From: Pelomyxa schiedti
Lineage: Eukaryota; Protista; Evosea
Assembly (NCBI GenBank): GCA_020536535.1
Contig: JAHLWZ010000939.1
Span: 1-40,637 of the forward strand
Direction of reading: 5' to 3'
Length of the DNA stretch: 40,637 bases
Part shown: positions 1 through 40,637 of the stretch, one piece after another
Layout of the letters: each line of letters begins with the position of its first letter
How positions within the stretch are numbered: the first letter of the stretch is position 1
The notes under the pieces: model-generated
What the model saw: only the letters and a program-made list of their open reading frames with translations
What the model was told of the DNA's origin: nothing
The model's database searches: none
Position numbers and translations under genes: made by a program

Positions 1-218
1 CATGGAACTCCTTGGATGTGATGCAGACCTGCCTTTTCCCTGCCACCGTGGCCGAAATCACGAATAACTTGTCTGGGTTGCAAGGAGACATTGCCACCAT
101 GCAAGGAGACATCACCACCATGCAAAGAGACATCGCCACCATTCACAAGGACTTTACCAAGCAGGAGGATCTGCTCCGACAAATACTCGAACGTTTGCCC
201 CCACCACAAACACCATGA
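1..218 (+). CDS. 3' part of a multicopy coiled-coil protein with (MQGDIAT)n heptad repeats; 5'-truncated by the window edge
   Basis: The frame is open from the window edge (WNSLDVMQTCLFPATVAEITNNLSGLQGDIATMQGDITTMQRDIAT...LPPPQTP*). A paralogous copy lies inverted at the other end of the window. Confidence 0.7.
   Translation, partial: WNSLDVMQTCLFPATVAEITNNLSGLQGDIATMQGDITTMQRDIATIHKDFTKQEDLLRQILERLPPPQTP
1..218. repeat. Left arm of an inverted repeat (partner 40321..40637)
   Basis: The first ~140 nt are nearly identical to the reverse complement of the last ~140 nt of the window. Similarity continues to the shared ccacaaacaccatga stop and then ends. Confidence 0.9.
78..140 (+). repeat. 21-nt coding tandem repeat, 3 units (atgcaaggagacatcgccacc consensus)
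   Basis: ttgcaaggagacattgccacc / atgcaaggagacatcaccacc / atgcaaagagacatcgccacc. Confidence 0.9.
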
Positions 219-305
219 CCCAAAACTGAGAACAAGACTCAGATTCAGCACCACGAATTTTTTTAGTGTACCAAAGTTCCATAACATCAGGAAACAGACA
301 ACAAC

Positions 306-3300
306 TTACACCATCTGCCTGAAGCTGCCACCCACCTCTCGGAGTGCGGCTGAGATTTGCCCCAGGGAGGCGTATCTGACGGTATCTAGCAGGACTTCAA
401 AAACGTTGGCGCCAGATGACGCGGCGGTCCTCAGGTGCGCGAGCCACGCGGGCGCCACCGTCGAATTCCTGGCTCGGAAAGCATTGGTGCGCGCGATCTG
501 CTTGTCCCAGTCGGTCTGTTCTGGCCTGACGACGTGCAGCCCAGTTCCGGCTGAGGCATCTGTGCCCCCGCCAAAGTCAGACAGCGTCGCCGAGTCCAGC
601 ACGCACACGTTTCGGCCGATTATGGGACGCTTCCCTCTGAGAGTGAGGAGGGGGAGGAATGTGAGGAAAGTGAACTGAATTTGGAATAGGAAATGAAAAG
701 GAAAAGGGATAGGGATTGGAATTCACCTGGAAATGTCATATTCGTATTGGCAGGATGCCGTGGCGATGCAATTTCTGTGGTATCCGAGCTCGGTGGCGGG
801 CCCAACTCCGCCCTCTTGGTCTATGGCCTCGAGTTCCTTGATTGATTTGTTACATTATTGACTGTTTTGATTGCGTGTGTGGTTACCTTGAGGATTTGCT
901 CCTGAAGCCCTTTTCTGATTGTACGGTGTGCATAAGAACCACTGAAAAGGTTCTCTGCTCTTAGAAGCTCAGCCTAACTGATTTAGAAAAAAATACATAA
1001 TAACTTGCATTTTCCTCCTACCTCAACAGTCAGGAAGTTGGGAATCATTGTGGCCTGTCTCACATATTTAGCAGATGGAGTTGTAAGAGGTTCATCAGCA
1101 GAATCCACATGAAGAGAATTGGTGTTATTCATTAGAGCTGAGAAGAAGTAATTAAAGACTGGGATTCCTTAAGAACTAACTTACCCATTAAGGCGTGGAA
1201 CGTCTGCCTAACAGGGTTGAGGGATTCCCATTCTGTAAAACTATATAAGACAGAAAAATAAAATAAGGAAGACCTGTACCTGGAATTTGCAGTGCTCGGC
1301 CAGATGTCTGAGTGTGGTATTTAAACGCCTGTGACCTCTCATTACCGTGATAAATGTCACGCAGAGCAACTGCCCATATTTTTCGGCAAACAGGGCCCGA
1401 GACAAGCCACTCCAGTTCATGTGAATTACGAAGGAAAAAGGAGAAATTAGGGGCAACATCATTAACCCCCATTCCCCTGCCAAGGAAATTCTCCAAATAT
1501 GTGAATCCATTGCTTAAGGAGTAGGCCAGTTCCTGCCACTTCTTAGTGGAGAGTTCAGTTGCTATTAATCGAACCTGAACAGGCGTTGCTCCAGCTTCTC
1601 CTATATGATAACCAGAAATGGAAATGCTGTAAAACTTTTGTACATGCTTTTTGATGAAAAATTCTTGTACATCTCCCATCAACTTGACGGCGAAATCTTC
1701 CTGTTGTGGTATTACTATAACACGGTTGTATGCTTAGTTGTACCTGGAAAATGCATTCATTTTGGGCTTGCATTTCTTTCAATATATCGGCTTGAATTGT
1801 GCCTCTCAGCATGCAGTATGTGCAGTCTCTTATCTCTTGGACCTATTGATTAAGTTAACTTTAGTTTCATACGAAATTCAAGTGTACCTTACTGCAGAGC
1901 AAGCCATATTCTGGGTGAATATCAGTCGCTCTGAGTGAACCTGGGCCTGGAAGTGTTGGATCTACCACAGAAACTTCTTCTGGATGTTGCTTTTTGTATT
2001 TCTCGATCATGTAATCGCATGCAGTATTGAAATACATGGCCAGTATAATAGCAGCAGGTCCATTGATTGTCATTGACTGTGTATTGATTATTACAGGAAT
2101 TGGAAGGAAATCTGATACTGTAGAAATTTTTTCGAAGTCAAACCCTGAATACAAAATCTTCATGTCATCTAGGGTACTGAGGGAATCTGAGATTCGAAAT
2201 TACTGTCTCTTGCTAACAAACCTGATGGAGACTCCTCCCTCTCCGATTTTACCAATGGACCCTGCATCCGTATCACAGTCATCTCCATACAGGGTAATTC
2301 CATCAAAAGCTGTACTGAGGCGTGGGCAAGGCACTCCCTGGCTTAGGAAATGGAATCGCTCATTTGTATGCTCTGTGATTGATGTCATAAAAACAACAAC
2401 CATTAAAATAAGGAAGCTCACCAGCAAGCCTCAATCCCGCGAACTGCCTAGTAGTTTGAAGAGCACTCTCTTGTCGTAGAGGGAATACACCATTGATATA
2501 AGGGAAGCAACCAGGAAGACCCTAGTAGATGTGGATGTAAGAAAAGGTCAAATAGCACACAAGCAAGAGGGGAACCTCTTCTAAAAGGAACTGAAGCATT
2601 CCTGCTGTATCGTCTCGATCGGGGATTGCAATCTAAGGCACATCATTTTTGATTCTTAATTGGGAGAACTACTTTTGGGATTTTCAAGCCATTGAAGCTA
2701 GTATAGTACAAAGTTTTGTTACATGTTATCTTCTCCCAGGTCTGTTCCCAGCCTGCCATTAACTAAAGGGAAAAAAGAGCTCAATACGTGTTGACACTAA
2801 GTACAGGGAAATACCTGTTGACAATAGGAATCACATGCAGCAAGGCCTGAAGTTCGACACAATTTAACCTGGTTGGCGGTGTACGTGTCATATTTCCGAA
2901 CTGCATCTACTACTAGCCCCAGATAAGAGCGTCTCGAGTGGGGAACCAGAGAGGTGAACTTGTGTATATTAAAATCTTTAAGGGATCTCTTCCAGTGCAT
3001 ACCTTGAGGGTTGAAAATGGATCCACGCCAGTGAATTTATATATTGTCTCAAAGGATAACCTCTTACACATCCAAGTGTACATATCCACAGTAGCGGGGT
3101 TGTTGGCCAGTTTGGTCACAGTGGGGAAGAGCTGAAAACTTTCATTACCGAAGGCAGTTTGTCTTGGAAAACGAACTTTTTGGTTTGGATTGCAGACTGA
3201 GGCATGAGCAAGAAGAACTTGCAACTGATCACACAAGGCCTTGGATCCCTCTCTGTCTATTTTGTTCAGAATTATGGCATCGGCTTCAAGAAGCAATTGG

Positions 3301-4799
3301 TCCTTCTCCAGCTGGAAATCGCGAGGTATGTTATTATACTGTATTCTCAAGAAAACGTTCATTACTTGAATGTGGACACTTCCAAACTCTTTGGTTTTCA
3401 CATAGAAGAGAAGGTCTGGCTTGTAAGGTGCAAAGTCCAAACCAACTTGACCTGCAAAGCATAAGTGAGAGAGAAATACTTCTCACTTTCTTACCAGTGC
3501 CTGGAGTTTCAAATATTACAAGGTCAAAATAACCAGCACGAAGAATACTCAACATCTTGGAAAGAGATGGGGGGAAGTTGCCATATACAATTCGGGTTGC
3601 CACACTCCTCATGAACACATTTGGCTTGTAAATATTGGTCATTCTTATCCTATCTCCTGCGTGAATGTAAGTTTCGATATGGGCATTATCCCAGAACTTC
3701 TATACACATACCAAGAAGGGCCGAGATATTTCCACCCCGATTGGTGGTAGGGTCAATGGAGAGAATCGCTAAGTTCCTCCTTGTACCACTGGGTTGATCT
3801 TGGCTGAACAGTCCAGCAATTTCATCTGTCAAGGTGCTCTTTCCAGCCCCTCCATCTCCTATTCACCGTTATCAACACGGCGGTACATATGAAGTAGAAT
3901 ACCAGTAACAGCGATCAATTTTCCTTGCTTATTGTAGGACTTCGCTGCGGCTAAGTACGCGGACATAAGTGACTCACATTTTAAACCTCGTGGCGTAGAA
4001 GCTCCTCCATTCGCTTCTAGCCAGCAGGATTCTTCAGCAGCATTCAACTGTGTAATATTATTCCGGCAAACGAAGTTATTACTTGCTCACAATTAGACCC
4101 AGTGCCCACTTGGCACCACTTATTGCAGCTGATACAATCTCTGTTTCACTACGAGATTCATCACAGTTTTCTACACAACGAAGAATCACATCTTTTGCTA
4201 GATTTTCCAAGGTCCTGAAGACAATTACTTACTAGCATTTAAAAGCAATAAATACCATTTTTGGCCATACACATGAGCTCCAGCCTTTTCAATCAACTCT
4301 TCATCAGCCGGAAGTATGGTTCCACCCCCACCCCCAACCTTAACAGGAAAAAAGTTGACATTGCCTTGTGGGCTACAAATAGTCACGATACACAAAACTC
4401 ACCACTACAGAGTTTCCTCCCGCTTCTTTGATGTTCCGCACTAGTGCCGGAAAGAAATGGTTATGTCCTCCATTGTAACTACTCACAGCCACACAATCGC
4501 AGCCCTCCTCAACAGCAGCTTGTACCAGTTCACAAACCTAAGAGTGAGGTTAAGTACACACAACAAAATCAAATAGATACTAAAACAAACAACAATTTCT
4601 GTCTCACCTTTCTGTTGAACCCCACATAGATCAATTCCGTCGACGCGGCGACATTCGGAGTCTCTCTGAGCGCCCGATTTACTGCGTGTATCGAGGCATC
4701 GTGGCCGTCGTAAGCCGCGCACCCTGTGATTATTCGAACGGGCCTGTGGGGGACTGGTTTTTCAACTGCAGTGGCGGCTGTATTGCTTGTTTCTGTCAT
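306..4799 (-). CDS. icmF: Fused isobutyryl-CoA mutase IcmF (cobalamin-binding domain, MeaB/MeaI-like GTPase, mutase TIM barrel); about 20 short introns
   Basis: The spliced translation gives the IcmF domain order. B12 motif: VRIITGCAAYDGHDASIH, SSYNGGH, GGGGGTI. GTPase: P-loop VTGDGGAGKST, SIDPT, LLGDRIRM, FMRSVATR, ETPGTGQ, NKID. Mutase: TTRQFAG, RLSTAFDGITLYG, RGTIQADILKEMQAQNECIF, FYSISISGYHIGEAGA, YHTQTSGRAL, C-terminal NVFEVLLDTVRYASLGQISAALREVGGSFRQMV*. Confidence 0.93.
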
Positions 4800-5267
4800 T
4801 TCTAACAGTCTGTGTATGGTTTTTGTCTTCACTTTGGTTTTTTTTCTTGGTAGCTTCTCGCGTTTAAAAGGTGCTTTTTTGTTTTCCCGTTATTTTGCCT
4901 TGGACGTATCTTTGGGATTCCGCGACGGTGCTTTTTTTTGTCCACGGTGACTTGACATTTCATTTCCAAAACCTGTGGATATAATCCTGTTGCCTAATTC
5001 TTTTCCGAGGAACAAATGCACGTTTTTTTTCTGGTTGTTGTACAGTACGACCAGAAGAAAAAAAGGAAAAAAAAGAAAAAAGAAATGTATTTGCTGTGTG
5101 CAGGGTATTCATAGGATGAAGAAGCATGAGGTTGAGCAGGAAGCTACTTGTAGCCGGAATAGTTAAAGTCCGCCCGATTTGACTAGAGAGCAAATCCGGC
5201 AGAGCTTTTAGTATTCCGTAGACCCTGGATAAACTGCACAGCAAAGATAGCACCACACAAGCCGATA

Positions 5268-5938
5268 TTAGATATCGTCAAGTGTGTAAGTAGTTTTCTT
5301 CTCAGGGACCTTTGCAGACGCTGCAGCGGCTGCAGGAGCAGCAGCGGGCGTCGCAACTGGCCTCCCAAGAAACGAGGGATCTATTCCGAAGTGTAAGATT
5401 GAGTACGGTTAGGTTTAGTTGGAAACCTGGATCCTCCTGAAACTCGACGTGGAGTTCGTCATTGTCTCCCTCCTCGTCAACTCCCCCAGTCTCATTGATC
5501 TTAGCATTCTCTGGCAACTCACCAAAAGCCTGGTACAAGGTCAAAGAACGAATTCTTGTAAGAACATCGCACCTTTAGCATCCTAGCCTCCTCCGAGTTA
5601 TACTTGAGAATAACATCGGCCTTGCCATCCTGATAGTCCCTGAGGCCCAAAAGCACAATGTCTCCTTGATTCACCCAGACCTTCTTACGCAATTTGCCGC
5701 GAATATGGCACATTCTCTTAGACCCATCAAAGCAAGCAGCTTCGAGACGACCATTCCCTAGCATCCTAGTAACTTGCGCGTACTCTAACGTTACCCACGT
5801 TAAAAAAAAAAAATGCGGTAAATTTAAAAAAACAGATAAACCTTGGCCATCCTCCTTAAACGTAAGTTCGCGTTTCACATCGCCTTCATTCTTTCCCCTC
5901 CTACGGTTCTTTCCTCCTTTTCCTTTGTTCTTCGGCAT
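5268..5938 (-). CDS. eIF1A: Eukaryotic translation initiation factor 1A (3 introns)
   Basis: [18 protein letters not shown]...FKEDGQ|[21 protein letters not shown]...[11 protein letters not shown]...[15 protein letters not shown]. The spliced C-terminus ends ...TTYTLDDI*. Confidence 0.97.
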
Positions 5939-6128
5939 CTTGGCGATCGCTGTTCCGGCTGTGTGAGCTTGGATTGGTTTACTGGTTTTCCCTTAAGAGC
6001 CTGGCAACTGTGAATTCTTTTGTCAGAAGATAAAAACACCCTCAGAATAGCGTGCTCCATTGCCACACGCCACACCGTGGAGTGGGGACGTGTGTTGTTT
6101 TTCATTTGAGCCTGGCTGTTTCCCTCCC

Positions 6129-6154
6129 ATCTTGAATTCTTGTGAATTCAAGAT
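6129..6154. promoter_or_regulatory. Perfect 11-bp inverted repeat in the divergent promoter between eIF1A and the secreted-protein gene
   Basis: atcttgaattc-ttgt-gaattcaagat; function not established. Confidence 0.35.
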
Positions 6155-6277
6155 CTGAAAAAGGCCTCAGAAAAGTTTTCTCCTTCGCAGTAAACAAAGA
6201 AGATGCGGGTGGACCTTTGGAGGACCGAACGAACAAAAAAAACAATCTAATTAAAAGGTGGTGAGGTGTTTTTCGCC

Positions 6278-8009
6278 ATGTCGTCGACGAGTGGCCATGT
6301 TTTTGCGATTCTGTTGCTTTTCACTGTCAGTGCTGCCATTACAACAAGAAACCAAATTGTTTCTCGTGCAAACGGACTGGATCCAGTGTGTGACACAACA
6401 AGGGAGTGGAGAGATGAATTGTGGGACAAGGTGAAGTCAACCCTGGCGCAGCAGAAATACGAGGTCGTCGATGAAGGTACCTATTATTGGACTTATGAGG
6501 CTTCTTATGGGGGTAACACTCAGTCCATGTACGGAGTATGCAATACCCATAATTTGTTGCATTTGTCCTCTTGAACTAGTCTCAATAACAGTTCTCGCCC
6601 TCAGGTGTATTCCTTTCCTGAAAGAGGCCTCGGAAAGAATGGAACTGCCTGGATGCTTAAAGAGAATGAGGCTATTATTTTCATTGGATGCACTCCACCT
6701 GAAGCAAGGTCTTCCTTCACTTCCTCCTTCACAATCTTACTTCAGGTAGGTACTTCAGTTGGCAATCCTACACACTCACCACTCCTGGAACAACAGTTCT
6801 CACAGTATGTTCTGTGCAGTTAATTGTTGCCACTAACGGCCCTCAGTCATGGGATCCTTTGGGAGACAGCTTGAATCAACTTGTTTTGGACACAACTGGT
6901 GGCTCGTATCCTTTTTCCGCCACGATGGCAGTTATAACGACCGGAGATAGGTGAGAAAATACTTGACTTTCTTTAACTTCGGTTAATGACTGTAACAGGA
7001 ATACAGAATCAGCAATCCGCCAAGCTTTTGTTAAGAATGGATTCCCAAACGTGAATACGGACATTATGCCGGGTCAAGTTCTTTCATATGGCTTGATTCC
7101 ACCTGCTGACACATTTGAGATGATAAATAGGTTCATAACGACAAATAACTTTAAACGATTTAACAACCTTAGGGTGGCAGGGTTTTCTGATTCAGAAGAG
7201 GGCAACTACTATCTGCAAACTAAAGCTCCAGTTTATTTAGTTCGCCCGCCTAACGCCCAAGAAGTTATGCTTTATGGGATAGAACCTTCCAGACCAACGG
7301 CAACCGGCTTATATGGTAGATTACAAATCAAAATTGGGAAGTAATAAATAATTAATGCACTGCACCTCAGAGCAGGATCGCCTCACTGACAGCGTTGAGC
7401 AGCTGAAGTTGCAGGTTGAGGACTACTGGCTTACACAAGGATTTTCACTGAAGCATTATGAGTCTTTCTCAGCCTCGCAGCTCAACTGGACAGCCTGTGT
7501 ACTGGAGGATATCGTCTGTGCAGGTGCTTCTGCAGATGCCCTCTATGCCCACCCTCCATCTCTGCTTGCCAATCTCACATTTGGCCCTACCGATGATGAT
7601 TCCCAGTTCTTCATTGTACTTGGTGTATCTCACTACATTAGTGGCTGGGCAATGTACACCTCTCTGGCTGTTTATGATGATTCTCACACTGAGGTCGCGG
7701 GTGTTTTTGATACTGGGTACTATGGAAGTGCTGCTTTGTATGAGCCTCCATCCATCCCCTATGATGATCAGCTCTATGTGGAGAGAATATCCCGTGTTTG
7801 TGGATCCGAGGAAAATTTTTGCATTACTATTACCACTGATGTACGATAGCATGTTCTCATTTTTGGCTAATCATATTTACCTTCAGGAAATTCCAGAGGG
7901 AGAAGAATTCAGCATAACTGCTAGATCCTATTTAAATCCTACCAGTAAAACTGCACCAGATGCTGGGGAGATGATCCACCCACTCCTTATGCATTTTGTC
8001 AGATCCTGA
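6278..8009 (+). CDS. Secreted or lysosomal protein of unknown function (multi-exon)
   Basis: N-terminal signal-peptide-like MSSTSGHVFAILLLFTVSA. Exons splice to give EAIIFIGCTPPEAR|YFSWQSY, PLGDSLNQL, FFIVLGVSHY and ITARSYLNPTSKTAPD...HFVRS*. Confidence 0.75.
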
Positions 8010-8052
8010 CCAGAAAGTGGGGAAGAAAAGAATCAAAAAAAAAGAGTTGCTA

Positions 8053-9357
8053 TCAGAAATTCAAAATCATTTTCCATGCATCCTTGCATTTTTTACGGGT
8101 TTCAGCATAGTACCCTGGGCATTTCTTGAGGTTAACAAATCCCAGGGAAGAATACAACGAGTAAGCCACAGAATTGAGAGCATTCACATGTAGTGTCATG
8201 CACTGGGCTCCTGCTGCCCTGGCGTCTTCAATTGCACCCTTTAGTAGAACTGGTCCGAGGCCTCTCTTTCGATAAAGGCTGTGCACAGCCAGGCACACTG
8301 CATAAATTTCAGCACCACCTTTCTTGCGCTCACACATGAGATATGCAACAGCAATTCCATTGAAGTCTGCGACGTTGGCCCAGGTGTTGGAGCTGCGAAA
8401 TGAGAAATGTTAAGTTCCCAATAGACAGGATAGGAGAATAACTAACTTGGACAGTAGCTCAGTGATGAGCTCTGGACCATATGGATCCTCAAATGCACTG
8501 CTCTCAATTGCTAAAATCTCCGGCATATCCGCCCAGTTAAATGGTCTTATAGTTATAAAAGATGCATCTGAAAAACCCCAGTGAGGAACAAATTCCATTC
8601 ACATAACATCAAGATAAACAAAAAAAGGAAAAAAAAACCGAAAATGAGGGGAAAAGTTCTTACCAAATTCCAGACCAGTCAAGCGCCTTTGAGCATCAGT
8701 AGGAGGAATCCCCCTCTCAGGAGCACATGCCGAAACACCGGAGTAAAAAGTCTCAACCCTGGGCCACGGAGCAGATGGCTTCCCATAAGGGCAAAACATC
8801 ATCACGTGGTCCCAGGGGTGCTCGTGCTCGGCACCAATAGTTGAATCGCAGCACCCGGCGCACAGCACGAATTCGTGCGGGCAAATCACGCAGCAGTAGC
8901 AGGGCTGGCCGGGCCCAATTGGGCCAGAGCACTGGGAGCACGGGAACCCAGATACTTGGTCGACGGTGTAGTCGAATTTGTAGTGGCCGAGCTTGTTTTT
9001 GTGGAGTGGGATATCCAGCCTCAGAATGCAGTGTGCCTCAGAGGCGTGGACAGGGCTCGAAATGAAACACTCACAGCACAAGTCAAAGTCTGCGTTATGG
9101 GTTGGCAACGCGTCAGTGTAAGTAATCTTTAATCCACCCCATAAGTCCCCTCAGTGGGTGGTTTTGGGGTTTGCTTAAGTTGCCTGCCACACACCGTCGC
9201 ATGAGGCGCTGACGCATTTGTAACGAGGGCCCCCTGCGCACAGGCACTTGCATCTGTCGCACCACGCGGGGTGCACCACCGTCCCATGAGTCTCGTTTGT
9301 GGGCGCCAGCACTTCCTCGCAGTACCGCGGGAGCTGCTTCTTCTTCAGGCTCATCAT
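8053..9357 (-). CDS. Tandem ZZ zinc fingers fused to a RimI/NAT-like GNAT acetyltransferase (3 introns)
   Basis: ZZ1: WCDRCKCLCAGGPRYKCVSASCD|DFDLCCECF...H...H. ZZ2: CSQCSGPI...YCCVICPHEFVLCAGC...HEHPWDH. Intron 8568..8663 joins LEF|DASFITIRPF in frame to the GNAT, which has LAVHSLYRKRGLG (acetyl-CoA motif A), LHVNALNSVAYSLYSSLGF and YY...DAWKM. Confidence 0.85.
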
Positions 9358-9480
9358 TTTTATTGGTTATTTTCTTTACTGGAAACAGTGACGTTTCGTG
9401 AGGCACTAGGGGAAGCCTTTTTTTTTTAATTGTTTAGTACAAAGCACAGAAGTGAGGGGGTGTTTGTGGTTTTTGTTGGT

Positions 9481-12400
9481 TTATCTTTTCCTTTTGGAAC
9501 TGTGTGGTTGTTTGGGGGCATCATTGGACGGTGGTGGTGACCTTTTGGAGCCGGCTAGTTTGGTTTCTTCTTTGTCTTTGTGGTGGTGTTTGGTCTTCTT
9601 GCTGGAAGCCTTATCTTTCGATTTGTGGTGCTTCTTGTCCTTGTGTTTGTGTTTGGTTTTGTCTTTCTTGGATGATTTGCTTCCTTTCTTGTCTTTTTCT
9701 TTCTTTGAGACCTTCTGGGGGCGTTTCTTGTTCTTCTTTGCCTTCGCTTTTGCCTTTTCTCGTTCTTTTTCCTTTTCCTTCTTCTTTCTCTCTTTCCTCT
9801 TCTTCTTTTCCTGTTCTTGTTTTTTCTGTATGAAAGTAAGCAAGTTATGAGTAAGAAGGGCAAAAACCTGACAGCCTTTGACTAGAACATCACATCGTCG
9901 GTGGAGATCAACAGCTGTTCTACTCTGTAAGAACCTTGAAACATTAAGCCTATGATTCATCTTACAAGTTCTTACCAATCAAAGCGGAACAAGTCAGACC
10001 GTAAGACACATTCCTTTAGGTGATCCCACTTGCCATAACCCAAATCACGCAGTGTGGTTAACTGAAGGAAAATTTGTTACACAAGGAACATAAGGGGAGT
10101 CAAACCAGGAATATATCACTCGTGTAAGAGAAGTGTTTGTTGTTTCTTGACAGAGAAAAAATGCTGGGAGTAGGACCTCGGAATACAAGGGTATTGAACG
10201 GTGGCAGAGAATCTAAAAGTTTTTGCTTTTCCACAATTTGTTCACGTTTTTCTTCTCCCTTTTCAATTTTTCGTTTGATTGACTCAGAATCTGTGTTTCT
10301 TAAGCATGACAAAGGGAAGGGGAAGTAGGGTACCTTTCAATTCATCAATCCTTGACCAAAAGACTTCGGAGTACTCTTTCACTTCTTCAAGGCTCTTACC
10401 AGGAATAGCTGCAGCAATGTCTTTGAGGTTTTTTCGGCCATGATTTTTGCTTGCATGAATGAAAAGGAAAAAATCTCTGTAGCTCCACTGAGTGTATCCC
10501 TGTGATGCATGTGAGATCGGTTTTTTCTATGGGTTATTTTGATTTTTATTGTTTCTCACTTTAGTTAGTAACTTCTCTTTCTCAGCTATCTCAGCTTCGG
10601 TGAGGTCATCTACAAACTATTATTTCATGACCTAGTTTCTGGAAATACCTGGGAAGGCAACAAGTGTCTTTTCAGATGAGGATTGTGCATCTTCCAATGC
10701 CTCGTACGCTGCGATTTTATCCTGAAGGATACTTAGGGAACCTCATTCCGAAGGTTTTCTGTTTTTACCTTGTAAATTGTTCTTTCCTTCTTCAGAATTT
10801 CGAAGAGCCTCTCAGGGTAGAACTGCCACGGCTGCCTGTTGTGGGTATTTAGAAGTGGAAGAAAGAAACACAACACACAGAGTAGGTTGTCGTAGGGGCC
10901 TGAGAGGTACCATACGACGATGTGCCTGTTGCCTGCAGTAAAATGGTGCATTAATATTTTTTTGTTTTTGCAGTAGAGGCTTACGCTGCTGCTCTGTTGT
11001 TGGTTCCACTGGTCTGTGCGTCACCTTCTCTGAGAAGTTGAGCTATTTCGGAGGTAGAAGTCTTTTTGTCGAAGTCGTGGATGTCAAACTCGTCTGGCAG
11101 AAAGAGTCAACCCTCTACAGTGAGTTGATGTTACCTACCTTGACCAGAGAAGTCAAGCATTTTCTTTACGTTTTCCTGCATTTCTTCCTGCTGCTGGGCT
11201 GTCTTTTGCTCTGCTTGAGCAAGAATTTGATCAATGTCCTCGTTAGTGGTCAGTTCACTGGTTGCTGTGCTCCGGAGCACTTGATCTGCTCCAAAGTGCA
11301 CCATTGATAACAGTTCCTCAAATTTAACAGCCTTATTTGAGGATTCAGCAAGTCTTCCTATTGCACATATGTGAGAGTTGGTGACTAAAACCATCACCCA
11401 CCTTGTTGAATTACTACAGCATCAAGACATAATCGTTTCTCTGCCCTCTGTACAATTTTTTCTTCCACAGTATACTGTGGGAAAGTATTAATTATAAGGG
11501 AAACTATACCAATATACCTCAGTTACGAATCTGTACACAGTTACAGGCTTAACTTGTCCAATACGATGCGCTCTGTCACTGGCTTGCAGGTCCATTTGAG
11601 GATTCCTTTATAAAGATCAAAGATGGATAGAAAATCATATGTTCACCAGTCACTATCGTAAATAATCACTGGACAAAGTTAGTACTTTCTTGTGCAATTT
11701 CCACTAGATACGATACCTTGATCGGCGGTAGCAAGATTAATTCCAAGACCTCCTGCTCTGAGAGCTAATAAGCTTCACTAGAATGCACAGGAGATTACCT
11801 TGTTGATAGCAAGAACAGAAAAACTGGGGAGTTTTTAGCATTGAATTCATCAATTCGCTTGTCTCGCTCCACAGTATCTGTACTCCCATCAATACGGACA
11901 TAGGTCCACCCACGAAGCGCTATGTAATCTTCAATGATATCCAGCATTCTACGAAAAATCGTTAATGCTCAACGGTGTTATACGCAAGACGAAACCGTGT
12001 CATTTGGGAAAAAACGAGAACTCGCGAATTTTGTGCTTTAAGTTTTTGTAGCAACTTGTCAAGTACCACCATTTTACCTGTTTTTTTTTTTTAGGAAATT
12101 TCTGTACCAACGATTGTTACCTGAGGCAGTGACTAAATACTCGCCATTAACATAAGGAGGGCCAGGTTCGATTTCGTGGAACAAATAGGGATGGTTGCAG
12201 GCTTTACGTAGCTAAACTCATTAGAGAAATGTGAAAGAAGTAGCAAGTACCTGCATAATCATATTTAGAAGCCTGGTACGCTGTTTATAAACCCCTAGTT
12301 TCATATGACTTAAAAACCCTGAGTAGCTTGCTGTTACCGAGGAGAACATCTCTCTCCTTCTTCAGGATGCTTCTGTACAACCCAGTCTGAAGAGTGGACA

Positions 12401-14965
12401 AACGCACGAATACTTTGATTTCTTTTTTTGGAGGTAAACTTTTTTCCACATCAACCTTTGTTCGGCGAAGCATGAAAGGCTTGAGGATCTTTTTATTGTT
12501 TAGTCTACGCATATCTTTTTAGAGAGCCTACTGTATGCAGCCGTTGTACAGTATCTGCTTGATGCTCAGCATCCATTTGAAACCACTCATCAAAATCTTC
12601 AGCGGAATCAAAGACTTCAGGTAAAAGAAAGTTGAGTAAAGCCCACAGTTCATGTAAATTGTTCTGAAGAGGTTAATGAGATTGCTTTGAAAGAAAGATA
12701 TGCCCACTTGCAATGGAGTCCCTGTTAGTAGTAGTCTGTGATCATTATCGAATTTTCTTACAAGTTGGGAAAGGAGAGAGTGCTCGTTCTTGATTCGATG
12801 AGCTTATGGACCTTAGTGATTATGGAGAGGAAAAACACCTCGTACCTTCATCAATAACAAGGTAACTAGTAAGGAGTAAATCAATAACCTGGGAAAAAGG
12901 GGGAAAACCTCCATTTTATTTTACGTAGAGGCAACTGCTCAATCTTGGCAATTTCATATGATGTTAAGACAACATTGAATTTCCGTTTTCTTATTTGTGC
13001 AACAATCTCTGGCTGAAAGAAATGGAGATAAACAGTAAGGAGAACGTGGCGAAGACTTTAAGAATACCCTATCCTCTTTCGATCCAATGAGTTTGATGAC
13101 ATTTAGATATGGGGCCCATCGGTGAAGCTCTGTTTCCCATCCATGCAGTGTTGATTTAGGAGCGACAACTATGTGAGGCCCTTTATTGTGGCGTAATTTG
13201 TAAAGGTATCCTTGAGGTAGATTAGAATACACATTAGAGAGCAACAACCAAACCAAAGAGGGCAATTGTTTCAAGAGTTTTTCCAAGCCCCTAGATATAA
13301 GAAATTACACTCATGTTTCTTAAAAGGGGAAAACCATTTCATCAGCTAGAATACTGTTGATGCCTCCATCGTGCCTCCTTATCAACCAGTTAAGCGCATC
13401 AACTTGGTAAGTCTTCATTGAACCATTCTTAATAACTTGATTTCTTTAGACAGTGTAACAGAGTGAACAAACGTACAGGGAGGGGACTCATCGAAATGAG
13501 TTTGGGACATATCAACTTCATCGAGGGCTGTTTGAACTAATTCATCATCTTCATCTTTTTCCGCTCTACTGAGACGTTTACTGGGTGTATGTGGAATCTG
13601 AGCATCAAGACTGCTCCTTGTTCTAATGCATCGCGTATATAGTTCAGTCTGCTCCATCATGAATTTCAAGCGCTTTTCACGCTTTTTTTGCTGGTTTTTG
13701 TTTTGTTTTTATTTTGGCTTACACAAAAGATTCCAAGGTTTACTTGCTTTTCGAGAAATGGCATCGAGTTCAGATTGTGAAGCTGCAGCTGATCCACTTT
13801 CAGGTTTATCTGCACTTTCAGGTTTGTCTGGTGTACTTGTGCCATCTGTTTCCTTTTGTTCGTTGGTTGGTTTTTTGTCCATTTTTGTGTCATCTTTGTC
13901 CGTGGCATCGGTTGTGTCAACGTCTTTGTCGGTTGTGTCTTTGGCATTGTTTTCATTATTGCTAGTGTCTTTTGGTTCCTCATCCTTGTCAGAAGTGTTT
14001 TTTCCAGCCTCCTCTTCAATGTCTCCAACAAATTTTTCCCATTCTTCTTCTTGGGTTTCCTTGAGTTCACGCAGTTGGCTTAACCTCCTCTCTCGCAGAG
14101 CCCTAAAAGCTTTTTCTGCCTTGTTTGGAACGACATCTTCCTCAGTGCTGGATCCACTCCCTTCACTACTGTCACTCTCACTTCCACTCGACCTGTTCGA
14201 TCTGCCCTTGGCAGCACCACCTCTTCCCCTTCCCCTTCCACGTGCAGCTGGGGCAGGCTTTTTCCGCTGCCCCCAGTCTGAGTCCGCGTCGCTGCTGCTG
14301 CTCTCGCTGTCACTATCATTTCTCCTCGAGGGGGGGTTCCTCCTGCCCCCGCCGCCGCCCCCTCTCCCGCGGCCCCCCCTTGCTCCCCTGCCCCTCGCCC
14401 CCCCTCTGCCCCTTCCTCTGGACCCAGAGCCCTTGCCCTCCCTCCAGTCACCGTCCTTTTTAGTACTAGAGTCACTCCCGCTCCCGCTGCCGCTTCCACT
14501 GCCACTTCCGCTCCCGCTCCCGCTCCCACTCCCACTCCCACTCTCGCTGCCGCTTCCACTGCCACTTCTGCTCCTGCTCCCACTTGCACTCCTGCTTCTG
14601 CTTTTGCTTCTGCTTTTGCTTTTGCTTCTGCTCCTGCTTCGACTCCTGCTTGTGCTCCCCTTCTTGTCTGTCATCTCGTGGTCGCTGTGGTCACCTTTCT
14701 TCGACGTGGAAGTAGTAGTAGTGGCAGTTGTACTCGTGGTCTTCGCGTCCGACTCCTCAATCGACGTATCACCCTCGTCGTCCTCGCCCTTCTTATCTAC
14801 AAACAGGGGGGAAAAAAAAAAAAAAAAACCAAAAGCGCAGTCGGTCAGCCCCAAACATAACAAACCATTCTCTGTCCCACAATGCACATACACACCGGTC
14901 GTAGTGGACACGTCGTCGTCCCGCGAGTCGTCGATGGTGGTATCGCCTCCGGTGCTGGAATCCAT
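9481..14965 (-). CDS. ISWI: ISWI-family SNF2 chromatin-remodelling ATPase with HAND-SANT-SLIDE region and long low-complexity tails
   Basis: ILADEM|[11 protein letters not shown]|[25 protein letters not shown]|[67 protein letters not shown]|[21 protein letters not shown]-like [14 protein letters not shown]...[15 protein letters not shown], Lys-rich C-terminus. Confidence 0.93.
14474..14652 (-). repeat. Coding hexanucleotide-type repeats encoding (SR/SK)n and (SG)n runs in the ISWI N-terminus
   Basis: Runs of ctcccg/cttcca/ctgccg/cttctg/cttttg on the + strand; protein [15 protein letters not shown]...[10 protein letters not shown]. Confidence 0.8.
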
Positions 14966-15199
14966 TGCCTCTTTAGTGGGGGGTGCAGCACCAAAGAACA
15001 AAGTTTGAAAAAAAAAAAAAGAAAAAAGGAAAAATAGAACCTTCTTTCTGGTTTATTTTTGGTGTTTGTAGGGTTTAAATACTAAGATGCGATGGCATAG
15101 GATTCCATCGAATTCGGAAATCCCAACATATTATTACTAAGAGATTGTTAAGTGTTGTGCCGTGGTAAGGTACCTTTTGTTGTATTGTTGTTTGTCGAA

Positions 15200-15740
15200 A
15201 TGGAAGACGTACCCGCGAGCGCCGCACCGTGGCCAACACACTTCAAGGATGTAAGGGCAAAGTGGCCTGAGTACTCGAAGTCCTTGGATGCATTGGGAAA
15301 CTGTGTGAGACAGGTATGTGAGGGCTTATGCTGCCATGTTATGTGCTGATATCCCCTGAACCAAAAGGGACCACTAGATGTCAAGACGCAACACCTTATC
15401 CAAATGGCTGCCGCGATTGCTATAAGGTCAGAAGGTGGAGTCCACAGGTAAGACATGACAAGTGCAACTTTCAGTGTGCGAACTAAGATGCACGTAGTCA
15501 CGCAAGGCGAGCGCTGGCTCTTGGGGCTTCGAAAGAAGAAGTTCTCCAGTCCGCACTGTTACTTACTTCCACAGGTACTTTTTTTGTTTTTTTTTTTTTT
15601 TGCGACTGTGTGTACTACGCTGACGCAAATCAGTTGGGTTTCCACAGGTATCAGCCGGAATCAGTTGGATAGAAGATCTCTACGAAAGTCCGACATCTAC
15701 GACGACACAACACCACTCGTCTACACCCATATTGCCTTGA
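15200..15740 (+). CDS. Carboxymuconolactone decarboxylase (CMD)/AhpD-like family protein, prokaryote-type, 3 introns
   Basis: Spliced: MEDVPASAAPWPTHFKDVRAKWPEYSKSLDALGNCVRQ|GPLDVKTQHLIQMAAAIAIRSEGGVHS|HARRALALGASKEEVLQSALLLTST|VGFPQVSAGISWIEDL. This is the CMD helical pattern; no CxxC. Confidence 0.85.
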
Positions 15741-15852
15741 TTTTTTTTCTGTTCTGCAAACGCCGGGAATTGTTGTCACTGAATGGCAGTTCAAAGGAAA
15801 GGAAAAGAAACAACATCAGATTGGACGAAAACCATTTTTTATTGAGGTCGGG

Positions 15853-18749
15853 ATGATGGAGTGTGCGGGTGGAGCGGCAGATCTGCCGCCCTCGAATGTT
15901 GCAACAACTACCGCGGGGAACGACAAAACAGCACCACCAAACTACGTTGTTGAAGATGCAGTTTCTCGTGACAACACAGCGGCGCAAGATCCGGGTCAGA
16001 CGCGCGCAGTTGCGAGCAACGCGGAACAAACGAGCGCAGTTTTGACCGATCCAGTTTCGGTGTCTTCTGCTCCTACGAACGGACAAGTGACAGGCTTCGC
16101 GCCGCTTGGAATTGACACGTTCCCGTTTGGTTTCAATTTGGATGCAATGGGGAGTGTTGGTGGCGGACATGTGAACTACGGGTTGGGCAACCTCCCTCTG
16201 AATATGGGTGGTAATTCTACTGACATTACCGGGGCTACTGGTGTTGCTGCTTTGGGGTTGGATCAACTGTTGAACATTGTAGGACTTGATACTTCTGCTT
16301 TCGCAGCAGCAGTCAATGACGCTGCTGCACAACAGCAACCACAACAAGACTCGACAATGGCTTGTGCTCCTATTCTTCAGGTAGACTCTGAGATTCACGA
16401 CAGTTCTGTGTCCAGTTCCATGATGGCCCCTTCTACGGAAATTCCACCTTCCACTGAGGGAGCACCGACCGAACGGTCAGAAAGTGCGATTCAACTTCAG
16501 AACGACTCTGCTCTGGTACATATTGTTGTAACTATCATCACATCCAAATTAACACTTCCGTACTTCACAGGATATTAATGTGACTACACAAAAAGACCAA
16601 GAATCTTCCACAACGACCGGGACAGAACTTCCGAGTTCTGAGAATTCCAGTGAATCTAAGTGGTCTCCAGGGGATTATTTAGTAGTGCGATGCGATTCCC
16701 GTGATCCTTTCTGGGTTGCTGCCGTTATGGTACCTCTGTAACTTCTGAATCGCGCAGCTCACCCTGGCAGGAGACTGAAAGCAAATCCACTGATCAAGAA
16801 GGATGGTTACAAATACGACGGATGGATTTTTCTTCCATCTGTGAAGGCATGCATGTAAAGTCCTCGGGAGAGTCTGTATTAACCCTCTGTTAGATGGAGA
16901 AGTATATAAAGTTGGTTATTGGGATCACATACCAAAGTCTACTGTTCTATGTAAAACAAAGTTGCTTCAGTCGAACATAGGTTTTGTTCTGCCCAGAGAT
17001 GAGCGGTATAATTACACTTGGATAGATTATCCATCAACTGTTTAGATTTAGGATTATGAAACTCATACAAAATTCGGAAAATGATGAAATGGAGTAAGTG
17101 AAAGAATGGCATTTATTTTTTGTACTTAATTCGCCTCAAACTTTCAAAACAAAGAAACAAAACAGATAATTTTGAGTTGGAGGTTGGGGCCATTCTGTCT
17201 AAAGCTGTCCTACAAGATGGTAAACTCTATTATCTCATCCGTTGGAAGGTTCCCCCTTTGACTACTCGGGAAGTATTAAAGTGGACAGGGTTTTGATGAA
17301 AGAAATACTACGTGGGAACCTGCTGGAACACAGGCAAAGGGTTTTTCAGTGGCACTGAAGAAGTTTGAAGGAGCAGTGTGCAAACTGGTGGTCACTTTCC
17401 CTGGCAATAAACCTATTGCTCCTGCAAAGAGGTTGGAATTCGGACTTTGCCGTGTACCCTTTCTTACTGATAACAGAACGGCAGCCCCGCCACGATCACG
17501 ACAAAGACCGAAAAAGAGTAGAACTGACACAGTGGGTGATACAAATGGAAGTTCGTTGCCTGGTGCACATCCCCACGCACCTCAAGCAGCCGCTAAGGGT
17601 GGCAGGAAAAAGACTCTTCTTGATAAATTGAGAGCACAAGGACCACCAGGTTGGAGGAAACAAGCAACTGGGAAGCCAGTTTGTACAGTTAGCGCATCGG
17701 TGAATATTAATCCACACAAATGAAAAGGGTACTCCTGGAACCCCAGGAGCAGGCAAGAAACCAGCTGCTCCCGCAACGGGAAAGAAGCCAATTGGGCGAC
17801 CTCGTGGTTCTACTGTATCTGCAGCAGCACAGAAGCGTCAACCTGATGCCTCGAATCTTGGAACTGTGCCACTGACATCGTATGTGCTCGCGGGCTTGCA
17901 TTCCACTAACTGTGTTAAATTCAGTAACATGTCTATGGGAGGTACTGGAATGCAATCTGGGCTTGGAATGCAACCAGCTTTCAATTGCTCCAGTACCGTT
18001 CTAGGTGTGCATGATGTTGAATCTCCCTCTGGCATGATGCCAAATCCAAGTGCCCCAGGAATGGTAAACCTGAATACTACAGCTGAATGCCTTCAATCAC
18101 CCTATATGGGACTACCAAACACAGCTCCTTCATTGCTCATGTCTCAACTACAACAGCTTCCTTCACTCTCTATGCAATCTCTAGTTGGCATGCCATCAAA
18201 CTCTACAGCAAGCAATCCCAGCACAAACATCACACCCCAGTGGGACTCCACTTCAAGTGTATTTTCTTTACAGAACGCCGATATGATTGTACAGATGGCC
18301 TCCCAACTCGCTGCTAGTGGAGGGTTGAGTACCACTCCGACTTCCACGGATATGGGCCTTGGGTTCAGTGGTGTAGGGATGGGTTTAAGTGGTCTGGGGC
18401 TTGGACTTCCTGAAGGAGTAGGTGGGGTAGGAATGGAGATGGCCCCCAACACATCATCAAGTGCAATTTCTCCCCTTCTCTCCAGTCCACCAACAATTGC
18501 CACCCCCACAGCATCAGTGATGCCACAACCACCTCCGGTTTCTTCTTCAGTACTTCCGCGCAAGTTCGCCAGCCAAGGTATGAAGTCCTTTCATTTTCAA
18601 ACCGTCTAATGCACACATTAGGAAAGCGAAAACCACCCTCCTTGCAGATCAATAAAAACCGCCCTCGCCCCAGCACAGAGGCTCACCCGAGTGACTCTGC
18701 CCAAACACCCAAAACTGCCCCTGCAGCTGGTAGCCCAGGTGGCTCCTAA
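15853..18749 (+). CDS. Chromodomain protein with an upstream BAH/Tudor-like barrel, an AT-hook and long low-complexity regions
   Basis: Chromodomain FELEVGAILSKAVLQDGKLYYLIRWK|GFDERNTTWEP. Upstream KWSPGDYLVVRCDSRDPFWVAAVM...WLQIRRM...WDHIPKSTVLC. AT-hook KKPIGRPRGS. The last exon ends GSPGGS*. Confidence 0.75.
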
Positions 18750-18880
18750 AAAAAACTAACCGGAGCCGGCGAGTCAAAGCAAGCCATTATTCCGGTTCCA
18801 CACTAAACCGCCAAACACTATTCTCAAAACGGTATCAAAAGAAACCAAAGTTCGCAAATTAAATTCTTGCAGTTTTTTGC

Positions 18881-20144
18881 CTATTCCAATGGTGTTGCAG
18901 CAACACATGCTGCTTCAGTGTTTTGGGGAGTGGGCTTCACGCGGTGCTTTGAGGGCAAAGGCACAAATTCTGTGAGCCTCAGTGTGAAACATGGGCTGGT
19001 GTTTTGTTCCAGAAGCTCGCGTTTGAATTTATCATAAAGTGCCTGAAGAAAGAGAATGAGGCAAGGAAGGGGCACAAATTAAGGTACAACAAGCACACCT
19101 TGATAAGGAAGTAGTGCACAGTTTTCTTGGCACCATAGGTGGCAGTCCAGGCACAGGAGCGAGGGTGCGGCCGGCTCACAACAAAGTGGAATGGGTCGAC
19201 TTGGAATTTCCAGCCAAGTACCGCTAGGTGCAGAAGCCACTGGATTTTATTCAGGCCGTAGCCGCAGAACCGCGGGTCAAATAAGGGCGTGGAATTGTTC
19301 GGAACAACAACGTACGGTTCGTAACCTGTTTTCGGTTAGAGTTTTGAGAGGGCTAGTTGGATCAAACCCTCTTCGTAGGTGGCCAAATAGGGGTACTGAG
19401 CAATCTTCCATGTGTCATAGTTGCTGGGCATGTGTCCCATTGGGAAATGACGTGTGTGGAACGGAGAAAGTGAACCAAGTGACATCATCTTCACAGCTTC
19501 TAATCTGAAAGGAACAGTTTAGAATGGGCCATTCTAAACGAAGACATGGTTCTTGTACTTGTTATTTGGGAGGGTCTTATTTAAAGAAAGCTCAAAGGCA
19601 GGCAATACGAGAGCGGTTTTGCTATCTCTGGTTGATCCATACAACACACTGCATAAATGTCCATGCATGCCAGTCGATGGGACGAAATCAACGTCCAGGA
19701 CAAACACGTAATTTGTATGCACTTGGCGCATGGCAACATTGCGCAGTACATTGATTGGGTAGGGCTGAGAACTTGTCTCGGGATTTGTAGTTACTTCACA
19801 GACCGTATCGGTTTCTGGGAGTTGAAAAACGAGAGCGATGTCTAATCGACAGGGAGAGGAATCCACATTGAGACGTTCAACACCTTGGTGCAAGGATTTG
19901 ATTCTGTCCAGTTCGTATTCAAGTGCCTCAGGATCTGATGACACACAAAGAGGTAAATAAATTGCAGCTGAAATGATTCCAGTCCATGACAAAGCCTTTG
20001 GGGTGTTACTGGAATTCTAAAGTGTTGTTTCAGGTGAGGTGAAACCATTTCTTCCAGGTTATGAAGCCTATCAAGAGACAATTGCGTTGCTATTGTTACT
20101 TCGTTCTCTGTTCTTGGAAGGGTACTGCGCAGGAACATGAATTC
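18881..20144 (-). other. GT49 glycosyltransferase domain (LARGE glucuronyltransferase/B4GAT1-like)
   Basis: EVTIATQLSLDRLHNLEEM|ALSWTGIISAAIYLP, YPINVLRNVAMRQVHTNYVFVLDVDFVP (DxD), KTALVLPAFE, EPYVVV...FDPRFCGYGLNKIQW. Confidence 0.9.
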
Positions 20145-23100
20145 CTGAAATGATTTAAAAGAACAAGGAGACTGGTGAATAAGGAACCTCTCTGAACTCT
20201 GGGACCGGTATTGGCCACTGTGTCGCGGCTCTAAGAAGCTGTTGCCTCCAATGTTCCACCCAATCTTGGGCTTTGTTGTCCTCTGTTGCCAACTCCTCGT
20301 CACCAGCGAGCTGAAAGGATAATATAAGTTCAAGTTATTTGTGTATGGGGGCTACATTAAAATTATCTGTGCGGCAGACGGGGTCAGATGAAAGGGTGCA
20401 TGTGGAACCAGCATCCCCATTTGGGTCACTTCCATCTGGGAGGTCCTGTGGCCCTGCACTACCATACATATCCACAATGTCAGCAGTGTCATTATCATTA
20501 TCGTTGGCATCATCCCCGTCGGGGTCTGAATCCTTTGTGTTCGAGTCACTTCCTTGCCCATCGTCGTCAGAGGCCTTTAACTTCTCATTAGTTTCACAGG
20601 TGCGTTCAGGGACGTACAAAGTGGTCGTCGACATCAGCGCAGTCGTCACTGTCAAACTCGGACTGGTCATCCTCCGAATCACTGCTTTTTCCATCGGCAC
20701 TGTCATCATCATCTTTTTTGGGGGGAGGGGGGGGATCTAGGTGTGTCCCCCTGCCCCTCCCATGCAAAAACCCATCCCCGTAATCTATCGCACGCCCACG
20801 ATCATCGTGACAATAATAATCACGTCTCTCACACAGTTTAGCAAGCCTGAATGTGAGGTTGGCAATGGATAATGGTTTCACTCCTTCATACTTTTTGTCA
20901 AGATGTTTCCAGAAACATATGTATCGCCATAGTTTCAGTATCAGTTTTTTCCCCAACAGGGATGATACCGCCTTATTACGTGATGCATAATTGGCTATCC
21001 AATAAAGTTGCACATCGACTTCTGCTTTAGGATTTTGAAGAATACTCTTGCCTTCTGTAGGAAAAATGAGTGATTCAATTGGGAATGGTGGTAACCTGGT
21101 AAAACTCTCTGGATTGCTGGGAACAGTGGGCGTATCTTTTTCATAAGCTTTTTTCTTTGTTTGAGCTGCTTTGATTTGACACTGTTCTGACGCTTTTTGC
21201 TTCTTGTGACAGCTTTACCCTATTTTCCCGTTTTAATAAGTACGTTCTATTGACTTAAGTATGCTTACAATGTCAATTGTTTCTAGCTTTCTCTGTAACT
21301 TTCCTTGCGCAAGGGAGATATTTCGTTGCAACAAGGAAGAAATTGTTGGGGCAACAGTCAGTAATTTCTTGGACATCCGTTGTGCTCTGCCCATAGCTTG
21401 TTTTGTGCTGCGTATCTTTGCTTTAACACTGGGCTTCTTGGATATATTTCTAGTTCGATTCAGGAATTGAAGGGTTGCAGCTAATTCTGTGAGGTCCCGA
21501 TTTGCAGCTGCGATTTGGTTTTTCTGCAAAGTCAATAAGACGGAAAAGTCATAGAATGGGAGTGGAGACCAGGTCGGAAAGAGCTTTTTCAGCTGAGAAC
21601 TCCGGAAAAACGAAATGTGTTAATTTTTTGTTGCACTTCACAATAAGCTGTAGGGAATTCAAAGCCATAGGAGTTAAATCGTTTCTGTCCAGTTTCACTA
21701 TTCAGGTTAATATCTCTTATGCTCTGTATTTATTTTAACTTCAGAGCCTTACATTCAGTTAACGACCGATTGCCAATGAGATTTTGAACGAACACTTCTG
21801 TCTGTGTAGCTGGGCAGGTATTGTTTGACACATCCAGATATGTGAGTGTTTTAGATACTCTAACGGCTTCTGCAATAGAGGCAAGATTCAACTTGGAGTT
21901 ACTGATATCCAGGTGCGTAATCCCCTTTGAGAGCAGAGAGGCAATTTGCCCAGGTGCTGCTGTGGCCTCAGTGCAGCCTTGTATTACTACTTTTGGAATT
22001 ACTGCCGCTCTTGCAAATTCTGTCATTAATTGTGGAGTTCCATTGCCAATAACGTGAAGCTCATTTACAGAAGGCGGCAGAACACCGAAGGGTATAAAAT
22101 CCGAAACGGCGTGGACAATAAGACAAATCTGCATCTACGCTGAGGAAAAAGAAATAATACAAGAAACAAAGCATACTTGTGCTTTGGGTGGTACAAGTTC
22201 CAGAGCTGGAACAAAGACAACAATATGGTTACTGTCAATAGAGAGCATTTTCAGCGAGCTCAGTGATCTTTCTGTAGCAAGTTTCTGGCGGAGAGTGTCG
22301 AGAATACCCTCACCAGTTTTTGAAGAGTGATGTCCTTCAGTTAGGGTTGTACCTGGAGACTTTCAAACTGGGGTGACAGTAAGAACAAAAAAACCTTGAA
22401 GGCTGAGTCGTTTCAACTTAATTTTACTGTCAGCAATAGCATTTAGAATGCAACCAGTCTTCATCAACGAATTACTGATATGCAATTCCTTCAAAAATAG
22501 TGACCGGCCGATCAAAGCCACAATGTTTGCGCCATCATCATTTTTAAATGGGTTGCTCGAGATATCCAAAAACTTGAGTACTAATTTGTATTAGGATGGA
22601 AAAAAAATGGCAGAGCACAAAGTGAAAGTCACCCCTTGTTTGCAGGCAGTCAAGTGCCGGTAAAATAGAAGAGTTGCACTGCGTAGCATGGAGATCAAGA
22701 TGCTGCAAACATGTATGACCACTTAAGCCCTTTAATACACTTATGACTCCATCACTACCAAGATTATTCACAGAAAGGTCTACGGAAGTGAGGAGCGGAA
22801 GTGTTCTACGTGTAATTAAGATAAGGAAAAAGAAGTTGAAGATCAACCTGCTAACTAAGCATTGGCACAGAGAAGCGGCAAAATTTTGGCCTAAAGTTAC
22901 ATTGGAGAGAGTCAAACAAGTCATCGGTCCTTGCACCAATTCCACGACAGCATCTTGGCACAGCTGATCAGTGGTTGATTTCTCGATTTCCAACTTATAA
23001 GGGCCCCGGGTAAGAGTAAGAGCCTTAAGTAGTCCATAGGCCAAATTTGGGCAGCTGGACCAACTGGAGGGTATCACTACATGTTCGAACTTGAACTGAG

Positions 23101-24811
23101 TCGGGATAGATTGGGATGTCTGTACTAGATCGGCTATGGTGGTGCCAGGTTGGAATTTCTTTCGAAGGTAGTCAGAAACGATCTTGGGGAAAGGTTCGGA
23201 AGAGTGAGCAGCAAGGTGGGTTATGCACTGTATATCCGAGGCAGGGTAGTGCTTTGGAACTTGTCTAGAGATGGATTTCTTGACCATTGTTTGAAAATGT
23301 TCTCTAGTTGTAGTTGCCGAGGGGTCCTCTCCAACAAACTGGCAAGCAACTTGGAAAATATCCAGCTTCGCTGGTGTACTGGGAAGCACTGATCTATGTT
23401 TCTGTGGCACTCTCAGGACAAATGGATACCTGAAGGAATTAATATTGTAAATTGTCCAGCAAGAAAACCTTGGAATTCCCAAAGAAATGAAGAAATCTTG
23501 GATGCACTTAACTACAGTGGTGTTGGGTGCAACCAGTCCCAGAAACTTCATTGACTTGGTTTCAATGACAAGTCTACCTTCGCGGGACATCTCGAGACCG
23601 GTAATTGAAACAAGAAATATCTTCTGTGGGACATGTGGGACAGTGAAACCTCCAGTGGCGCTGAACTTGGGCCCATAGTCAGTTTCTACAAGTGGCATTT
23701 CCCTCTTTCCTTGATGATAACAGCAAGGAGTATACCAGCAAATTGTTGTGGGAGAAAGCGGGTTCTTGAACGCAATTGAAGGGGGAGATATATGGCACTC
23801 GCCGGTTGAATCTGTGAACACCACGGGAAATTCGGGATCTGAACTGTCAGCTGATTTCCATCCAGATGGAAGTGCTACAATACATAAGTTATTTCAAACT
23901 GAGGCTGTACAACCAACAGGAACCAAGCTGAATTCACAATGAAGTTCCCCAGAAACATCCTTATCCTTCGGATTTATTTTTGAAAGGGCAAGTTTAACTG
24001 GAACTCTATGTTTGGTGAGAAGAGGAAAGATCCAGACATTAGATACGGTTGGCCAACTGGAACAGTTGTGAGTGGCAATAAATCCCAGTGACATTTTCCC
24101 ATTGGTTCATCTCTTTTCATAGGGAAAAATATTAAACTAACAGATAGAAGTCTGAGGTAGCAACTTTATAAATCTTTCCCAGTCCCAAACTTCAAATAAC
24201 ATAGAGTCGCTTGTTAAGTCATAGGGTTCAAAAATAAACTCCTGGTTCCATTCAGGATCCAGAGTGCGCTTGATTTTTTTTGTCTACACCCAAGTTAGGA
24301 CTTCTTTCCATTTCCATTACAATATCAGAGGTAGAAATTGCTAAGTTGTAAGGTCAGCAGCCATTATCACCTTCTCGATTTGCTCAAACATTGCAGCAAT
24401 GACATAGGGGTCGGCCTTTCGGGTAAACATGTCCCTGATTGCCAATCCCTGAGCACTTTTGATGACCACCTTGACATTATAAGGCACATTAAGAGGTGTC
24501 TTGACGACGGCGACGGTGACGGCGACTGCAGACGACGACGAACTAGAACTCGTTGCCGTCGTTGTTGATGGCGTTTTCGGTGTGGTTTTCGTTTTCGTTT
24601 TTGAGCTACTCGTAGTAGTAGTGCTCGTTGCAGTCGTAGCAGCAGAAGCAGCGGCGGCGGCGGTAGGTGTTGTTGGGGGCTCCGTCCCATGACCGCTGGA
24701 TTTGGGGGCATCGGGTGTGCTCGTCCCGGCAGAGTCGCCCCCGTGGTGGTGATTATGGGAGTGGTGGGAGTGATGGTGATGGTGGTGATTGTCGTCGTCC
24801 TTGTCGGCCAT
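18881..24811 (-). CDS. Probable single gene: His-rich N-terminus, C2, degenerate WW, LRR, acidic linker, GT49 (LARGE/B4GAT1-type) glycosyltransferase. Alternatively two tightly packed genes split near 20335-20610
   Basis: I traced an in-frame GT-AG splice path from the ATG at 24811 into the GT49 domain, which continues to the TAG at 18881. Junction introns 20581..20617, 20311..20355, 20145..20187 and 19996..20045 are all phase 0. Confidence 0.6.
21560..24490 (-). other. C2 domain, WW-like motif and RNase-inhibitor-type LRR domains
   Basis: C2: VKVVIKSAQGLAIRDMFTRKADPYV...TKKIKRTLDPEWNQEFIF...FEVWDWERFIK|DEPMG. WW-like: ALPSGWKSADSSDPEFPVVFTDSTGECHISPP. LRRs: LTSVDLSVNNLGSDG, LQHLDLHATQC, LKFLDISSNPF, ITHLDISNSKL, LTYLDVSNN. 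Confidence 0.85.
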
Positions 24812-25293
24812 TGATCCACACAAACGTCTGGGGGGTCTTTTCGAGACGAAGCGGTATTGATGTTACGCAAACTGATAAAACGTCCAATCGTCGTGCCGGT
24901 GTTATATAGCACACATGATGTCATATTCCCCCCTTTTTCCCTCTTTCACAATAGCATCATCAGCATCAGCAAAAGTCTGACGTCATTGGGTTCTCGCCTA
25001 CGGCCGAAGCTAGAGAAGAACAGAGAACGCCACTCGAACAACCTCCTCAAAATTAGCAGGGACTGACGGGCAGTTACAGCCGTCGTTGGCCATACTCTAC
25101 AACGGATAGATACTGGGTTTTTTCACAACTTCCTAGCATTTCGTCCTGGTGTTTGTGCTCTTCTTTCCATCAAACTGAAAAGCTGTGGTGATGGTTGCAC
25201 GTACGTTGGAGACCGCCAAATAGACCCGTGGCCAATTTTGAACTCAAAAAAAAAAAAAAGAATTGTTTGGAAAGGAACAACTATGCAGCTTAA

Positions 25294-27595
25294 TCAGGGG
25301 TTGCCAGTTTTGGAGGACAACAGCACCATTGTTGATGTGGACGCTGAGGAACCTGAACTTGCAGCAGAGGGCAGAAGAGTAGCCGTGTGATAACTTGAGG
25401 TCACACGAGGGGGCTTGGCAGGCGCGTCGGCCATTCCCAGTGACAGAGTCCGGAGTGTGTCCTGCACGAGCTCCTGCAGTGTTGGGAATCCCGGTGGATC
25501 ATCAAACGTGAATATGCCTTCGCTGTTGCTGTTTTATTTGGGTGTGTGGGTTGGGAGTTTAATGCCACAGAGAGTAGGATGTACCTTGTGGGCAACCGCC
25601 GGAATCTTTTGTGTGAAATTCCTCCTACGATGTCATGCCAGGAGAATACAAAGTAACCAAGCTCACTGCCACTGAACCTTACAAGCCACGATTTTGGTGC
25701 AGCCAGTAATAGTGCTGTGTTGGAAGTGCTTATGTTGCCGTGGAAGTAGGCCAACCCTATCACTTCATGTATCTGTGGCGAATTACGTTTTTTTTTTTTT
25801 TTTTTATAGGAAGAGTGTGGAACCTTTTGTGCAAGTCCAATACCTTCCGATATGCTACCAAAGCCATCGAGAATGGCCATGCGTTCTCTGGTCACTATGT
25901 CGCTGTCGTTCTCTATTTGTTGGTTGTTTGGTGGGAGTGATGATTGAAGGCTTCGGCAGCATACCAACCAAGACCTCTTGCATCGATTGCAAGAGTGGAA
26001 TAAGAGGTGTTGTAGAAATATCAGGTGTTCCTGCGTATTGCACAGAGAGAGGTCGTCCTTCAGGAACAAGGTTGAATTCACAAGAAAAAGCATCAAGGAA
26101 GGCTGACCAAGGTACCGCTGTCTAATTTGTGGTCAGCAAGAGGAGTGGAAAAGGGGAAGGGGAAGGGAAGGAAGACCTGGTACTGGAAAAACTTCAGCCA
26201 AAATTGATTGGTAGGTGGGTCAGGAATGATTACGTGGATGATCTGATTTAGACATGTGTAAATTACAGTGTGTGCCCAGATAACTTACTCTTTGACGTAG
26301 ATTGGAGACAATGTAAGGAAAATCTGGTCTGTTTTCAGGTTTGCCATCCCAGCAGCGCCTTGGTTCAGAAATTAATTAAATTCTTTGATGAAGAGGAAAA
26401 AGTAACTGCATGAGATCAACATATCCGGGATTTGAGTTGCGGGGAATAGGAGGTCTTATATTATTGTTACAAATATCCGTCGCAAACTCTAATTCAAATT
26501 AAGAAGAGTTGGAATTTTCATTTCCTTACCACTTAAAACAGTATAAGACGGGAAAAGAGGAGCACGTGTAAGAATTTGCCAAAGAACTAAACCAAAACTG
26601 AATCCTCCCAGTTAGATTAAGTGCTTTTAAAGTGTAAAGTACCTATAAACATCAGCTTTTTCGTTGAAACCTTGCCCCCTCAAAACTTCTGGAGCCATCC
26701 AAAGAGGAGTCTGGTGTAGATATAAGATGCGTGAAGACATGTGCTGAGAAGTACCCCCTTTGCCACAAGTTTGTCACGCAATACAGCTTGGCCATTTGGC
26801 CTTAATTCACTTAATCCGAAGTCACAAACCTACCATAATGTTTGTGACCAAATACTTAGGTAAAGATTTCACCAACTTTCACATGGTTATGTTGATCTAC
26901 AAGTAGATTGGATGCTATGGACATCATTAGTGACTTTTTTAAGGATTGTGGCCAATTTAACTCTTGAGATCTCTGTGTATAATAGCAGGGTTTGAGGAGT
27001 GTAGCCACGATACACCTAGTGCAGCTTCTGTAGCCATTGTGAGCCTGATAGCAAGTGGCATGTGTTTTGATGTGTCCAAGAGCAGGCTTTCCAGGTTATT
27101 CTGGTATAAACCCAATTGGTGAGTACTAGGGTGAGACCCGTGCAACTTACACTCAGAAGCTCCATGCAAATAGAAATTTCATTACTTTTGGAAGTGCAGG
27201 CTCCCATAAAGAGGCAGACATTTGGGTGAGCAACCTTACTACAACAGGCCTTACTTAGATAAACAGAGCTCCATCTCCTACCTCATAATGGCAACTTCAT
27301 TTCTGAAGCTCCTCATAGCTCCCTCATCAAGACTATGCGTTACAACCTTGACTGCCACTTGTGTACTTCTAAGAAATTACTTAACAAAAAAAAAAAAAAA
27401 AAAAACCTCACCTGCAAATCCCACTCCAAACAGTGCCAAATGCACCTTTAGAATAAAGGGAAAAAAAGTCAGTCCAAGCAAGAGCCTAGTGACAACCAAA
27501 AAACCACAGTGGAATTCCCTACCACCACCAATTGGATGAAGCAGGCGTATTTCTTCAGGAGAAATTTCCGGTAGCCCACCAAAACGCGCCGCCAT
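25294..27595 (-). CDS. shk: Shk-type tyrosine-kinase-like (TKL) protein kinase with a C-terminal SH2 domain
   Basis: LPEISPEEIRLLHPIGG|GAFGTVWSG, VAVK, HPNVCLFMGAC, IIHRDLK|TSNLL, VCDFGLS, TPLWMAPEVL, EKADVY. SH2: YFHGNISTSNTALLL...WLVRFSGSELGYFVFSW. This is the architecture of the Dictyostelium Shk kinases. Confidence 0.88.
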
Positions 27596-27662
27596 CTCTC
27601 AGTAATAAACAATGTGGTATGTCTTCTTTTACTTAGTTGGTGCGTTCCCGGAATTCGGTCAA

Positions 27663-30600
27663 TCAATAGCGCCCTCCGATGGGCCTCGTTTTTTTCGTGT
27701 GTTCTAGCTGGCAATCTAGAAGGGCAAGTTGGTACTCCAGCTCCTCGGCGTCGTCTTTGGAGACTGGCTCCCATTCCAGGTTCTGCAGCGGTGTTATACT
27801 CGCGTCCTTGGTTGTTGTCGATGGTGGGGTGGCTGTAGCTGTTGACTTGGACTTTGATTTGGGTTTGGATTTCTGCGGTTTGGGGGAGGAAGGACTTGTG
27901 GGAGGCTGTGTTGGTGTCGCTGGCGGTGCAACCGGTGCTGCTGTTGGTGTTGTTGGTGTGGTAGTGGCAGTACTAGTGGGCAGAGACAGTGAGAGCCTGC
28001 GGCACGCGAAATTGTACAGCTTGGTGGTGGCCGAGGCCACGCGGCTGGCTGCCTTCTGCACGTTGTGGTGCTCGGCCGTGGGGGGGTAGCACATGATGGT
28101 GATGTTGGGCGCCGTGGCGTGCGCGTTCGGGTGGTAGCTGCACGTGCTCACGAGGCGCGCCGTGGCGACGGCGACGCCTTTCCCTGCCGAGGCCAGGAGC
28201 GACTGGAAGAGCACATCCTGCGCGGCAAATTTGAGTGAGGAAAACGAACCCCGGTTGGGATTATGGGTGGGTGGGTGGGTGGGCGAGGGGGGAGAGGCGT
28301 GCCGTACCTGTTTGGCTGATAGAAGAATGGCACTGGCATTGAGAAGGTCCTTTGTACTTTCAGCAACTGCACTTGAGGCTGTAATCATTTCGTCGGCGGC
28401 CTGTTGATATTTCGCAGAGAAAGTCTGTTTTTGTGTTACAACAAAAGAAAAGAGACTGAAGAACGGCCAACGAGTCTTCTCAATGTGCCAGAAATCTTTT
28501 TGGCCTCAACTGTACTGAGAATAAGTGAAGTAGTCGAATCTGCAATCTCCCGTAGAAGGGAGCAGAACGAACTTGAAGACTCTTAGTAACTTTCGAGGAA
28601 AAAAGAGAGAAAAGAAAATACTGGAAATCAGTTTGGTCCAGAGTTTCATTGGAAAGAGTTTGTATGAGTGAGGCACAAAAACTATCCAGGTCCTTGATTA
28701 AAGTGAATCTAATTTATACAGAATTTATGAAGGACACACGTTTGCCAGAGTGAGAATGGCTGGTGAAGTATTCACACCAGCTAGTCCCTGCCTGACAGCC
28801 AGGGAAGCAAGAGACCCAGGTTTAGTGTGCGTAGGACGAATGGGCTTGGGATTGCTGTGAGTCGGAGGTGGCGGTGGCGGTGGAGGCGGGGGCGGTGGTG
28901 GTATTGGTGCCTTTGTAAGAGGAGGAGGAGGCAAAGATTTGTTTGGGGAACGCATGGTTACGGAAGGGGAAGGGGGTAATGGTGTTGATGGAGTTAAGAG
29001 GAGTGGACGTGATGGGGTTGGACTTGAGGCAGATGTGGAACTAAAAGATGCTCCTCTACCAGGAGGAGGTGGCGGTGGTTGGGTTGATGGAAGAGCCTTC
29101 CCTGATACTGTTGTTCGGGGAAATATTGCCAAGGTTTCCTCAAAGCATGCAAGACTTGTTTCTTGGTTCGAAAAAGAAACGGAAAATTATGGGAATACCT
29201 CTTTTCGAGCCCCACATCAATGGCTTCAAACCTGTCACCTCTAACACCGCCTGCCATACAGTAGGTCATATTAATCAGAGAGAGGAAGGACCTGAAGCGA
29301 TCTCAGACATATAGGTGATCAGACTGCTGTGAATATTTGCAAAGCTTATCTCTAGAGGTTCTTTGATCTCAAATCCTGGAGAACAAATATTGGTACCAGG
29401 AATAGAATATTAAGCGAACTGTAGGTATAATGATGTTAGTGGGAGAATAAACCATTCACAAGGTCGAGTAGTTGTTGTAAGCCTTCTGTAGTAGCTTTTC
29501 CCAATTGAGATAAGCGACTTTGGGTAAAGTCCATCTGATCCGAAGGACTGAAAGGTGATTAGAGAAGAGAAAAAGGTGGAAGGCCAATGTTTCATGGCCT
29601 TGAATCACAAGTAAAGTAAGCTTACTTTACAAAGCTATCTATGAAATCTGCAATGGTACTTCTGACTACGGCAAATTGCTTTCCAATAGCACCAGCCCTG
29701 AAATAATCGTTTAACGTGTTAAGAACATTGCTGGGTATTACGTTGAGGTGTGAATGGCTTTGGGGGTCAAATTTTCCATGTGTAACTTGATTTCAAGTAA
29801 TCCACATGCAACAACTGGAATACTTTGTATAAACCCAAAGAGATCATGGGAAAACCTCTATCGATTGAAGTAGAAAGGAAGTGCTTTAAATCCTGAAGGG
29901 ATTCAATCATTCCTTGAGAAACTCTGTCTAAAGTTTTTGACAGAAATTCCGATGGTGTCTCTTGCATGCCTAGAAAAATCCTTAAATTGAATAAGGGAGG
30001 GAGTATATACTTTTCCCAACAAGTATCACTTGCTGTGAGGTTAATAAAACCCCTTTAGCTGCTGCATATAAACCCTACAGAAGTATTAAAAAAAAGAGGA
30101 GTGCCGTAAATACCTACTTGAACAGCAACAGTGTCCCTCATAATACTACTACATAATTTTAGAGCGTCCCTGAGACCATGAGCAAAAACAGAGAGAGAAT
30201 TGGTGAGTTTTCCGAACTCTAAGCAGGCTCCTGCTTTGTTGGATGCCAAGACATCCTGGGGATATTAACAGAAAGAACAAAAGGAGTAATACCACACCAG
30301 TATCTGAACTCTTAGTGCGGACATACTATCTACGGAAGAAATAGCTTCATCGGTAACAGAAGTTAAGGTAACACTGTGGAGTAAGTAAAATAAATAGAGA
30401 AAAAATATGTGTTTAGTTGCCTTTCTGGAAGATCATTTCTATTTAGAAGTTGACCGGCAACAGCAAAAACAGAATCAGATGTTACAGCATTCAATGCAGA
30501 AGATAGTTTATTAACAGATTCCTTGTGACATTACAAGGCATAGCAAGAGAACGCAAGAACCTGAATAAGAATGCGTCCAGTAAGGAAATCTCTTTCCTTT

Positions 30601-32024
30601 AGCTTTTCTGCAGCTATTTGGGCGGGAAACTTAAATTTTGGAGTGGCATCTTGAATTTCATCTGGAGATGCCCCAGACATCAGGATGGGCACATGGACCT
30701 TGAATTAAACATAAATGCGAAAGCAACATTGCCCCAAGGGACGTACTTTTACATCGTTACCAAGGGTAAGAACACATCGTGCAATTATCTTGTACCACAC
30801 TTCCAATATTTTGGCCCCAGTCACTGTTGGCTGCAAATCGAGATGCCTTGGAACCAAGAGGGGGATGTCAGCAACGTAATCTTCCTTGACAACGGGGAAT
30901 CCTTCTTTGACAGGTATGACGGACACTCGTTTGTTCTCCTTGGATGCTCCGAATTTCATTGCTGTTGCAGGTTATCTGCCTAAGCATCGTAATACTGAAT
31001 GTGAAAGCTGCATACTTTGTCGCAAGTATACAGTGCAAGATTGAACTGGCTTAGATGATACGTTGTGAATGCGAACCCTAATAGTGACCTAATGCTTTTT
31101 AAGTAAAGAGGTCTGTTTCCGGGTACAAACTGTGTCACCAGGGTAAGTAATTTGCTTATCAGCAGTAGCATCCAGATGAAAGGAATTACGATAGCCCATA
31201 TTGGCACTTACAGTTGCAGGAATTGTTGTAGGGTTCAGGCATGGTTTTACTGCAATGCATTTCAGTAAAGGATGACATGACTGGCAAATGGTACCAACAC
31301 GCACGATTTGTTCCAATTTTGCAGAATCACGCCAACTTCCACTCAGTCTTACCTTCATTACCAAAGAGTATTCTACCTTGACCTAAAGAATGTCCAGTGT
31401 GAAAATGAACCAAAGAATCAACACAGGAAAAAGCACCTTGCCACACTTGAAAGAGCAGGAAGGAGCAGCGTCGGTTGGTATTTTAAATGAAAATGGATAT
31501 GTCCCCAAACTTTGTGCAAAAATTTCAGAGGGAGGCTTATTGCTTGGGTAAAGGATGGCTTTTTCAGAGAAGTGAACCCGTCTCTTTGGCGTTCCCTGAT
31601 CAAAAAGTGAAAAAAAGGGGGGCTATATCTCACAGGCGATAAAGCTTACCCCAGGTACAACACGATCAACAGCCATGGCAACATTTGTAGCTTCTCTAAA
31701 TTATGGGTTACTTTAACTCCCATAATCGCAATGGGTAACGAGGCAACAAGTTGAAAAGAGGGATACAAACGAGGATGTTGTGGTCTCGACAGCTTCAAAG
31801 ATCAGAGTTACTCTCTCTATCTTGGACGACTTTTTAGATTTCGCAACTGACGCCGTGAGCTGCTGCGCCACGACTCCAGTCGCAGCGTGTTCATGTTGGC
31901 TGCTCATTATTCCCATAACTTCGCCACACAGCGTCGCCACCCCGCTGATGTTCGTGCCCGTGGCCCACAGCACTTTGTCTCCGTCATACTTGATAACAGC
32001 CGGAGGCCCACGGCCCAGCGACAT
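27663..32024 (-). CDS. Arrestin-fold N-terminus, talin-rod-like helical bundles, polyproline linker, C-terminal I/LWEQ (THATCH) actin-binding domain
   Basis: Arrestin-like: GTYPFSFKIPTDAAPSCSFKCGK|VKVEYSLVMKV, DKQITYPGDT, LQPTVTGAKILEVWYKI. Talin-R9-like: SVFAVAGQLL...GLYAAAKGVLLTSQQVILVGKS. PPPPPPPPPPPPP linker. I/LWEQ-like: LLREIADSTTSLI...EMITASSAVAESTKDLLNAS...LLASAGKGVAVATARLVSTC...VQKAASRVASATTKL, then terminal helix EELEYQLALLDCQLEHTKK. An in-frame splice path was traced across the domain junctions. Confidence 0.72.
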
Positions 32025-32215
32025 TCACAGGTTTCGAGAAAAACACTCTTGTGAGATCTGAGAACGAATGTGGGATTCAGTAGCCCTTCGACATCGAAGC
32101 GACACCACATGGCGAATAGGTGTGAAGGGAAAGAGACATGAGTTCCCTGCCTCTGAGTTTCTCATCAACAATTTGGTTTCGAAACAGTTCGTTTAACAAA
32201 CAGCAGCTGTTTGTC

Positions 32216-34640
32216 ATGTTTCGGATAGTGGTTGAAACAGACCAGAAGACAAACGCATCAGCACTGTCGTGCGACACTACGGATGTGACTGCAAGCGGAT
32301 CTGTTTGTGCCCCATCTCCAGATCTACAATCGCAAACGGGACTAAAAACCGGTGTTGTTCATACACCACCCCTTGTGTCGCCCAGTGCACCAACCGCGTT
32401 GGTTGGAATTGCTGCTCCCGCATCCGGCTCCGTTACGTGCTCGTCACCGCCGCTGCCGCTGCCGTCTCCGCCTGCTCCCGAGGACATTGCTGCGCCGTCG
32501 GGGGACGACGGGGGCGGCCCTGCTGCGGCCGCTTTTCCCGAGAGGGTCTTCTTCAACTGTGGGAATCCTTCTGTGGAAAGTATCACTGGGATAATCCACT
32601 TGTACAAAAGCAATCCTAGAAAGGAGGGCTCGCCTCCGCCTTCTCACCACGCTGCGGAAACACACAATCCTCAACAAGGGGTTGACCAACCCGGTCTGCC
32701 CACTGACCCACCAACGCAACTTGTTGGTGACCGGCAGGCTCAACCGCCAACACAGGCACTCCAAGCACAAGCAGTCGCTCAAACGTTACCTCAGACACAA
32801 CAACAAGCTGTTGACAGTAACAATCCACAGCTCAACATTCCGAATAGTACTTTATTGTGTGTGCTGGCTGTGCCTTCATACCTCACAACGTCGGATTTTG
32901 CCCGTTTCATCAGTGGATTCCATAGGTCAATTCACTACATGAAATTACTACGGTATTTATTCTGTCAAAACTCATCCTTGCATATTTGGCACACACGTTT
33001 TCTCACAAGGGTAATCTCTCACAAGTGATGCATCCCCCAATAAATACATGGTACTGCTCAAGTTTGATGATCAACAAAGTACTGATGACTTCTACTTTGC
33101 TTATAACGGCAGAAGATTCAGCTCACTGGAGGTGAATGAATTGTTAGGTGGAAATCTTTTCTAAGATTTATCATAGTTGGAAACCTGCCATGTTTTATAC
33201 GTTGCAAAAGTTGAGTTTATTTCTCCTTCCACAGCTCAACCTCTGTTCCCACCACCTGGTTTGACAGAACTTCCAACATGTCCTGTTTGCTTAGGTTGAG
33301 TTTCATCCGAATACTGAATTTCTTAGTCATCACTAGAACGGATGGATGCTGATTCAACTGGCCTACTCACAATTCTTTGTAACCACACTTTCCACACAGA
33401 GTGCCTGGCACAGGTTTCTTGTCTCTTCTATACAATCGCTAATTGTAGATAGTGGAAAGCAAGTGGTTGTCCTGTTTGCCGCTATGCGCAACAGCCATTG
33501 GGTTACGATACAAAATGCTATTCTTGTGATTGTACTGTATCCAAAGAACTCTGGATCTGTTTATTATGCGGCCACATTGGCTGTGGGCGGTTGGTTTTAT
33601 TTGCATTTTTACCATCATCTCACTGCTCTTCAATAGGTTTACTCATTCACATGCCTTTGAGCACTTCAAGTCAACTCGGCATGCTTATTCTCTTAATCTC
33701 GAGACAAAACGCGTCTGGGATTATGTTGGAGATAATTGGGTTCACCGCATTGTGCAGAATCGCACTGATGGAAAGCTTATTGAGGTATTGGGTACTTCTG
33801 TTTTCTCTTCCACTCACTCAATGCTTCTGCAGTTAGACTCCAAAGTAATGTCTTGCACTCCTGAAGCTTATCTTCTTAATTTGTGTCCCTTGTAGGATGA
33901 CAAAATGGCAATGAACTCTCTAGAAATGGAGTACACCCAGCTACTGCAAAATCATCTTGCTGTATTTGAGCGGGAGATGACGGAACTAAAGCTGGAACAC
34001 AGGCAACAAATGAGCAAAATGATTTCTGCACACAAAGTTTGTAAGAGAACCCTACGGTGATTACTTAAAGAAATTCTAGGAACAAATGGGCTCACTTCAC
34101 AAAGAAATTGCTGCTCTGAGTGGGCAATTATCCAAACTGGAAAAAGAGAGGAAACACGAAGCGGCCAAGGCTAAAGCAGCACAGCAAAAGGCCTTACAAC
34201 TTGCTAATGAAAAAGAAGAGCTGATTGACGTATGCTACGAACTTCCGCCTAGTACCCCAATCAACTTTTAAAGCAAAATCGAACATTGCGGGAGTCCAAT
34301 GAGCACCATTTGGAAAAAGTTGAGAGACTGGTCAAGGATGACACAAAAGATCGCAAGATAGCAGCCCTAGAGGTAAACAAACCCCTTTCCTTTTGCCAAT
34401 ATACCAACACATGAAAAGGCAGAGCTCAAGGACCTTATGTTCCATCTAGAAGCCCAAGAGCAGGTGAAAAACAACACGGAGTTGCAGCAAGGAAACATAG
34501 TAACCCAAGCACCTCCATCACCCCCAACTACAACCACAGCCACAACCACGAACACAAGCACAAGCTCAAACACAAACACAACCACAAGCACTTCAACAAG
34601 TAGAGGAAGGGGTACAAGAAGAGGGGGACGAAAGAGTTAA
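32216..34640 (+). CDS. BRAP: BRAP2/IMP (yeast Etp1-like) RING and ZnF-UBP E3 ubiquitin ligase
   Basis: FFNCGNPSVESITGIIHLYK. BRAP2 domain LLCVLAVPSYLT...NKYMVLLKF...YNGRRFSSLE. RING ELPTCPVCL|ERMD...ILCNHTFHTECL...CPVCRY. ZnF-UBP LWICLLCGHIGCGR...HAFEHF...TKRVWDYVGDNWVHRI. Coiled-coil C-terminus. Confidence 0.93.
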
Positions 34641-34702
34641 CAACAAATTTGATGTTCTTTTTTTTCCTCTTGTCCAGTTTTCAAATACACAATTCTGGAT
34701 TT

Positions 34703-37700
34703 CTATTTGGTTTTTTTTTCGGTTGTAAGTAAAACAATTGAAAGGGGGCTGCCAGCAGGGCCTTTCAATTTCAACTGCCCATGGGGCAACTCCTCAATAT
34801 TGATACAAGTGAACTGTAGCTTCTCTGAAGCTGTGTAAGTGTTCTGTGATTGTGCAACACAGATGTGGGGTAATACCTCAATGGAGTCTCTATCAGAGCT
34901 TGTGGCTTGTGACAACCGGGTGTGGTATGCTTTGTGGATCTGGTCCCGGTTCAGCGATATCTTCCATAACTATTTACTGGTTAAGTGAAACTGAGGGTTG
35001 TAGGTTGAAACATACAAGTACTGCCAGGAGCTTAGTGTAATCAGTGAATTGCATTGTGGAATGAGGCTACACAATGTGAGAAAACTTAAGTGTTTTATAC
35101 ATTTGGTTATTTGTGCAGTCCCAACCTCATCATCTGGGCCTTTGTTATTCTATACAAAAATGAGGTGCAACAGAGGACGGAGAGAAAGTATACATTTGGA
35201 TCAAGTAAAATGACCAGAAATTCGTTAAGTTCTTCCCGCAAGCGTGGAGATAGAAAGGGTTTTAATGGAGTCAATACTTCCTTGGACCTAAAACAAAGTT
35301 AATTCATATAATCTTTCCTTCCTTCTTCCCCACCCCCTCCCCGGCTAACTGGTCAACAATGGCAGAGACTAATTTCGAGAAGTAAGACAAAACTCGCTTG
35401 GCTTCCGATGTTACTGCTAAATCCAAGTAAGAAGAAAATAAAAGGTTGTTTTGGAATGAAATTACCTGGACATAAGTGAAATTGATTGGGTAAACGAATT
35501 GCCGTGCAAATGAATAACCTGAAAAACAGAGAAATGATGCAGGGATAGGCGGGTTGTTTCGCTTCCTCCAGTAGAGTTTTGATGTCACATAGAACAAGCT
35601 TGATATTTCTAAAATAAAGGAAATTAGAACTCGAATTAGGGAGGACTAACCAACAGAGGAATAGATGCAATAGATTTCAAAATGATGTGGAGAATGTGCT
35701 GTGTGATACCACAAAAACGGATATTGAGGGCTATTTGCTCTTCTTCCGTATTGCTTGATAAGGAGCAGTAAGTAAACCATTGGAAATGTACAATAACTTA
35801 CTGCTCAACAATGTGCATAGGATAGAGAGGATTTTTGATAATGGCATTTAAAAGAGGCTCGAGAGTTCGTTGTAGATAGTGGTACCCAATATATCTGAAG
35901 TACTGGAAGATCAACTTAACTGGTACACTGTCTTTATTGTAGAAAAAGGGGTCTTCTGTATCTTTATAGGGTAAGTGGAGCGCTGGTGAATTAAATTTCC
36001 TCACTGAAGTGGCTCAACTCCTCAGTAAATGTAATTTGAATCAAGTTTCGCACTTGTTTCCGCTGGTTTAGTAATCTTACAAGTGTAAGGAACGTCGTTT
36101 CATCTGTAATCAGAGTTTCACATACAGCCGCAGTGATTAAAAACCGAGGTCCACTTAGAATCTGGGGAAGTGAGAAAGTCGTGAACTCTATTTCTTCTCA
36201 ACCTCACATAACAGATTATAGTACCCCTGAGCGGTACAAAAGATCTCGTTTCTGGCAATTGGTTCTTTGTAATGCCACTTGACAAACAGTTTACCACTAG
36301 CAAGGGTTCCGCCACACTGTAACGGAACTGTTGTCGAGAAGGGACTATTTTATACAAGAACATTAGCACCCCAAGACAATGAAGAAAGAATCTACTTAGT
36401 TTGCAGGAAATCACTTGCAGGAAACTCAAAAGACCCAATGAGTTCATTTACAGAAAGTCGAGTGTGGGCCATGATCTCGAACCGAAGAGATTTTGCGGTA
36501 GGAGGAACCTCAAATGAAATATTATCACCCCTAGGAAAGTATGGTAACGATATAATTTGGTTCGTGGAATGTAAACAAACCAAAGTGGGTTGCTATCTTG
36601 ATTGCAGGTCTTTGTTTTATGCTCAGCTGAGGAGTGTGTGTCAACAAGGCGTATCACACAGTATGAATCTGGTATTTTCCCTGCTCTTGTCCTGAGTTCA
36701 CATCCTCTAAGTTCTAAATTGGGGTAAAACTTTTAATCCGGCTTCAAAGGTGTGAGAATCAGCAACCCGTCATAGTAAGAAGCCCATTCTTTCCGCGCAG
36801 ATTGGATATTAGATTGGCTACTGTGGCAGATTCGGGAACTGTTTGTTGTTGGTATATATCAAATGACCAAAATCTTAATAGAAGAGTCGTACGTTTTTCA
36901 GTTGAGCCCGCTTGTAGAAGAGCAGCTCGTGATTCCTTAATGAGGACTTGTTCTTTCTAGAATCATGGTGAAAAATCCATATGTCAAGGAAATCAAATCA
37001 ATAACGGTAAACGCACAAGTGCTGCACACTGCCGAGTCAATGTGAGTAGTTGTTGTTCCAACTGTTCCTTTTTTTGCTTGAATGATATCTGTGCCATAAC
37101 CACAGGCTGCTCTGGCATCATAGACAAGTGCCCTCCCGGAGATGCAGTTGCATCCACACCACCTGCTGCTGAAGCTGTTGTGCTCACTGCTGCAGAGTTT
37201 GCCGCCGCGGGTGTGAGTACGAGTGCGGGCGTTGTGCTGGCAGAGGGAGGGAGCAGCAGGCCCTGCTGGTTTGCCTGAAGTCCAGGAGCCCCCCCCACAA
37301 CCATTCCCGGCCCCAGCCGTAGTGGGTACCTCAGTGTCATGGATGACCTTGGGCGAGACTGCGATGGCGAAGCTGGCGATGCTGGCGGCGGCGGCGGCTT
37401 GGCTAGAACTGCGGCCAGAACCTGCTGTTCATCGTGCTGCTGCAGTTGGCTGTGAGCTGTTTCGGTACTACCATTGTTGTTGTTGTTGCCGGAGGTGGTT
37501 GTGGTTGTGGTGGTGTTTGGTTTCTGCACTTTATGTGGCTCTAGCTCTGTGTTGGCGGCAGGTTGATGTTGTGGTTGTGATGTTTGCACTGAGGTTTGAC
37601 TTTGTGTTTGTGTTTGTGGGTTTGTGAGGGAAGGTTGAGGTGGGGGAGGAAGAGGCAGAGGTAGAGGTTGTGGTTTTGGTTGTGGGGTATGTCTGGAGGG

Positions 37701-38207
37701 TGTTTCCTGTGCCACAGTGGGTTGGGGGGACGCAGCAGAGGTAGTAGCGACAGGGGGTGCTGCGGGGAGAACTTTGGCAGTTATGGGTTGCTTGTGTTGT
37801 TGTTGTTGTTGTTGTTGCTGCTGGTGCTGCTGCTGCTGCTGCATGTCTACCCTCTGGATGAGCGCCACGGCGGCAATCTGCTGCTGTTGCTGCTGCTGCT
37901 GCGAGGTGTAGAGAGCAACAGGGACGAGTGCAGGGGGTGGCTTGGCCGGGGGGTTGGGCGGGGGCCCGCGGCCCTTCACCATCCACCCAGACGATGTCCC
38001 CGGCAGCGCCCTGCGCCCCCCCGACGCCGCCGCCGCCGCCGCAGCAGCAGATGCAGAGACATATGCAGACGACGCTGTGGCTGCGTTGCTGGCGGACACA
38101 GGAACCGTAGCAACTGCTGTCGAGTTAGAAGATGGCGGCGTAGTCGTCGTGGTGGAGGTGGCTGCCGTTGAGGAGGCTGAGGGTGCAGCGCTCGTGTCGG
38201 TGTCCAT
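34703..38207 (-). CDS. C2 plus RasGAP-domain protein with a Gln/Pro/Thr-rich N-terminus; probably catalytically inactive. The 3' end may be at ~34771 if a last intron is spliced
   Basis: C2: KTKTCNQDSNPLW...ISFEVPPTAKSLRFEIMAHTRLSVNELIGSFEF. GAP core: EELSHF|NTEDPFFYNKDSVPVKLIFQYFRYIGYHYLQRTLEPLL and IISLFFRLFICTAIRLPNQF. Confidence 0.75.
37795..37902 (-). repeat. CAG/CAA trinucleotide runs encoding polyglutamine
   Basis: (tgt)n/(tgc)n runs on the + strand; protein QQQQQQQQ...MQQQQQHQQQQQQQQQH. Confidence 0.9.
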
Positions 38208-38378
38208 CGGCAACGACGAAACGGTATCGAGATAGATTAGGATTAGAAATGGAAGTTCCACGTAATCCTGAATGGAACGAACAACGAGAGTCTTGTTTAT
38301 TGACGATGGGGGAGAGGGAAGACGCTCAGTTCAGGTTCTGATTGACAGTTGGGTTCCCCAAGTTTCCTTGAAAAGAAG

Positions 38379-40058
38379 TCAAACAGGAACCTGTGAAGAA
38401 AAAGATAGATACCCAGGTACATCCTGAAGGAGAACAGTGGCACCTGTAGCCGCATCAAACACATACAGCTGCTGGTCCACAAAGTGAAAGATAAACCCAT
38501 GACTGGCTAAAAGTCTCCACATAAATCTTGTCATATAACAAGGATGCGGGCTGCTTGTGAATTGTAGCTGTATAAACCGCAGTGGCCTGGAAATGTTGCA
38601 ATCCCATACTTCACAAATGTTCCCGTCTTTGGCAGCCAAGCAGAACAGGGAGTCGTTGATTTGGGACAAATGAGTGCCGACACTGATGTATTTCATATCA
38701 GAATACTGTACTTCCTTGCCTTCCGGCACTTCCAAGATACTTGACACGCTGGTGGCACCATTAACGGCCCCAATTATGTATGTACATTCACCACTTTGTT
38801 TCCTCATCCTTAGAAGTGCGGAAATGCGCTTCTTGCTAGTGGGAAGTGCAATCCTGGTGTAGGTTGCCAGGGCCATCATCTTTTCCACATGGGTCTCTTG
38901 GGTAGGAACAACCAAAAACCAGTACGCTTGTAGGTCCTCTGAATTGTTGGACCAAGAATGGGGTGGAGGTGATTTTGCCAGAGTAACAACCAGCTCCCCC
39001 AGGAGGAAGTTGGTGCTAGTGAGATGAAAACCATTTGGAATAGGAATTTGGGCTGGTTTCAGCTTGGATTTTCCTATAAGTCGTCTGTACGGCGAAATTT
39101 TCGCAATTGCCAGGACATTCCTGGAAGTAGTTGTACTAACACCCCCAAATGCCACCATCTCAGAACTCACTGCGAGAGTTGTAGAATTAACATCTGATAC
39201 ACCATCAGACAGATTTATCAGTGTTGTAACTTCGGGTTTTGCGCACAAGTAAACGTTGCCGTCTTGTTTGCCAATGGTCACATACTTGTTCCAGTCAATC
39301 CACTTGATATCAATGCCACCCGCACCAACAAACACGGAAGTTGTGATTCCAAGTGTCAGCCGCGAGACCCCAAACGAGAATATCTCGGCAAGACAAGGTT
39401 CTGGGTGTGCTATTTGATAGAAGACACTGGGTACCTTCCACGTCATCGCAAGGAACATCTCAGCAGTGCCCACGAACCAGTCGTCCCACAATCGCCTGAG
39501 CAAGTGCCCTGAAGCGGCATTTAAAAGCCTCACGGGGCTGTGAGCCCCGCACCGCGGGTGTGATCCCATGGACAACGCCACCAATTGGCACCTTCCATCA
39601 AGGCTCCAAGGTACAGTCAGTGCCGAATTCTGGCGTATAAGAGGGGTCAAGTCTGGACAATAACTAGAATCAGAATCAGAATCAGACTCCAAAGGCGAGG
39701 AATGTACTCCAAAAATGAATACAGGTGTTATTATTTGTGCCAACGGGCCTGGCTGTTGTGTGGTTGCTGCTGGCGCTATTGCAGGTGATAATGATGACGG
39801 TGATTGGTTTAGTGGTGCCGGTGGTGCTGTAGATGTTGGTGTTTGCGATTGTGGGGCCGGAGGAGGAGGCTCTTCAGCAGGCTCTTCGTCAGGCTCTTCA
39901 GCTAGTGTTAAATGAGCCGAACTGGGTAATGCAGGTGTTGGGAAGTGCGGCTGAGGTTGTTGGTGCCGAACATTGCCATTGGAACCAAGAACCTCGCGCT
40001 GGAGGTTGGCCAGCCGCTGTCGCGGTGTGCCTTGCTTTCTGTTCTTTCTGGGGTACAT
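38379..40058 (-). CDS. Intronless 559-aa hypothetical protein, likely a member of a lineage-expanded family (motif RCQLVALSMGSHPRCGAHSPVRLL...LRRLWDDWFV)
   Basis: Single long ORF with ATG and TGA; Pro-rich N-terminus, HPRCG motif, beta-rich C-terminal part. Confidence 0.75.
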   Translation of the reverse strand: MYPRKNRKQGTPRQRLANLQREVLGSNGNVRHQQPQPHFPTPALPSSAHLTLAEEPDEEPAEEPPPPAPQSQTPTSTAPPAPLNQSPSSLSPAIAPAATTQQPGPLAQIITPVFIFGVHSSPLESDSDSDSSYCPDLTPLIRQNSALTVPWSLDGRCQLVALSMGSHPRCGAHSPVRLLNAASGHLLRRLWDDWFVGTAEMFLAMTWKVPSVFYQIAHPEPCLAEIFSFGVSRLTLGITTSVFVGAGGIDIKWIDWNKYVTIGKQDGNVYLCAKPEVTTLINLSDGVSDVNSTTLAVSSEMVAFGGVSTTTSRNVLAIAKISPYRRLIGKSKLKPAQIPIPNGFHLTSTNFLLGELVVTLAKSPPPHSWSNNSEDLQAYWFLVVPTQETHVEKMMALATYTRIALPTSKKRISALLRMRKQSGECTYIIGAVNGATSVSSILEVPEGKEVQYSDMKYISVGTHLSQINDSLFCLAAKDGNICEVWDCNISRPLRFIQLQFTSSPHPCYMTRFMWRLLASHGFIFHFVDQQLYVFDAATGATVLLQDVPGYLSFSSQVPV

Positions 40059-40180
40059 TGTTTGATTCGGACGACAACGAATTTAATTCTGCTGAAAGAG
40101 AAAATAATCAATGCCTTTCCGGTCTGTTGTTTATTTTCTGAAGCCAACAAGCACACTGTTATCTCACAACGAAAAAAAAC

Positions 40181-40205
40181 CAGTACCAACCCGTGGTTGG
40201 TACTG
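40181..40205. other. Perfect 11-bp hairpin followed on the - strand by a T-tract
   Basis: cagtaccaacc-cgt-ggttggtactg, with aaaaaaac immediately to its left on the + strand. Confidence 0.4.
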
Positions 40206-40320
40206 ATGTCAACTCCTTGCTGTTGAAAAGGAATGTTGTATTGCCGTATTCACTTGTTTTTTGCCCATTTGGAGCAATTTTTATTCTCCTAGGCTTGTGT
40301 GTAAGGGTGAATTTTGGGGA

Positions 40321-40637
40321 TCATGGTGTTTGTGGTGGTGGGGGCAGACGTCGGAGTATTTCCTGAAGCAGATTGGTCAGCTTGTCAAAGCCTTCCTTTG
40401 TCTCCGTTTTGAAGGTAGCAAAGTCCTTTTTCATGGTCGCGATGTCCCTTTGCATGGTGGTGATATCTCCTTGCATGGTGGCGATGTGTCCTTGCATGGT
40501 GGCGATGTACCTTTGCATGGTGGTGATGTCTCCTTGCATGGTGGCAATGTCTCCTTGCAACCCAGACAACTTATTCGTGATTTCGGCCACGGTGGCAGGG
40601 AAAAGGCAGGTCTGCATCACATCCAAGGACTTCCATT
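40321..40637 (-). CDS. 3' part of the second heptad-repeat coiled-coil gene copy (right arm of the inverted repeat); 5'-truncated by the window edge
   Basis: WKSLDVMQTCLFPATVAEITNKLSGLQGDIATMQGDITTMQRYIATMQGHIATMQGDITTMQRDIATMKKDFAT...LPPPPQTP*. Confidence 0.75.
   Translation of the reverse strand, partial: WKSLDVMQTCLFPATVAEITNKLSGLQGDIATMQGDITTMQRYIATMQGHIATMQGDITTMQRDIATMKKDFATFKTETKEGFDKLTNLLQEILRRLPPPPQTP
40414..40560 (-). repeat. 21-nt coding tandem repeat, 6 units plus one degenerate unit
   Basis: Same atgcaaggagacatcgccacc unit as 78..140, with a higher copy number. Confidence 0.9.

What the first reader, a model, noticed from the sequence alone, without database searches (positions are those of the whole stretch)
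306..4799. Intron-containing eukaryotic IcmF: a B12-dependent isobutyryl-CoA mutase fused to its G-protein chaperone
Seen: B12-binding domain (DGHDAS), MeaB-like GTPase (GDGGAGKST, NKID) and mutase barrel in one gene with about 20 spliceosomal introns, adjacent to eIF1A, so it is not bacterial contamination. Established: this domain order defines IcmF, which is characterised in bacteria. The familiar eukaryotic system is instead methylmalonyl-CoA mutase (MMUT) with the B12 domain C-terminal and a separate chaperone (MMAA). Inference: an old lateral acquisition giving this protist a second class of adenosylcobalamin chemistry. I know of no characterised eukaryotic IcmF.
Basis: partly seen in the sequence, partly recalled or inferred. 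Interest (0 to 1): 0.9.

Follow-up and report, generated by a model that had tools for sequence, protein, structure and literature searches.

The report
Amoeba gene for fused B12 mutase
The anaerobic amoeba Pelomyxa schiedti carries a real nuclear gene with 24 introns for an IcmF-like enzyme, a vitamin-B12 acyl-CoA mutase fused to its own GTPase helper. The gene was most likely taken from prokaryotes, sits in GenBank under the wrong name, and is the only such mutase I could find in this genome.

Summary
Window 306-4799 (minus strand) holds one gene of 25 exons and 24 GT-AG introns of 40-90 nt. It encodes 1098 aa in the order B12-binding domain, MeaB-like GTPase, mutase barrel. It equals the GenBank protein 'methylmalonyl-CoA mutase [Pelomyxa schiedti]', a name that does not fit.

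- **Real eukaryotic gene.** All 24 junctions align without gaps to intronless prokaryotic homologues. The neighbours are eukaryotic (eIF-1A, SH2, BRAP2).
- **IcmF-like, not MMUT.** The best solved structure is Cupriavidus IcmF. The residues that set substrate choice are the IcmF pair (Phe570, Gln736), not the MCM Tyr/Arg pair. All GTPase motifs are intact.
- **Not a canonical IcmF.** It falls in an uncharacterised sister clade and scores 843 bits against NCBI's IcmF cut-off of 1500.
- **Origin.** Its nearest prokaryotic relatives are uncultured archaea that look like Thermoplasmatota.
- **Not a second AdoCbl system.** I found no MMUT or MMAA in the assembly.
- **Not unique.** At least one other unidentified eukaryote has an intron-bearing relative.

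I found no paper describing a eukaryotic IcmF. RNA reads could not be checked. I file it as a new member of a known kind, of moderate interest. One idea is still untested. The enzyme may connect valine breakdown to butyrate, which the amoeba's Syntrophus symbiont consumes.

The parts
306..4799 (-). Whole coding region of the IcmF-like gene: 25 exons, 24 introns, 1098 aa plus stop. Exons (high to low): 4799-4608, 4537-4403, 4338-4256, 4214-4091, 4047-3903, 3858-3712, 3656-3495, 3451-3366, 3311-3177, 3131-3003, 2958-2815, 2762-2673, 2632-2576, 2521-2422, 2372-2222, 2176-2119, 2076-1888, 1842-1744, 1700-1575, 1532-1280, 1232-1185, 1137-1022, 973-887, 836-727, 636-306.
   Evidence: The deposited protein P0166 maps exactly onto the window. 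Every intron is GT..AG and 40-90 nt. Every junction is gap-free against intronless homologues.
4297..4736 (-). B12-binding (Rossmann-like) domain, aa 22-123. It includes DGHDAS, with the predicted cobalt-ligand His33 at 4703-4701.
   Evidence: Pfam PF02310 E 1.6e-11 on P0166. Exon 1 aligns to residues 22-90 of the 4xc6 chain. D31, G32, H33 and D34 are invariant in A1.
3210..3951 (-). MeaB-like G-protein chaperone domain, aa 211-392. It carries the P-loop GDGGAGKST (aa 227-235), switch III Q358/K361, and NKID (aa 374-377, window 3266-3255).
   Evidence: Pfam PF03308 E 5.3e-22. The best PDB match is IcmF chain residues 280-340. The invariant columns are listed in A1. The role of switch III residues Q341/K344 in IcmF comes from PMC10481361.
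327..2587 (-). Acyl-CoA mutase substrate barrel, aa 540-1092. The specificity residues are Phe570 (2443-2441) and Gln736 (1764-1762).
   Evidence: Pfam PF01642 E 7.5e-92. The segment scores E 8.8e-68 against IcmF 4xc6, versus 1e-35 for HCM and 2.6e-31 for human MMUT. F570 aligns with chain index 618 (native Phe598) and Q736 with index 762 (native Gln742).
1533..1574 (-). Intron 19, an in-frame 42-nt intron without a stop codon. Read through, it looks like a 14-aa insertion.
   Evidence: It appears as a gap of 14 residues against IcmF and against every close homologue. Its ends are GT..AG.
5519..5938 (-). Neighbouring eIF-1A gene (exon ORF). This is context showing a eukaryotic nuclear contig.
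   Evidence: Pfam PF01176 E 3e-23.

Best explanation
This is a functional nuclear gene of the archamoeba Pelomyxa schiedti. It encodes a cytosolic IcmF-type enzyme, in which an adenosylcobalamin-dependent acyl-CoA mutase and its MeaB-like G-protein chaperone form one polypeptide.

**Shown.** The gene structure, the domain order, the intact catalytic and GTPase motifs, the IcmF-type Phe/Gln specificity pair, and the position in the tree.

**Inferred from characterised bacterial IcmF.** A PduO-type adenosyltransferase, which the genome encodes, hands AdoCbl to the N-terminal B12 domain. The GTPase domain uses GTP to gate loading and to eject damaged cofactor. The barrel then interconverts isobutyryl-CoA and n-butyryl-CoA by a radical 1,2-shift. 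It may also act on isovaleryl-CoA and pivalyl-CoA.

**Origin.** The gene most probably reached an ancestor of Pelomyxa by lateral transfer from a prokaryote. The nearest known prokaryotic relatives are uncultured archaea resembling Thermoplasmatota. The gene has since gained 24 host-type introns.

**Likely role (inferred).** It would feed valine-derived or imported isobutyryl units into straight-chain butyryl-CoA, for beta-oxidation or for release as butyrate.
For: **Gene model.** There are 24 GT-AG introns, and the exons reproduce GenBank protein P0166 exactly. All junctions are gap-free against intronless homologues.

**Nuclear context.** The neighbours are eIF-1A, SH2 and BRAP2. The assembly size and scaffold number match the published P. 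schiedti genome.

**Family.**
- Pfam gives B12-binding, MeaB and MM_CoA_mutase in that order.
- The best PDB hit for each of the three domains is Cupriavidus IcmF.
- The top NCBIfam hit is IcmF at 843 bits, against 294 bits for MCM.

**Residues.** Phe570 matches Phe598 and Gln736 matches Gln742. His33, the P-loop, switches I-III and NKxD are invariant in A1.

**Phylogeny.** Pelomyxa + P0151 + P0002 are sister to P0160-65, with support 97/97 under LG+G4 and 96 under LG+C20. P0160-65 are archaeal because a contig carrying one of them has an archaeal TBP gene, whose best named hits are Thermoplasmata. All of these sit inside a fully supported clade with Geobacterales proteins, separate from canonical IcmF.

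**Cofactor supply and pathway genes in the genome.** I found a PduO-type adenosyltransferase in two exon pieces, MetH, BCAT-family genes, an acyl-CoA dehydrogenase and many ADP-forming acyl-CoA synthetases. The gene is single-copy.
Against: - No member of this sister clade has been assayed, and the protein fails the curated IcmF equivalog cut-off. The substrate is therefore inferred from two residues and from general similarity (36-38% identity to canonical IcmF).
Expression and splicing rest on homology and on the deposited model.
- The direction and date of the transfer are not proven. The donor lineage is known only from metagenome contigs.
- The cytosolic location rests only on the lack of an N-terminal extension or a C-terminal PTS1-like tail.
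- I did not search for a corrinoid uptake route.
Confidence: 0.72

Rival explanations
1. The architecture is the same, but the chemistry differs. The sister clade (Pelomyxa, archaeal and Geobacterales proteins) would be a fused AdoCbl mutase whose real substrate is another acyl-CoA, such as isovaleryl/pivalyl-CoA or an unknown one.
For: - The clade is separated from characterised IcmFs by a long, fully supported branch.
- All tested members score 840-925 bits against a cut-off of 1500.
- Several motifs conserved across these mutases differ between the clades, for example HVDSADE against HTNAYDE, and RQFAGLR against RMFAGEG. I did not establish whether they line the active site.
Against: - The two positions known to separate ICM from MCM, HCM and related mutases are the ICM pair Phe/Gln.
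- The HCM-type Asp in the STxFD motif is absent, since the motif reads STAFD.
- IcmF itself already accepts isovaleryl/pivalyl-CoA (my own knowledge, Banerjee laboratory).
Confidence: 0.2
2. It is an ordinary methylmalonyl-CoA mutase, as the GenBank record says.
For: The GenBank and nr name is 'methylmalonyl-CoA mutase'. The Pfam barrel family is named after MCM.
Against: - The B12 domain is N-terminal and a GTPase is fused in the middle.
- Phe and Gln stand where MCM has the carboxylate-binding Tyr and Arg.
- The NCBIfam MCM model gives 294 bits against a cut-off of 876.
- For the barrel segment, human MMUT scores E 2.6e-31 and IcmF scores 8.8e-68.
Confidence: 0.02
3. It is prokaryotic DNA in a single-cell assembly, from a symbiont, prey or a contaminant.
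For: P. schiedti carries bacterial and archaeal endosymbionts (PMC10579272). The closest relatives of the protein are prokaryotic.
Against: - There are 24 spliceosomal introns, and 15 of them shift the reading frame.
- The same 40.6 kb contig carries eIF-1A, SH2 and BRAP2 genes.
- GC content is 42-52%, like the rest of the contig.
- The protein is only 53-58% identical to its closest prokaryotic relatives.
Confidence: 0.01
4. It is a decaying or silent relic of an old transfer with no present function.
For: Neither P. schiedti paper mentions the enzyme.
Against: - The frame is open across all 25 exons.
- About 200 columns, including every catalytic and GTPase motif, are invariant with active homologues.
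- A 72-73% identical relative (P0151) points to purifying selection.
- The matching adenosyltransferase has been kept in the genome.
Confidence: 0.05

Closest known systems
IcmF, the fused isobutyryl-CoA mutase of Cupriavidus metallidurans (PDB 4XC6, 8SSL) and Geobacillus kaustophilus
   Same: - The three-domain order in one chain is the same.
- The DGHDAS cobalamin motif, the P-loop, switches I-III and NKxD are all present.
- The Phe/Gln specificity pair is the same.
- It is the best solved-structure match for every domain.
   Different: - Overall identity is only 36-38%.
- The Pelomyxa protein lies in a separate, fully supported clade.
- It scores below the NCBIfam equivalog cut-off.
- It is encoded by a eukaryotic nuclear gene with 24 introns.
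Uncharacterised sister-clade fused mutases: archaeal metagenome proteins P0160-P0165, the P0003/P0156-P0159 group (one cluster named Thermoplasmata archaeon), and Geobacterales 'fused isobutyryl-CoA mutase' or 'methylmalonyl-CoA mutase family protein'
   Same: - Identity is 47-58% over the full length.
- The insertions and clade-specific motifs are shared.
- The NCBIfam scores are similar and also below the cut-off.
   Different: These genes are intronless and sit in compact prokaryotic neighbourhoods, in one case next to a CobA-type adenosyltransferase. None has been characterised biochemically, as far as I could find.
Human and other eukaryotic MMUT with the separate chaperone MMAA and adenosyltransferase MMAB
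   Same: The radical AdoCbl mutase superfamily is the same, and so is the logic of G-protein-gated cofactor loading. A PduO/MMAB-type adenosyltransferase is present in the Pelomyxa genome.
   Different: - In MMUT the barrel is N-terminal and the B12 domain C-terminal, and the chaperone is a separate protein.
- MMUT has Tyr/Arg where this protein has Phe/Gln.
- MMUT is mitochondrial.
- I found no MMUT or MMAA in this genome.
Two-subunit isobutyryl-CoA mutase IcmA/IcmB with the chaperone MeaI (Streptomyces)
   Same: The predicted reaction and the Phe/Gln pair are the same (my own knowledge of the family).
   Different: There the barrel, the B12 domain and the chaperone are three separate polypeptides. 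Here they are fused.

Membership tests
IcmF (fused isobutyryl-CoA mutase/GTPase) | One polypeptide in the order B12-binding domain, MeaB-like GTPase, mutase barrel | tested here: met
   Pfam on P0166 gives PF02310 at aa 22-123, PF03308 at 211-392 and PF01642 at 540-1092. The exon-wise scans are collinear with this.
IcmF (fused isobutyryl-CoA mutase/GTPase) | Cobalamin-binding motif with the histidine ligand (DGHDAS, as in Cupriavidus IcmF) | tested here: met
   D31, G32, H33 and D34 are invariant in A1. The motif aligns with DGHDAS of 4xc6.
IcmF (fused isobutyryl-CoA mutase/GTPase) | Complete G-protein motifs: P-loop, switch I, switch II, switch III (Gln and Lys) and NKxD | tested here: met
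   GDGGAGKST, D262, D277/R280, E325, Q358/K361 and N374-K375-x-D377 are all invariant in A1. The role of switch III Q341/K344 is taken from PMC10481361.
IcmF (fused isobutyryl-CoA mutase/GTPase) | Phe and Gln at the two substrate-specifying positions (Phe598 and Gln742 of Cupriavidus IcmF) | tested here: met
   F570 and Q736 align to chain indices 618 and 762 of 4xc6, which is native numbering plus 20. That these two positions set specificity is my own knowledge (Jost et al. 2015); the paper was not held.
IcmF (fused isobutyryl-CoA mutase/GTPase) | Score above the curated NCBIfam equivalog cut-off (NF045497, 1500 bits) | tested here: not met
   P0166 scores 843.5 bits. The sister-clade proteins P0160, P0004 and P0312 score 923, 858 and 900. 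The canonical P0030 scores 1679.
IcmF (fused isobutyryl-CoA mutase/GTPase) | Placement inside the clade that holds the characterised enzymes (Cupriavidus, Geobacillus-like, Nocardia) | tested here: not met
   It falls in the sister clade, and the split has 100% support in three trees.
IcmF (fused isobutyryl-CoA mutase/GTPase) | AdoCbl-dependent isobutyryl-CoA/n-butyryl-CoA mutase activity and GTPase activity | not testable with these tools
   This needs recombinant enzyme assays.
Methylmalonyl-CoA mutase (MMUT/MCM) | Barrel N-terminal and B12 domain C-terminal, with no fused GTPase | tested here: not met
   The order is reversed and a GTPase is inserted between the two domains.
Methylmalonyl-CoA mutase (MMUT/MCM) | Tyr and Arg that bind the substrate carboxylate | tested here: not met
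   Phe570 and Gln736 occupy those positions.
Methylmalonyl-CoA mutase (MMUT/MCM) | Score above the NCBIfam equivalog cut-off (NF006944, 876 bits) | tested here: not met
   The score is 293.6 bits.

The most novel reading that the evidence does not exclude
The host-encoded IcmF-like enzyme could be a missing link in the Pelomyxa consortium. The amoeba would turn valine-derived or imported isobutyryl-CoA into n-butyryl-CoA and butyrate. Butyrate is one of the two acids its Syntrophus endosymbiont is predicted to live on, and the published model leaves the source of that acid unexplained (PMC10579272). The B12 cofactor might in turn come from the prokaryotic partners, which would make the dependence two-way, but I did not check cobamide synthesis in the symbionts. 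A second part of this reading is that the gene came from an archaeon and occurs in several anaerobic eukaryote lineages.
Probability: 0.15. Interest if true: 0.75.

Novelty: new member of a known kind. Interest (0 to 1): 0.5.

Why it matters
**What is new.** AdoCbl-dependent carbon-skeleton mutases in eukaryotes are known essentially as mitochondrial MMUT with separate MMAA and MMAB. Here a eukaryote appears to lack MMUT and instead has an IcmF-type fused enzyme, so the list of B12-dependent reactions in eukaryotes grows by one.

**Annotation and evolution.** The public annotation ('methylmalonyl-CoA mutase') should be corrected. The gene also adds a well-supported case of a prokaryotic, apparently archaeal, gene becoming a fully intron-bearing nuclear gene in an anaerobic protist.

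**An uncharacterised clade.** The work points to a large sister clade of IcmF in Geobacterales and in archaea resembling Thermoplasmatota, for which I found no report of a substrate assay.

**A testable idea.** The amoeba's amino-acid breakdown may be linked to the butyrate-oxidising symbiont, and this can be tested.

**Limits on the surprise.** Lateral gain of metabolic genes is common in Archamoebae, and the chemistry is predicted rather than shown.

Tried and rejected
- **Named close relatives.** They were useful as named outgroups but not for naming the close clade.
- **First trees.** The 64-row tree under the mixture model did not finish in two runs. I replaced it with LG+G4 and a smaller mixture-model tree.
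- **Key papers not held.** The two main IcmF papers (PMC4646380, PMC2804213) were unavailable.
- **Retained intron test.** Comparing L014 with L015 for a retained intron showed only a 2-nt indel. Whether P0001/P0151 come from a eukaryote is therefore unproven.
- **MMACHC.** The Pfam search was uninformative because the control genomes did not respond either.
- **ESM Atlas.** The look-up added nothing beyond 'fused isobutyryl-CoA mutase' clusters.
- **Gene neighbourhoods.** The prokaryotic relatives' neighbourhoods gave no clear acyl-CoA pathway context apart from one adjacent CobA-type adenosyltransferase.
- **Rejected readings.** I rejected contamination, canonical MCM and two separate genes. 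The evidence is given under the rival explanations.
- **Structure prediction.** I skipped it because sequence similarity to solved IcmF is already decisive for the fold.
Full report
**What is in the sequence**

On the minus strand, from the ATG at 4799 to the TAA at 308-306, three-frame translation gives a chain of short open segments. Scanned one by one, these hit Pfam in this order:
- B12-binding at 4376-4537;
- MeaB at 3337-3862;
- MM_CoA_mutase, with profile positions rising from 55 to 512 between 2430 and 309.

Each domain's best match among solved structures is the fused isobutyryl-CoA mutase IcmF of Cupriavidus metallidurans (4xc6, 8ssl), and the matches fall in the same order along the chain:
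- exon 1 aligns to chain residues 22-90;
- the GTPase exon aligns to 280-340;
- a barrel exon aligns to 769-892 with E 1.1e-38, against 2e-11 for human MMUT.

**Gene model**

A search seeded with a close full-length relative returned P0166, the GenBank/nr protein 'methylmalonyl-CoA mutase [Pelomyxa schiedti]'. It has 1098 aa and sits on a 40,637-bp contig, which is this window.

P0166 maps exactly onto 25 blocks of the window. All 24 introns start with GT and end with AG and are 40-90 nt long. The exons sum to 3297 nt. Fifteen intron lengths are not multiples of three, so no prokaryotic reading of the locus is possible. Intron 19 (1574-1533, 42 nt) is in frame and has no stop. That explains the 14-residue 'insertion' seen when the exon is read through.

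In an alignment with intronless relatives, all 24 junctions are free of gaps. This supports the model independently of RNA.

I did not build or submit a joined coding sequence of my own. Searches with the full-length protein used the database record P0166, and window sequence was searched exon by exon by reference. The junction check translated only adjacent block pairs inside a script and printed coordinates only.

**Organism and context**

Earlier notes of this scan name the genome as Pelomyxa schiedti. Two things confirm this:
- the NCBI name of P0166;
- the assembly figures, 52,367,397 bases in 5337 contigs, against 52.4 Mb and 5337 scaffolds in the genome paper (PMC8887013).

That paper also reports 7.43 introns per gene and about 82% BUSCO completeness.

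The contig carries eIF-1A directly upstream of the mutase gene, plus SH2- and BRAP2-domain ORFs. GC content is similar across the contig. This is nuclear DNA, not symbiont or prey DNA.

**Which mutase it is**

On the whole protein, Pfam gives B12-binding at aa 22-123, MeaB at 211-392 and the mutase barrel at 540-1092.

Phe570 and Gln736 align with chain indices 618 and 762 of 4xc6. The chain carries a 20-residue tag, so these are native Phe598 and Gln742. From my own knowledge of the family (Jost et al. 2015, a paper not held here), these two positions separate isobutyryl-CoA mutases from MCM, which has Tyr and Arg there. The Asp typical of HCM in the STxFD motif is also absent.

The following are invariant across the alignment:
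- the histidine ligand motif;
- the P-loop;
- switch I and switch II;
- the NKxD motif;
- switch III Gln358 and Lys361.

The switch III residues correspond to Q341 and K344 of IcmF, where the K344A substitution abolished detectable GTPase activity and Q341A lowered catalytic efficiency 2.6-fold (PMC10481361).

The GenBank name 'methylmalonyl-CoA mutase' therefore does not fit. NCBI's MCM model gives 294 bits against a cut-off of 876, while the IcmF model gives 843 bits.

**Not a canonical IcmF**

The score of 843 bits is well below the curated IcmF equivalog cut-off of 1500. A canonical IcmF (P0030) scores 1679. The close relatives P0160, P0004 and P0312 score 923, 858 and 900.

Three trees gave the same picture: a 64-row LG+G4 quick tree, a 33-row careful tree and a 20-row LG+C20 tree. 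All split the fused mutases into two fully supported clades.
- One clade holds Cupriavidus, Bacillota, Actinomycetota and other named IcmFs.
- The other holds Geobacterales proteins, several unnamed metagenome groups and the Pelomyxa protein. NCBI names the Geobacterales proteins either 'methylmalonyl-CoA mutase family protein' or 'Fused isobutyryl-CoA mutase'.

Identity to canonical IcmF is 36-38%, and to the closest relatives 53-58%. I found no report that any member of the second clade has been assayed. The predicted substrate is therefore an inference.

**Origin**

Pelomyxa groups with P0001/P0151 (JGI contigs, 72-73% identity over the shared part) and with P0002 (a Logan contig). That group is sister to P0160-P0165, with support 97/97 in the careful tree and 96 under the mixture model.

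P0160-P0165 lie on compact, intronless contigs. One of these contigs carries a TBP gene, which makes it archaeal. The best named relatives of that TBP are Thermoplasmata and Methanomassiliicoccales at 53-59% identity. A neighbouring group, P0159, has cluster members that NCBI names 'Thermoplasmata archaeon'.

The simplest reading is transfer from an anaerobic prokaryote, most likely an archaeon resembling Thermoplasmatota, into a Pelomyxa ancestor. The 24 host-type introns and host-like base composition argue that the transfer is not recent. I cannot show the direction of transfer formally. Whether P0001, P0151 and P0002 come from eukaryotes is also unproven.

**Not unique among eukaryotes**

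A second group, P0168 with P0190/P0312, is very probably eukaryotic.
- In NCBI assembly GCA_041447055.1 the gene is broken into a 54-aa ORF and a 1019-aa ORF, 233 nt apart.
- One transcript-like contig encodes an uninterrupted 1085-aa protein.
- Another encodes 1100 aa and keeps a 45-nt in-frame segment that the genomic ORF also contains.
- P0168 has an N-terminal extension rich in Arg, Leu and Ser that looks like an organelle-targeting peptide.

This group does not join Pelomyxa in the trees. An AU test does not quite reject putting all the putative eukaryotic rows in one clade (p = 0.051). One transfer or two both remain possible.

**Rest of the pathway in the genome**

No second mutase or MeaB locus was found with the Pfam models, with the NCBIfam MCM model at E up to 1, or with P0166 itself as the query. 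MMUT and MMAA appear to be absent. Two cautions apply: the exons are short, and the assembly is about 82% complete.

Genes that are present:
- a PduO/MMAB-type adenosyltransferase in two exon pieces at C850;
- MetH at C73;
- class IV (BCAT-family) aminotransferase genes, the Pfam family that includes branched-chain aminotransferases;
- one acyl-CoA dehydrogenase locus;
- at least seven loci for ADP-forming acyl-CoA synthetases.

The published metabolic model lists a complete beta-oxidation pathway in the amoeba. It also notes that the Syntrophus endosymbiont should live on butyrate and isovalerate, and that no source within the consortium is predicted for them (PMC10579272). Syntrophic breakdown of isobutyrate is known to need isomerisation by an isobutyryl-CoA mutase (PMC5017805).

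This suggests a testable role for the amoeba enzyme, namely routing valine-derived isobutyryl-CoA to butyryl-CoA or butyrate. It is a hypothesis only.

**Literature**

Full-text searches found no paper describing an IcmF in a eukaryote. The two P. schiedti papers and the supplement files that were held do not mention a mutase. The Mastigamoeba genome paper does not mention one either.

**Verdict**

- the protein belongs to a sister clade, not to canonical IcmF;
- it is the only AdoCbl mutase found in the genome, not a second one;
- it is not unique among eukaryotes;
- it is already deposited under a misleading name.

I rate it a new member of a known kind, of moderate interest.

Noticed in passing
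G000:C996:21536-22735 (L005:1123-2322, minus strand): An uninterrupted 399-aa ORF with B12-binding_2 and B12-binding domains, so it looks like a corrinoid protein or a MetH fragment. It is separate from the MetH locus on C73 and has no introns in a very intron-rich genome. I did not examine its origin.
   Followed up: partly
G000:C971:32287-33327 (L008:781-1821, minus strand): A 346-aa ORF combining a B12-binding domain with a radical SAM domain. It is another candidate cobalamin-dependent enzyme in the assembly.
   Followed up: partly
NCBI assembly GCA_041447055.1, 10,305-bp contig (no DNA could be fetched); proteins P0190, P0311, P0312, P0315: An unidentified eukaryote has an IcmF-like gene with at least two small introns. 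One transcript form keeps a 45-nt in-frame intron. A sister sequence, P0168 from SRR24608319, has an N-terminus that looks like an organelle-targeting peptide.
   Followed up: partly
window 12-218 (+): The end of the contig has an ORF with a repeated motif of the type LQGDIATMQGDITTMQRDIATIH, which looks like a coiled coil. It is probably the tail of a gene cut off by the contig end.
   Followed up: no
window 13626-15008: This stretch has long ORFs on both strands (460 aa on plus, 430 aa on minus). GC content is 0.57 with strongly negative GC and AT skew, and there is no Pfam hit. It is probably low-complexity or repeat-rich coding sequence.
   Followed up: no
L010:5456-6082 and the matching positions in L011 and L012: In a bacterial sister-clade relative (P0152), a CobA/CobO/BtuR-type adenosyltransferase gene lies directly downstream of the fused mutase. 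This fits an AdoCbl-dependent enzyme.
   Followed up: no

What the first reader, a model, noticed from the sequence alone, without database searches (positions are those of the whole stretch)
27663..32024. Arrestin-talin chimera: an arrestin head on a talin rod and I/LWEQ actin-binding tail
Seen: arrestin N- and C-like sandwiches (about 30700-32000), a talin-R9-like bundle (about 29850-30500), polyproline tracts (about 28860-29080) and a full I/LWEQ-like domain with its terminal dimerisation helix (27663-28570), linked by an in-frame splice path. Established: I/LWEQ (THATCH) domains are known from talin (FERM head) and Sla2/HIP1R (ANTH head); arrestins are cargo adaptors; polyproline binds profilin, SH3 and WW domains. 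Inference: a third type of THATCH protein that couples arrestin-recognised membrane cargo directly to F-actin during endocytosis or phagocytosis.
Basis: partly seen in the sequence, partly recalled or inferred. Interest (0 to 1): 0.75.

Follow-up and report, generated by a model that had tools for sequence, protein, structure and literature searches.

The report
Arrestin head on talin-like tail
A single-celled eukaryote carries what is likely one gene joining a cargo-gripping arrestin head to likely talin-like helical bundles, a long proline run and a likely worn-down copy of talin's actin-binding tail, a pairing not seen in the papers searched that would link membrane cargo to the actin skeleton.

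Summary
Partly confirmed. A stop-free 22-exon path (1084 aa) runs from 32024 to 27663 on the minus strand. RNA contigs support 6 of its 21 introns, none in the arrestin half or across the arrestin/bundle joint. One gene is likely (about 85%): the joint donors score well, and the one GC donor is GT in another run. The arrestin head holds up: Arrestin_N E=0.005, Arrestin_C E=4e-5. Proline runs (6 and 13) are real. The tail looks I/LWEQ-derived only weakly: Pfam E=0.19-0.41, ESM Atlas 0.88, PDB talin-1 E=0.33. It is not a 'full' domain: no core Trp, apparently Ser-Tyr-His for talin's actin-binding Lys-Val-Lys, and a short end helix lacking the Arg2526 equivalent. 'R9-like' is unsupported, and a second helical bundle was missed. 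Folds were uninformative. No relatives were found, and this scan had not noted it elsewhere. Best reading: a lineage-specific arrestin adaptor tied to actin assembly, with a degenerate THATCH-like tail. New variant; interest 0.5.

The parts
27663..32024 (-). Predicted single gene, 22 exons, 1084 aa
   Evidence: all exons open, phases agree; 6 of 21 introns RNA-supported; splice-site scores
31300..32024 (-). Arrestin N-like domain (exons 1-4, about aa 1-180; boundary approximate)
   Evidence: PF00339 E=0.0049 on exon 3, E=0.0066; below cut-off 24.9
30680..31200 (-). Arrestin C-like domain (exons 4-7, about aa 215-340; boundary approximate)
   Evidence: PF02752 E=4e-5, 24.4 bits against cut-off 27.7, with intron-encoded residues still in the query
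30522..30560 (-). Intron 7 (39 nt), the arrestin/bundle joint; holds an in-frame stop at 30533-30531
   Evidence: donor 94th, acceptor 63rd percentile; no RNA cover
30374..30420 (-). Intron 8, GC-AG; donor is GT in run X4
   Evidence: G>A at 30419 on the + strand in one X4 contig; donor flanks 98th percentile
29856..30521 (-). Helical region A (exons 8-12, aa 380-541), probably a helix bundle; family not identified
   Evidence: amphipathic-helix moments up to 1.9; introns 9 and 10 in RNA; no Pfam hit on 5 of 5 exons
29120..29814 (-).
   Evidence: introns 16 and 17 in an RNA contig that runs on into the proline exon
28863..29078 (-). Proline-rich linker: Pro6 (aa 692-697), LPPPP (aa 740), Pro13 (aa 751-763), 20 PxxP in exon 18
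27996..28810 (-). THATCH/I-LWEQ-like helical core (end of exon 18 to exon 22, about aa 780-974); no Trp; Ser927-Tyr928-His929 at the end of the helix-4 equivalent
   Evidence: PF01608 E=0.19-0.41; ESM Atlas 0.88 with 179 shared features; PDB talin-1 E=0.33 and 0.37; residue census; introns 18 and 19 in RNA
27759..27995 (-). Thr/Pro/Ser/Lys-rich linker, 79 aa, predicted disordered
   Evidence: an RNA contig lies on 27701-27967
27690..27758 (-). Terminal helix (aa 1054-1076) with Leu1060/1064/1067/1071 on one face; shorter than talin's dimerisation helix
   Evidence: (best-scoring segment of a low-confidence model)

Best explanation
This is likely one gene for a roughly 1080-residue adaptor whose arrestin head likely grips membrane cargo, and whose proline runs and likely talin-derived tail would tie that cargo to the actin cortex, with the worn tail predicted to bind actin filaments weakly at best. 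Shown: an open exon path, partly RNA-backed; tandem arrestin N and C similarity; proline runs; helical exons. Inferred from family knowledge: the arrestin sandwiches bind cytoplasmic tails of receptors or transporters and/or phosphoinositides. The two helical regions act as talin-rod-type spacers or tension buffers, like Rend/R12 in front of THATCH in End4p (PMC11476202). The Pro13 and Pro6 runs recruit profilin-actin or SH3/EVH1/WW proteins (recalled), and this is probably the main link to actin. The tail descends from an I/LWEQ module, probably by exon shuffling from a talin or Sla2/HIP1R gene, but has apparently lost the Trp, Lys-Val-Lys and dimer Arg that give talin its F-actin grip.
For: One gene: exon phases agree over 21 introns. 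The donors of the 15 introns without RNA support score at a median 96th percentile under a profile trained on 15 RNA-shown neighbour introns; joint introns 7 and 8 score 94th and 98th. The one GC donor, predicted from the sequence, is GT in run X4. The only in-frame ATG near the joint (30680) lies about 25 nt after the stop in intron 6, against about 70 nt between this gene's stop and the next gene's apparent start. RNA contigs link bundle B to the proline exon and that exon to the THATCH-like exons. Arrestin; accepted amoebozoan arrestins have similarly weak E-values (for example 0.00025 and 0.00016; PMC2515105 supplement passage). Talin-type tail: I_LWEQ and Talin_IBS2B are the top 2 Pfam hits, talin-1 chains are the only 2 PDB sequence hits of exon 21, and 9 of 10 ESM Atlas rows shown carry talin or I/LWEQ families, the best sharing 179 features. 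Degeneracy: one search set against the residues in PMC2168396.
Against: No RNA covers 30444-32435 or bridges introns 1-8, 11-15, 20 or 21. All talin-family scores are sub-threshold and not independent: they may all reflect Ala/Ser/Thr-rich amphipathic helices, and the Atlas recognition value of 1660 is under its 2300 mark. No relatives were found, so conservation cannot be tested. There is no PPxY/LPxY, NPF or clathrin-box motif in any exon, so nothing ties it specifically to endocytosis. Placing Ser-Tyr-His on Lys-Val-Lys rests on a recalled family motif as anchor. No binding was tested.
Confidence: 0.5

Rival explanations
1. One reading: a fully working third class of THATCH protein. The tail dimerises through its end helix and binds F-actin directly under load, so arrestin-bound cargo is pulled by actin as with Sla2/HIP1R.
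For: The order of parts matches THATCH: helical core, linker, terminal helix. The leucine heptad face at 1060/1064/1067/1071 is kept, and basic residues Lys866, Lys913, Arg921, Lys955 and Arg959 could form a rebuilt actin surface. Asn931 falls at the place where talin D2447N raised binding to 144% (anchor recalled). I/LWEQ clusters are the top Atlas hits.
Against: There is no Trp in the core. Lys-Val-Lys is apparently replaced, and talin's triple mutant keeps only 27% binding. In both plausible registers the Arg2526 position is Gly or Tyr, and talin R2526G is monomeric with 33% binding. The linker is 79 aa against about 20 in talin.
Confidence: 0.22
2. One gene, but the helical parts are generic or only distantly talin/vinculin-like bundles, not an I/LWEQ module: an amoebozoan-style arrestin with accreted scaffolding domains and no special actin link.
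For: No talin-family hit passes any threshold. A 1.8-billion-protein search with the tail gave 2 hits, both bacterial Ig repeats. Arrestins of Dictyostelium and Entamoeba readily acquire extra domains (PMC2699828; PMC2515105).
Against: Three different libraries rank talin or I/LWEQ first. The helix-4 equivalent matches I_LWEQ positions 42-68. A separate leucine-faced terminal helix sits where THATCH has one.
Confidence: 0.15
3. Two tandem genes, or a short main isoform: a roughly 390-aa arrestin ending at the stop in intron 7, followed by a headless talin-rod/THATCH-like protein.
For: No RNA crosses the joint. An AATAAA lies at 30512, 19 nt past the intron-7 stop. The genome is compact, and truncated talins are reported as common in amoebozoan data (bioRxiv 2020.04.29.069435).
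Against: AATAAA occurs 12 times on this strand in 19.9 kb (8.1 expected). Exon 8 is open and helical and is spliced onward by a donor that varies GC/GT between runs, so it belongs to the downstream half, yet it has no in-frame start of its own. The intron 7 donor scores at the 94th percentile.
Confidence: 0.13

Closest known systems
Amoebozoan arrestin-domain proteins (Dictyostelium AdcA-F, Entamoeba arrestins)
   Same: Divergent tandem arrestin N/C core with weak Pfam scores, extended by extra domains (PMC2699828 passages; PMC2515105 passages and supplement search).
   Different: The appended domains reported there are C2, FYVE, SAM, MIT, LIM and WW; talin, LWEQ, vinculin and actin have 0 occurrences in the 4 supplementary files held. 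No PY motif here.
Sla2/End4p/HIP1R
   Same: Membrane or cargo-binding head, proline-rich region, rod-like bundle and C-terminal THATCH with end helix (PMC11476202 passages).
   Different: The head is arrestin, not ANTH. The prolines lie directly before the THATCH-like core rather than near the head. No long central coiled coil is evident. Key THATCH residues appear absent.
Talin (R-domain rod and R13-DD / ABS3)
   Same: Series of Ala/Ser/Thr-rich amphipathic helices ending in an I/LWEQ-like core plus terminal helix; weak sequence and language-model likeness.
   Different: No FERM head, which PMC1702346 states all known talins have. At most two bundles precede the tail, with a polyproline insert. 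No Trp2389 equivalent; Lys-Val-Lys and Arg2526 apparently missing; 79-aa linker; 1084 against about 2540 aa.

Membership tests
Arrestin clan (alpha-arrestin/ADC type) | Arrestin N followed by arrestin C domain | tested here: met
   Only Pfam hits on these queries, in the right order: PF00339 E=0.0049 and 0.0066, PF02752 E=4e-5
Arrestin clan (alpha-arrestin/ADC type) | Scores above Pfam curated cut-offs | tested here: inconclusive
   17.3 against 24.9 and 24.4 against 27.7 bits, but on a single exon or with intron-encoded residues inside the query
Arrestin clan (alpha-arrestin/ADC type) | Two-lobed beta-sandwich fold | not tested
   No model of the head was made; an Atlas query with exon 4 gave unnamed clusters only
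Alpha-arrestins | (L/P)PxY motifs for HECT ligases | tested here: not met
   None in any of 22 exons, each scanned alone; motifs split by an intron were not tested
I/LWEQ (THATCH) domain | PF01608 match above cut-off 27.5 | tested here: inconclusive
   11.1-12.2 bits, E=0.19-0.41, on fragments lacking helices 1-2 and broken by a 30-codon intron
I/LWEQ (THATCH) domain | Five-helix bundle fold like talin R13 or the HIP1R core | tested here: inconclusive
   Single-sequence models at pLDDT 44 and 50 show the three helices supplied; searches give generic bundles only
I/LWEQ (THATCH) domain | Core tryptophan of block 2 (talin Trp2389) | tested here: not met
   No Trp in aa 667-1048; importance from PMC2168396. 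Tyr867 might stand in
I/LWEQ (THATCH) domain | Basic actin-binding triad at the end of helix 4 (talin Lys2443-Val2444-Lys2445) | tested here: not met
   No Lys or Arg between residues 922 and 954; with Arg921 placed on Gln2437 (anchor recalled) the triad is Ser927-Tyr928-His929
I/LWEQ (THATCH) domain | C-terminal dimerisation helix with Leu2515, Arg2519, Leu2522, Arg2526 | tested here: not met
   A helix with a leucine face is present (aa 1054-1076) but short. Best register keeps Leu1071 and Lys1075 but puts Arg1078 and Gly1082 on Leu2522 and Arg2526; the other register keeps Gln1063 but puts His, Thr and Tyr on Leu2515, Arg2519 and Arg2526 (registers set by hand)
I/LWEQ (THATCH) domain | F-actin binding, inhibited by helix 1 | not testable with these tools
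   Needs co-sedimentation
Talin | N-terminal FERM domain | tested here: not met
   The N-terminal 534 codons give arrestin hits only
Sla2/HIP1R | N-terminal ANTH domain | tested here: not met
   Same scan
Talin rod domain R9 | Sequence or fold match of aa 380-541 to R9 | tested here: inconclusive
   0 of 5 short exons had a Pfam hit; exon 10 had 0 PDB hits; the pieces are too short to decide

The most novel reading that the evidence does not exclude
A third head type on the talin/Sla2 actin tether: an arrestin-rod-polyproline-THATCH protein that transmits actin force to arrestin-selected cargo in endocytosis or phagocytosis. It would use an actin-binding surface and dimer latch rebuilt without the Trp, Lys-Val-Lys and Arg held to be essential, showing that the THATCH mechanical module can be re-headed and re-wired.
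Probability: 0.22. Interest if true: 0.72.

Novelty: new variant of a known kind. Interest (0 to 1): 0.5.

Why it matters
In the papers read, I/LWEQ modules are described only behind a FERM head (talin) or an ANTH head (Sla2/HIP1/HIP1R), and amoebozoan arrestins carry lipid- or protein-binding add-ons but no actin tether. An arrestin joined to a THATCH-derived tail would put cargo selection and the actin link of endocytosis or adhesion into one chain. It would also be a natural test of which THATCH residues are dispensable. Its weight is limited: it is seen in one lineage, with no relatives found, a degenerate tail and an unproven joint.

Tried and rejected
Homolog searches found nothing usable. 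Last exon against longer proteins: 0 of 7988 candidates scored. Exon 4: 0 of 148. Arrestin half against 775-2210 aa proteins: 0 of 5349. HMMER over 1.84 billion representatives with the tail: 2 hits, both bacterial Ig/cadherin repeats, rejected. Metagenome contigs: 0 of 600 stretches for the tail, 1 of 138 for exon 4 (a 17-residue match, L001, rejected). A single-exon neighbour protein is also absent from the protein collection, so this genome's proteins may not be held, and these nulls are weak. PDB sequence searches: tail 0 hits, its helix 4-5 part kelch/envelope noise, exon 20 a designed protein, arrestin half a phage tail fibre at E=0.23, exon 10 0 hits. Two single-sequence folds of the tail were low-confidence (pLDDT 44 and 50). 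Foldseek gave no hit at E<=0.001. VIA-align gave generic coiled coils and three-helix bundles, best Z 6.9 and 9.0, with no talin or HIP1R in the top 50, which is uninformative for such models. Homodimer prediction of the last 45 residues: no answer, score 0.02 against mark 0.32; not evidence either way. The Atlas query with exon 4 gave unnamed clusters only. No whole genome is held, so paralogs and the organism's own talin and Sla2 could not be checked. RNA contigs give no cover over 30444-32435 even at 80% likeness; absence in these shallow contigs proves nothing. The in-frame path as proof of one gene was rejected on the controls. AATAAA at 30512 as proof of two genes was rejected as a chance-level word. 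The spliced full-length protein was neither scanned nor folded, which leaves the I/LWEQ score and the identity of both bundles open.
Full report
Setting. The window is from an intron-rich, compact eukaryote genome. Neighbours include eIF1A, a SNF2 ATPase, MeaB and methylmalonyl-CoA mutase segments, a GT49 glycosyltransferase, BRAP2/zf-UBP head-to-head about 200 nt upstream, and kinase and SH2 segments downstream. The RNA runs that hold it are single-cell protist libraries. An amoebozoan origin is my inference from gene content and was not tested; no whole genome is held.

Gene structure. Three-frame translation and a per-exon check give 22 exons from 32024 to 27663 on the minus strand: 1084 codons plus stop, 20 GT-AG introns and one GC-AG intron, 17 of 21 introns 39-54 nt long. 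The 15 RNA-shown neighbour introns listed (26 more joints were not shown) are 42-62 nt. A stop-free path is cheap in such sequence: the opposite strand has one with 24 introns and 10 of 30 shuffles have one with 22-30, against a minimum of 16 on the real strand. Better evidence: RNA contigs from X1 and X2 (one sample, one study) show introns 9, 10, 16, 17 and 18 as joints, and intron 19 through a 12-base loose end equal to the start of exon 20. These tie the second helical region to the proline exon, and that exon to the first THATCH-like exons. No RNA lies on 30444-32435, so the arrestin/bundle joint is unproven.

Why one gene is still likely (about 85%). Under a profile trained only on the 15 neighbour introns, the 15 unconfirmed introns have median donor and acceptor percentiles of 96 and 83. 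Joint introns 7 and 8 have donors at 94 and 98; some acceptors are poor (intron 11 at 9, intron 6 at 38), as are three RNA-confirmed ones (34-39). The GC donor of intron 8, predicted from the sequence, carries a C-to-T change to GT in one contig of run X4, one of 9 substitutions listed for that run. That makes exon 8 part of the downstream half, and exon 8 has no in-frame start; the nearest in-frame ATG is at 30680, about 25 nt after the intron-6 stop. Against this: an AATAAA 19 nt beyond the intron-7 stop, though the word occurs 12 times in 19.9 kb against 8.1 expected.

Head. Exon 3 alone hits Arrestin_N at E=0.0049. The first eight exons share one frame, and that frame read through its intron stops hits Arrestin_C at E=4e-5 and Arrestin_N at 0.0066, and nothing else. 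Both are under the curated cut-offs, but accepted Dictyostelium and Entamoeba arrestins score similarly (PMC2515105, supplement passages). No PY motif, NPF or clathrin box was found. I take the head as an arrestin-clan domain pair.

Middle. Residues 380-541 and about 541-677 are proline-poor exons with amphipathic-helix periodicity, so probably two bundles rather than one. None of the 9 exons 8-16 scanned hit Pfam at E<=10 (exon 17 was too short to scan). 'R9-like' is therefore unsupported, though the pieces (21-46 aa) are too short to exclude it. Exon 18 then carries Pro6, LPPPP and Pro13, with 20 PxxP.

Tail. I_LWEQ is the top Pfam hit at E=0.19-0.41, with Talin_IBS2B second where it appears. 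Exon 21's only 2 PDB sequence hits are talin-1 rod constructs (E=0.33, 0.37). The ESM Atlas puts I/LWEQ clusters first (0.88, 179 shared features; 9 of 10 rows shown carry talin or I/LWEQ families), but with recognition 1660, under the tool's 2300 mark. These signals agree but are weak and not independent. Folds without an alignment were low-confidence and matched only generic bundles. I put descent from an I/LWEQ module at about 75%.

Against the residues defined for talin in PMC2168396 (passages and Table 1): there is no Trp in residues 667-1048. There is no Lys or Arg between 922 and 954, and with Arg921 on Gln2437 (anchor recalled, not from a call) the Lys-Val-Lys triad is Ser-Tyr-His. The linker before the end helix is 79 residues against about 20. 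The end helix keeps a leucine face (1060, 1064, 1067, 1071) but stops near 1076, and in both hand-set registers the Arg2526 position is not Arg. Talin R2526G and End4p R1093G are monomeric and lose actin binding or bundling. The tail is therefore THATCH-like and is not filed as a member.

Mechanism. Most likely (0.5) a lineage-specific adaptor: the arrestin pair binds receptor or transporter tails or lipids (family knowledge). The bundles act as spacers or tension buffers in the manner of Rend/R12 (PMC11476202 passages). The proline runs recruit profilin or SH3/EVH1/WW partners (recalled). The degenerate tail adds weak actin contact at most. No binding, localisation or force step is shown.

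Known or new. Paper searches: LWEQ with arrestin, 9 papers, 8 listed; THATCH domain with arrestin, 5 papers, 3 listed; arrestin, talin-like and amoeba, 0; a five-term architecture search, 14 papers, 13 listed. By titles and abstract starts none reports an arrestin-THATCH fusion; most were not opened. Passages were read from PMC2699828, PMC2515105 (plus a term search of its 4 held supplements), PMC3971589, PMC4824007, PMC1702346, PMC12686525, PMC11673790, PMC11476202, PMC2168396 and bioRxiv 2020.04.29.069435. They list C2, FYVE, SAM, MIT, LIM and WW as amoebozoan arrestin add-ons, and FERM or ANTH as I/LWEQ heads. The bioRxiv paper notes many apparently truncated talins in Amoebozoa; its supplements could not be seen and may bear on novelty. 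PMC8738963 (isolated End4 THATCH does not bind F-actin alone) was seen as listing and abstract start only. The library lacks most subscription papers, and no domain-architecture database was available. No relatives were found, but a neighbour protein is also missing from the collection. Earlier scan notes hold no such fusion.

Verdict. A real and probably single gene with an apparently undescribed arrangement of known modules; the direct actin-coupling claim is doubtful. New variant of a known kind; interest 0.5, or 0.72 if the tail proves to be a working actin tether (probability about 0.22).

Noticed in passing
window 28232-28664: A contig of run X3 skips 433 bases with 9 bases fitting either side, removing most of the first three helices of the tail; another X3 contig and X4 hold most of the skipped stretch. 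A deletion allele or an amplification artefact.
   Followed up: no
window 30522-31770: The first seven introns all have lengths divisible by three and each holds an in-frame stop (10 of 21 introns are 3n overall; 3 of 15 neighbour introns). Noticed after the fact; may be chance.
   Followed up: partly
window 28218-28307: Predicted intron 21 is 90 nt, 63% G+C, in frame and stop-free, with no RNA support; if retained it would put a 30-residue Pro/His-rich insert between two helices of the tail.
   Followed up: no
window 30419: A splice donor that is GC in the window and GT in run X4.
   Followed up: yes
window 2-225 and 40312-40636: The two ends of the window share an inverted repeat (151 nt at 95%) with a 21-nt tandem unit that reads as a coiled coil; probably a dispersed repeat family that broke the assembly.
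   Followed up: partly
window about 300-4900, minus strand: MeaB GTPase (E=9e-7) and methylmalonyl-CoA mutase (E=2e-21) segments lie in line on one strand with introns, suggesting a fused IcmF-like mutase-chaperone gene (label recalled) in a protist.
   Followed up: no
window about 25400-27594, minus strand: A protein kinase gene starts about 70 nt after this gene's stop, and an SH2 segment (E=1.2e-4) follows further down the same strand; whether they form one kinase-SH2 gene was not checked.
   Followed up: no
window 32126-33900, plus strand: A BRAP2/zf-UBP ubiquitin-ligase gene lies head-to-head about 200 nt from the arrestin start codon, so the two may share a promoter.
   Followed up: no
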